Shown: piece after piece, positions 1-64,000 of the stretch
How positions within the stretch are numbered: position 1 is the first letter of the stretch
Layout of the letters: the number at the start of each line of letters is the position of its first letter
NCBI GenBank assembly: GCA_964016885.1
Contig: OZ024747.1
Location: 86,676,001-86,740,000, forward strand
Length of the DNA stretch: 64,000 bases
Source: Eledone cirrhosa
Taxonomy: Eukaryota
Direction: 5' to 3'
Notes under the pieces: model-generated
Told to the model about the DNA's origin: nothing
Database searches by the model: none
The model's input: only the letters and a program-made list of their open reading frames with translations
Made by a program: the position numbers and the translations under genes

Positions 1-330
1 GTTATCATACCAGGAGGTTCAATTCATTTCATGAGATGCTTGAAAAGAATTATGAAAGTCAAGCAAGAAGACAGAATTTTAAACACAGAAGTGTTTGGGA
101 AAGCAGAATCAGAAAGTATTCACGCCATCTTCAAACGCTCTCAACTGAGATGGACAGGCCATGTGCCGCATCAAGACTAAGGAAGCGCTATAAGGACTTT
201 ATGAAAGAACTTTAAAAAGACTGCGAACTTCAGCATGATGTCTCTGAACTTGCAGTTCGGGGTAGATCCCTATGACAATCTCTTATTCGCTCCGGATTCA
301 ACAGCTATGAGCAACAGATAAGAAAATCGA
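1..330 (+). mobile_element. Degenerate RTE-clade LINE, 3' fragment
   Basis: Manual translation near 105-165 gives AESESIHAIFKRSQLRWTGHV, the LRWxGHV motif of the RTE ORF C-terminus. Confidence 0.7.
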
Positions 331-855
331 AAATCGAAAAGCTGCAACTTCAAACCCTCAATTTAAACATACGGCAGATTAATATTTGTAAAACTTAGAA
401 ACTTAAGCATAAAAAATTATTTTATTGATTGCTCAATATGTTAGGGGTTTCGTCACACTTCATGGATTACAGTCACTGGTGTAACCGTGAAATATTCTTT
501 TTTCCCTTACGTTGTCGTAAATGACCTAACTCATTTGCGAAACTGTTTCTGTTGAAAGCTTTGTTGTTGCGGATCCATTTGCTGCCTTTTTAATCACATT
601 TGGACAAGTGGAATCTGTATTATTTTCATTATTTTCAAAGCTATTATCGTCTAGTTGAGAACTAAGCTTTACATACTCGTGTAAATATTAACATTTTCTG
701 CCATATACTTATACTACTTCAGACGTAATTTATCACTGAACCTGTATTTATGTGCTGTGAAATAGCTGCTCGAAATACTGAAGCTGATGTGACTGACTAA
801 ATCAAGGCGCTGCCTCCGCATAGCCGCAGTTTAAGGATTGAAACCAACGAAATAA

Positions 856-1040
856 TAATTGTTTCTACTTTTGGCACAAGGCCAGCAATTATCCCAGTGT
901 ATTACTGGTACTTTATTTTATCGACCCCGTAAGGATGAAAGGCAAAGTTAACCTCAGCTGGATTTGAACTCAGTCCGTAAAGCGACGTAACTATGCTGCA
1001 AAGCATGGCGCCCGACCCTCTACCGATACTGCCAATCCAC
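856..1040 (-). mobile_element. tRNA-derived SINE (dominant family, Meta/MESC-like central domain)
   Basis: Reverse complement of the A-box GGCAGTATCGGTAGA, B-box GAGTTCAAATCC, core GTTAACTTTGCCTTTCATCC..GTCGATAAAATAAAGTACCAGT and tail GGCCTTGTGCCAAAAGTAGAAACAATT; many copies in the window. Confidence 0.85.
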
Positions 1041-1441
1041 ATAATACCAATAAATGAGAGAGTATTGAGGAAAGCAGAAAGATTAGAATAAAATCAGGAT
1101 GAATAATATAGAAAAATGCAGAAATATAAAGGCTACCCCGAAATAAGAAGAAATCTACATTCAATCGTGAAATATATGATAGTCAGAACCACTAAACGAA
1201 TCAGTAAATATTTAAATATTAATATTTTCATAATTATAAACACCATGTATGCCTGAGTAAAATGTGCTTTTGGAAATGGGAATAGTATATAAAAATGGTA
1301 AGAAGTGTGAGAATAAATAACAGCGTAGTGAATGCAAATAAATACACGGTGAATCGTGTTGGTTATAGAAGAATGCTACAGGAATCCTATGTTAAAGATT
1401 AGTAATATATGATAGTTGGAAATGTGTAATGTCGAAGATTC

Positions 1442-1580
<139 letters not shown>

Positions 1581-1781
1581 CTTTCTTTATCTAGTTATGG
1601 AGTCGGCTGCGCTCCGACAACTTTAAATGCCCCAGACATGCCATATATCTCAATGGTGTCGCCGATTACTTCATCACGATTTCGGTGGCTAAAGAATGGA
1701 ATGATTTAATATGTGTGATGGGGTCAAATATATCTTATCTTAAGTAGCTTTTAAATGATTCAGAAACGATGTGGAAACTGA

Positions 1782-1964
1782 TGGGTTGGCAGTATAGGTA
1801 GAAGGTCGGACGCCATTCTTTGCAGCAAAGAGTTACGGCCCTTTATGGTCTGAGTTCAAATCCCGCCGAGGTTAACTTTGCCTTTCATCCTTACGAGGTC
1901 GATAAAATAAAGTACCAGTAATGCACTGGGATAATTGCTGGCCTTGTGCCAAAAGTAGAAATAA
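1782..1964 (+). mobile_element. tRNA-derived SINE
   Basis: Full copy of the family seen at 856-1040. Confidence 0.85.
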
Positions 1965-3383
1965 ATTTGTGGTTCGCAGAATTTATTCGTTCTACGATAT
2001 ACTTAGTCTTCCCTTCAAAACTATTTTTGGAGAGAGCATCAGTTTTGAAAATCTGTAAAGATTACTCGAAAAGGTCAAAGGAAATGTTCTTAACAAAGCT
2101 TTTGATAACACGTTGTGTTCAATGGTAGGCAAGAAATGCAATTTAATGTTTCTGTGAGCTTTTGATACGCATAGTACGAAGAGTTAATTAGATTTAGCTG
2201 TGGTATAGAGAGTTAAAATCCATAAAGAAGGTGAGTAGATTTTTCTTTAGCTAATCTCTATGCTGTAGGCCGGGGTTAACAAGTAACAAGAGGTTATCGT
2301 CTTGATATAATCATCAATATTCTTCAAGTTGTTATATTTTAATTATGTTATGTAACAAGTATAAGCAGATATGATCACTAATTTCGGCCGAGTCCACGGA
2401 ACTCGTATTTCCATCAAGTAGAACTGTTTTTTAAGTAAATTGAATTGTCGTAGGTCACAGGAGATTTACGTGCATGTAAAACAATTCCAGCTTCCAGACC
2501 GGTATATGATTTTGTTATAAATCTAGCGAAGATATGTTGTTAAACATCCAAAGCCAATATATCAGCCAATATATCAGCTCAGTTATATACGCCGGATTGA
2601 ATGACCTACACATGAACACACCAACAACATTTCCCAGTTATGTACTATAAAGCTAATTTTGATAATAAAACATACCTTAGACTAATTAATCCCACGATCA
2701 CTTACATAGGAAAACACCAATAAACTTACAAGATAAGGTCGTTTCCTACTCTCATGAGGCATCATGTCTGTTAATATGGAAACATACATATGCATTCATA
2801 AAGTAGTTTAAATCACTTTCTAACATAAAAGATAGAAAATACTTGCAATGTTACATTGAATACCATTACCTCCACTTGCCTAAAACTTATAAATCTTCTC
2901 CAAACATTCTAACCACCACAGAATTTTTATCAGCGGCGTAATTAGTAACATTTGCAGATGCAAAACTATTGACTAATACACAGACCTTTACACCTTATTC
3001 ACAATATTACAGCGAATGCCATTCAGGAGGTGGGTTTGAACAGATGGTTAAATACATCGAAGAAACAATCAGATCAACCAACTATAAAGAAAGAAGAGAA
3101 ATCGGAAAAGAAATATATTAGGTGGCTCTTAAAGTAATGATTTTTGTTTTCCGACGTTTTGTCTAACTACTTAGAAACGTAAAGGTTTGTATCACGCTTT
3201 CCTTATCTTCAGAGTGATGTTAAGCTTCGCATCTTTTTAATCGATGTTAAATCACATTTGCTTTTGTGAGTATTTTCATATATTCCGGCTTAATGTTGTT
3301 TAAGAATTATTTTCAATACGATGTGTGTCAATATTCATTTTCCTACACATTTTCAGCATATTCTATTGCCATTATTTTTCATT

Positions 3384-3668
3384 TATAAAATAAAGTACCA
3401 GTAATACACTGCGTAATTGCTGGCCTTGTGCCAAAAGTAGAAACAATTATTTTTCATTTATATTTATTTATATATAGGGAGGTGGATTGGCAGTATCGGT
3501 AGAGGGTCGGACGCCATGCTTTGCAGCGTAGTGTTACGTCCCTTTGCGGTCTGAGTTCAAATCTTGCCCAGGTTAACTTTGCCTTTCATCCTTATGGGGT
3601 CGATAAAATAAAGTACCAGTAAGGTACTGGGTAATTGCTGGCCTTGTGCCAAAAAGTATAAACAATTA
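3384..3668 (+). mobile_element. Truncated plus full SINE copies
   Basis: Tail-only copy at 3384-3448 and full copy at 3477-3668; ATTATTTTTCATTTATA occurs three times around them (TSD-like). Confidence 0.8.
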
Positions 3669-3968
3669 TTTTTCATTTATATTCTCAAGAATGGAATTAA
3701 GTATATATTTTTTCTGATTTTATTTTTTTACATGTGTCATGAGATCACTTTAAGATGAGACATTCACAATATCTCTACGCGTTCTATAACACCAGGATGT
3801 ACTTTAAATAATTGGTTTGAACCTAAATATAAACATTAAAAAAAAGTAATTATCAATTCACTGAGACGATCAAAGAATGTCTGACGAAAGAGCAACAACA
3901 ATGAGGTTATCAAACTAATCGACTGGGAAATTATAATAATGAATTAAAGTGTACACACACACACACAC

Positions 3969-4511
<543 letters not shown>

Positions 4512-5517
4512 TATATAATTGGTTATGCACGAGTGCATTAATGTTTTCCAGGACACAGTGTTATGTACCGTGTAGTGGAATGTCAGCTTACAACAGAGTG
4601 GTGCTCAACGAAATGCAAAAAAAAAGTGTATATTCCAGTTTAGCTATATTCCGGGGCTTGTATAAAGAATTAAAAAGAACAGAAAGATGCAGTAAAAGAG
4701 ATTTATTCGGTTCTTACGTACGTTTCAATAGACATCAATTTGCCTAGATCTCGCTACATCTATAATATTATATATTTAGTAGAGCATTCGATATCCAATG
4801 CACAATTGATCCCATATCATCAGATATATTATATATATATATGTGTGTGTGTGTTTGTGTGTGTGCGTGTATATATATATATGTGCGTGCGTATGTATGT
4901 GTGTGTGTGTGTGCGTGCGTGTGTGTGCGTGTGTGTGCGTGTGTGCGCGTGTGTGTGTGGTGTGTGTGTGTGTGTTATGTGCATTTACGTGAGCTTTTAG
5001 AACATCGATGCATGTTTATACTTCGGATGTATATATCATCACTGTTTCTCACACATCATCTCACAAGGAATATTTACTGGAATATCTGATTAACGTTTGC
5101 ATGTGACAAAAATAATCGAATTATATTGTTTCAGAATTTGGATTGCAAATGAGAACATATTAGGTATATATTTTAGTTTATATTGAGGTCTAATTAAACC
5201 CAGATCTCGCAGAAGTATGTCTAAAAACATTCAAATTACGACAATCTCCCATATATATTTGGAATAATGGAACGCTGACAACATTTTCCTATGTGATTTT
5301 CCTTTTAAAAGATACAAAGATATATGGTTTAAAAGTATAAATAATTGCTGCAATTTCTTGCTTATTGATTGATCACATCGGGGATCCTTTGATGTTGTTT
5401 TTTTAATAGTATTAGAGCGGTGTGCAGTTTCTGAGAATCGAAACACGTTCAGATTTGGTACTACATTCAGTCTCTGGTCGTTTCTCATTATCTTTCCTTA
5501 TATTCAAGGCCAATGAT

Positions 5518-5653
5518 GCAGATATAACTGCTACAATGCAGATATAACTGCTACAATACAGATATAACTGCTACAAAGCAGATATAACTGCTACAATGCA
5601 GATATAACTGCTACAATGCAGATATAACTGCTAAAATGATACAGATATAACTG
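5518..5653. repeat. 20-bp minisatellite (GCAGATATAACTGCTACAAT) x about 7
   Basis: Direct observation. Confidence 0.95.
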
Positions 5654-6104
5654 AAGCTATCAAAGTACAGAATTCTTTCGTCTATTATTGTGGTGAATAA
5701 ACAGAGCACCGAAGACAGTTAACGAATATTACTTAGTCCGCCCGAAAAACACTGGTTTATGTACTCTTAATATCTTCACACCAGCTATGTCAATATAATA
5801 CATGCTGGAGAATACCGTATTATGTCGACGTAAAAATATATAAAATGTATCGACTAAATCAACAATTTTGAGCACATGAAAAAAAAAAAATTGATTCAAA
5901 GCACACAAATGAAAAACCCTTGAACAGAATAACATTCTAAACACGGTGTGACAGTTAACAAATTAGTACACCTCTCTTCAATTATCTCACGTGATGTCCA
6001 TACTGAAACCTGTAGTAGTATAATTAAATAGAAAATGTATATGTAGGTATGTATGTATGTATGTATGTATGTATGTATGTATGTATGTATGTATGTATGT
6101 ATGT

Positions 6105-6431
6105 ATGATGTTGACTTGATCTTCTTTTTGGTAAATATCATCTTGGTTAAGAGAGTGGGACTGGCTTTGTGCAGTGCCTTTGCTCACTATAAAAGCTTCA
6201 CGGCACAGGCATTGCTTTATAACTGGAAATCTCTCTGCACTTGTCGTCACATGGTACCATGAGCCCAGCACTATGTGTCAATAATTGTGTCAATAAAAGT
6301 GTAGTGTTTGTATCAGAGTTTTCAAGTCGCTGGCTGGACTAAAAAGTCACACTCGTTCAGCGCATCGGTAGGGGTTCTCCTACATGGATATAAAGTAGTG
6401 GCCGTACTCGAAAACGAGTTGGCAGCCACCA
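6105..6431 (+). mobile_element. Truncated copy of an ~600-bp non-coding retroposon family
   Basis: Reverse complement of 13089-13404; flanked by (ATGT)n and (GT)n. Confidence 0.75.
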
Positions 6432-6464
6432 TGAATGTATGTTTGCGCATGTGTGTGTATGTGT

Positions 6465-6545
<81 letters not shown>

Positions 6546-7094
6546 TTTGTGTGTTTTTATATGTGTGTGTGTGTCTGTGTGTGTGTGTGTTGGCAATCCT
6601 TTTAATTTTGACACTCAACAACCTTTCAATTCTCCGAAGTAATTGTGGAGCTGTTATAGTCTTGGCGAGTTCTCTTGCTTTTACTGATCGAATTGATTTG
6701 TTTTTTTAAATCGTACTTGTACTTGTTTTATGGAGATCTTGAAGTAATTACTTCGTTTAAATGGTAGTTCTTGGTTCACTTGAGGCAACATACCGGAAAA
6801 ATAATTGAAATTTCGATTCTGTGTAATTATTTTCAAGAAGAGCATATAAAACATATCTAAATAAAAGAAAGTTTCAAATGGATTTTAACATGAATCTTAC
6901 AACAAAGGTTCGTGTATGCTCAACTCAGTAGATGTGTGACACTAAGAAGAAATGAGAGAGCGAGTGCGGGATAAAGAGAGGGATTGGGGGAGAGAGAAGG
7001 AGTAAGGAAGAAGAAGAGAGCAGCGGTGGGTGTGGTTCCGAAATGTTTATTTATTCTGATGGCTTTGTGCAAAGCGGATGGTAAGAGTATGTTT

Positions 7095-7420
7095 GTGAAA
7101 GAGAGGGAGAGCAGGTAATATGTGATAGAGTTTCTCCATCCATGCCACATATTTTACATATATCACTTCCTGCTGTGTGATCTACTCTATGTTTGATGTA
7201 GTTAGTTCTTAGTACTTGTTCTTGAGCAGCACAGATTAAGGCTTCTGTTTCCGGCTTTAGATCAATTTTAGCCACCCATAACCACCTTTTTCTCTGTCTG
7301 TCCTATCTTCAATAACTCTATAGAATTGTTCACACATTCCTTTTTTCTGTCCATCTACTATCAGTTTCATCCATCTTCAAATGGTTGTACTGTGTTTTTT
7401 CTTTACATCCTTCTATTTTG
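7095..7420 (-). mobile_element. R4/Dong-type RLE LINE fragment
   Basis: DLKPETEALICAAQEQVLRT...CKICGMDGETLSHI: AAQEQ motif plus the CCHC finger that precedes the RLE domain. Confidence 0.85.
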
Positions 7421-7604
7421 AACAAACCTGACCTTCTTATGTGGGAGTGAATAAAATGAGATAGAAGTTAGATGCAGGTAAATAAGGAAACAAATAAATA
7501 AATAATGGAATTGTAGTAAAAGGGGTGGGGGTAAGTGAAATGTATACAGCATGATATAAAATATATTATATGTAAAACGTGGTATCAAGAATAAGACGTG
7601 AAAT

Positions 7605-8527
7605 TACAATATGAAGTAAAAATATAATATAATATAGTGTGGTGAAGTTATACTGTGATAATTGTGTTAGACATAAGTTTCAGACTAGAGGTACTAACAT
7701 AATTGTTTCTACTTTTGGCATAAGGCCAGCAATTACCCAGTGTATTACTGGTACTAGAGGTACTAACATAATGAAAGAAGAACCTATTGATTGCAATCAT
7801 TTTCATACAGAAAAGGGGAGAACATTTTGATAGGGGAGATAAATTAGGAAAAAATAAGGTGTTGAAATATTGTGAGATAATAATAATAGTACTGTTACTA
7901 TCACTACTGGTATTATTATTACCTTACATGGCGTTGGATTGGCAGTATCGGTAAAGGGTCGGACGCCATGCTTTGACGCAAAGAGTTACGGCCCTTTCCA
8001 TTCTGAGTTCAAATCCCACCGAGGTAAACTTTGCCTTTCATCCTTACGGGGTCGATAAAATAAAGTACCAGTAATACACTGGATAATTGATGGCCTTGTA
8101 CCAAAAGTAGAAACAATTATTATTACATTACAAAGGGCGATGAATTGACAGTATCGGTAGAGGGTTGGACGCCATGCTTTCTAGCATAGTTACGTCCCTT
8201 TACGGTCTGAGTTCAAATCCCGTCGAAGTTAACTTTGCCTTTCATCTTTACGAGGTCGATAAAATGAAGTACCAGTAATGTACTGGGTAATTGTTGGCCT
8301 TGTGCCAAAAGTAGAAACAATTATTATCTCACAATATTTCAGCATTTTATTTTTTCCGAATTTATCTCCCTATCAAAATGTTCTCCTCTTTTCTGTATGA
8401 AAATGATCACAATCAATATGTTCTGTTTTCATTGTGTTAGTACCTCTAGTCTGAAACTTGTGACTAACAAAATTATCACAGGATAACTTCGCCACACTAT
8501 ATTATATTACATTTTTATTTCATATCT
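7605..8527. repeat. Imperfect ~200-bp inverted duplication enclosing two tandem SINEs
   Basis: 7605-7880 (minus its insert) is the reverse complement of 8322-8527; SINEs at 7929-8118 and 8134-8322; a SINE tail in the left arm has a 20-bp TSD (7684-7703, 7753-7772). Confidence 0.85.
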
Positions 8528-8529
8528 TT

Positions 8530-9165
8530 ATTACACTTAGACTTCCACTATATGGCTCAGAATCATGGGTAACGTATAGCCACCACCTTTGTCTCATCAC
8601 GCGCGTCCACCAGTCTTGCCTCCGAACTATCCTCAACATCTACTGGTGAGACTTTGTCATCAATGTTGAAGTCCTTGAACGGGTGGAGGTCACCAGCAAC
8701 AAGGCCATGCTACTGAAGTCCCAACAACGCTGGACAGAGCACCTCTCCAGGATGAAGGATCATTGCCCGCCCTGTATCGCGCTGTATGGTGAACTCTCCA
8801 CAGGCCATCGCGAGAGGGGGCATCATCAAGGAAGCTATAAAAAAACATTTGAAAAAATCCCTTGGTGCTTGTCACATGGAACATCACCGGTGGTACACCC
8901 TAGCTGAGAACTGTGACGCCTGCCGTCTCAACATCAAACATGCTGTCTCCTCCTTCTAAAATACCCGCCGAGCCACCGCCAAGGATAGAAAGCACAGGGG
9001 GAAGAACCACAACACCAAGTTATTAAGCCCTGACCAGACCTTCAAGTACAGCCGCTGTGGCCGTGTCTGCCTGTCTCGCATAAGCCTGAACAGTCACTAA
9101 CGTGCCCACAATCAACGTAGACCTGCTCCTTGATAATTTTTGTTCGTGAAGCCAAGCCATGATAA
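8530..9165 (+). mobile_element. RTE-clade LINE 3' fragment
   Basis: YGSESW, QQRWTEHLSRM, ALYGEL and a decayed C-terminal zinc finger (RCGRVCLSRISLNSH). Confidence 0.85.
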
Positions 9166-10094
9166 TATTAAAACTACTGTTTTTGATTTCTAGTCATTAT
9201 GGTCTCTATATTCAAACGCATATACATATAACTATTTCCTCTTTCGTCAAGATTTTGGGATGCATGTAAATATCATTCTATTAACTTCCAAGCTTGTGTA
9301 ATTTCCAGTCAATTTCCTTTTTTCCTATTCAGTCAATATTACAGCACCGGAGTGAAGTATCATTTTCTGAAATCAAATACTTCCAGATACCATAACCTTA
9401 TAACCCGGTGGCAGCTATAAAGGTCAACCTTACAAATACGGCATGCGTAATTTGTGATAGCTTTAGGCGCAACGCTTTCTTAGAACAAAATGTGAAGAAG
9501 ACTTGCAGCAAACATACCACCATTGACCAAATAGATTTATTGGGCTACTTCCTAGTATCTATGGACGAATGTCAAGGTTAGTCTCTTCAAGTAGTTAAAC
9601 TATACATCGAAACAAACGTGTATCTTATTGCCAAGTATTTGTATAATATTTAACACAAGGTAGATGAAATGGAATGGATACTTCACCTTCTGATATCACA
9701 CCACCTGAAACTGATTCTATGTAACAAAGACGTTGGATTTAAAGTCTCTAAGAATTGAGTGGTGTGTTTGGCAAGCACACACAGGTGCAGCCCCTTGGCA
9801 CTACAGGTAGGGAAAAACTAACCAGCTCCCGAACGTACTGGTTAGGTTAACTATAAAGCAATATCAAATATCCAACAAAATATGTTGGATAACAAAGGAA
9901 TAACAACAAACGTACAAGAGTGATCTGTAATAGAGGTCTACAAACATACGAATACAATAATAATACAATCATTAAAAAGTAATCATTGTAGCTATCAATG
10001 ACATCATTACCAATGACATCAGCATCGTCAATCCTAATCAAATCTATCGTCGTCATTATCCTCGCTTCCTTATATCATTATTATCATCCTCATC

Positions 10095-10288
10095 AAGGGC
10101 GGTGAATTGGCAGTATCGGTAGAGGGTCTGACGCCATGCTTTGACGCATAGAGTTACGGCCCTTGCCATTCTGAGTTCAAATCCCGCCGAGGTTAACTTT
10201 GCCTTTCCTCCTTACGGGGTCGATAAAATAAAGTACCAGTAATGTACTGGGTAATTGCTGGCCTTGTGCCAAAAAGTAGAAACAATTA
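10095..10288 (+). mobile_element. tRNA-derived SINE
   Basis: Full copy with TCATCCTCATC TSD on both sides. Confidence 0.88.
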
Positions 10289-11229
10289 TTTCATCCTCAT
10301 CGTCTTCATCGCACGTCATCTTGTTCATTCATACTGAATCATCAGACCAGTTTAAATTCACATTTATCAATTACACCAATAAAGTTAATTGGATTTTCAA
10401 ACTGTCAATGGAAACATCACGCCTCTAATGAGCTGAGTAATTTAACTACAGGTAACAGTGGTTTCTGGTTATAGATGACACAATGCGAACTGACAAACAA
10501 CCATTTACAAAAATAACAAGAAATAGCATCAGACAAACTCAAACATGATACAGGCATAAACAAAATTTTACATAGAATCAGATTAAATTCTGCAAATATT
10601 TGTGTCCTACTCGTTGACGACTCCGGCAATTTGGCGTTTAGTATGGCCATCTTATTTCCCTATAACAGCGGAACCTAGACTCAACCTTCATAATAGATAC
10701 GCGAAAGGAAAATGACTTACCTTGTACTCTTATGAGCAAGGAAAACTATGGAAGTGGTGTTATTTCATTCTCACAGACATCTAAGTTATTCCAGCCACCG
10801 CAACGAAAGTTCTGTCGTCTGCTGTTGGTTCCAAGATATTTGATTCTTTATTTCAGCTGGAAATTAACAAGAAAAACTAAACAAAAAATATTAAAACTTC
10901 AAATTGTACAATGTCAAATGTGTTTCTGGTATAAATATTACTTTTTGAATATTTGAAACCGTTAAACTAATCATGAAACCAAAGCTAATGCAAAATGGCC
11001 ATTGACTAAAGTTCTCCAGGTTTTAATTAAAAGTATTCATCTGGCATGGAGATTTACATACACAAGGACGAAATAAGCAGTTTTAGGGTATATACTTCTC
11101 ATAGGGTCTCCTACAGCCATTCACAACATGATCAATGCCTAGTTAGAGGGTGATAGAAGCATTTTGGGGCATGTACTTCTCATAGTGACCCATACGGCAA
11201 GCTACCCTATAGTCAACACATATATCCAT

Positions 11230-11470
11230 ACTAAAGTAGACGAAACAGCCTGATTGTGAAATTAACGTGCGAGTAACTGAGAAATCCACAGACAGGTGCA
11301 GCCTTAACGTTACTATTTTGGAGATTTAGCATGATACAGGGTGTGAGAAAGCAGGTTAAACTGGGGCAACATGAAATAATGTCTTCCTCAAGAAAACAAC
11401 GCTTCGCTGGGAATCAAATTAACGAATTTACAATCGTGAGCCGAAACCCTATCCACTAACCCACTTGCCT
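11230..11470 (-). mobile_element. Degenerate second SINE family (CORE-like)
   Basis: Reverse-strand decayed tRNA head and a TCTTGAGGAAGACATT CORE-like block; related relics near 27240-27390 and 49830-50020. Confidence 0.45.
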
Positions 11471-11529
11471 TAGATTATATAATGCGGTTATCCTTGTGCC
11501 AAACATCTCTTATAAATAATGAGTTGCAT

Positions 11530-11770
11530 AGTCATTGGTGGTGTCCCACCAGTAAAGTGGAGGACAATTATAATAGTAGGAATTACCAAAGAAGAAAAAA
11601 AGCAATTTTTTAGAAAATCGAAGGGGATTATCAGTCATGTGCACCAGTGCAAAACTCTTTAATCGAGTGCTATTATTCAGACAAAGAACAAACATAGCAG
11701 AATTAATTCCAAGTCTTCATATCAGGCTTCAGGCCAAATAGAAGCATTACTGAACTATCATTAAGAAAAA
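11530..11770 (+). mobile_element. Degenerate RTE-like RT fragment
   Basis: Manual translation gives NRRGLSVMCTSAKLFNRVLLFR and GFRPNRSITE. Confidence 0.65.
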
Positions 11771-12632
11771 TATTCAGTCGTCTGGTAACGTTTAGGAATT
11801 TTCTGAAGAAAGCAAAGGTAATCAATTTTTCTATATAGTATCCAATTCATTTATTAATGTTGATATTTACTTGTACACCAACACCAATGTTTGTGATTTC
11901 ATTTCTTGGCAAACAAAAGAATGAACCTAAAACTCGGAAACCGCCACGAACGTTTACCGCTTTGAGTTCAATCTAAACAGTGTAGAGCTTTTGCTTCGAG
12001 AACAAACATAGTTATCAAGATATAACATATACTATATTTTAGAGATCCCCAGAAGGTGTAGTTTCTTAACCATTGTTGTGTTATTTTGTTTGCAGGTAGA
12101 ATTGTTTCAGGCGTTATATAATTTCCATTTTGTTTTAACGTTTTGTCGTTTTGAGGGTTATTTTTCAATTTTTCAGCGTAGTTTCAATTTAGTGTACCAA
12201 TAATTTAGGGTGAACGTTATTTATACCCTTGGGGGAGGGTTTGTTAAATGACAAAATATGGATACCTATGTCTATCAGCGGTATAACAGAATATGTTATC
12301 GGCGATAATGTTTTTTGTCTTCTACATATATCCTTTTTCATTTTGTTTTGTTACATTTATATTAAAAGGATTTTTGGTTCCTTTTCTTCTTTGTGATAGA
12401 TAGGATTCTAATAATGCTCATTCAATATCTATAACGTAAATACTATTTCACTTTTATATATATTGAATACGGTAGTTCTATCAAATAGTGTATTACATAC
12501 ATTAGAATGCCGGAAATTATTTTCTGATTAAGTTTCTAGATTTAGGATAGGATTGTGTGGTTCTCTACCAAAGAAGAAAGGATGCTGGTGTGATGCCAAT
12601 TTTCTTTATTCAGCAGGGAATATGATATAATA

Positions 12633-13057
12633 AACGTGGTTTGCCCCGAAAGTAAGGGTATTGATGTTTTATATAAATGTTTATTGTCGTACATGAAATT
12701 ACAAGTTATCACCTTCAAAATATGAACCTTGGGAAGACACACAGTGATCCCAACGTATTTACCATTGATCGTAGCAGTACCGGAATTCCTTTTCCGGCAG
12801 TATACTTAGCGCGTCGCTTACAAATTTTTGTTTGTTTCCCACAGTCCCAAAATGGTGGCCATAAAATTTCGATTTCAACTTAGGAAAGAAGTAGAAATCA
12901 CACAGAGCTAGATCTGGGTTGTAGGGTGAATGTGGCAGAGTGGGAATGTTTTTCTTTGCCAGAAATTCTTTAATTGAATGTGCTGTGTAAGCATACACGT
13001 TATCGTATCGTGGCGCTGGGCCCAATCTCCTGCAATGTCCTTTCGGACACGCTGGAT

Positions 13058-13058
<1 letters not shown>
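12633..13058 (-). mobile_element. mariner transposon relic (transposase C-terminus and 3' end)
   Basis: DN..YTAHSIKEFLAKKNIPTLPHSPYNPDLALCDFYFFPKLK matches the YSPDLAPxD mariner motif; GSYFEGDN downstream. Confidence 0.85.
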
Positions 13059-13088
<30 letters not shown>

Positions 13089-13091
<3 letters not shown>

Positions 13092-13691
13092 TGGCTGCCA
13101 ACTCGTTTTCGAGTACGGCCACTACTTTATATCCATGTAGGAGAACCCCTACCGATGCGCTGAACGAGTGTGACTTTTGAGTCCAGCCAGCGACTTGATA
13201 ACTCTGGTACAAACACTACACTTGTGACAATTATTGACACATAGTGCTGGGCCCATGGTACCATGTGACAAGTGCAGAGAGATCTCCAGATATAAAGCAA
13301 TGCCTGTGCCATGAAGCTTTTATAGTGAGCAAAGGCATTGCACAGAGCCAGTCCCACTCTCTTAACCAAGATGATATTTACCAAAAAGTAGAACAAGTCA
13401 ACATCATTGGATACCATCAGGGTTGCAGGTGTTATATCAGAGTTTTCCTTCTCCTAGAATTCTGCCTTGACAAAGGCTAAGGGGTCATCTCTCCCGGTGA
13501 TTTTGGATGGCCATTGACTCTTAAGAGCTCCTTTGCCCTTTGACAGGTTTTGTTTTTAGTCCTGCAGGATGTCCAAAGTCACCCTCCTCACCAAGAAACC
13601 TTGGTGGGGTTGCCAGTTTAGTCGCCAACGACCCGACCATGAAACAGGTTGTACTGGGATACATGTTACCAGTAGCACCAACTGGTGACCT

Positions 13692-13693
<2 letters not shown>
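13089..13693 (-). mobile_element. ~600-bp non-coding retroposon (RTE-5'UTR-like SINE or non-autonomous element)
   Basis: Three copies (6105, 13089, 44417) with no ORF; contains TAGCCTTTGTCAAGGCA..CTAGGAGAAGGAAAACTCTGA, which I recall from RTE 5' UTRs; (TA)n on both sides. Confidence 0.65.
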
Positions 13694-13733
<40 letters not shown>

Positions 13734-13842
13734 GTCCATGATCTCCAGCAGACAACTGATTATTAAAGAGAAATTATACCCCGCTCGTGCTTTCCTCTTA
13801 TTTATAAATACACTTTTTCCAGCAACGACACAGCCCCATTCC

Positions 13843-13976
<134 letters not shown>

Positions 13977-14068
13977 CATATACAATGAGTTATTTGTTGA
14001 CTATCTTCACTGAACTTATAACATGAAGTTCACATGAAGATATGTCACTATCTTTACACCAATTATTA

Positions 14069-14129
14069 TATTTTATCTGACGAAAGCGTACTGAAATATT
14101 AGTACCCTTGAAATACGTATAATAAAATA
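14069..14129 (+). ncRNA. Minimal type-I hammerhead ribozyme candidate
   Basis: tattttat-CTGACGA-aagcgtact..agtaccctt-GAAA-tacgta-TA-ataaaata: 8-bp stem I, intact core, palindromic stem III. Confidence 0.75.
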
Positions 14130-14166
14130 AATATGGTTTTATAAAGATATTGTCCATTTATTAATA

Positions 14167-14273
<107 letters not shown>

Positions 14274-14325
14274 GGAATGAGGCTGTGTTGTTGCTGGATA
14301 AAGTGTATTTATAAATAAGAGGAAA

Positions 14326-14394
<69 letters not shown>

Positions 14395-14999
14395 AACTTA
14401 AACTTAAGAAAAAAAATATATATCGAACTTTGTGGAGAGAGATATCACATGTTGATGTTGATGCGCAGTCTGCAGCAACTGGCAGAGTTTAGCGTCACAA
14501 GAAGATATATATACTAACAGTGGTTTTTAATAGGAAGATTGTAATGGTAACACTAGCAACAGTGAAAATAATAATGGTAATAATAACAATCATGAACTTA
14601 TGTAGGGTATTAAGTGGAGTAAGCGCACATATATATACACCCGGGACCAATAAATAAATAAATAAGACCTACAGTAGAATCCTCACATAAACCGAGATAT
14701 AGACACACACACACATATATATATATATTTGTGTATGTATCTATGTATGTATATGTATAATACACACGCTCAAACACACACACACACATATATATATGTA
14801 TATACATAGATACATACACATATACATATATATATATATAATGTATACACACACATATAAAATCACACATGCATAAATCCATAAACATAAGTACATATAT
14901 ACCTACACAAGTATATACAGTCACGCATATAAACCTATATGTATATAAACATATATATGTATATAAACATATATGTGTATGCATATTCACATACATACG

Positions 15000-16340
15000 T
15001 ATTGGAGGAAAGAGGGAGACATGCTTTGTCATTTTACTGTTCATTGGGTATTTTGTGAAGGAGTTCTATAAGCTGCTAGTTATATTTGAGTTGTCCTGGT
15101 ACGTGTGCAATTAGTAGGTTTATAAGCCATGCTAGGAGCCATTCTATTTTCCAGAGAGAGGATATATTGTTGGTGATGATCGGACGTAGTTTTAGATTGG
15201 CAAAGTCTCTTGTGTCCTTGTGGATCTTAATTTGGCAGTAGAACCGAGGAAGGAAGCTTTTGTATGTGTATGTGTAGGTTTAGTTTCACGCCATCAGAGA
15301 CGATTTTCCACAAATAGTTGCACTGGTTTTCTATTCTGCTCGTGGTGGTTTTAGTTTGTGTGTATATACTGCTTTGTGAGAGGTGTGTTAAGAGAGCTTC
15401 TTGGGATGTGTTGTTATCTACTACACAGAACTCTCCTCCTTTATCTGATAGCCGGTAGACTAGGTTTCTATTCTTCAGTAAGCTGAGGACTGTCTTTTCT
15501 ATGTCTGTTAGATTGCATGGTGGTTGTTGTCTCTGTGCTATTTACATGATCTTTAGGATTTCCTGTCGACTCTATTTTCATATGGATCATCCGTTGTCGG
15601 AGGTTTTCAGAACTCCTCCTCGTAGGAGTAAAGCTTGAGTTGTTTGCTGTAATTCTGTTCTCTCGTGTCTCCGTCGATGTGTTGTATCCACAGAAGCGCA
15701 TAGGCTATTCTAGGAATTGATGCGGTGATTTTGTGTTGGGCTGAGGGTTATTGTGAATTGGATTTTGGTTATTTGTCTATTAGCGATAATTCATCGGCGG
15801 TGAGTGTCCTCGAAAGGTCCGTTACCATTACGTTGCGTGCTAAGGACGAGGCTGAGGATGTCATGTATATATTTGCGGTTGTGTTGTTGCTGTTTGTAAT
15901 GTGTGGTGTGGTGTTTGTGTTACTGTATGTGTGTGTATCGTTGTTATTGTGAGTGGTGTGTTCGGTGTTGTGTGTATTGTGAAAGCTTTGCTAACTGTTC
16001 CTTGTGCCTCTGTTGTTTGTTTTTGATCTCTGAGAAAATACGGGGATCTCCAAGTATTTTAGAGATTGTGGTGTTACGTGGTGCATTGTACATTTATTTA
16101 GGAAGCAGTAATGCCACTAGGTTCTTTCTAACTCTACCCCCAAACCTAATTTTAGTTCTAACATTAACTCTCACACGCTCATCTTTCTGCACCTCTGCCC
16201 TCACCTAAACGAACAATAAAACACAAAACCTACACCGTTTCGAAACAAGTTTTATCAAGCTTATTGTATTTTATTATATTCTAGCTTCTCCTTCTTAGCT
16301 TCCTATAGCTTACTCTTCTTACCTTGCTCTGAGCCGCACG
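15000..16340 (-). mobile_element. Degenerate Penelope-like element (N-terminus plus start of RT)
   Basis: Manual translation with frameshifts gives VTDLSRTLTADELSLIDK, SDKGGEFCVVD (DKG motif) and LPRFYCQIKIHK..KLRPIIT. Confidence 0.85.
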
Positions 16341-17635
16341 CACTACAAAAATACTACACTATACATACAAATATATTGCTTGCAAATTTCAACTCAGCTA
16401 TCACATACATTTTCAATTGATGTAGTGTTTGTTCATTGTAGAAGAAAAAGCATCAATGAGTAAATGACGAGAGGGAAGGAATATTTGAAGGAATATTTGA
16501 AGGATGAAGATAATTAGCCAAATAAAAATAACGATAATATAAGTGATTTGAAAATTCAGAAACATATCTAGTGAATTTCTTGATTTCAGGAAGGTGTATT
16601 TCCCTTCTGTTAATACTCTAAAATCCTTTATGATTCTGTAAAGAATTTAGAAGAAAGAAAGGAATTATTTAAGCAAAATTTTAAATTTCACAGTTTGTAG
16701 TGCGTGTAATTAATTATGCACACTTTTATTTGAAATGACTTGTTTTAAAATCCATTGAGATTCTGAAAGTTATTGAATAGAACCGCTGCAAATATGGTTG
16801 ATAATTGAATAAATTTTAATAAAATATTCCGGTTTCTCTCTAAAAGAATGTATTTATGTCGACAAATGTCACGAAATTCAAACCTGATATATCCATCCAT
16901 TACTCTCTAGGTTTGGACCAGCCGATATCTTCCAGAAAACGAAAGAGAGAACACAAGTAAGAGAGAGAACGTGTGACAAAACGATAGATGAAGAATCGAC
17001 CACCATATTTGACTGGTATCCTATCTATCGACTTCCAAGATGAAACATAAAGTTGGCCTCGGTAGGATTTGAAGTCAGATCGGATAGAACTAATACAAAT
17101 ACCGCAGAGCATAAACGACGTCATCTTAACATCGAAGATGTGATATCACATACACAAATTAATCGCTGACTTACTATAAGTTAAACTTACGAATTCAATG
17201 TTGACCAAGTAAATATCAGTTAAGGGAGAGGAAGGGGTTCACAACCTGACTGCTTCAATAAACGGCCAACTTTTGTGTTAGTATAATGTTTCACATTTAC
17301 CGTTATGATTAAAAAAGAGTAATTTATAAAAAAAATTAGAGTGTAAATCTAAAGTTTTATATATTACAGTAAAAATAAAGATAATTGTAACAATACAAAT
17401 GATACTTTAAAAATTACGCAATATCACGCAATATCACGTAATTTGGTGAGTGAATTAAGTTTAATTAGTGTGTTGAAATGGAAAACATTTTGTCGTGATT
17501 ATTATCTGAATATTGCAAAAGAATCACAGAATATCGCAACAAATTTTTACTAATTAAACCAAATTAACAAGTATTTTTATATATTTGTATAGGATTTATT
17601 TTCATATTAACAGGATTTTAAATTTTGTAATAACA

Positions 17636-17845
17636 ATAATTGTTTCTACTTTCAGACATTTGAAATGCAGGGGGAAATCGATTAAATCAACCCCAGTGCA
17701 TTACTGGTGCTTTATTTTATCGAACCCGTAAAGATGAAAGGCAAAGCTAACTTCGGCGGGATTTGAACTCAGAATGTAAAGGGTCGTAACTCTATGCCGC
17801 TACGCACGTTGTCCGACGCTCTTCCAATACTGCCAAACCACGGTC
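17636..17845 (-). mobile_element. tRNA-derived SINE (long-tail variant)
   Basis: Family core plus an extra GGGGGAAATCGATTAAATCAACCCC segment. Confidence 0.8.
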
Positions 17846-17880
17846 TTAATAGTAATAATAATTGTTTCTACTTTTTGGCA

Positions 17881-19557
17881 TTTTTTATTTGGGTGATCCA
17901 TTTTTTATTTGGGGGATCCATTTTTTATTTGGGGGATCCATTTTTTATTTGGGGGATCCATTTTTTATTTGGGGGATCCATTTTTTATTTGGGTGATCCA
18001 TTTTTTATTTGTGGGACCCATTTTTTATTTGGGGGATCCATTTTTTATTTGGGGGATCCATTTTTTATTTGGGTGGTCCATTTTTTATTTGGGGGATCCA
18101 TTTTTTATTTGAGGGATCCATTTTTTATTTGGGTGATCCATTTTTTATTTGGGGGATCCATTTTTTATTTGGGTGATCCACTTTTTATTTGGGGGATCCA
18201 TTTTTTATTTGGGTGATCCATTTTTTATTTGGGGGATCCATTTTTTATTTGGGGGATCCATTTTTTATTTGGGGGATCCATTTTTTATTTGGGTGATCCA
18301 TTTTTTATTTGTGGGACCCATTTTTTATTTGAGGGATCCATTTTTTATTTGGGGGATCCATTTTTTATTTGGGGGATCCATTTTTTATTTGGGTGATCCA
18401 TTTTTTATTTGGGGGATCCATTATTTATTTGGGTGATCCATTTTTTATTTGGGTGATCCATTTTTTATTTGGGTGATCCATTTTTTATTTGGGGGATCCA
18501 TTTTTTATTTGGGGATCCATTTTTTATTTGGGGGATCCATTTTTTATTTGGGCGATCCATTTTTTATTTGGGTGATCCATTTTTTATTTGGGTGATCCAT
18601 TTTTTATTTGGGGTATCCATTTTTTATTTGGGGATCCATTTTTTATTTGGGGGATCCATTTTTTATTTGGGTGATCTATTTTTTATTTGGGGGATCCATT
18701 TTTTATTTGGGTGATCCATTTTTTATTTGGGTGATCCATTTTTTTATTTGGGTGATCCATTTTTTATTTGGGGGATCCATTTTTTATTTGGGGATCCATT
18801 TTTTATTTGGGGGATCCATTTTTTATTTGGGTGATCCATTTTTTATTTGGGTGATCCATTTTTTATTTGGGTGATCCATTTTTTATTTGGGGATCCATTT
18901 TTTATTTGGGGGATCCATTTTTTATTTGGGTGATCTATTTTTTATTTGGGGGATCCATTTTTTATTTGGGTGATCCATTTTTTATTTGGGTGATCCATTT
19001 TTTATTTGGGTGATCCATTTTTTATTTGGGGGATCCATTTTTTTATTTGCGTGATCCATTTTTTATTTGGTGGATCCATTTTTTATTTGGGTGATCCATT
19101 TTTTATTTGGCGTATCCATTTTTTATTTGGGTGATCCATTTTTTATTTGGGGGATCCATTTTTTATTTGGGTGATCCATTTTTTATTTGGGTGATCCATT
19201 TTTATTTGGGGGATCCATTTTTTATTTGGGTGATCCATTTTTTATTTGGGGATCCATTTTTTATTTGGGGGATCCATTTTTTATTTGGGTGATCCATTTT
19301 TTATGTGGCGGATCCATTTTTTATTTGGGTGGTCCATTTTTTATTTGGGTGATGCATTTTTTATTTGGGGGATCCATTTTTTATTTGGGGGATCCATTTT
19401 TTATTTGATGGATTCCCCAAATAAAAAATGGATCCCCCAAATAAAAAATGGATCACCCAAATAAAAAATGGATCACCCAAATAAAAAATGGATCACCCAA
19501 ATAAAAAATGGATCACCCAAATAAAAAATGGATCCCCCAAATAAAAAGTGGATCACC
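17881..19557. repeat. 20-bp satellite (TTTTTTATTTGGG[G/T]GATCCA)n with orientation switch near 19410
   Basis: About 76 forward units followed by about 7 inverted units. Confidence 0.97.
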
Positions 19558-19947
19558 AGCAATTACCCAGTGCATTACTGGTACTTTATTTTATCGACCC
19601 CGTACGGATGAAAGGCAAAGTAAACCTCGGTGGGATTTGAACTCAGACCATAAAGGGCCGTAACTCTTTGCTGCAAAGCATGGCGTCCGACCCTCTAACG
19701 ATACTGCCAATCCACTTAATAGTAATAATAATGATTTCTAGTATAGGCACAAGGCCAGTAATTTGTGGGAGGAGAAAGTCTATTAAATCGATCCCAGTAC
19801 GTTACTGGTGCTTTATTTTATCGATCCCGTAAGGATGAAAGACAAAGTTAACCTCGGCAGGATTTGAACTCAGACCGTAAAGGGCTGTAACTTTATGCTG
19901 CAAAGCATAGTGTCCGACTCTCTACCGATACTGCTAATCCACCGCCC
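19556..19947 (-). mobile_element. Two SINE copies; the first is split by the satellite (its tail is at 17858-17880)
   Basis: ATTGTTTCTACTTTTTGGCA precedes the array and CCAGCAATTACCCAGTG resumes after it. Confidence 0.8.
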
Positions 19948-19987
<40 letters not shown>

Positions 19988-20366
19988 CATTTGAAAAAAC
20001 ATTTGAAAAATTGAGCAAGTATAATGACCTGGAGATAGAAATTGGAAAAAATGTGGAAATTGAGAACTAAAACAATACCAGTGGTTGTAGGCGCTCTAGC
20101 AATGATACCTAAGGGGTCTAATGATTACTTATCGCAAATCCCAGGAAACCCACGTATAGGAGAAATACAAAAGATAGTACTAATGGGAACTGCCCATATA
20201 CTAAGGAAGATTCTGTCAATATAAGTACATCACAAGTCTAAACATCTAAAGATGCACGTGTGTGTATGTATGTTCTTTCTTGAACATGGCGGACCTTGTT
20301 GTCTCTTGAGGTCACTGGTTGTGACTTGGTGATAACTCGTATGAACATAAAGCAAGATAAATGCAA
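19988..20366 (+). mobile_element. 5'-truncated R4/Dong-type LINE 3' end within (TAA)n
   Basis: EKLSKYNDLE..WKLRTKTIPVVVGAL..IQKIVLMGTAHILRK; (TAA)n on both sides. Confidence 0.85.
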
Positions 20367-20387
20367 ATAATAATAATAATAATAATA

Positions 20388-20597
20388 ATGGTTTATTATA
20401 TAGGCACAAGGCCAGTAATTTGGGGGGAGGGGAAAGTCGATTAAATCGACCCCAGTGCGTGACTGGTACTTTATTCTATCAACCCCGTAAGGATGACAGG
20501 CAAAGTTTACCTCGGCAGGATTTGAGCTCAGATCATAAAGAGCCGTAACTCTATGCTGCAAAGCATGGCATCCGACCCTCTACAGATATTGCCAATG
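20388..20597 (-). mobile_element. tRNA-derived SINE
   Basis: Family motifs. Confidence 0.82.
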
Positions 20598-21746
20598 CTT
20601 TATAAATACATTAAGTACAACACAGGACGGTACAAATATGGATTTCATCGTGTAATTAAAAAACAAAAGGAAACTAAAATTGTCAGCTCTATCAGATGGT
20701 TGCCATTCCTGTAAATGTTTTTTTCGGAAATGTATTTTTTCTTTCTTTCTATTATGTGATAACTGATTACAGAATGAAGAATTATTCATAGTAATGCTGC
20801 AAACTGAATCCAAATTATTATTCATTTATATATCAGTGGGGAGCAACACATGTCCTACGAAACCTTGTATATAAATGAATTAGTATAGAAAAACATTATG
20901 GGATGTGTATATAAAATATACGTGGTTGGAGGATGAAAACGTAGTACAACACAAAAACCAAACGCGATTTAACGATATCTATCAATAGAAAGCATAAAGG
21001 AAACTGACAAATGTGTAGAACTCTCTTCACTTGAACAAGGCGCCGACAAAATTGTGACAGAACTTTCCCTGCTTCTAAGATACACATTTATTCTAAGGTG
21101 TTTATATTCATCTGATAACACTCCACTATAATTGTATCTAAGAAACCGTGTTAAGTTATGCTCCAAACATCAACTTAATAATAAGAAAGTTAGTTATATT
21201 ACTAAATCCTTTAATATTGTTAATAATTTTCAAAACGAGTCGAAAAATATAGGCAGCGTATTTCCTTAGAAATATAGTAATGAAATGGTTAAACCGAAGC
21301 ATAGTGCTTATATTTGAAATGGCCGTGGCTGGTATAATTTGCTACAAAGTATAACAAAATTACTTGCATTTATTCCTTCAATACCGATTCATTATGAATT
21401 CAAATCATTTTGCTGTCAGTTTTGGGATTGGTCTTTTAAGAGGAGTTGAAATAAATACCAGCCAAGTACTGGGTCGATAACATTGATTTCCCCTTACACC
21501 AAATTGCTGACCTTGTGCCCAAATTAGAAATCATTGTGGTAATAGTTGTTGTTGATGATGATGATTATGGTGATCGTGATGATGAGGATTATGGTGATCA
21601 TAATGATGATGATGGTGGTGTGGTGGAGGTGGTGCTGTTGCTGCTGATGTTATTACTATCAGCGGCATACAAAGTACAGAAATTTATGTTCCAAACTGTT
21701 GTTGTTGTTGATGATGATTATAGTGATGGTGATGATGGTGCTGCTA

Positions 21747-22008
21747 ATAATTGTTTCTACTATTGGCACAAGGCCAGCAATTATCCCAGTGCATTACTGG
21801 TACTTTATTTTATTGACCCCGTAAGGATGAAAGGTAAAGTTAACCTCGGCGGGATTTGAACTCAGACCATAAAGGGTCGTAACTCTATGCTGGAAAGCAT
21901 GGCGCCCGACCCTCTACCGATACTGCCAATTCACCTGATAATTTTTTCTACTTTTGGCACAAGGCTAGCAATTATCCCAGTGGAACCGATATTGCCAATC
22001 CACCACCC
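21747..22008 (-). mobile_element. Full and internally deleted SINE copies
   Basis: Family motifs inside a (GAT)/(GGT)-rich region that has a local duplication (21610-21683 similar to 22015-22100). Confidence 0.8.
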
Positions 22009-22434
22009 TTATAATGATGGTGGTGTGGTGGTCGTGGTGGTGGTCGTTGTGTTGCCGCTGCTGTTGGTATTACTATCAGCAGCATGCACAATACAGAAAT
22101 GTAGTCAAATACTGTTTTCTACTTCTTTTATATTCCGAACTGTTATTTATGATAAAATTCGAAAATTTATATTGAAATATAACAATAAATCTAATGTGAA
22201 ATATTTCCTGTAACGTTAACAATTCGTGACATTATCCAGTTTGATCTCTATTATTAGGTACCTTACATTTCCCCTTCTTTTAGTTACTCTCTATTCTCCA
22301 ATCTCTCTCCTTTTACATGTTTGTGTTTACTTTTTTTTTTCCAACTATCTCTCTTTTCTCCTCCCCATCTACCTCTCTTGCACACACACATGAATAAATA
22401 TATAATGTTTGCGTCTGTGTCTGTGTATACTCCT

Positions 22435-23061
<627 letters not shown>

Positions 23062-23094
23062 TTCTGCGTGTGTGTATATGTATGTATATTTTTT

Positions 23095-23801
23095 TGACCG
23101 GCCACCTTCCTGGAAAGAAAAGAAATTGTCATCCATTGAATCGCAAGAATGTTTTGCAAATTTTGAAGGTGCCAGCTATCGCAGCCATTTGTAGACTATG
23201 AATTAGGGAGCTGCGCTCTTTATCCGCAAATCCAAGTTCAGTCATACTTTGGTCCAAGCAGGTTGGTATATAACCTGTAGCTCCAATAATGATGGGTATG
23301 AAGCTAAAGGTGTATCTTGGATACTGGATTTGTAAACCCCTCATCAACGGTCCGTAGATGTCCTCCTTCTCCTGTATTTTTCTGACAACGTTTACACCAA
23401 GTGGGCAGCTGATCTCCACAACAGAACACGTTTTCAATGTGTGGGCCCAAACAACAATATCGGGCCGGTTGTGCTTTAATTTGGTGGCAGTTTTTATTTT
23501 CAGGTTCCACCAGATTTCCTTAGTGCCATCTGTCTCAATATATTCTTCCTCGTTTGTTGTTAATTTTGTTTTCCGAAGTGCGTTCCAGATGGTTCTAGCT
23601 ATCCCATCATGTCTCATGGGGAGGTAGTAGCGAGATGACATTCTTTCGCAGCTGGAAACAATGTGGCTTACATCCTCGATCTTTGTTTTACATAGCCTAC
23701 ATTTATTGTCAGCTGCTGGCCCTCCCCTTTTGTGCAGCAGATATTTGATAGGGAGTTCTTGTTCCTGTATTGCATAGAGATATCCCTCAAGGTGTGATGT
23801 C

Positions 23802-23803
<2 letters not shown>
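23095..23803 (-). mobile_element. 5'-truncated RLE-type LINE (open 224-aa C-terminus)
   Basis: AIQEQ, CRLC..HIVSSC finger, RHD, NRPD, KEDIY, PIIIGATG; abuts (CATA)n. Confidence 0.92.
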
Positions 23804-23832
<29 letters not shown>

Positions 23833-24559
23833 TGTATGTATGTATGTATGTATGTATGTATGTATGTATGTATGTATGAGGGAGTGTACACAGACAGACA
23901 CAACCATTATATATTTATTCATATATATATAAATAAATATATAATGTATAGATTTTAATGAGAGTTTATTTTGTCATAAATTTAACATTATATACTCAAC
24001 AACATAAGTATACATAAATCCAAGACAAAACTATCTGTTTGATGTTCTCTCCAATGTTACCAGAATGTTTCTAAACTATTTGAATAATAAGATATATGTA
24101 AGCCAGGGCATCATAAGTGTTTTGATATGAATAATGTGAAGGTAGTCTAGAATTACAGCAGGAAATTTATAGTTTCCCTAGCCAGCTTAAATAGAATAAA
24201 CAATTCTTGTTCGAACATTCAAATCTTTCCTCAATGTAATTTCACCGCTCCACATATTTGTCATCACGACGATAAACGTCGTTCTCAATCATTAGCTTAT
24301 CGAGCTATTGTCACCTTTACTCTTGCAAATAACAGTAAAACAAAAAGCTATGTAGCGCTTATTGGATATCCTCTTTAAAATATTCCCCCATCGTATCCAT
24401 AGGTTCAGAAATCAGAAAAATGACTTACCATCCCTATAACCTAATATATCTGGAATTTATTGGTTCACCATATTAAGAGTTATAGAAACTATTATCCATC
24501 AGAAATCCTCTTAAATTAATTACTAGAGAAGGTGTGAATTATGTTGCGGAGAAGACTTA

Positions 24560-25720
24560 TATTACATTACAAACTTTTGATAGAACACCGAGAAGAAGTA
24601 ACACCGTCCAGATTTACGCAACGAAAGATATGATAACATCAAAGATCTTTCCACGTACAAACCAACACACCAAAGTTTGTCAAAGGCACTGGATATAATA
24701 AGAGCTATTGAACGACACTCACCTGTTTTATCCATGAATTGGTAGACACTATCTGTAATAACACCCAGGAGATCACCAGTAGAACGAAAGCCAGGAAAAC
24801 CATATAGAACATCAACAAGGAGACCCAAGCTCTCCAGTCACTCAAGCAGCTTGTTGTTGATGAGTCGTTCAAATACCTTGCTAACAATTGGGAGGAGACT
24901 AACAGAACGATATTTGTTTAGATCGGAAAGCTCTCCGTCCTTCTTAAAAATTGGGAAGACATTAGATACCTTCCAGAAAGACGGAAAACAAGACTTTGCT
25001 AGATAAAGAATGAATAACTTAGAGCAAAGATGACATCTCAGGAGCACACTGTTTCAAGAAAACCATAGAAATGTTGTCAGGATCAGGTAATTTAGACTGA
25101 TCAATCCTAGAGATCACATTACTGACTAACTTTAAGTTATGAATAGAGAATCAAAAACCTGTTCTGTACGAAAAGGAAACTAAGGAAAAGTATCATCTAG
25201 AACAAAGAGGTCAGCTTTTTTCTGCTGAAGAGCTAGAACATCTGATACATCACAACGTAGGGGCACAACAGACGTACCAGGATTGATAACACTATTGTAG
25301 ATTTTTCCAAGCCTCTGTGAGGAATAGGATTCCCGAGCCCTGCGTGTATTAAGAATATTTAGCGTCATCAATAGCGATTTTACAGGCATTGGGTTGCTCT
25401 CCAAAACGTGACCCGAGAATCATCAGGCTGATTTGCTGAAACCGTTGATAAAAGAGGTTCCGATGAGCAATAGCAGATGCACACTGTGTATTGAACCAAT
25501 GTGAAGTGTGCGGCTTTACCCTAAAATTGCAACTAGGAATACTAATGTCAATACCAATCTGTACCCACTCTGTAAATTCAGCCGTCGCATCAAAAGTAGG
25601 TTTCCAAGGAACATCGCGACGAAAGGAACGAAAGCCATCCTAGTCAGACGTTGCAAAGCTGAAAGCCCTACAGAAGCAGATTCAACATTGACTGTGACTG
25701 TAACATGATCCAAAAGGAGG
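24560..25720 (-). mobile_element. Degenerate CR1/L2-group LINE (end of APE plus RT)
   Basis: DHVTVTV, FPSFWKVSNVFPIFKK..YRSVSLLPIVSKVFERLIN, YGF..RSTGDLL, AFDKLW. Confidence 0.85.
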
Positions 25721-26825
25721 GAAAAACATTTGCCAAACTTCTTTCTGGAACAGAAGTCAGAAAATGATCAAGCAGATATTATTTTCAGACATACAAATAT
25801 CGATATTGGCTTAAACGCTTATATTAGATCACTACTCACATTAGTTATTACATAATTACGAATTGGATAATGGAGAGCGCATGCCATTACCCAGCACTGC
25901 TATCAAAAACTAGAGACTATACAGCTGAAGAAACAAGCAAATAAAATTCAAAGAGGCGAAAATTCAATATTTACGTTACTTGTCTATTTTCTTTTTTGAT
26001 TTGATTTTACACTCTTTAAACCATTCTAATGGCAGCATACTTGTTCTATTCCAGACATCAGCCAAATAAATATTATTGATACAACTAGGTTCAATGATTC
26101 GGTTTCTGCTTTGCAGCTACACGGTTTTTATTGAATTATTGAATAGCAATCTTAAAGGCTACAATACTATAAATCACATACTGCTGTGCTTTCAATATTA
26201 TATTTGCAAATGAAACATCAGAAAGTGCATCTATATGTGTAAGACCATTTGTTTAGCGTCTTATTATAAAATCGTGAAACTTTGAATATTTAGGAATATA
26301 TGTTCGCATTACTTTAGTTATGGAATGATGTATTTACATTCGTAAGATATTGAACATTACACATCCCTAATTACTTGCCAATGGCAGAAGTAGTATAAAA
26401 GAGAAAGAACAACGCAAAGCGTGCGACACGAAAGAAACAGAATTAAAAACAGCGGTCAACACCAACAAACATGGATACGACATGATTTAATATCAAGAGC
26501 GGGTGAACGAAACACAAATTAAACAAATAAACTGAAAACCAGCCAGGCATAGCAGACAAGGAACAAAGCTATTTTGGATGTATCTCAATATGTCACAAAA
26601 GAAAATTATCCATGTACTTTAGATGTTTACCTACAAGCTGGCTATGATAACTCATTTTGCTAAGTAGAGGCCGAACGTGGTAATACTTATTAGATGAGAA
26701 TAAAGATTAAAAGCTTTCAAGTTAGACCGCGTTGGTATACAATTCTGGAAGGTTAGTGGCTTGGATAAGATAACAACATCAATATGAAACTATCTTTGTG
26801 AATGCTGTCGGCTGAAAATACAACA

Positions 26826-27018
26826 TAATTGTTTCTACTTTTGGCACAAGGCCAGCAATTATCCCAGTGTATTACTAGTACTTTATTTTATCGACCCCGT
26901 AAGGATGGAAGGCAAAGTTAACCTCGGCGGGATTTGAACTCAGACCGTAAAGGGCCGTAACTCTTTGCTGCAAAGCATGGCGTCCGACCCTCTACCAATA
27001 CTGCCAATCCACCGCCCT
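26826..27018 (-). mobile_element. tRNA-derived SINE
   Basis: Near-consensus copy. Confidence 0.88.
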
Positions 27019-28110
27019 TTAATACAATATAATGCTGTGAAATGTGCTGGATGCTAAAGCAAAAAAATGTTACAACCCGGGAGCTCAAAAACCTCTTTTA
27101 GAGTAACTGTATTATCTGAAGATGTAGCTTCAGGTTTCATAACTTCTTCCCTTATTCTAACAATCTATTCACTAAATATTGTGTAAAATATGTTTCCTCT
27201 AAGCACTTCATTTGTGGAAACATTGTTTAAATGACCTCAACAGACATGATAGTGTGGTTAAAATGTTCGTATCGCAAACATGTAAATCCGAATTCAGTTC
27301 AACTGCACGATACTTTGGGAGTGTTCTACAATAGCCTCGAGTTGGCTAATACATTGTGAAAAGAATTCGTCCGTGGAGAACTGTAATGTAATTTACTTTG
27401 TAAATTACTCAAAGAAAGTTCTCAGAGATGACTTCTGCATAAAATAGTATTGCTATGTATATTGTTTTCCTTGTAACGGTAAATAAAAGACAAATATTTC
27501 TTTGCAGGTGGGTAAAGAATAATTTATTTTAATTTTATTCTTCAATAACATTCTTATGATAACATTCAATAGCATTCTTATATAATAACATTTTTATATA
27601 ATAACATTCTCATATAATAAATAACTTTCTTATGATAATTAACTTACAGATTCCTGTGTTATGGTAATGATTGTTTCGAAATATCATTACGGGATCTTTA
27701 GTTTGAGCATAATGATTTCCATTTTTAATAAATACTCTACTGCTTTAATTATGTTTTCTCGTTATGTTTTTAAAATAAACCGAATTAAAAAACTCAAAGA
27801 AGTAAAACTAAAATAATACGATATCATTTCGTCAACAAAATACCAAATACCTCGAATTCAGTTATTTTGACGATAGTTTAACATTTCGTTAGGACATGGC
27901 CACAATCAAGATAGTCACTGTCATCTTCCAGCAAATTAGTTAAATGGAAAGTTCAAGATTGAAATCGAATGCCAGGCAGGCAAGTCTTATTTCATAAAAG
28001 GTGGTTTATTCACTAGATTCCAGTACTTTACACTAATCATAAGAACTATTGGACGAAACATTTGACAAAAAGGCAGACAATTCGTTTTCTTAGGTAATGT
28101 TAACAGTCTA

Positions 28111-28258
28111 TCTTCTTCTTCTTCTTCTTCTTCTTCTTCTTCTTCTTCTTCTTCTTCTTCTTCTTCTTCTTCTTCTTCTTCTTCTTCTTCTTCTTCTTCT
28201 TCTTCTTCTTCTTCTTCTTCTTCTTCTTCTTCTTCTTCTTCTTCTTCTTCTTCTTCTT

Positions 28259-28289
<31 letters not shown>

Positions 28290-28325
28290 TTATTATTATT
28301 ATTATTGTTGTTGTTGTTGTTATTA
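28111..28325. repeat. Compound (TTC)n(TTA)n(TTG)n microsatellite
   Basis: Direct observation; abuts the LINE 3' end. Confidence 0.97.
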
Positions 28326-31300
28326 CTCTTTGAGTCTCAGTCATTGATGTTAGTTAACTGGAAAGTTTGTTGAAATGAATATCAAGCCTCTACCTGCAGC
28401 CTCAGATATTCAGGACGTATCGGAGGGTTCTTGCTGTTCCCAGCAAGCATGCCTTTTGAAGCGTTCCAAAAAGCGTGAAGGGGCCAATTTTCTTTAACCA
28501 TCCCTGGAAACTTTTTGAGATAGTCCCTAGTGCACCTATGACAATCGGGATCACTTTGACTTCATGGCAGTTCCAAATCCTTTTTACCTCCCACTTTAAG
28601 TCCTGGTATCGGTTAATTTTCTCCCTCTCCTTCTCTTGCACTCTCGTGTCGAATGGGCAGGCCACATCCACAATCAGGCACGATCTTTTTTCTTTGTCCA
28701 CAACCACCAGGTCAGGTCTATTGTGTTCCAGTTTCTTGTCCGTCTGTATCCTAAAATCCCACAGCACCTTCACCTGATCGTTTTCTATCACCGCCTCTGG
28801 CTTATGCTCATACCACTTCTCAGAATGTGGTAAATTGTTTACTTTGCATAGGTGCCAGTGGATCACCCTGCCCATCACATCATGTCTCCAGCCCTTATAG
28901 AGTCTGGGCTAGGTGTTTACACTCGGATACAATGTGAGCCACAGTCTCCTCTCTCTCTCGCCACAGATCCTGCACAGTGGGCTAGCCTCCTCCTTGTAAA
29001 TGTGGTGTTTCAACCACTTTGTTTTGAGGGCCTGCTCCTGCGCAGCCATTAACATTCCTTCTGTAGCCTTTTTAAGGTCTCCTCTTTTCAACCAGTTCCA
29101 TGTCTGTGGATCTCTAAATTCAGTTTTCTCAATTTTCTCAAAGGAAGGTACTATGAATGGATTTTTCCTGAAGGCTGCTCTTTCTCCTTGATGTTATTTC
29201 CTCCTTGGACATCCCCTGGCCTATTGTCCCCTCCTTCAGTACAGTTCTGAGCATTGGCTCCTTACTATCAGTCACGTATTTGTGTAGGTTGTTTTTCTCC
29301 ATCTGAACACAGTCCTCTATGCTGATAAGACCTCTTCCACCTTCAGATCTCCTTAAGTAGAGTCTATCGACATCACTCCTCTTGTGGAACATATTGTAGA
29401 TAGTCAATAGCTTCCTAGTCTTCCTATCCATTTCTTTTTGTTCAGCAACATTCCATCTCAGAATTCCCGCACTGTACCTAATAATAGACACAGCTCGGGA
29501 ATTTACTGCACTTATGGCATTCCTACTGTTCAGATGTGACTTTAATACGCTCCTTACTCTCCGAAGGTATTCAGTTCTTATCAATTCCTTCATTTTTTTG
29601 TTCTTGATGTCATCAGCCTCCAGAACGCCCAAATACTTGTATCTTTCCTCAGAGTCAATTTCCTTTATCATCTCACCTGTTGGTATCTAGATTCCGTTAC
29701 TTCTGCTCAACTTACCCCTCCTCATCACAATGACTCCACACTTACTAATACCAAATTGCATACATATATCATTGCTGAAAATACGGACAGTGTCAACAAT
29801 CACATCCAACTCCTTCTCACTCTTCCCGAAAAGCTTAAGATCGTCAATGAAGAGGAGGTGATTGATGGTAAGCCCTCCCTTTCCCAACCTGTATCCTGCT
29901 CTCACTTTTCGCAGTACACTGGTCAGGGGCATCAGGGCAAGGACAAACAACAGAGGGGACAGACTATCTCCCTGGAAGATACCTCTCTTGATCTTCACGC
30001 TTCCCAAGGATTCTCCAGTTGATGTTAACTCTGTTTCCCAGGACTTCATACTTTTGCCCAACAACTGTCTAATGTTATCTGCCACCTTGAAGATCCCCAG
30101 GCTTTTGGTGATCCAAGAATGAGGCACCATGTCAAATGCCTTTTTGTAGTCTATCCATCCCATGGCAAGACCAGTGTGTCTCCTCTTGCAATTCCTCATT
30201 ACCATTTTATCAATAAGTAACTGGTCCTTTGTACCACGTGACTTCTTTCGGCATCCTTTCTGTTCGTCCGGTAACAAGTTGTTTGTGTGGAGGTGATGGT
30301 AGATTTCCTCAGACATAATGCTTGTCAACAGTTTCCACATTACGGACAGACATGTGATAGGTCTATAATTGGTAGTATCATTACCCTTGATTCGGTCTTT
30401 CATTATCATAACTGTGGTACCTTTTGTCAACCACTCTGGTACCTCACCTGACATCAAGCAGTCATTGAACATGGTTGTCAGTTTCGGGTGGAGGGATGTT
30501 ATGTTTTTAATCCAATACCCCTGCACACCATCTGGGCCAGGTGATTTCCAGTTGGTTAGTTTTTTGGCCTGCCCCTTAAGAGTTTCAACTGTGATACTCA
30601 AATCAGTTTGTTGGTGTGCCTGTTCACTGATCTCCTTCTGTACTGTCTCAATCCACACTGCCTGGTCATTATGTTTAACATCCTGCTCCCATATTCCTCT
30701 CCAGAATGTTTTAGTTTGTTCCGCCTCAGGGATCAAGTCGTTGCCTCTTTCTTTCCCTTCAAGCTGTCCAAACAGCATCTTCTGGTTGTTGTCGAACATG
30801 CGGTTCTGTCTATACTGACTGACCCTGTTCTCGTATCGCCTGATTTTTGCACTCTTTGCTACAATGCATTGCTTCAGTTCCTCTATGATAATATTTAGCT
30901 TTTTCCTCCTAGTGTTGTACTTTATTTCCAGTCTATTTTTAGTGTCTATGTTTTTTAGAGTCCCATTCAGTAGGGACTCAAGCTTTCCAATGTCATTTCT
31001 CATTTCCCTGATTTGACCACCACTCAGTCGTTTCTTCCACCAAGGCTCTGCTCTTTCTTGTCTGTTGTTTCCTCTCGCTTTTATACCAAGTAGTTTCCTC
31101 ACCGTATTTGCTGTTGCTTTGAGGATATTGTTGCACTGGTGAAGGCTCCTCGCCTCAAGGTATGGGATGACTTTGTTTACCTTAGCTGTTGTTTCTTTTA
31201 ACTTTTTCCTGTCTACAAATCTTAGGTTCATAGGTCTCCCACTATCATTGTTCAATTCATCTACCACTAAGTTTAGGATATCAACCAAATCTTGTCCTAG

Positions 31301-31960
31301 CCCGTCAGCATTCATCTCCTCAGTGGCCGTATCTCTGTTCCAGGTATTATTTATCTCAGCATTCAGATCATTGTCTGCTTCGGGTGGTTCCTCCGTTCTC
31401 TCGACCTCTTCACCTTCATTTCCCACTGGCTCGTTTGCCTGGTATACTTCACTCTCCATCTCCAAGCTAATCACTCTGCTCAGTTCCTCCAGTTCCAGCT
31501 CGCTTATCCACCCATTAGTTCTTATTACCCGAGCCTGCCCGGCCAGTTTTTGTTCATCTAATTTAAATGGACCAATCTCGTTCCAGATGTTATGCATCCT
31601 TTTCCTATAGCCTTTCTCCTTGGGGTTACTCTTCAGGTAACATTGCATAACAGTTCTATTCAATTCTTTCGTCCAGTTGGTTCTGGTCCCTTTCCTTCTT
31701 CTTCCTCCGACACCAGCAGTATTTGGTTGACAGCCAGGTCCCTGCTGCTGAGCCAGGGAGCACCTGTTGGGTGAGAGTCTGTCACATGACATTCTAGTCT
31801 CCATTTCACCGTTATTCAAACTGTTTAGGTTCGACATTTAAACACTCTTATCGAGGATTGGCGAATGTATGGTTACAAAACCACCGGTGAATTACTCGTC
31901 TCCGGCGGTTTCGTCACTCCACGTGACTTTTGTGTGGCATTAGCACGCTGTAGACGAACC
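28326..31960 (-). mobile_element. Near full-length R4/Dong-type RLE LINE
   Basis: Single-ORF architecture of RT, CCHC finger and RLE; 3' end at a microsatellite, 5' end near (TTTG)n. Confidence 0.93.
28402..31837 (-). pseudogene. Disrupted RT-RLE ORF
   Basis: WKSPGPDG, YRPITCL, QKG, DYKKAFD, GIFQGDSLSP, FIDD, RHD-region, NRPD; in-frame TAG at 29687 and frameshifts near 29130 and 28900-28960 relative to the sister copy. Confidence 0.9.
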
Positions 31961-32248
31961 CAAATAAACAAACAAACAAACAGGCAGAAAAAACCCCAAA
32001 AATGAATAAGCATAAGTTTCATTGTAATGTAGTGTTTGAATGTCTGACTTAGTTTTTCCCTTCTCTTCTCTGTCCGTCCGTTTGTTTTTCTCTTCATTTT
32101 TATTTCCTTTACGTTTTTCGTTGTTGCTGTGCTGCTTTGATTTTGATTTTTGTTTTTTTGATTTTGACCGGGTCATCAATTCAGTCTATTTATATATTTT
32201 GATGCCTTCCTCTTTTAGTGAGAATTCTACAATGTAGCAGGGGCTAGC

Positions 32249-32470
32249 GGGAGAGAATAGCGGTGGTAGTGATAATGAGGCAGTGGTGGTGGTGGTGGTG
32301 ACCGTGCTGTGCTAGCAGCAACTAGCAGGAGGTAGTGGGAGAGAATAGCGGCGGTAGCGATAATGAGGCAGTGGTGGTGGTGGTGGTGACCGTGCTGTGC
32401 TAGCAGCAACTAGCAGGAGGTAGTGGGAGAGAATAGCGGCGGTAGCGATAATGAGGCAGTGGTGGTGGTG
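32249..32470. repeat. 88-bp tandem repeat x about 2.5
   Basis: Units start at 32249, 32337 and 32425. Confidence 0.92.
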
Positions 32471-32903
32471 ATGTGGTCGTATTACTGTAGTGATGGTGTT
32501 GAAGACGGAGTAAAAATTTGAGTCGGCTTGACCAGAGTTTTCATCGTGGCAGTGGTGGTGGTATTGGTGGTGAAATTATCTTTAGTGAAATTATCATTAG
32601 TCGCGTATATGTGTTGACATATTTTCTTAATATTGGAATTAAACATTTTGTTAAAACTAAAACTTGATTATTATTATTATTATTATTATTATTATTGGCG
32701 ACCTACGTAGTAAATCGTATCATCGTGAGCTCCGCAAAGGTTTGTTATTTCCGTTTGTTAAAAATTGCCATTTATGGAAAATTTTATTGTTAACTGTTTA
32801 TAAGCACACATACATTGTTTTCCGAAAAGGACACCCAAAAAGATTGGGGCCTTGTGCCCAAAATTTTAACTTTTATTATTATCAAAAAATTTCTTTGGAA
32901 AAA

Positions 32904-34892
32904 ATGGCTACTTCACCTCTGCCCGAAGCAGCTGAAAGCCTTCCTCACAAAATAACACCTCACACCGACACCACCATTGTAAATGTTACTACGTTTGCCA
33001 ACACCAAAAAAAATATAAGCAGTAGCAATATTTTAAATTTGTCTCAGGCAGACATTCATTTGCCGCCATTACCAATGACTGCAGGTGTTAAACCCTCCAC
33101 CACCACCACCACCGCGACAACCACCACCACCACCACCACCACCGTGACACCAGAAACAAAAGAAGAAAAAAATAAATTAACTCGTGACGTCGAAATGAAA
33201 TCAAGCAAAATGGACTCTTCCCCACCAAAGACGACTGACGTCACCACCACCACAACTGAAAATAAAATTAATATTAACGATAGCAACAACAACAACAATG
33301 ACATTATAAAACCGACCCTCAGTTTCGCCATCGTAGCTAAACAATTCGAAGCGTTCACGGTAACTCAAGAAGATTTAGAAAATGCCAAACAAATGGTAAA
33401 GAAAGATGGGTATAGGGTCAGCCTCACCCCCCCACCTAATAAAATGGAGCATCGGCGCCTGTGCACCGTGTCGTATAGAACAATAAATGTAAAATCGCGC
33501 CGAGTGGAACGGGCATCCGAGTCCCAAATCCAAAAAGCTTTGGGACATGTGTGGGCAAGAAAAACCCACATCAGACGTGGGCAAAAGTATGGAACCGTGG
33601 ATGTGTTCTTTGAAACACCAGAGGAGGCTAGAGAACACTCCATGGCCCCATTAAAAAGTGACGACCTCACACTCGTCCCAAGTTATTGTGGCCAGAGACT
33701 CGTAAAGATCAGGGTGACCCACGTTCCACCGGCCATCGAAATTCCCTGGCTAATAGCGGCTGTCCTCGCCGGCATCGAAGCCAACACGAAAATAATAGCA
33801 GTAGCAAAAGAAAAGCAGGAAAACTGGTCCGGATCTGGGATGGAGCTCCTGATCCAAGCGGACCAAAAAAGCATTGAGGAGATCCCAGAGGTAATAGACC
33901 TCACTGACGGCAGCCACCTCACGGTAATTGTCGAGGGCAGAAGACCTAGGTGTGTCGTTTGTGGTGAAGGAACCCACCTAAGGGCTTTCTGCCCTCAGGC
34001 TAAAAGGTTGAGGCCACCTCTCCTACCCACCCCAGTGACACAACCATCAACACCACCAGTAGCAGAGATGGCAGCAACAACTGTAGCAGCAACAACAGAA
34101 GCAACTATAACAGCAACAACCCCAGCAACAGTAGCAAAACCAACACCACTACCATCACCAGCAAAACCAACACCACCACCACCCAACGCTTCAGAACTAG
34201 CACCAGCGCCTACACCATCCACCACACCACAACCAAAACTAACGGCTGTGGAGGATTTTCCACTCCCCGGCCTATCACAACTGGAGACAGATTGTGACGA
34301 CGAGGAGTGGGAAACGATATCCGGAAAAAAAAAAGAAACCAAAAAAGAAAAAAATTCTCTTCCTTCCCCCTCCAAAAACAAAATACAGAGGGAAACAAAT
34401 AAACTAAGAAACAAAAAAGTTAGGACAGATATGCCACCATCCACACCAGCATCACCAACCCCATCAACCCAAACACCAACACCATCACCATCATTATCCC
34501 CAGCACCACCATCGCCTACACCACAAGAGTCACCAAAATGCGAAACAGAAACAAACCCACAACAAACGCAAACAAAACAAAACAACCAAAACGATACACA
34601 CTACACAGTATTAAATTTGAACAACAAGCAATTATTACACTACATCCAACACAACACCAGCATCACAGAAAAAGACTACACAACAACCCCAAAATTCACA
34701 CCACCTCCACACATACAAATCACTCGCATCACACAGAAAACGTACATGACACTAAAACAAAAATTCCCCAAAGACATCGGAGACTTCCGACAAGCACTCT
34801 CCAGGAGGATTTATAAGGACATCCTTCCTGAGGAGGCCACAAGCAGTGAAAAGGATGGAAAAGCCGTCCTTCCCCTACGAGAAGTAAGGTAA
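32904..34892 (+). CDS. LINE ORF1 nucleic-acid-binding protein (662 aa from the first ATG)
   Basis: CX2CX4HX4C knuckle CVVCGEGTHLRAFC; Thr/Pro low-complexity tracts; ends 34 nt before ORF2. Confidence 0.85.
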   Translation: MATSPLPEAAESLPHKITPHTDTTIVNVTTFANTKKNISSSNILNLSQADIHLPPLPMTAGVKPSTTTTTATTTTTTTTTVTPETKEEKNKLTRDVEMKSSKMDSSPPKTTDVTTTTTENKININDSNNNNNDIIKPTLSFAIVAKQFEAFTVTQEDLENAKQMVKKDGYRVSLTPPPNKMEHRRLCTVSYRTINVKSRRVERASESQIQKALGHVWARKTHIRRGQKYGTVDVFFETPEEAREHSMAPLKSDDLTLVPSYCGQRLVKIRVTHVPPAIEIPWLIAAVLAGIEANTKIIAVAKEKQENWSGSGMELLIQADQKSIEEIPEVIDLTDGSHLTVIVEGRRPRCVVCGEGTHLRAFCPQAKRLRPPLLPTPVTQPSTPPVAEMAATTVAATTEATITATTPATVAKPTPLPSPAKPTPPPPNASELAPAPTPSTTPQPKLTAVEDFPLPGLSQLETDCDDEEWETISGKKKETKKEKNSLPSPSKNKIQRETNKLRNKKVRTDMPPSTPASPTPSTQTPTPSPSLSPAPPSPTPQESPKCETETNPQQTQTKQNNQNDTHYTVLNLNNKQLLHYIQHNTSITEKDYTTTPKFTPPPHIQITRITQKTYMTLKQKFPKDIGDFRQALSRRIYKDILPEEATSSEKDGKAVLPLREVR

Positions 34893-34926
34893 GTGGTCTT
34901 TCCCATCTTTTCCACTCCTTTTCAAC

Positions 34927-37900
34927 ATGACCTCACTCAGAATAGGCAGCATAAATGCGCGTGGCTTGGGGTCGTCATGGAAGCAGGGCCACCTGCTCAA
35001 CGACCTCAGGTCACTAAACATAGATGTAGTGGCCATCAGCGAGACCAGAATCTCCGAAGCACAGGCTTTCGCACCGATCTTCGGCGGCTACGATGTGTAC
35101 GCATCTCCCAGCCGTCCGGGATCGGGGGGAGGAGTTGCTGTGCTTTTTCGGAGAGGTTTGGATCTTGCCATACGGGCCATCTTCCTGGACCCTGAAGGTA
35201 AGTTGGTGGTGCTGGACGTGACCAGCGGAGACGGGCAAGCTTTCAGGTTAGTGGCCGTCTATGCCCCGACAGGAGCAGGGCGGTCTGATTTCTTCCGGCG
35301 TCTGGAGACCTTTCTTGGAACGTCCCGCTCTTTAGTGTTAGTGGGCGACTGGAACGGGATCTTAGATGCACGCTGGGATTGTGTGGGATTAGTGGATAGG
35401 GAAGGAGGGTGCAAGAGTCTCACCAACCTGCTCAGACGTTTTGAACTGTCTGACAGGTACCGAATGGATTTCCCGAATGTACCAATATGGACTTGGACAA
35501 ATCGCATAGGGTCATCCAGATCATATCTAGATAGAGTATTTTGTAGGGAAATAGATAGGTCTAGCATAGGCTGTCCACAATTCAAGATAGTCAGCTACAC
35601 GGACCACAAATTCGTGATCTGTGTGCTTGACTTAGATAGGCTTCATAGACGAGGACCCGGCTACTGGAAGTTAAACGCGTCCTTACCAGCGCGCAAGGCC
35701 TACAGAGACCGGATTAGCGAACTAGTTAAGCGGGCGTTGACGGGGGCCATCGTCAACAACAAGTGGTGGTTTGCTCTGAAAAGAGCAATTAGAATAGAGT
35801 CCATTAGGTTTAGTAAGACTTTAGCAATAGAGAAAAATAGAGCAGAGGGAGAATTAGTTAGAAAATTAGATGAGGCGCTTAGCAAAGGCATCGCGACCGA
35901 CGTACTTGCGGCGAAATTGGCCCTTGACCAATTCTTCAATGCAAAGCACGAAGGCTGCGTTGTCAGAGCTAGGGTGCGTGCTCTCAGACACGAGGGAACG
36001 AAAGCCGTTCAATGGGCCCGAGTGGCGGAGGCGCGTCGTGGCAACAAAGCCACGATCCGGTCTTTGGTGGACCACGACGGGCGCATGCTACTCGATCCCG
36101 GGCAAATGTGTGAAGCTTTTCAGCGACACTTCGCTCAACTGTTCGGGGGCAGTGGCGGGCCGGATCGAGGGATGGACTTTAGTGTCTACCTCGACGGACT
36201 GCCGCGGCTTTCGGCCACTGAGGCGGAGTGTTGCGAAAAGCCGATAACAACCGCTGAAGTACGGGATGCAATGACTAGTTGCACAAGGGGTAAATCGCCT
36301 GGTTTGGATGGTCTGCCCTATGAACTTTACGTACAAATGCCAAACTTGTTCGGAGGCCTCTTGGCGGACGTCTACTGCAACTGGCAACAGAACGGGAGAA
36401 TTCCCAGCTCTGTGAGCCGAGGAGCGGTGGCGCTGCTGAGAAAGGATCCGAACAAGGGGGATAACATAGATAATTTTAGGCCCATAACTCTGCTAAACAC
36501 AGAGTTCAAGATTTTGGCCAAGGTGCTAGCAAAGAAGTTGGCGCTTGTCGTTGGTGGTCTGGTGGGAGAGGCACAGATATGCGCCATTCCCGACAGATCC
36601 ATCCACGACAACCTCCACCTCATGCGATACATCGTAGAGAGGGTAGCTAGGGAACCTGGCACGGGTGGGTCTTTGATCAATTTAGATCAGTCGAAAGCCT
36701 TCGATAGGGTCGACCATCGTTACCTAGCGGCAGTCCTGAGGGCGGCTGGCTTTGGGCCCGTCTTCAGAGGCTGGATCGCTGCCATGCACAGCGACATCTG
36801 CTCTGTAGTGAGAGTGAACGGTCACCTTTCGGAACCGTTCAACATCATGCGCTCGGTTCGCCAAGGATGTCCCCTCTCGTCCCTATTGTACGTATTGACT
36901 CTCGAGCCATTACTGCACAAACTGGAGACGTTGAGGGGGGTCCCGCGCGAACTAGGATGCGGAAGATCCGTGTCAGCATATGCCGACGATGTCACCGTAG
37001 TGGTGTCGAACGCCAAACACATCGAGGCGATCGGCACTACACTAAGAGAATACGAAGCGGTGACAGGAGCAATGATCAACCAGGAAAAGTCAGTGGGCCT
37101 GCAGCTCGGCACCTGGAGAGGCAGGTCCATGCCGTCCAACAGCGTCGTCGGGCGCTGGACGGACGGACCGGTTAAATTGCTAGGGGTCTGGTTCGGTCCA
37201 GACCTCCAGACGGACAAAAACTGGGACGAGGTGACGAGCAGGGTGGCTTCTCTCACCCAGAAATGGGCCGAGAGGAAGCTATCCCTGAAAGGTCGAGCGG
37301 AGGTGGCGAATGCGTACATCGCATCCGTCATCTACTACCGCCTGACCGTTGTACCTTGTCCTAAGCCCCGCCTGACTGCGCTGGAGCGTTTGCTCTTTCG
37401 CTTCTTGTGGAAGGGACGCGCTCCGATGGTCAGGCGGTCCATCTGCTGTCAACACCCGCTACGTGGAGTGCTGGGCATGCCGTGGCTGATGATGCGCAGA
37501 CACGCGCTCAGGCTACGACATCTCCACCTCTTCCTCGACGGTGATCAGGTGTGGTCGCCGTTTGCTAGACACGTTTTTCCCCAGCTCGTCTCCTTGACGG
37601 AGCTGCAGTCCTGGGTCAAGCGAAGACCGAGAGGGAGCGCTTGGAGACTGGAATGTCTTCAGGCGCTCACAGCCCTCGACCAATCGGGCAATGTGATCGG
37701 TGGAAACTCCACCTTGGCGTTCTATAGGGGATTAGTGGAGGGGAAGAGCGACGACGTACTTGGAGAAACTCTAGGCGTCGACGAAAATCAACTGGCCAAT
37801 CTCTTCGGAAGGACTTTCGGGCCGGGGCCTATGGACAACTTCCAGAAATCCCTGGCCTGGCAGTGCTACCGAGGAGCTTTGCCAGTTCGGGATAAACTCT

Positions 37901-38346
37901 ACAGGCATGGAGGTGCCGTCAGCCGGGCATGTCCGAGATGCGCGCAGGGCGACGAAACCGTCCTGCACGCACTCGTCCAGTGTCCGAGCATTGCTGACTT
38001 GTGGGTTTATGTCGAACACCTGCTGTCACGTGTAGGACCTATCCGGCTATCAGCTGAGTCCATCGTGAGGATTGCCCCGCCCCCTTCCTTTAGACTGGAA
38101 GGGCAGGCAGTTTTTATCTGTCTGGTGGCCATGGCGAAAGAGATAGTATGGTGGACACGTTTGAAAGGGCTGAAGACGAGCACTTACCTCTTCGGTGATG
38201 CCCTGATTAACTTTTTCAAATTTCATTTGAAAAGAAAAATCAGGGTAGAGAGGGAAGTGCTCTCTTCCCAGCATTTTGTTGAAAGATGGGTGAGAGAAGC
38301 AAGTATGGCCCGAATGAATGGGCCTTCTCTGAGTATGTGTCTGTAA
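34927..38346 (+). CDS. LINE ORF2: APE endonuclease, reverse transcriptase and C-terminal CCHC
   Basis: SINARGL, SETR, GDWN, YLDR, TDH; SPGLDG, FRPITLLN, DQSKAFD, RQGCPLS, YADD; CPRC..H..C; uninterrupted 1139 aa. Confidence 0.96.
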   Translation: MTSLRIGSINARGLGSSWKQGHLLNDLRSLNIDVVAISETRISEAQAFAPIFGGYDVYASPSRPGSGGGVAVLFRRGLDLAIRAIFLDPEGKLVVLDVTSGDGQAFRLVAVYAPTGAGRSDFFRRLETFLGTSRSLVLVGDWNGILDARWDCVGLVDREGGCKSLTNLLRRFELSDRYRMDFPNVPIWTWTNRIGSSRSYLDRVFCREIDRSSIGCPQFKIVSYTDHKFVICVLDLDRLHRRGPGYWKLNASLPARKAYRDRISELVKRALTGAIVNNKWWFALKRAIRIESIRFSKTLAIEKNRAEGELVRKLDEALSKGIATDVLAAKLALDQFFNAKHEGCVVRARVRALRHEGTKAVQWARVAEARRGNKATIRSLVDHDGRMLLDPGQMCEAFQRHFAQLFGGSGGPDRGMDFSVYLDGLPRLSATEAECCEKPITTAEVRDAMTSCTRGKSPGLDGLPYELYVQMPNLFGGLLADVYCNWQQNGRIPSSVSRGAVALLRKDPNKGDNIDNFRPITLLNTEFKILAKVLAKKLALVVGGLVGEAQICAIPDRSIHDNLHLMRYIVERVAREPGTGGSLINLDQSKAFDRVDHRYLAAVLRAAGFGPVFRGWIAAMHSDICSVVRVNGHLSEPFNIMRSVRQGCPLSSLLYVLTLEPLLHKLETLRGVPRELGCGRSVSAYADDVTVVVSNAKHIEAIGTTLREYEAVTGAMINQEKSVGLQLGTWRGRSMPSNSVVGRWTDGPVKLLGVWFGPDLQTDKNWDEVTSRVASLTQKWAERKLSLKGRAEVANAYIASVIYYRLTVVPCPKPRLTALERLLFRFLWKGRAPMVRRSICCQHPLRGVLGMPWLMMRRHALRLRHLHLFLDGDQVWSPFARHVFPQLVSLTELQSWVKRRPRGSAWRLECLQALTALDQSGNVIGGNSTLAFYRGLVEGKSDDVLGETLGVDENQLANLFGRTFGPGPMDNFQKSLAWQCYRGALPVRDKLYRHGGAVSRACPRCAQGDETVLHALVQCPSIADLWVYVEHLLSRVGPIRLSAESIVRIAPPPSFRLEGQAVFICLVAMAKEIVWWTRLKGLKTSTYLFGDALINFFKFHLKRKIRVEREVLSSQHFVERWVREASMARMNGPSLSMCL

Positions 38347-38628
38347 ATTAAGGGTGGAAAACTGGGAGAGGGCACTTGCCCTGGTTGTCAGGGCCACTGT
38401 GGTCTTTTAATGGGCTTTCTCCACAAATGTCCCTCGGAAGTCTCCCCCCTATTGGGGAATTTTTCTTTGTTATTTTATTTCAACCTCTGTTTTTTTACAC
38501 GCAGAAATGCCCATTTGTACCGTCCTGTATTGTCCTGTACTGTCCTTAATGTCTACTTTATGTGAACCCTTGTGGTTAATAAAGAAAACATTATTATTAT
38601 TATTATTATTATTATTGTTATTGTTATT

Positions 38629-39569
38629 CCTTGAATCTCAGTCATTGATGTTGGTTAACTGGAAAGTCCGTTGGATTGAATATCAAGCCACTACCTGCAG
38701 CCTCAGATATTCAGGACGTATCGGAGGGTTCTTGCCGTTCCAAGCAAGCATGCCTTTTGAAGCGTTCCAAAAAGCGTGAAGGGGCCGATTTTCTTTAACC
38801 ATCCCTGGAAACCTTTGGAGATAGTCCCCAGTGCGCCTATGACAATCGGGATCACTTTGACTTCATGGCAGTTCCAAATCCTTTTCACCTCCCACTTTAG
38901 GTCCTGGTATCGGTTAATTTTCTCCCTCTCCTTCTCTTGCACTCTCGTGTCGAACGGGCAGGCCACATCCACAATCAGGCACGATCTTTTTTCTTTGTCC
39001 ACAACCACCAGGTCAGGTCTATTGTGTTCCAGTTTTTTGTCCGTCTGTATCCTAAAATCCCACAGCACCTTCACCTGACTGTTCTCCATCACCGCCTCTG
39101 GCCTATGCTCATACCATTTCTCAGAATGTGGTAGATTGTTTACTTTGCACAGGTGCCAGTGGATCACCCTGCCCATCACATCGTGTCTCCAGCCCTTATA
39201 GTGGGTCTGGGCTAGGTGTTTACACTCGGACACAATGTGAGCCACAGTCTCCTCTCTCTCTCCACAGATCCTGCACAGTGGGCTAGCCTCCTCCTTGTAG
39301 ATATGGTGCTTCAACCACTTCGTTTTGAGGGCCTGCTCCTGCGCAGCCATTAGCATTCCTTCTGTAGCCTTTTTGAGGTCTCCTCTTCTCAACCAGTTCC
39401 ATGTCTGTGGATCTCTAAATTCAGTTTTCTCAAAGAAGGTACTATGAAGGGATTTTCCCTTAAGGCAGCTCTTCCTCCTTGATGTTATTTCCTCCTTGGA
39501 TATCCCCTGGCCTACTGTCCCCTCCTTCAGTACAGCTCTGAGCATTGGCTCCTTACTATAGGTCACGTA

Positions 39570-39571
<2 letters not shown>
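38629..39571 (-). mobile_element. 5'-truncated sister copy of the R4/Dong-type LINE
   Basis: Highly similar to 28326-29281; open 287-aa frame with CCHC and RLE; (TTA)n on both sides. Confidence 0.95.
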
Positions 39572-39630
<59 letters not shown>

Positions 39631-39649
39631 TTTGTGAGGCTCGCGAGGG

Positions 39650-40060
39650 CAGAGTCTTCAGACTAACCTTCTAGACAGTCCTATAAGAAGCAACTGTATC
39701 CAATGATCCGGCTGGATCCTCAGAGGAGACCATCAAGACTCATGGATATTATCTAATCTACATGCTCGAGGTCTACGTCTGGGTCTCCTGTCGGCTGGAT
39801 TTGAACATAAAGTCTGTCCAGTGGTTGTTTCCTTAGACATCAATTCTCTCTACAATATCATTTCCCACAACAAGGACATTCGCATTCTCCAACAACTCGC
39901 TCTTCAAACTTCTCCACAACTTTGTATCTCTACCAGAATCCGCGTTGCTGAGCTGGTGCTTCTTCGCAACTGCGTTTCTTTCTCGTTTAAGATATACCAA
40001 TTGGTAATAAGTGTGGCGATGGACCCCAAAATAGACCCAAAATTACACCAACGCTTCTAC
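39650..40060 (+). mobile_element. Degenerate Penelope-like RT fragment
   Basis: VVSLDINSLYNII (motif A) and ELVLLRNCVSFSFKIYQLVISVAMDP (motif B, normally Q..G.AMGSP). Confidence 0.75.
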
Positions 40061-40987
40061 ATACACACTAATCCAACACGCTCGCAGGCACATACTCAAA
40101 TATACAATCTCATGATAACTGTCACATACAGAGGCACACCATTACTATAGACAGGCACACATACATACTTTCCTACACAACATAATCTGTCACACACACT
40201 CCACAAACATACTTCGGGCCAGGCACACACACATATTCAATATAAGAACACAGAGGCAAACTTGCACATAGATACGCACTCGTTAACACACACCTAAACA
40301 GGCATACACACACATATAGATGAACACATACTGGAATAAAATTTCTCGGGACTTTACCTGGTTTCTGTTCCAACTTTTTGCATCATACTCTGAACACAAG
40401 CATTTGTTTACTGTGTGACACCCCTACTGCCTCTTACAAACGGCTCACTCATGATACACACATACATACTACGCATACACAAACATACATACTACGATAT
40501 AAACACACATAAACCACACGTTCAATAGCCACACTAACACATCATATGATTTCATTTTAAACAGATATATTGTATCAATATCTACATTATCTACTTTCTA
40601 TGTCTTCTTATTATAACAAGGCTGATTTAAGAAAAATTTTATTTCTATTTCTAGTAATATGCTGTAAATAAAGGTTCTTAGCATTTCGCTTGTACTATAT
40701 TTGATTTCGCCGATTTTCTTCCCCTAACATTTACACGGTTTAATCTTGACATTTTCATTGCTTTATTGCTTTATTCCTCGTCCATCTATTCATCAGCTGC
40801 TTATATAATTCGATAAATATGCTTCCGACTTGCCTCTATTGTGTCTTATATTAGTATATATATATATATATATAAATAAAAGTAATTCCAGCTTTGCCTG
40901 ATTTGCTCGTTTTATTTACAATCCTTTAAAATTATAATGGTATTAGAATGAAATAGTATGGTAGAATATTAAATGTTAAGTGTTAAT

Positions 40988-41026
40988 TGAACAAGTACTT
41001 TCATGCCTTCGCAATCTTCAGGTTCA
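40988..41026 (-). ncRNA. Minimal hammerhead ribozyme candidate
   Basis: tgaac-CTGAAGA-ttgcgaaggcat-GAAA-gtac-TT-gttca; about 115 nt upstream of a (TA)n junction. Confidence 0.6.
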
Positions 41027-41577
41027 TATTCTGTGGTGCAAGTCAAGTTTGCAATTTTCTAAAATACTACAGTGGGCCTTGCAATTGACATTGGGCAACC
41101 TGGCAACCTGGCCAGTCCGCCACTGTATATATATCATATATTTAAACAGTAAGTAAATCATATAGTGTTTGAATAAGAAAGACCTGCTGAGAAGGATAAC
41201 ATCAATATATATAACAATGGAAAGACGATCGTAGTTGTAGTTTGGGAAATCAAGGGGATTGGTTGCACATAATCCAACTCGGCATATTGCTTAGTAATAT
41301 CATATAAGAGATTGATGAAATGATACTGGCATTAAAATAATTCCGAAGTGTGTGAGAGCATGTGAAAACGAGCTTATATGTATTGACAGCTTGATCATTG
41401 ACGTATAAATAGGAAGAAAACATATTGCAAAGAAAATGAAATGCAGAGTATGATTAAAAAAAAAAGATCCGAAAACGTGTTGTATGGGTAGTTTGCTATG
41501 CATATTTATGAAGACAATGAGAAACAATGTGCTTGGACGACATAGAATACGAAAAAAGATAACATTCCTACACACAC

Positions 41578-41850
<273 letters not shown>

Positions 41851-43719
41851 TAGGATTGATATTGATGCAATTCAATTCAAGCACTCTACCTACTTTTTCC
41901 ACATAGGAATGACGGAGTATATTTAGAATAAGAAACACAGAAAAAAAAAGAAGAAAAAAACCCGGACGAACAATGTAAGACAATATATATTGAAGTATAA
42001 CGAATACATTAGACGAACAACAGAAACTGTATACATTGTGTAATCTGTAACGAATAAAAAACTATTTAACGTTATTACATTTAATTAAACAACAGCTTAA
42101 CATGTTGGCTACGCGTCACTAAAATGTACTAAAATACAGAAAAACTTACAGAAAATGCACTATAAATACTTAGTGAAAAAATATGCAAAATATTTTCGAA
42201 TCGTTCAACAAGAGATAATAGAATAAAAAATGAAGAAATTAAAAGAACAAACACTTTGAATTTAACCAATATAGAATTTCAAACACTTGGGAAAATCTAA
42301 CATTCCGAAGCCTCGTAGTGAAGGTCAATGGGAAGAAAATTGTATATCGTACGTGCCGAAGTTTATGTCTCAAGAATATAGGGATATGCATGGTAGAATA
42401 ATATTAAGAATTCGTAAACATTACTCTCTGATAAAAACATTATATAGCAGTCGTTGAAATGAAGAGAATCATCAGGTCTGTAGTATTATCAATGTGATTA
42501 CTAGCCTTTTGACGAGGAACAGCATAGCACTGCCCTATGTCATGGTTATATTACAATATTTTGTAGTTTGATAACTATCATATATATACTTATATATAGA
42601 TATATATATTTAAATCTATATTATGTTCGACACCCGAATTTGAAGTGAAAAACAGTGGAACAAAAGATAAGCAGTTCCTTCCAGATATTCTAAAAGAAAT
42701 CCTATTAATTCTCTCTTCCTACGTCTCACAGATTTAATGTATGTATCAGCAACAGGAATTTAGAAGAATATTAATATTTAAAGAATCTTAGGGAGTAAGG
42801 ACTTTTATCTCTCTTTCTCCCCCCTTCTCTCTCTTTATATATATATATATACATGTGAGTGCTTGTATATGTATGTGTCCTTATGGATTAACGGGTGTAA
42901 AATTGTAATATTATTAATAAAGCTATCGATGCATACGTCGCAGACTAAATTAAATCCTTTTTTTAAATTAAAAAACAACAACAGCAGTAATAATAGTAAT
43001 CATAATGATAATAATAATAATAAAAATATCCTTCACATTCCGATTATATTCTATGATTTGCATTTTAGAACAATACGTAATTGAAAATTAAAAAAACTAT
43101 ATAGAAAAGCAAAACATACAAAGAAAAACTGCATCGTGAAAAATAAAGCTAATATAAAACAATAAAATATGGAACCATGTTTATGAATAAAGGGTAAAAA
43201 TACATTTTAATTTGTAATTCACAAAGGAAAAAAAAAACATTTTACATGGAAGGATATCGACTAATCTTGTGAAAGTTGAGAATTGTGAGATATGTGCGGA
43301 ACTCTGTCAAGGAGACACAAAATTAACAAAAAAAAACAAACAAACTATATATATTATTTCAGAATAGTTGTTTAATTTCGCCTGAATTCGCAACACTTAG
43401 TTTCCATTCATTGACCACTCTGGAGTAAAGACTGTGATGGTTGTGCCATATACTGTGCACAGTTCAGTATTTTATGATTTGGCCTATACGTCTTTCTTGC
43501 CTTGTACGTGATATGCTTTATCGCTTCACCATGAATCTTTTGCTGCTTGGATTTCACAGTACTCTCACGCCTTACATTTTTCGTAAGCCTTCTCCAGCTG
43601 ATATTTTTTCTGAACCTTCCTTGGAACAGAACAAGAACTTATCAAGACATGTTTTCTTTCCCCCTAGAATGCTTTCCGCTTGTTATTAATATGCAGTGAA
43701 GCCCTGCTGATATTCTTTT

Positions 43720-43898
43720 AATTGGCAGTATCGGTAGAGGGTCGGATGCCATGGTTTCCAGCATAGTTACGTCCTTTTACGGTGAGTTCAAATCCCGTCG
43801 AGGTTAACTTTGCCTCTTATCCTTACGGGGTCAATAAAATAAAGTACCAGTAATGCACTGGGTAATTGCTGGCCTTGTGTCAAAAGTAGAAACAATTA
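43720..43898 (+). mobile_element. tRNA-derived SINE
   Basis: Family motifs. Confidence 0.85.
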
Positions 43899-44416
43899 TT
43901 TTCTCTGCAAAAACCAAGGTTGTGACCGTTGCTTCATCATCGCTGTTGTTGATTTCAATTTGTTGAACTGCTTCTTGAAAATTCTTTCTTTTTTCTGGAC
44001 GAGCCAATTGTGATACGTTTATACATCTCTGCTCCTAGACAGTGATCCATCTCATATCCGGCAACTCGTTACGTCATACAATCACATAATCAATAATATG
44101 AAAATGACCTGAACGTGGGTGCATCCACATCCCCTTTACTTCTGTTTAAACTATGTGTTTCCTAAGACACACCTGCAGCAGAAAATGTACATTGCTATTG
44201 CACTTTCCCGTCCCATGACGATCTAAGCTGCTCCATGTAGTAAAGTCACATTCAACACGAACATTCAAATCATCCAAACCTACACGTTTGTCATCGCCAT
44301 TTACATTTTAGGAGAGATAAACTCTGATACATTCATACATACATGCATGCATACATACATACACACATACATACATTCATACATGCATACATACATACTT
44401 TCATACATACATACAT

Positions 44417-44998
44417 GATGGCTTCCCCCTCGTTATCGAGTATGCCCATTGTACGATATAACATTATTAATAATTATTAATTAATTCTATCGTGCAATGC
44501 CTGTGCGTGAAGATATGTTTTTAAAGTGAGGAAAGACTGTGCATTGAGCCAATCTCACTCTCTGAGCGACAGTAGCTATAACTCGAAAAGAAGAAAAGAT
44601 CAACATCATCGGTAACTACTGAGCCGCAGGTTTTATATCGGAGTTATCTCAGTTTCCTGAGTTGCCTTCTCCTAGAAGAATGCCCTGACAAAGGCTAGGG
44701 GTCCTTCACTCCCAGTGGTTTAACCGCGCGGTCGGGTGTCCAGCCCAACTATTTCTATGTCCCCGCGCATATACATACACATGCACCCATGTATATACAC
44801 ATATGTATACATATGTACATGTGTATATACATATTTACACACTTTTGGGTGGCCGTTGACTCTTATGAGTTCTTCCGCCCTTTGTCAGGTTTTGTTTTTT
44901 TTTGTCCTGCAGGGTGTCTAAAATCACCCTCCTCACCAAGTAAACTTGGTGGGGTTGCCCGTTTAGTCGCCGATGACCCGAGCATGCGACAGGTTGTA
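44417..44998 (-). mobile_element. Diverged copy of the ~600-bp non-coding retroposon
   Basis: Colinear with 13089-13650; flanked by (CATA)n. Confidence 0.7.
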
Positions 44999-45515
44999 CA
45001 TACATACATGTATGCCTACGTACATGTATTTTGAAGCTGGACAGAATTAATGTACTAAGTTTTTCAAGCTATTAATTTGAAAATATCAGAACAGAACACT
45101 ATGATTTAGAATTTTATAGCTCAGTCTCTTAAAATACTAAGCACGTTGAACCTAAATGATGTTACAGCGTCATGGTTTAGTATCCAGTTAAAGACATTTT
45201 ACCTCAACCAGTTAAATCGTATGGGATTATATTGGAAAGTTCACGATGTAACGAATTCACATTTAACGTTCACATAAACATTTTTTTCTTGTTTTCGTCG
45301 TTGTTTTCGTCGTCTAAGTAAATCAATATACCTCCAAATACATCTTAAAAGGAGAACATTTTCTCTAAGAGAGATGAAATACAGGCCGTTAAAGTATTCG
45401 AGTATGTACATTAGCATCAAATAGAATATATTTTCGTTGCGCTATGGTGTGGAGAATCACATTCTTCTTAATTTGAACTAATATTCATGCAAAGGCATTT
45501 AGAAACTCTTTGAAA

Positions 45516-45572
<57 letters not shown>

Positions 45573-45677
45573 ATTACAAATAAAAACATATCTTCTGAAT
45601 AATTCGGAAGATGTTAATATATAATATGCATATGGGCACACACATATATATGTATACGCACATGCACACAAACACAA

Positions 45678-45729
<52 letters not shown>

Positions 45730-45814
45730 GTATGTATATATACATTCATATATAGAGTTGCTTGAGGTACTCCAACTCATATATATTTATATAAACAGTA
45801 TATATATATATATT

Positions 45815-46400
45815 AACATTTGCGCCCCGACATAGCTCTTCTTAAAGGGTGGCGATGCTGTCCCCCTCAGGCACTGCTTTCGCTTGACAGACTTGAGTCG
45901 TACGTTGACATCAAGGGCTTCCAGTTAGTGTTCCTCGTTCGTCACATGTCTATTTCTTTTGCCATTCTCCATCTTATGACTATGCAGAGCTCTGTGTATT
46001 CAATTTTCTGTACGTCTATTCCGCTCCTCTTCAGGCAACTCATCTTCTCTCAGCTGCTTCGTCTCCGCAAAGATTTTATCAGGTTTAGATCGTTTGTTCT
46101 GTCCAGCTGTTTCCCAAGCAGTCTCAAAGATGACGGTGGTGCGTCTCTCACACTCTGTGTTGATGTCTTCTGATGGTGTTAGAACCATGAATCTGCTGAT
46201 AACACCTTGGTGTTTAGTCTCTTGGGCGATCTGATGAATCTCGCTCTCTCTAGCTTTGTGTTGATGGTGCCCCACACCATGCGGTGGTTGCTGCCTGTGT
46301 TAAAACTGTCGAAGATGGAGACGTCTGTGTAAATGTCTGGTTTGTTTGTAAGATAGAAGTTGAGTTTGTTTTTCGAGTGCCAGATATTGTCAATGCCATG
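45815..46400 (-). mobile_element. Degenerate LINE fragment (end of APE, linker; RTE-like)
   Basis: Manual translation gives KNKLNFYLTNKPDIYTDVSIFDSFNTGSNHRMV, a decayed SDH motif. Confidence 0.6.
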
Positions 46401-47804
46401 ATGAGATCAAAACACCGCTGAGCAGGCTACATCACCGGGGGACAGGTCAACAGTTAGACCATCAGAGTGACGGAGTAAACTCCACGAGAGTGGACCAAAT
46501 CGGGAGCACAACCAAGAGTGAAAATAAGAGACGATCTTACCCGTCATGTGGGATCCAAACAGCCAAGGTAAGCCCTGACCGATGTCACTGGAAGCACTCA
46601 AGCGAGGAGCTCGTCCTCCAGAAGTGATAATGCCCTGATGATGTTGGTAGACATGGTAGCGATGGAACGTCATCAATATCTCCACCGCCGAAAACACCAC
46701 CATTATGATTTACTCTGAGTTACTTCCCTTATTTATTTTAAAATACACGCGCATAGCACTTAAACTGTATGCAGAACGCCTTTGTTCCTCCTCAACTAGG
46801 TCTAAACACATATATAATTTCCTATTACAGTTAATGTTGTTTACGTAACGTTACAGGCTTTATCTTTCCCAATATTTTCTTACTTAAGCCAATTAGACTT
46901 AAGCCAATCCCAGTTGGATTTTCTGATTATTGATGTGCACAGGCAGGGCCGATATGGGGTTGAACTACAACTCACTAGTTTTTGTCATTTCTGTCTCTGC
47001 ATGAAACATTATATAATAAATTATAAGCTGTTTCCAGGACTTGATTACGAACCGTGTTTCCAGTTCCCTTCTTTTACAAGCTTGAAGATGTGATTAACGT
47101 GATATGCTGTTATTTATCTTCCTCTATAAATGCGAACTCGTGAATCTATTATATAAATATGTTATTGTCGCCTTTTCTACGCTCAATTTTATTCTAACAT
47201 AACTTAATTCCTTTGTTTGAAGTGTTTTGTAAAGAAATTTAAAAACGAAAGAATTATCACCGCAAGAAAAATTAGAATTATGAAAAATTTGTAAGAAAAC
47301 ATACAAAACATATTTTATCCACCGTGATTTCATAATCGCTGTGAGTCAAATTATATAAAATCAAAGCTAATACAAGAATCAATAATTACAACGAGAACAA
47401 AAACCACAACAAACCAAACACGCTCGCTCATTCATTGACAATACAGTCAACATGATCACCGATAATAGCAGGTGCAACAGTAAATTACCGCTATCAGGAA
47501 AAATGCAAAACTCCGAGCTGCAGAGAATAGATTTAGAATAAACATAATATCATGAACAGCAGGAAGAACAATAGCAATATTGCAAGTAATTAAAATTAAA
47601 GTAAAGCATAAAACAGTCAGCAACCACATGAACGAACACTACTTTATTCTTTGATAGGTTTTAGTCATTTCATAGGTTTTCGTCATCCTGGGGCACCAGG
47701 TTAAGGGATTTTGTAGATTATATTGGCCACAAATATTTATTTTTTAAGTCTGCTACTTATTTATCGATATTTATTTGTCAATCCTCTAATATACGGTGCA
47801 TAAA

Positions 47805-48056
47805 GACACACACTCACACATGTGCACACACTCAAACATGTGCACACAGTCAAACACATGCACACAGTCAAACACATGCACACATTCAAACATGTGCACC
47901 CACTCAATCATGTGCACACACTCAAAGATGTTCACACACTGAAACATGCACACACTCAAACATGTGCACACACTCACAACTCCCATATATGCACACACTC
48001 TAACATGCACACACTCACACACGTGAACACACTCAAACATATGCACACACTCACAT
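47805..48056. repeat. 18-bp minisatellite (CATGTGCACACACTCAAA)n
   Basis: Direct observation. Confidence 0.9.
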
Positions 48057-48226
48057 AATATATACTTAGATACGACGCGCTACTGCGCTTTTTGTCTTCC
48101 AAATTCAACTTACAAGCCATTGGTCAGCATGAAGCTATAGTAGAAGACATTGTCCAAGGTGTTATATTCTGACTTCCATGACTAAAACTGTAAAAAGTCT
48201 AGCGACGCAGTTAACGTGGCGGATTA

Positions 48227-48690
48227 TAATAATTGTTTCTACTTTTGGCGCAAGGCCAGTAATTACCCCAGTTTATTACTGGTACTTTATTTTATCGACC
48301 CCGTATGGATAAAAGGCAAAGTTAACCTCGGCGGGATTTGACCTCAGATCATAAAGGACCGTAACTCTATGCTGCAAAACATGGCGTCCGAACCCCTGAA
48401 AATAATGATTTCTAATTTAGATACAAGGCCAGCAATTTAAGGGCAAGGGTAACGCGGTTTTATCGAAAACATTACTTGAGCGGTATTTTATTTATCGATA
48501 ATGAATGGCAAATATGGCCTCAGTATAAAAGCTATGAATACATAATAATTCTTTCTAACTTTGGCCCAAAACCAGTAATTTGGAGGATGGGGAAAGTCGA
48601 GTATACCAACAGCAGTTCTTAAGCGGTACTTACTTTTTCAACCCCAGAAGAATGATATGCAAATTGACCTCAACATGTCTAGAACTCAGA
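48227..48690 (-). mobile_element. SINE cluster (one young copy, two decayed)
   Basis: Family tail and core motifs repeated. Confidence 0.75.
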
Positions 48691-50864
48691 TGAGCAGAGC
48701 TGGATTTAATGGGGGCAAGAGGGGAAATTGCTCCAGGCCCACCGCAGCAGGAGCCCTGCCAGCAATGGATGTAGTGATTCATTTGTGCCCTCTGCTGGGC
48801 GTTTTAGTTTATCACATTGATAACTAGCATGTGATTACCCTTTTAGTACCAGTGTCACGATAAATGCACTTAGCTCATCCTGTAAATTGTTAGTATTGGT
48901 GCCTTGTTCGAATATACATAGTCCACTGAGTAAAGCAGTTGTGCTGCCTTCGCAAAAACAATTTACCCAGTAAACATTCTAAAGTGATTATGTTAGGAAG
49001 GGCATCCAAACATAGAAACTTTGCCAAATATTTAATGAATGTGGAAGATGAGGTCGGTCCGATATGTCTGATCTCGGACTGTGACAACCCGTCCAACACA
49101 TAGAAGAGTGGAAAGTGGACGTTGAATGAGGATGGCTAGATTTTTAAACTTAATACCTGTATGTACCCGCCAAAGTCTAAATTCGGCCATGCAGATGAAG
49201 AACATACTAATTCTTTCTAACATTTTCAAAAGTCCAACGTTTTAGGAAAAGATGAAAGTTGGTAATTTAGACCTCAATACATAAATGATACTTATTTTAT
49301 CAACCTCGGATTGGTGAAAAGCAAAGTTGTGGTCGGCAAGATTTGAACTCCGAGGAAGGAAATAATAATAAAATAAGAAAACCAAGTTTGCTGATATGGC
49401 AACAACCTTTGTTAACTATCATGTTTTAAAAACGTTCTGAATGTGTTAAAAATACGAAATTAAAAACCATGCTGGATGTTTGCTAGATCCAATAACACAT
49501 AACAACTGATGCTGCTGTGTAATCCATAGAATTAGATTATCTATTATTAAATCTTCATGTATTCACTGTCAATACACCTTGTATTTGATGGGTGAACCAA
49601 GCGAGTATGTTTTTATGTTTATGGTGCCCTGAATAATATGTAAAGATTGATGGATTTCTTTATCATGCATGCGTCTACAGATAATGACCAATACATTCCG
49701 AATTGTTATTCATCATTAGATTCTATGAATACATCAAAACTTTGTGTAAAGGTGTGTCTAAATTGGATTAGGCAGTTTGAGTCATGATAGTGAGTCGCCC
49801 GTTCTGTCCTTCAAAAAGTCTCATTATTTCATGTCCACGCTGCTTAAAAAAATAACACGAGTTGCACGGGTAATTGAAAGAGTCAACCTTGTCTCAAACA
49901 GTTACACTGAATGTCTCTGAGAATTAGATCAAGGGTTCATGTAACTACAGAGTGCTCAGCCATTAGCAAGTTAATTTCTTAAGTATGATATTCCAGTGTT
50001 TGAACAACTGGAACACTCACTGTCCGAAACGATGAAAATCCCAAAACAACATAACAACTTGATGAGACGGAGTTTTCAATACATTTATGTCCGCTAATGC
50101 CAACTGGAAAACACCAGATACATTTTGTTTCGGGGTTCCGGTGAGCAGGATTGCGAATGCGTTACTTCGGTGAATAACTAGAGAAATACACAGAAGTAAA
50201 TGTTTAAAGAAATGATTTATTTCAACGAGTTTGAATGTTGGGAACATTTCAAAAATTGATCGCTTTTCCCCGGTAATTTTCAATAAAAACATGTCACTTT
50301 CATTAAGCTAAGCAATGATGTTGTATCACTGACGTTACTAATTTTCATTTTATACAGTTATAAATAGTTTGATGTACTATAGTAGAAACAGATAAATGTC
50401 ATGATTATTGTCTGAGGCTGCCATGAATAATAGATTTATTAATAATATTGTCGAATTCTGCAATAATTTTGCGAAAATGTATGGTAATTTATTACTGGAT
50501 AAACTGTACAATTAGCAGTAACATGTTTAAATAAACACATTGAAGTGAACAAATCCACATAGTTACATCTAAAATTCCTTCCTTAAACCAAAAATATATA
50601 TATATCACGATAAATTAACGGAGCCATAGACTCTCGCTATTCCCTGTCAGTCTTGTGCTCAAAGGAGAAGGAATCCCGAGCCCTTTATAATACAATATGT
50701 AGAAAAGATAACACACTAGAGAGAGAGAGAGATAGTGCACCATCAATCAAACAGGGAAAAAACCACCAGTGTATGGAATCTATAGCCCATGGAAGGCAAA
50801 GTAGACACACAATAATTAAAAGTATAAATTAAAGTGTAAATACATACCTCCATAACTATCTAAC

Positions 50865-50947
50865 ACACACGTACAAATCCAAAGAGATCTGTTTCACCAA
50901 AAAAGTTGTTGACAGAAATGACTAGCCAATGGTTCATCAGCGTGTGT
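50865..50947 (-). ncRNA. Type-I hammerhead ribozyme candidate (complete three-stem fold)
   Basis: acacacg-CTGATGA-acca..tggt-GAAA-cagatc tctttg gatttg-TA-cgtgtgt. Confidence 0.8.
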
Positions 50948-51350
50948 AAGGCTATACATTTCAGACAACACTAAAAGAATCTAAAGCGACTGTTTTTCCC
51001 TGGTTGACTGATGGCGCACTATCTCTCTCTCAAGTGAGTTATCTTTTCTACATATTGTATTATAAAGGGCTCGGGATTCCTTCTCCTTTGAGCACATTAC
51101 TGACAGGGAATAGCGAGAGTCTATGGCTCCGTTAATTTATCGTGATATTTCGCTCTTTATATACAATCTTTCCCCCCTCTCTCTCTGTTTGGTTGAGTAC
51201 ACTTCTCTTAGTGGTTTGGGCTGCCCTTTCTACAGCTCGTCCCTCAGACACCACTGGTTACTGCCCTAGGCACGCTGTGAATTCTCTCTCCCAGGTGTGG
51301 CTGGACGGGCACTTTAGATTCTCTTAGTGTTGTCTGAAATGTATATCCTT

Positions 51351-51433
51351 ACACATGCTGATGAACCATGGTCTAATCATTTCTGTCAACAACTTATTTG
51401 GCGAAACAGATCTTTTTGGATTTGTACGTGTGT
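51351..51433 (+). ncRNA. Second copy of the type-I hammerhead
   Basis: acacatg-CTGATGA-acca..tggc-GAAA-cagatc..gatttg-TA-cgtgtgt; A-C mismatch at the base of stem II. Confidence 0.7.
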
Positions 51434-51600
51434 GTTAGATAGTTATCGAGGTATGTATTTACACTTTAATTTATACTTTTAATTATTGTGTGTCTACTCT
51501 GCCTTCCATGGGCTACAGATTCCATACACTGGTGGTTTTTCCCTGTTTGACTGATGGCGCACTATCTCTCTCTCTAGTGTGTTATCTTTTCTACATATTG

Positions 51601-51648
<48 letters not shown>

Positions 51649-52086
51649 AATATTATTTATAGTTATATATACACTATATACAACTATAAACAGGAAAGGT
51701 TATTAATTTACTACGTTATTACCAGTAAGAAAAATAGCTCAATGTAAATACATCAGATGTTTTACTCACCAGGAATATAAATTACACAATAATCAAAACT
51801 ATGTTCAAATCATTTTATTGCTGACAATCGTTGGGAATCCTCGGAGCACTAGTGTGACTCTTTAATTATTATACAATTCTCTTGTAATCTCTGTCACATC
51901 CATTCCACTCTGTAAATACGAAACTGTTGATGACAACATTAATATCCATGTATCTATATGATTGTTCTGTTGAATAGGAAGTTAATTATATGTCCAAACT
52001 TTGCTAGTGCTCCGAGGATTCCAAACGAAAGTTTGTAAGAAACGATTGTCAGCAATAAAATGATTTGAACATAGTTTTGTGTAATT

Positions 52087-52189
<103 letters not shown>

Positions 52190-52330
52190 ATATTTTTATA
52201 TATATATATATATTTTTATATATATATATATATATTTTACATATATATATATATTTTATATATATATATATATATTTTATATATATATATATATATTTTA
52301 TATATATATATATTATATATATATATATAT

Positions 52331-52594
52331 ATTATTAGATATGTTAGCTATCGCCGTATTTTGACTAAAGAAATTAAAGAAATTATTTAGCCTGATAGTG
52401 GGGTTAAGAACCCTCGGAGAAATGGAAAAAGATGAGTATTGACGTGTACGTCAATACTCATCTTTTTCCATTTCTCCGAGGGTTCTTAACCCCACTATCA
52501 GGCTAAATAATTTCTTTAATTTCTTTAGTCAAAATACGGCGATAGCTAACATTTCTAATAATTTCAAATCCACTCGCTGTTTCGAAAATATTCT

Positions 52595-52597
<3 letters not shown>
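52331..52597. repeat. (TA)n-flanked foldback with ~115-bp arms
   Basis: 52331-52562 is palindromic about GACGT-GT-ACGTC. Confidence 0.92.
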
Positions 52598-52669
<72 letters not shown>

Positions 52670-53805
52670 ATATATATTTTATTCAGGTGTGACATGAAGC
52701 TATAATTGTATGTGTGTGCATGTGTGTGTGAGTGTGTGTGTGTGTCGGACGTAGCTTAACGTTTCGACGAAATAATATTGATAAAATGTACTAGACTTGA
52801 CAAAATGAGTATTCGTGAGGAAAGAGTCGATTTCATCAGCTAAATCTCTTCAAGTCGACGCCCCACTATAGCTGAAATCCTATGATTGAAACCAGAACAG
52901 AATAAATGAAGAAAAGAATAGTATATATTCAGAGATTGATAGAAAGTTTACATAGAAACAGTTGTTTGGTATCGTATGTACCAAAGGCTAATCAGAAAAT
53001 TACAATATCTTGTATTGCATCGAAAAGAACCTAAGAATACAAACCGTAGAAAATTCAACAAGCAGTGTAATGTTTTCCCCGTGTCTATCTAATATATTAA
53101 CAATTCTCACGTTGCCAACATTTGCTGATATTGTAGATTTTGATTGATGTTGTCCTTATGCAACAGATAATAACATGATGCACCTGAGATGTTGAAGTAC
53201 TTTAGAGTGGTATATCTGATGTATAGGATGATTCTTTTTAGAATGAATGGTTAGAAAGAGAGAATGAAAAATGGACTTAAAGAAGTAAAGTATAGAAAAA
53301 ATATGGGAATATCAATAGGGACACAAAGAGAGGGAGTGCAAAGATCAACCAAAGGAAACAAAATAATGGAAAGAATGACCGCAAGTCATGAGCTGAAAGA
53401 AAAACAGCAAAAATATATAGTAATATAAAAAAAAGTAGTGAAATGGTGGATAAGCATGTAGATAGATAGAGAGTGAAGGTGGAAAGAGAGAAGAGACAGA
53501 GTGTGAGAGAAGAAAGAGAACGTGGGAGAGGAAATAGAAACTGGAAGATTAAGAGATGAGAGCTACAAAAAATATGATAGATCACGAAAAAATAAAAAGG
53601 GAAAATGGCGAAAAGAAGAGAAGAAATAATGCAATGAACAAAAAGAGCAAAACAACAACTGGAGGAGACAGATGGTGTAAACGAAATCTATAATTAATAT
53701 GGATGGATTATAGAGGAAGTAAAACGTATAATACAAACGTACACATATATATTCAATATAGAAAGGCTTCTACAGTACTAGAACTGTTTCATTCCGGAGA
53801 AATCA

Positions 53806-53830
<25 letters not shown>

Positions 53831-53837
<7 letters not shown>

Positions 53838-54955
53838 ATACTTTGGGAGGGTCATGTTGCCAATAAGAAACACACGCACCAGTTGCTTTCACTTCAATTT
53901 ATTATATATTTATAAATTTACAAATCTACAAACTTATAAATTTCTGGTTGGTTGGTTGGTTCCACAACCAGATAGTTGTTTATATATAGTCATAGTCCTT
54001 TCGTCACACACTCTGTGACCTCTTCAGTGACAGGGGATTCCTGTCTTTGTTTCTGTGCCTTTCCTTTCTTCTGTCCTACGCCATTTTGTTTCTGTGTGTG
54101 TGTTGTGTGCTTAGTTTGCGCATGCGCCACATCCGGGTGTCTGTGTGTGTTTGTGTTCATTTGTCTATTTGTTTATTTATTTATTTATTTATTGTTGGTT
54201 GGTTTTTTGTTCTATGTGTGTGTGTGTTTTCATTTTGTCCTTAATTGTAAGTTGTGATGTTGCTGTTCCACTCATATTTTCTATTTAATTTTGGTTGTAA
54301 TTCTTTTATGCTTACTGCCTCTGTAATTTGCCTAAACATTGCATCTTTTCTGTGTGTGGATTCTATTTTTATTTCTATGTTCTCTAATTTACCCCCGTGC
54401 TCTATCTTAGCATGTTAGTAAAGCACAGATGATTCTTTATTATCTTGAAGGTCTCGCCAGTGTTCATTTATTCGTTCCCCTATACTACGAGCTGTCTCAC
54501 CTATGTACACTATATTTTTGTTTCTACAATGTCCTTCAGTACATCTTATGCTACACACACACATAGAACAAACAACCAACCAACAATAAATAAATAAATA
54601 AATAAACAAATAGATAAATGAACACAAACACACCCAGACACCCGGATGTGGCGCATGCGCAAACTGAGCACACAACACACACACAGAAACAAAATGGCGT
54701 AGGACAGAAGAAAGGAAAGGCACAGAAACAAAGACAGGAATCCCCAGTCACTGAAGAGGTCACAGAGTGTGTGACGAAAGGACTATGACTATATATAAAC
54801 AACTATCTGGTTGTGGAACCAACCAACCAACCAGAAATTTATAAGTTTGTAGATTTGTAGATTTATAAATTTATAAATATATAATAAATTGAAGTGAAAG
54901 CAACTGGTGCGTGTGTTTCTTATTGGCAACATGACCCTCCCAAAGTATAACAATA
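53831..54955 (-). mobile_element. 5'-truncated Penelope-like element: GIY-YIG endonuclease remnant with inverted pseudo-LTRs
   Basis: CTEGHC..VYIGETARSIGERINEH at about 54420-54545; 53831-54226 is the reverse complement of 54553-54955; TA-rich termini. Confidence 0.92.
54746..54790 (+). ncRNA. Minimal hammerhead in the pseudo-LTR (mirror copy at 53989-54031, minus strand)
   Basis: agtca-CTGAAGA-g gtcaca gagtg tgtgac-GAAA-ggac-TA-tgact. Confidence 0.7.
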
Positions 54956-55029
54956 TCGGTTTCAACACACGATTTCAGATAAAGAATCTTGCTAAACAAA
55001 TTCAGAAACGAAATATATATATATATATA

Positions 55030-55513
55030 TAAATAAAATAAAATAAAATAAAATAAAATAAATAAATACATACACAAGCACAATAACAACAAGCACATAA
55101 ACACACACTAGTCACCCATCACACAGCAAACAAAACACTATACACACACGCAAACGCATGCGCAAAGAAGACAAAATAAAATAAACAAACAAGCAAATAA
55201 ATAAATAAATATATAGACAGACTGAATAAAAATGGCGTAGACATACAATACAACAGGAGGAAAAGATAGCACCACTGACGATGTTGCAGATGTGCAACGA
55301 AAGATTCATGATAAACTATATATATGTGTTTGTGTCTATATTGTATCTGTATTATTTTTGACCGTCGGTCAGTCAATGGCAACATTGAGGACCGAGTAAG
55401 TTAGATTACCGATATAAAAGACACAGAAGCGAGAAGCGAAAACCAACCAAACAGTGAGTGTGTTCTGTTATTAATTCTGGCAATATTACACAAATATGAC
55501 CCTCCCCAAGTAT

Positions 55514-55520
<7 letters not shown>
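55030..55520 (+). mobile_element. Older related Penelope pseudo-LTR
   Basis: Shares CGCATGCGCAAA, AAAATGGCGTAG and the terminus TGACCCTCCC.AAGTATAACAATA followed by (TA)n; decayed hammerhead at 55271-55312. Confidence 0.75.
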
Positions 55521-55579
<59 letters not shown>

Positions 55580-55582
55580 GAA

Positions 55583-55723
55583 ATACATGGGCGGAGGTGG
55601 TGAGAGCAGACCTCAGATCGCTGAAGCTCACGGAGGAGATGACGAAAGACCGTGAGAAGTGGAAAGATGCTGTGCTGAATAGGACCTGTCCCACCCTTGC
55701 AAGCTGGGAAAAGCGGACGTAAA

Positions 55724-55755
<32 letters not shown>
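55583..55755 (+). mobile_element. LINE 3' end (RTE/RTE-X-like) with (GAT)n tail
   Basis: TWAEVVRADLRSLKLTEEMTKDREKWK followed by (GAT)n. Confidence 0.75.
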
Positions 55756-55798
<43 letters not shown>

Positions 55799-56749
55799 AT
55801 TTGTGACGACTTCAGCACCTAAGCTTGGATCAATTAGCATATATAAATTTATCTAATTAAAACAAGCGAGAACTAGATTAGAACACTTCGTTCATTCTTG
55901 ATTTGGGATGTTTTCTCAGAATGAACGGCGTGACACGAGTTAGAAAATTCACTACCTATTGACTAAGACCAGAATAATTTCGATTTTGTTTTCATTCACT
56001 ATTCTTCGTTATAGACATACTATTCGTTAAATTATTGCACTTGTATAATGTTCATCACTATGCTAGACTTAGGGCTGAGGTTATTAGACCCTAGCATATT
56101 ATCGCCCAGTGTTGGTTCCTATCTCATATCTTAATATTGTTGGTGACTTCCAAATGATTGGCTAGGTATTACGGTTTTGCGATATTTCTCGAAGCTTAGC
56201 TTTAAGCGGTGGCCTGTGCCAACTTTATATTCAATACCAGAATTACATGGCATGGTGTCACAGATCTTGGTCATGTTATAGCGGCTTTGTTCGAGAAAGA
56301 TGCTATGGAAAGTTAAACCTGCTATCCAGGACCAGCGCCTATGTATTTCGCATCCAAAGATATATAATGTCCACATTCTTTTCGCAGTTATGCGCACAAT
56401 TCTCATAAATAAAATAGTTTAAACTTATATTTTGGCAAGCTGACAAACACAATGTTTTCCATTACTTTCTTTGACCACGCTAAATAAATTACAAAGCCAA
56501 CACTCTCCCATATCGAATCATGTTATATGTCATAACACCACTCAAATCTCTCCTCCACTATGAATATTTCCACGCTGCAAATATGATTAGCGATTTACGT
56601 ATTGATCGGCGGAAGTTACTATATATTTATTTTAAGTATACATATTTGTATAAAACTGTAACATTTTAAGGTTAAATACAGCATATCTCTGAGATTTGTG
56701 TCCTTGGTAACTGCATAATTGGCCTAATGGTAGCACGGAAACAGCTGCT

Positions 56750-57655
56750 ATACAATTTTGTCCAGATAGAGTATTACCCGCAGATTTTCTGAATTTTGTC
56801 TACATGTCCCTAAGATTCTCAGCAGAGCTATTGTGCTAGTAAAAGTGTCGTTGGTGACAGATGGCGATAGGATTATATAATGGTTCGTTGCTATATAAGT
56901 GGGCTTCTGTTGGACGAATAAGCAACTCCGAACAAAACAGCGATAAGAAACACGGGCAAATGGAGAAATGGCTGACACTGTTAGTACTCAAGACATCACT
57001 CCTAGCCCAACGATATAGATATGTTGAAGTGAATAAAAGTGGCCTGTAAAAAGTGGCTGACTAATTTTACAACCGTCAGTCATGATACTACTTCCACCCC
57101 GGCTGTGCATGTCAATCCTGTTCATGAAAATAACGAGCAGGAGAGGTGACAGTTCGCACCCTTCGCGGAGTCCGACTCCCACATTGAATAGTCTCGATTT
57201 AGCCCCTATTTATGCAAACACAAATACTTGGGCATATGTATAGAGACATCAAGGCAGAAATAAACTGATCATCGATCCCAAACTCCTGCAGAACCTTCCA
57301 CAGCAGGTCCCGAGGAACGCTTACATATGCATTTTCGAGGTCTACAAAACAAGAATATACCTCTTGACGATACTCCCACGATTTCTCAAAGACCTGCCGC
57401 AGTGTGAATAGTTGATCGGTTGTGCTGTTTTCGGGGCGACACCCTCGCTGTTTATCAGCTAGCTTGGATTCAACAATCTTCTTGCATCTGTTTGCCAGGC
57501 ACTTAGCATAGACTTTACGGGGAGGCTTTACAAGGAGTTCCCCTTGTAATTGGATCAATCTCTGTTATTCCCCTTTTTGAAAATTCCAATTACCATCCCG
57601 ATTGTCATTACTTAGGTGCCTGTCTAGAGACCCAGGCTACCCGGTACACACGTGT
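56750..57655 (-). mobile_element. Degenerate RTE-clade RT fragment
   Basis: QRGCRPENSTTDQLFTLRQVFEKSWEY, FVDLENAY, VGLREGCELSPLL. Confidence 0.88.
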
Positions 57656-58625
57656 TGATGATTGATGGTTTTTGAAAAATTTATAAAACCAATATAGTAT
57701 CCTAGAATCAAAAATAGTTTCAAGCAGTTTTCTATCAACGAGTCTCTTTGGCAATCAATAATCAGATATTCTCTGAATGTAACCAATTTATGTCATATTT
57801 TGAATCTGGTCCAATTCAATATGTCTGTATTCATATCATGGTCTTGACAACGTATACAGAAGATGTTTCTCAGCTTCGTTTTTTCGATAACACATCCAGG
57901 ATCCACATACATTCAAACGGCTTATAAGAATATTCGATCTGCAAACTATTCACCTGTTAAAACTTAAACTTTTTCTTCCTTCGGAATAGAAAACTACATC
58001 CATACACTGAAAACCGAAGATAACACGCGTAAAACGAATCCGATTTGAAATAGTATCGTATACACTGACAATCTTACGTAGATAATTCTGAAACAAGATT
58101 AAGTTGCTCAAGAACGTGACAGTGAGCTTGAATTTGAAAACAAAAGTCCACGAGAAACGAACACAGAATCAAAGTTGTCACACATTGAGTGAGGTTATTT
58201 TTGATAATATCTCCTAGACCAAAAGGTATGAATGCGCATGGGGCACTAGTTCATGTGTTTGAGTTATGATCGTACAGTCATGAATCGGATTCCGATCGGC
58301 TCATTCTCATTGAACAAAGCACTCAATTTTCCGTTGTTTTATTCCAAAGCCACTCACACTGTATCACGCTAAATCTCATTGAAGGTGTTCGTCTCTATTA
58401 GAAATCCAATATACAAACCTAAATGTCCGCATGCATTCAACAATATACCTTAAGATCTTCAGATCTAGGTTCTCCGATGAGGTTATAATCACCATATATC
58501 GATTCCTCCATTTGGTGTTGAATCTCAGAAGGTTGAAATCACTTCAACCATAAAATACTGGATGGATAATGAGCGAATGTAACCAGTCAAAAAAATATTA
58601 TATATATGTGATGAATATTATATAT

Positions 58626-58818
58626 AGGGCGGTAGATTGGCAGTATCGGTAGAGGGTCGGACGCCATGCTTTGCAGCAAAGAGTTACGGCCCTTTATGGT
58701 CTGAATTCAAATCTCACCGAGGTTAACTTTGCCTTTCATCCTTGCAGGGTCGATAAAATAAAGTACCAGTAATACACTGGGATACTTGCTGGCCTTGTGC
58801 CAAAAGTAGAAACAATTA
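58626..58818 (+). mobile_element. tRNA-derived SINE
   Basis: Near-consensus copy with ATTATATATA flanks. Confidence 0.88.
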
Positions 58819-58835
58819 TATATATATGGCTGTAT

Positions 58836-59120
58836 TACAGAGGTTTTTCAGACTTCTTCAGGACAAACATTTATTAAATTCAAAGAAGTACAAATCTATA
58901 ACTCCTTCAAAGTTGGATCGTCTTACTTCAATGCACTTGTTGTAGCATCTCATCCACTTCCTGATGACCCCATGGAGGTCCTCCAAATTGAAGAGGGCCA
59001 GGACTCTTTCACAGCCTCCTTCATGCTCTCATTGTCTTGAAAACGACTGCTCGTGAAAAAAACAAAAGAAATTTCGGGAGTGTGTGACAGTTTTGATACT
59101 GTGTTGGTTTCTCGAGGACA
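58836..59120 (-). mobile_element. mariner 3' relic
   Basis: Manual translation WMRCYNKCIEVRRSNFEG resembles the mariner C-terminal KCI..G.YFEG. Confidence 0.5.
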
Positions 59121-59122
59121 TT

Positions 59123-59193
<71 letters not shown>

Positions 59194-59275
59194 GGTAAAC
59201 AGAAATAACAACATAATCAGTAGAGTATATGAAAGGAATATATTAGGTTAACGCTTGATATAGCAGGAAGAGGGT

Positions 59276-59309
59276 CTTGACGTTTCGGAGGCTACTCCTT
59301 CATCAGAAA
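59276..59309 (-). ncRNA. Minimal hammerhead candidate
   Basis: ttt-CTGATGA-a ggag tagc ctcc-GAAA-cg-TC-aag; weak stem I. Confidence 0.55.
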
Positions 59310-60265
59310 TGAGAAATAAGATAGATTGAGGGGACGGGTGGGTTGGAATTGGAAAAATTGTCTTTAGATAAAAATAACAAGTCCATTCATGTTGACATCA
59401 TATTTTTTAAAACCTTGGAGCAATAATTAATTTTAACTACATATAACGGGATTCAATCCTCTGCAAAAATATTACCAGACTTATAAATGAGAAAAACGAT
59501 TTTTTTTCTAATTTACAAACGAGATAACTAGTTTTTCTATTGCAATCATCATTTGGCGAGTTATTTCTATCTTTAATAGACCTATATATAATCCTTTAAC
59601 ACATTCCAGTATTAAACCATGGAAAATAATTTTATTTTTCTATTTTGTGTTCTTCAATTATTTAAACTGGAAACTGAAGTGTGCATATGTGTGCGTGAGT
59701 ATGCGTGCATGTGGATAAAATGTAAGTAGGATTAAATGATCATGATAAACCAATACACATTTGGTGACGCTGTGTGAATATGTAAACAAAATCAATAAAG
59801 ATTTATTTCAAATTACTAAATAACCAGAAAAAAAGGTTTCCGTTTACATAATTTTCACTCGCTTAGCTTCGGTCACCCTTTGGCTAAACTCATGTTTATA
59901 AAGCGTACACATGTAAACATATTTATGATTTATTTATCCACACAGGAGATTTTTTCACCCATTTCATTCCAATCCCATCCCCTAGGTTAAACTATGGGTA
60001 AATTTTTTAATTGAATTTACGCGTGTAAAAGTATTTACATCTCCTGTAAACAAAGCGAGATGTTCTCTCATTACTTAAATAACTTAATGCACCCCGCCAG
60101 CTTATGTACTGATATTCTGATACGGAATTGACTAAAATCGATGCCTGTTTCTCGAAGTTAATCTCAAAGGAATGTGGTTGTACGTGGCACTCCTACACTA
60201 CACACACACACACACACACACACATACATATATATGTATATATATACACATACATACATATATAC

Positions 60266-60318
<53 letters not shown>

Positions 60319-60478
60319 CAAAAGGGATATTCAATTTGTTGGTAATTTAACAAATATAAACGTTTATAAATGATTCAAAGAACTCGACAAGTTTTCTGGA
60401 GTATAATATTCAATGATATTAAATAAATGGAAAGTATATTTATAAAACCATATTTATTCTATTATAAATATATATCAA

Positions 60479-60681
60479 TGTGAGAAAAACCACAAACCCT
60501 CCATCTCAATTCTACTTTTGAAAATCACAAGAACTGCGAAACCGGTAAAGGAACCAAATAAATATATTTAAAAAAAACAAGACTCCAGTTACATTTTCGA
60601 TTTCATCTTTTTTCCTTATACTTTCACTCGTGTAGGACACCTCGTTATTTTTCATTTTGTAAAAAAACCTCACTTTCTAAT
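60479..60681 (+). mobile_element. Single-arm relative of the 4094-4454 element
   Basis: Reverse complement of 4094-4305 with substitutions; ends in (TA)n. Confidence 0.85.
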
Positions 60682-60691
60682 ATATATATAT

Positions 60692-60894
60692 ATAGGAACG
60701 AGTAGGACCCCGACGGCTGAGCTCAAGCCGTTTCGACGGCTAATTCTGGACTATTTTAGTCTAGAATTAGCCGTCGAAACGGCTTGAGCTCAGCCGTCGG
60801 GGTCCTACTCGTTCCTATTACCCACTCTACTACCCTAAGTATAGAGTACTTTGGTGTGTTATGGTCCACCTGGTTCCTTACCACATTTCCTTCG

Positions 60895-60896
<2 letters not shown>
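60692..60896. mobile_element. (TA)n-flanked foldback containing the 3' half of a hammerhead
   Basis: Palindrome 60692-60818 with axis at 60755; GAAA-cggct tgagctc agccg-TC at 60776-60798. Confidence 0.7.
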
Positions 60897-60978
<82 letters not shown>

Positions 60979-61471
60979 TACAAAAAAAGATGTGTGACAG
61001 TATCATGTATACATCTTCAGTTTATTATATCATCATTTTGTGAGTTGAGCCAATCATATTAAGGGTATAATTAGGTTAAGCGAAACCGTTTTGAAACACG
61101 TAGGAGATATGGTACCTATAATTAAAATATCACCTCTCTGTCAGAGTATATGTATATGTTGAATGCTCAGCCACCTGCACATAATGTTCACGAGCGGACT
61201 GCTGCGTTGATCGAACATTGAATCAACGTAAGTCTATCTTATTGTGTATGGTAAATTTACTTGACATTTGCTTGTGCAGTATATTAATTAGTGTGTGCAT
61301 TGATGTGCTAAAATCCCTATTTACTATAACGAAGCGGCAATTGTAATTACTTATCCACAGACCAGACCATATAAGCATAATATTTTACTTCATTTTCCAC
61401 TATACATCCACACACATCAGAGATTAATATTTACATACATACGTACATACATACATACATACATATATACA

Positions 61472-64000
61472 TCAGTCAATGCGATCAGTCGCATATTTTG
61501 GCGTGGGAGACTATTTATTAAATTTAAGATGAATACTATCTCCGACAGTAATGCCACAACTACAGTCATGTTGAATAACTGGTTATTCTTCTAACTATAT
61601 CTTCTGAAGACAACTTTTATTCGAATTCGTAGAGATATCCGACTAAATACATAATTCATTTTACAAGGATTTGCTACAAACACCATGGCTGAACACAACA
61701 TTCAACAACACAATTAAGGAAGTATCGAAGACAAACAACAAGAAAGGTAAACAAACTTTATTCAGTTGTAGCTACAGAAGAAACCGAAATTATAAATCGC
61801 ATTTCTCTTGGAGTTGCGAACTTAATAATGATTTATTTAATTGCTATAAAACGGCAAAAAAACAATCCCTCCATTGGCTATATGAATAGAATGAAGCTAC
61901 ACTGGGACGAAATGCACCCAGAGCTAAATTATTTCACAGTGAAACAATTACGCCAACAAGCGACGTTTGTTGAACGTAAAAATAAGATAAATATTAATTG
62001 TAAGTCCCCCACAACAAACATGGGATCAACAACACGTGCTGCTGGTCGCCATGCTACTAGACTAGCAGCCAGGTCGAACAGCGCCTTTAAACAACTATGC
62101 CTGTAAGAAACTTGACACCACCTTGTACCATCTAAGTCTACCTCGAATGCTGGGGAAAACACTATCGATAATAATAATAATAATAATCGAAGAAATTTGA
62201 CACCACGTGTACCATACGAGTCTCCCTCGACTGTTGTGGAAAATACTATCGATAATGATAATAATCAAAAGTATAAACAATTGAAAATTTCCCTCAACGA
62301 AATCTTCCAGTGAGAAATTAATTCATGTATAAATATCTCTCTTGCTGAACGTATTAAAACGACAATGTTTAATAAAAAAACAAAAAAAAAACAAAACAAA
62401 TAATGAAATATTACGTGTTATTGACGATGGATATTGGGGATGAATATTTACGACGGATAAAAAGCCCAACATTTTGGCAAATCAACGCCTGTTTATATGT
62501 CTTAGCAACGACAGTGAAGCATTATCTTGGTGATAGCAGAGATATTAACAAGAACAAAACACCACCAAAAATACCATCATATATAACTAAAATAGAAAAA
62601 AAGATTGCTGACCTACGAAAAACCATAGGATAGGTGACAATGCTCCTTACAGGCAAACAAACACAAAAAATCTTACTCCTCACCAAGAAAGAGTGAAAAA
62701 TAAAATAGAGACGATGTTTGGTAACAGTAGAACCAGAACACTTCAATATAAGCTGATCACCCTCAAACAAGAATTGAGAGCTGTTAGCGAAAAACGCCGA
62801 AACCTGAAGAAGGTAGATGAGAGAAAAGTGCTTAATAAAAGATTCAGACGAAACCAAACATAAGTCTATAGAGATATGAAGAACAAAATAATAAGTGTCA
62901 CTGAGGCCTCACCCCAGAAAGACAGATTCCTTTTGGAGCAAAATATGGGGTGAAAAGAAGAATTTCAACCAAGATGCAGCGTGGCTAAGAGAAATCCGAA
63001 AGAACTATTGCTCCTACACTACAACAAAAACATACGAAATAAGTGAGGGTACCCTTGAGACTGTGATAGGAAAACACCAAGATAAGAAAAGACCAGGAAG
63101 AGACATGATTGTCGGCTACTGGTACAAAAAACAGATCTTCTATCGGAGGTATCTTACTGACCTCTACCAACAAGTTCTTAAGGGAGATACACTTATACCA
63201 GAATGGTTGACATTAGCAAAAACATTACAGGTCCCCAAGAACAAAGTCACCCACTTGGCAAAAAACTACCGACCCATTGCATGCCAGAACCTGATGTATA
63301 AGATGTATACAGCCTGCCTGAACCTATTCCTCCAAGATCACTGTGAAAATAATAACATCATCACAGATGAACAAGCAGCTGGAAAGAAAGGGGTTTGGGG
63401 ATGTGCTGAACAACTCCTAATAAACAAAACTGCGATGTCGGAAGTGCGACAACTTAGGAGGAATATGGCTACAGTCTGGCTGGACTACAGGAAAGCTTTC
63501 GATTCTGTTCCCCACTCTTGGATGATAGAGGCCCGCCAAATTGCTAAAGTCCCAGACATTATTGTCAGAGCCATAGAGAGGCTGTCTTCTTCTTGGGCTA
63601 CTATCCTAAGGTTAAAGACAGAGAGTGAGGACTCTATTTTTACTGATAAAATAAAATATCACCGGGGTATATTTCAGGGGGACAGTCTCTCTGTGATATT
63701 ATTCATCTTGTCATTAAACTCCTTGTCCTTTCTGCTCAAGAAATGTGAGGGATACATCATTGGCTCGCAGGAAGACAGAAATACGAACCTAACCCATAAT
63801 TTCTTTGTGGACGATCTGAAACTCTATGGCAAGAACATGGATGGGATGAAGAAAAATCTTGACCTGGTTACAACGTTCTCAAAGGATATAGGAATGGAGT
63901 TTGGCCAAGATAAATGCTCATACATGACTGTAAACCCAATCTAGCAACATTGTCATCAATGGCCTAACTATTTCACCGATATCTGATGAGGACTGCTACA
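61472..64000 (+). mobile_element. Degenerate RLE-type (R4/Dong-like) LINE, 5' part, running off the window
   Basis: GYMNRMKLHW N-terminal motif; RT YRPIAC, QAAG, DYRKAFD, GIFQGDSLS, FVDD; multiple stops; starts after (TACA)n. Confidence 0.9.

Follow-up and report, generated by a model that had tools for sequence, protein, structure and literature searches.

The window analysed here is a 64,000-nucleotide stretch of the Eledone cirrhosa genome (contig OZ024747.1), and it contains an insertion of two unequal arms arranged head to head (Table 1), for which we use a unit numbering in which u1 is window position 51062. Self-comparison bears out the geometry described in an earlier note on this DNA. 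A repeat of about 70 bp with a period of 543 is present as a direct repeat of 70 nt (50992-51061 and 51535-51604, 96% identical, spacing 543), the inverted arm (50602-50993) reads unbroken through the junction, as u251-543 and then u1-87, at 93% identity, and each outer end carries (TA)n, a long run on the right and about 5 units on the left. The description of the element as terminally redundant is to be abandoned, as the 70-bp repeat is not terminal and corresponds to the 5' truncation point of the window copy; the defined ends are two 3' ends, at u543 (end A) and u87 (end B). Because the start of the upstream partial repeat varies from u192 to u516 in 62 arms of the family, the redundancy is merely the point at which this plus arm was truncated. 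The window copy carries a tail on its inverted arm and none on its plus arm and so obeys the rule of one arm per 3' end (A+B) described below; tails of this kind are described for Penelope-like elements (PLEs) in the passages cited from PMC8557442 and PMC3846280. There is one hammerhead per strand, so that the locus could not itself yield a circle by double cleavage; two consecutive complete units are absent, and the locus is most likely a dead-end copy.

Table 1. Features of the two-armed insertion (positions in the window)
Feature	Position	Strand	Basis
Whole head-to-head two-armed insertion of the non-autonomous element	50602..51604	.	repeat and self-comparison
Short (AT)n target flank past end B	50594..50601	.	
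Inverted arm, 5'-truncated at u244-251, through u543 into u1-87, stopping at 3' end B	50602..50993	-	
Tail of 87 nt (u1-87) separating 3' ends A and B, at the outer end of the inverted arm only	50602..50688	-	
Inverted-arm type I hammerhead, 7-bp stem I without mismatch, 10.1-11.1 pair A-U; cleavage predicted at 50872/50871	50865..50947	-	
5'-truncated partial upstream repeat (u474-543), its length peculiar to the window copy	50992..51061	+	
Predicted three-way RNA junction around end A (internal read-through), UCCCU/AGGGA helix round two hairpins	50997..51110	+	
One full 543-nt unit with 3' end A, tail absent	51062..51604	+	
Strand 5' of stem I, predicted pseudoknot partner of loop II (10 + 6 pairs)	51332..51349	+	
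Type I hammerhead of the plus arm; predicted cut 51426/51427	51351..51433	+	
Loop II segment, predicted partner of 51332-51349	51370..51387	+	
(TA)n target flank past end A	51605..51634	.	

The predicted three-way junction around end A is likely a recognition region for the reverse transcriptase (RT); its covariation is weak, with a double change in 2 of its 25 pairs. Three sequencing runs gave genomic-DNA-like signals at the locus, comprising loose ends into TA at 51148 and 51603, a 51604-to-51062 joint and joints between opposite strands, and these runs carry no information on expression. A candidate intron (donor-like GAG/GT at ~51449, acceptor-like site at ~51578) was rejected, the AG being lost in copies of subfamilies B, D and E and no such joint appearing in the sequencing runs. 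Other repeats are present in the same window. Short inverted repeats (~51833-51854 and 52000-52024) and a duplicated segment lie right beside the element at 51825-52075, and a near-perfect 115-bp palindrome (99%) at 52331-52562, flanked by long (TA)n runs, is possibly the two-armed stump of another PLE-type family. Further away, at 17879-19557, there is a 20-bp minisatellite of 77 copies whose orientation flips at 19408.

The plus-arm hammerhead is made up of stem I (51351-51357/51427-51433), CUGAUGA (51358-51364), a weak stem II (51365-68/51399-402), GAAA (51403-51406), stem III (51406-12/51419-25) and GUA (51424-51426), and both arms contain, as reported earlier, one type I hammerhead with 7-bp stems I and III, an intact CUGAUGA/GAAA core and the GUA site. 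The core nucleotides C3-U4-G5-A6-N7-G8-A9, G12-A13-A14, A15.1-U16.1 and H17 are intact in both arms and in 152 of 167 segments, a set picked in part by the core pattern. Conservation of the core and stem I is directly observed between subfamilies A and D, where 0 of 25 positions differ compared with 141 of 502 elsewhere (p 0.0007), a contrast that is inflated because 17 of the 25 positions belonged to the pattern by which subfamily D was retrieved. Stem I shows no covariation at all, stem III has double changes between A and D as judged by eye, and stem II consists of only 3-4 weak pairs, with a predicted pairing probability of ~0.02 without the pseudoknot described below; a different stem II, GCUAA/UUGGC, was considered and does not hold in subfamily B. 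The 10.1-11.1 pair, called highly conserved in hammerheads as G10.1-C11.1 in the passage cited from PMC4209133, is A·C in 74, A-U in 54 and something else in 5 of 133 parsed copies, and never G-C. An Rfam hammerhead scan, which the earlier note had proposed, gave no match at the gathering score in the window nor at E<=10 in 50500-51700. Such motifs are missed by Rfam scans because of the predicted long loop II pairing.

The insert in stem II had been described as unusually long, and the long loop is indeed present, although what it contains is a covarying pairing partner and not a bare loop. Loop II is complementary to the strand directly 5' of stem I over ~16 pairs. Among 54 distinct sequences, 79% of the cells at the 16 pairs are paired, compared with 28-55% in slid controls, and the covariation that had been proposed as a check is directly visible as double changes between distant subfamilies at 5 of the 16 pairs, which rest on few lineage splits; a shuffle control is beaten by the cell count and not by the count of double-change pairs (439/500). 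Cognate duplexes have medians of -19.7 (A:A) and -17.0 (D:D) kcal/mol versus -7.7 and -6.0 kcal/mol when the strands are swapped, and in 49 of the 54 copies the natural loop outperforms its own shuffled version (p<0.05). When the whole unit was scanned for A versus D, with thresholds fixed after the helix had been seen, the loop II helix alone was returned and 0 of 200 shuffles reached 5 double changes; a looser 10-pair scan gave 11 hits, which is not above its null of 4-22. Private changes in the window plus arm weaken the helix (-13.6 versus ~-20.7), the 6-pair part being affected. A competing hairpin (u249-258/u271-280) is weak and is broken in subfamily E. The loop II helix crosses stems I and II, starting at their far ends, which is where activating pseudoknots lie according to the passage cited from PMC3088659. 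The long loop II likely engages the strand 5' of stem I in a pseudoknot, and the tertiary contact linking stem I with stem II is predicted to be present in this covarying form, although the helix could instead hold the ribozyme off.

The element belongs to a large family. In the host assembly (3.0 Gb, 1,796 contigs), a search with the unit yielded 3,016 first-look candidates, and among the 40 that were scored the other full-length copies are 90-93% identical to it; a divergent copy used as query gave 1,103 candidates, and the exact ribozyme pattern has 879 genome matches compared with 0 for the reversed control, well above what chance would give. The search for tandem, permuted and inverted copies that the earlier note had suggested reveals a dispersed family with two-armed and some tandem copies, and the unit is a protein-free repeat of ~540 bases in well over a thousand scattered copies. 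There are at least five subfamilies, 67-87% identical to the window unit, and despite this divergence the unit length is 531-543 in the four subfamilies compared. The GC content of the units is low (37-42%), and whole-unit folding is modestly better than that of shuffles (z -2.3, -2.6). The absence of a meaningful ORF is a direct observation here too, with no ORF of note at the locus and longest ATG frames of 19-88 aa in four natural arms; an RT plus GIY-YIG ORF, the hallmark of autonomous PLEs, is absent from the unit. At least two head-to-tail hammerheads are found at 6 of the ~88 loci represented by the first 100 of the 879 pattern matches, and these tandem loci could be source loci. The units of a 2.4-mer locus are evenly diverged; a 3.6-mer (L188) was rejected as proof of rolling reverse transcription and is likely a local duplication, because its three units are 100% identical. 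A subfamily-B variant with a 14-nt duplication in hammerhead loop III occurs at four loci (L160, L162, L169 and L173).

Copy structure, ends and target could be read directly from 200 loci, which are top hits and not a random sample and which correspond to 148 distinct insertions. The 3' ends fall at two fixed sites, A (u542/543) and B (u87), 87 nt apart, and the 5' ends are scattered, with 62 arms ending in a second pass at u192-516 to give a 5' truncation with a partial tandem, as in pseudo-LTRs (pLTRs). Two arms, placed head to head, are present in 95 of the 148 insertions, and the 83 with both ends canonical show directly that each end is used by one arm: 81 are A+B, one is A+A and one is B+B (binomial p 3.6e-22 versus independent 50:50 use). 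One-armed insertions end at A in 26 instances and at B in 24; the others are 12 two-armed insertions with one non-canonical end and 3 that are unclassed. The arms of the sole B+B insertion differ at subfamily-diagnostic sites, so it likely represents two events. The distant subfamilies D and E (31 loci, with one near-duplicate dropped and 3 loci overlapping the first set) contribute 15 A+B, 0 A+A and 0 B+B insertions. Canonical ends run into TA repeats in 213 of 230 cases, and with these all of the marks of Penelope-type integration are found, namely 5' truncation, partial tandem, inverted arm, one-end tail and TA target. Arms cross both the unit junction and the ribozyme site, and 4 of 232 exceed two units. 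First-pass arms show no 5'-end pile-up at the cut site, and one among second-pass arms was rejected as well, 5 of the 18 at risk stopping in u356-365 and not at one base. Chimeric arms from two templates were also considered, and none is clear among 46 pairs apart from L134. At one inter-arm junction (L177:2073-2162) there are short patches copied from elsewhere in the unit, resembling templated insertions.

The same genome contains an ORF-bearing PLE family of 19,126 candidates, with a 1241-aa frame ending in a C-terminal GIY-YIG domain; frames in the family extend up to 1277 aa, the GIY-YIG has a CxxxxCxxC linker and an N-rich insert, and the hammerhead is minimal. All 12 of its loci with both ends in view, from 37 examined, are A'+B', with a tail of 58 nt. 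A two-armed 5'-truncated copy of this autonomous family, with one arm per end, lies in the window at 53830-55014. A Pfam search of the 1241-aa frame gave no match, nor did a genome search with PF20815, in which the controls were likewise silent. At least eight other type I hammerhead families are present in the flanks of the loci we studied (for example L056:2742, L079, L095, L123 and L157), mostly minimal with a palindromic stem III and one with a stem III of 5-6 bp, and PLE ends with hammerheads abound in the genome. Among the PLE loci compared, covering the dominant family and two relatives, no DNA similarity to the unit was found, and a candidate helper-PLE ORF end upstream at L070 proved to be a separate TA-flanked repeat.

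These relationships bear on whether the unit has an independent life. It is improbable, in our judgement, that the copies are nothing more than ends (pseudo-LTRs) left by an autonomous PLE after 5' truncation or internal deletion. The insertion scars are the same in kind as those of autonomous PLEs, and at one locus (L011/L272) an arm and a PLE ORF are fused at 1 nt, the PLE part being the 3.8-kb 3' portion of an autonomous PLE (L272:1591-6067, G000:C28). This fusion is ambiguous between a template switch and a deletion between neighbouring insertions; the L011 insertion would be A+A' and may reflect two events plus a deletion. Elsewhere, however, the continuation of a long arm past u1 is always u543 again and never an ORF end, the unit length is maintained down to 67% identity, and PLE protein matches occur in the 1.5-kb flanks of only 18 of 178 family loci, the close ones being set apart by TA runs save at L011. 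Nor do the 5' flanks of 51 one-armed copies share junction-adjacent sequence beyond one pair. The earlier note had weighed the possibility that copies are always attached to a Penelope ORF; apart from the ambiguous L011 fusion none of the sampled copies is the end of a PLE ORF, and they are not the deleted pseudo-LTR pair of any ORF-bearing element sampled. Its proposal of a Penelope-mobilised RNA survives in the form of an element that is non-autonomous, carries a hammerhead and shows integration marks of the Penelope type, shorn of the terminal redundancy and the bare stem II loop. More improbable still is a satellite or foldback/MITE-like repeat that spreads as DNA and has a chance or relic hammerhead. 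Inverted arms would be expected of such a repeat, and the 3.6-mer with three identical units points to local duplication or assembly collapse, but the fixed 3' ends, variable 5' truncation, dispersal, unequal arms and A+B rule are marks of retrotransposition, the core is conserved and loop II covaries. The end structure refutes spread as DNA for most copies.

Its scars mark the element as a non-autonomous PLE, and it would work in the manner of an animal retrozyme; we are confident in describing it as a ~540-nt non-coding unit, likely copied by PLE machinery, with two 3' ends in (TA)n and a hammerhead, likely braced by a pseudoknot, whose predicted action is to cleave tandem transcripts to RNA of unit length. 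A PLE RT-endonuclease supplied in trans likely copies the unit. The PLE protein, probably as a dimer, would nick both strands of a TA run, one cDNA would start at end A and another at end B, and both would run back along a template of more than unit length and stop at variable points, the two cDNAs then being joined head to head. In the passages cited from PMC11167929, the tail is mapped to the interval bounded by two RT start sites, and a dimer is predicted. The template may be a circle formed by hammerhead cleavage and ligation or an uncut tandem transcript, and we see the chances of the circle as about even: it accounts for arms that cross the junction and the cut site, and an uncut tandem transcript does so too. 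A circular template is proposed in the passage cited from PMC4209133; in PMC11167929, as excerpted, hammerhead mutants are unimpaired for insertion in vitro and uncut RNA is the main template.

A competing account that we take seriously, while placing it somewhat short of even, keeps the same non-autonomous PLE and has a few tandem source loci supply the template as a linear transcript that stays uncut, with no circle. The hammerhead would merely trim the 5' end or act rarely, and the loop II helix may be a repressive hairpin released by protein. Uncut RNA is the dominant substrate in the excerpts of PMC11167929, where the PAc hammerhead cuts only with protein, and the tandem loci needed exist (the 6 of ~88 noted above, among the first 100 pattern matches). 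On the other hand, the core and stem III are intact across subfamilies, stem III having the A-versus-D double changes judged by eye, and the 5' ends form no exact pile-up at the cut site, near which they scatter over u356-367. As for repression, the helix (~-20 kcal/mol) greatly exceeds stem II in strength and takes the place of stem I when a D copy is given a nested fold, but it begins at the distal ends of these two stems, the site of activating pseudoknots in the passage cited from PMC3088659. The fullest version of the retrozyme reading, a lineage whose hammerhead is active as a monomer on a ~16-pair pseudoknot and whose ~540-nt circle is read by a PLE RT dimer from two obligatorily paired starts, one on each target strand, we put forward only tentatively and with more doubt than belief. 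If it is true, it would provide direct genomic evidence of PLE-mobilised retrozymes, and PLE integration would be a fixed asymmetric form of twin-priming.

The case for retrozymes moving on PLEs is argued from co-occurrence and pLTR phylogeny in bioRxiv 10.64898/2026.07.22.740005; here the retrozyme-like unit itself bears the PLE integration scar, in hundreds of countable copies. The near-strict rule of one arm per start site quantifies a feature for which earlier accounts used 'often' or 'optional' and sets limits on models of how PLEs integrate, and the small template together with natural subfamily swaps offers ready test material. The long loop II pairing would widen the known range of hammerhead tertiary contacts. 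A literature search and the passages cited from PMC13282606, PMC6962438, PMC6765202 and PMC10085705, those of the first being silent on ribozymes, gave no account of this family or of a loop II pairing as long as this one; the family may already be catalogued in Repbase/Dfam.

Compared with animal non-LTR retrozymes, as presented in excerpts of PMC7229834 and bioRxiv 10.64898/2026.07.22.740005, the element likewise has a low-GC unit that lacks an ORF and carries a single type I hammerhead, forms head-to-tail multimers in some cases, shares its genome with PLEs and is proposed to be mobilised by them. It is unlike them in that most copies are dispersed and shorter than 1.7 units and do not form arrays, and its 540 nt exceed the 170-400 nt of the invertebrate retrozyme circles studied while falling within the 51-972 bp of bioRxiv 10.64898/2026.07.22.740005. 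It further differs in its explicit PLE tail, inverted-arm scars and long covarying loop II pairing. The likeness to insertions of endonuclease-bearing (EN+) PLEs, in the passages cited from PMC8557442, PMC3846280 and PMC11167929, extends to 5' truncation, partial tandems, a head-to-head inverted arm, a one-end tail, two RT start sites, (TA)n targets and a hammerhead upstream of the start sites. In contrast to EN+ PLEs, it has no ORF, and its tail is 87 nt and not 30-40 nt (PMC8557442); the 30-40-bp PLE tail is often at one end only in the cited passages of PMC8557442 and PMC3846280. Its stem III is full-size, whereas minimal palindromic hammerheads are typical of animal PLEs in the part of PMC4209133 cited. 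The non-autonomous Chlamys elements in the cited passages of PMC8557442, such as MRC1, are likewise non-autonomous PLEs with pLTRs and head-to-tail copies, but as a rule their 3' sequence is also that of an autonomous family, and our element has no such partner among the PLE loci compared; moreover, these PLEs with an N-terminal EN lack canonical hammerheads according to the abstract of that paper, and our element carries a predicted one. Finally, with the pseudoknot-stabilised hammerheads of Perreault et al. (2011; PMC3088659, as excerpted) it has in common a weak stem II and a Watson-Crick link joining stem I to stem II at their far ends, although the examples there have 4-6 pairs, and the link predicted here comprises ~16 pairs in two helices and belongs to an animal retroelement.

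Follow-up and report, generated by a model that had tools for sequence, protein, structure and literature searches.

The closest described systems to the element analyzed here are the C-terminal EN+ Penelope-like elements (PLEs) of the Hydra clade, which the pertinent passages of PMC8557442 characterize by RWK and DKT motifs, a CxCx5C linker, the absence of CCHH, (TA)n targets and units that are generally shorter than 3 kb. The origin of the tandem and inverted ends of PLEs is named there as an open problem, and palindromic PLE junctions have been interpreted, in general terms in the passage concerned, as self-priming on an antisense template (PMC3846280). According to the relevant sections of PMC11167929, the PLE protein of Anolis Poseidon (PAc) cuts and extends both target strands in vitro, two internal RNA start sites define the tail, and ribozyme cleavage is dispensable. 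Passages in other sources locate the Penelope promoter in the pLTR (PMC2377424), report U3-A8 as a hammerhead variant of PLEs (PMC4209133) and attribute the extra G at full-length L1 junctions to the cap (PMC11702581).

Here we analyze a palindrome in a 64,000-nucleotide stretch of the Eledone cirrhosa genome (contig OZ024747.1, positions 86,676,001 to 86,740,000), hereafter the window. The palindrome, inserted in (AT)n, is a short stub of a Penelope-like element, of a kind present in thousands of copies, and the family supplies countable evidence on the open question of PLE integration.

A palindromic stub and its element family

A sequence-only reading of the window had described a foldback with a G-T pair in the central hairpin and perfectly matching outer arms and had attributed it to a Penelope insertion. 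The palindrome is real, with two 62-bp inverted arms around a 3-nt TTT centre (60692-60818) and a single mismatch, G60748 opposite T60762, which is the G-T pair of the central hairpin. The folding z-score of the palindrome is -26, and none of 200 shuffles folds equally well. The plus strand of the window is the sense strand of the element, and element positions are counted from 0 at window 60818. The features are as follows.

60478..60680, plus strand: adjacent family B stub that has a compact UUGANAA hammerhead of its own and whose (AT)n tail houses the studied palindrome
60680..60694: left part of the (AT)n target, doubling as 3' microsatellite of the family B stub
60692..60753, minus strand: left arm, inverted and without a tail, spanning element positions -61 to 0
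60754..60756: TTT at the junction, either native or added without a template; it is not the native stem II loop
60757..60818, plus strand: right, direct arm, the 5'-truncated end repeat of a Penelope-like element
60757..60803, plus strand: 3' half of a type I hammerhead (stem II 3' strand, GAAA, helix III, GUC, stem I 3' strand)
60758, plus strand: A(-60) in TTAGTC, breakpoint hotspot and putative capped transcription start (+1)
60819..60898, plus strand: one-sided tail, approximately 78-80 nt past the mirror, ending in (AT)n
60896..60972: (AT)n target, right side

The outer end of the left arm reads CCTAT and runs into (AT)n, and the tail of the stub likewise ends in TAT, so that both outer ends lie at TAT (0 and +78/80). 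In full-length elements, the tail sequence runs on into the leader of the ORF-bearing unit.

An exact 29-nt tail pattern produced 24,237 matches in the 3.0-Gb genome of the same species and none when reversed, which puts the family at no fewer than 24,237 tail matches. In a non-inverted copy (L023), approximately 1.25 kb of 3' untranslated region lies upstream and is preceded by a reading frame; with this frame as the query, we retrieved copies with open frames of up to 819 aa, 20 of which were fetched. The stub is contiguous with the 3' untranslated region and the leader of this ORF-bearing element, and full-length copies carry the same end region both before and after the ORF, with the first ATG of one copy (L133) located 171 nt after position 0. 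A Pfam scan of two of the translated frames (P0001 and P0002) gave no match; by inspection, the 787-aa open frame of P0002 contains the YRDDG motif of the reverse transcriptase (RT) followed by a C-terminal GIY-YIG domain (VIYQC...AYIG). Thus, the attribution to a Penelope-like insertion holds, and the features expected of EN+ PLEs are all present: a single ORF combining RT and GIY-YIG, partial-tandem pLTRs, an inverted 5'-truncated copy and a one-sided tail. In P0002, DKG is altered to DKT (SDKTGN), RWR is found where the Hydra clade has RWK, CCHH is missing between GIY and YIG in the EN, the linker is CNCPDRSIC (CxCx5C), and CNLC (CxxC) and CKH (CxH) lie near the C-terminus, around the conserved E and N; the insertions of the family lie in (TA)n, as for the Hydra clade. 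Motif inspection accordingly points to an element with Hydra-clade features as these are given in the pertinent part of PMC8557442. In other respects, the element and its layout are ordinary, the family joining a known kind in a known layout.

The mirror arms can reach kilobases: three head-to-head pairs in the same genome (C2:173049863/173053444, C1:395697097/395700223 and C2:343904533/343908119) have an inverted arm that includes a large part of the ORF. Elsewhere in the window, two long open frames of 743 and 1152 aa (32661-38346, plus strand) look, by eye, like LINE ORF1 and endonuclease-RT ORF2, and RT-bearing non-LTR fragments, apparently of the restriction-like endonuclease type, were likewise noticed by eye at 28402-31837, 38703-39662 and 23129-23914 (minus strand) and at 62895-63944 (plus strand). 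An abundant repeat of about 190 bp is found at 846-1040 and in more than ten further places of the window on both strands, and an inverted array with a short unit of about 20 nt is located at 19333-19492.

The predicted hammerhead and the breakpoint hotspot

The order of elements in the right arm was confirmed as that of a hammerhead 3' half: GAAA (60776-79), helix III with the palindromic loop TGAGCTC, GTC (60796-98) and GGGGT (60799-803), with a predicted cut after 60798 (position -20). The 5' half (ACCCC-UUGANAA-G...) lies upstream of the putative transcription start and is absent from the window copy. It had been suggested that non-inverted copies carry the canonical CUGANGA after ggacccc; among 62 intact arms, namely those matched by one regular expression over the collected loci, none does, ACCCC being followed by TTGANAA in 51, CTGAGAA in 10 and CTGAGAG in one. 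In the same 51 arms, a core is found that keeps the 3-8 pair (U3-A8) along with GAAA, NUH and three helices. The constrained fold of this predicted U3-A8 ribozyme lies within 1.5 kcal/mol of the best fold in two of three intact copies and is unfavourable in the third. The Rfam scan returned no hammerhead family among its 66 matches. A hairpin at 60769-60784 (AGCCGT-CGAA-ACGGCT) competes with the hammerhead fold, and the best folds of two of the three intact copies differ by less than 2 kcal/mol.

The central hairpin of the palindrome had been taken for a pre-existing RNA structure, on the strength of its G-T pair and short loop. In non-inverted copies, native stem II has another 5' strand, a longer stem and a predicted apical loop at about -70 to -64; hence, the central hairpin of the window is a product of the inversion. 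The G-T pair goes back to a C>T variant in the right arm, which only one of 36 readable tail arms from the unbiased set carries.

The inner ends of the arms cluster near A(-60). The breakpoint set comprised the first 91 tail matches along contig C1, taken regardless of their junctions, and the 30 loci chosen for likeness to the window were excluded from the counts; the parsing of inverted arms is imprecise in a few calls (e.g., L031, or over-extension at palindromic centres). Fifty-three of the 91 tail arms end at -66 to -53, that is, within 14 nt around window 60758, whereas 12 end further upstream (9 beyond -120) and 26 downstream; for the 82 arms that end within 120 nt, the number expected in this interval is 10. 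Arms end most often at A(-60); in native stem II this base belongs to the 3' strand, and the apical loop is predicted to lie 4 nt away. This A lies within TTAGTC or TCAGTC, a motif that resembles the Pol II initiator. The inverted arm is adjacent in 68 loci, distant in 11 and not found in 12. Among the adjacent arms, the outer end lies exactly at 0 in 47 and the inner end at -66 to -53 in 49. Their junctions contain filler in 29 cases, an overlap in 30 and are blunt in 9.

The same distribution bears on the mechanism proposed together with the foldback, in which the cDNA self-primed at a pre-existing stem II hairpin of the ribozyme. The axis does lie close to the apical loop of the native stem, there is a resemblance between the mirror arm and the 5' strand of that stem, and one copy (L048) retains part of the native loop beside the mirror arm. 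Under such priming, however, the native loop and 5' strand should stay in the centre, yet the window centre consists of mirror sequence with neither, and only three of the 91 tail arms end between -67 and -120, so the native loop is almost never kept. Because this mechanism also leaves the extra G described below unexplained and is contradicted by family B, we regard it as very improbable; it is contradicted for the bulk of the copies, although a few percent may have formed in this way.

For family B, 12,337 pattern matches were obtained, with stubs in the window at 4080-4454 and at 60478-60680. Its arms are arranged head to head, both outer ends lie in (AT)n at a spacing of about 62 nt, and its hammerhead is compact, with a UUGANAA core. 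Eighteen of 30 arms (with both arms of some loci counted) end within -2 to +12 of one A, at CAGATG; this A precedes the ribozyme core by 42 nt and is 53 nt away from the stem II loop. Since this hotspot lies outside the ribozyme, the inversion axis does not track stem II across families; of the suggestion that breakpoints fall at stem II, the non-random placement survives, on the 3' strand of stem II in the family of the window, but not its extension to other families. By hand count, the non-native bases before the family B hotspot A are G in 48 cases, T in 32 and A in 20, a modest excess of G to which mirror arms and GA runs contribute.

Family C, with 4,343 pattern matches (window 52329-52564, and L187, L191, L192 and L195), is a tRNA-headed repeat whose copies lie in (AT)n in tandem and head-to-head arrangements like those of PLEs; it may be a SINE that a PLE carries. 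ARAGORN called tRNA-Ser in four of the five loci scanned. Its inversions cluster on the 3' side of the tRNA part, with the hotspot inside the tRNA-like head and no evident extra G, so that not every hotspot marks a cap. These families nest repeatedly in one another's (AT)n tails (window 60680-60694; L104, L107, L174, L192 and L193).

The non-native G and the joining of the arms

At the position preceding the hotspot, -61, intact copies (n=44) have T in 42 cases, C in two and G in none. Genome-wide, junction arms of one subfamily group were counted singly, as exact matches in which -61 is A or G and with C-first rows excluded; the base is G in 2,073 and A in 425 (n=2,498). In a set of 54 truncated arms, 23 have T at -61. 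A site-specific, non-native G thus occurs at the hotspot, on either arm or on both; it is usually single and confined to this one position. Among the first 100 non-native bases one position downstream, before G(-59), 14 are G by hand count, and before A(-64), G was hand-counted in 10 of the first 100 rows, a control diluted by intact variants; a second capped start at A(-64) is not supported by this count. By hand estimate, the mirror arm could have supplied the G in about 30 of 85 listed G rows, which leaves about 55 G against 15 A, and the extra G is also found directly after (AT)n runs.

At 299 loci, both arms end at -60, three bases apart. In 32 of the first 50 of these (hand count), both arms carry the G, giving GGACT-C-N-G-AGTCC. 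Oriented to the tail, these 32 junctions read CAG in 15 cases, CTG in 14 and CGG in one, with two not orientable, and they represent at least five subfamily signatures; given both orientations and this number of signatures, they are not copies of one master stub. It is conceivable that stubs spread as ready-made palindromic mini-elements from a few masters, or that long palindromes collapsed by central deletion: identical junctions do recur, and some copies have shorter, lopsided centres joined at microhomologies. To this origin we give almost no credence, because the junctions are highly diverse, the recurring junction is found in several subfamilies and in both orientations, and a deletion would not create a non-native G.

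Whether the second arm was copied from the first can be judged from the relative reach of the arms. Of the 68 adjacent pairs, 28 have a tail-less arm that extends further 5' than its partner, in 10 the two are equal and in 30 the tail-less arm is the shorter, so that the asymmetry is balanced. Fold-back self-priming, in which a single cDNA, having reached the 5' end of the RNA, turns back on a few bases and serves as its own template for the second arm (cf. the general proposal for an antisense template in PMC3846280), strictly fits 8 of the 68 junctions and would account for the subfamily-diagnostic bases that the arms of a pair share (over 13 nt, 34 of 48 pairs are identical and 46 of 48 have at most one mismatch, compared with 14% and 23% of random pairs). 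Such sharing, however, is also expected from RNAs of the same locus or the same wave, and it does not discriminate one RNA from two. A fold-back from the tail arm cannot yield the class of 28, in which the tail-less arm reaches further 5'. Furthermore, for the C-N-G junctions, with the same non-native terminal G on both arms and one base between, fold-back would require pairing of the terminal base across a loop of a single base, and the two orientations are represented 15:14; in 47 of 68 pairs, a fixed TAT forms the end of the second arm. We consider self-priming of this kind decidedly unlikely.

The extra G and the stop at -60 can also be explained by double priming of another sort, with an uncapped RNA end or a hard block (cleavage, a bound protein or the stem II apex) at -60 and with the G as an untemplated C added by RT at any run-off. 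In its favour are the nearness of the hotspot to the apical loop predicted for native stem II, a distance of 4 nt, the untemplated T and A runs that occur at junctions and the stops of family C inside a tRNA-like structure. A general run-off addition fits poorly with a G that is limited to one position, usually single, before an initiator-like A; the hammerhead is predicted to cut at -20, at a distance of 40 nt, and the family B hotspot lies outside its ribozyme. We judge this explanation unlikely. Three further candidates for the stop were tried and rejected: hammerhead cleavage, as the predicted cut is at -20 and the hotspot at -60; a fixed-length ruler, as the distance is 60 nt in family A (that of the window) and 150 nt in family B; and splicing at YAG, as the fillers vary from junction to junction.

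At the centre of the window copy the extra G is lacking; with the T's counted as native, the arms extend to -61 and -63. Somewhat longer RNAs may have contributed these T's as native bases, or the T's may stem from A-tails added without a template; other junctions of the family show T runs too, of variable length.

Proposed double priming on a capped RNA and its relation to known systems

Taken as a whole, the palindrome in the window is probably a short Penelope-like insertion in which both (AT)n target ends primed cDNA on sense RNA and both cDNAs ran off the probably capped 5' end at 60758, likely to be joined head to head. From the sequences, A(-60) would be a Pol II start, and the extra G would be a copy of the m7G cap. 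The endonuclease would cut both strands within (AT)n, and each target ATA end would anneal to an internal UAU, about 61 or about 139 nt from the RNA start, and be extended. Both cDNAs would run off the capped 5' end of the sense RNA, copying the cap as an extra G, and their ends would be trimmed or tailed and then joined by host end-joining with microhomology or filler; either one or two RNA molecules would fit as the template. The ribozyme would be a bystander, the start site happening to fall in the DNA of its stem II. An RNA begun at -60 would hold only the 3' half of the hammerhead, and consequently only the downstream repeat could form a hammerhead in cis. Among the nine measurable near-full-length copies of the 20 fetched, one starts at the -60 site, two start downstream and six extend further upstream, so that longer read-through templates or template jumps are needed as well.

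More generally, we lean towards the view that PLEs integrate by symmetric double priming, at two internal sites of a capped sense RNA, with both cDNAs copying the cap before they are joined head to head. If this is the case, double priming explains the inverted pLTR and the one-sided tail together and excludes antisense self-priming, and genome sequences would reveal the start sites of PLEs to the single base. With a cap-like G at one base of the two arms, genomes would offer a countable signature that separates sense from antisense templates and one cDNA from two. We found no published report of a cap-derived G at inverted PLE junctions, in a search of titles, abstract openings and passages that covered few subscription papers. 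The proposal names one base, two priming sites and one target, and is amenable to the existing in vitro PLE system (PMC11167929).

With the Hydra clade, as described in the pertinent passages of PMC8557442, the element shares the single ORF with RT and C-terminal GIY-YIG, DKT, the CxCx5C linker, the lack of CCHH, CxxC/CxH, (TA)n and a hammerhead in the end repeat; it differs in its unit of about 3.6 kb, in RWR instead of RWK within the RW[K/R] motif and in a U3-A8 core with a long stem II. The tail of about 78-80 nt also contrasts with the 30-40 nt that this source gives for PLEs. The predicted ribozyme resembles the PLE hammerheads covered in the relevant sections of PMC4209133 in being of type I, with a short helix I, a long helix II, a palindromic loop 3 and the U3-A8 covariation, whereas here helix III is a stable 5-6 bp and the putative start bisects the predicted ribozyme.

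The stubs have the same head-to-head inverted 5'-truncated pLTR and one-sided tail as EN+ PLE insertions (the legend to Fig. 2 of PMC8557442; the corresponding passage of PMC3846280). The proposed mechanism fits the in vitro behaviour of the Anolis PLE and a promoter in the pLTR, as far as the cited passages go (PMC11167929; PMC2377424), and disagrees with the antisense self-priming outlined in PMC3846280; our data favour capped sense RNA as the template, and two cDNAs. In common with L1 twin priming, as treated in the passage of PMC11702581, the second target end would prime inside the RNA and the extra G would mark complete copying to the cap. The two differ in the relation between the two cDNAs, which here span the same 60 nt and can both carry the G. 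In L1, inversions generally join non-overlapping parts. Finally, the Anolis PAc element shares with ours the cutting and extension of both strands, two internal start sites that delimit the tail and AT-rich targets, ribozyme cleavage being dispensable there (PMC11167929); the passages concerned offer no explanation for the inverted arm or its inner end, and the start site is described there as not homologous to the cut DNA, whereas in the family analyzed here both sites end in TAT, matching (AT)n.
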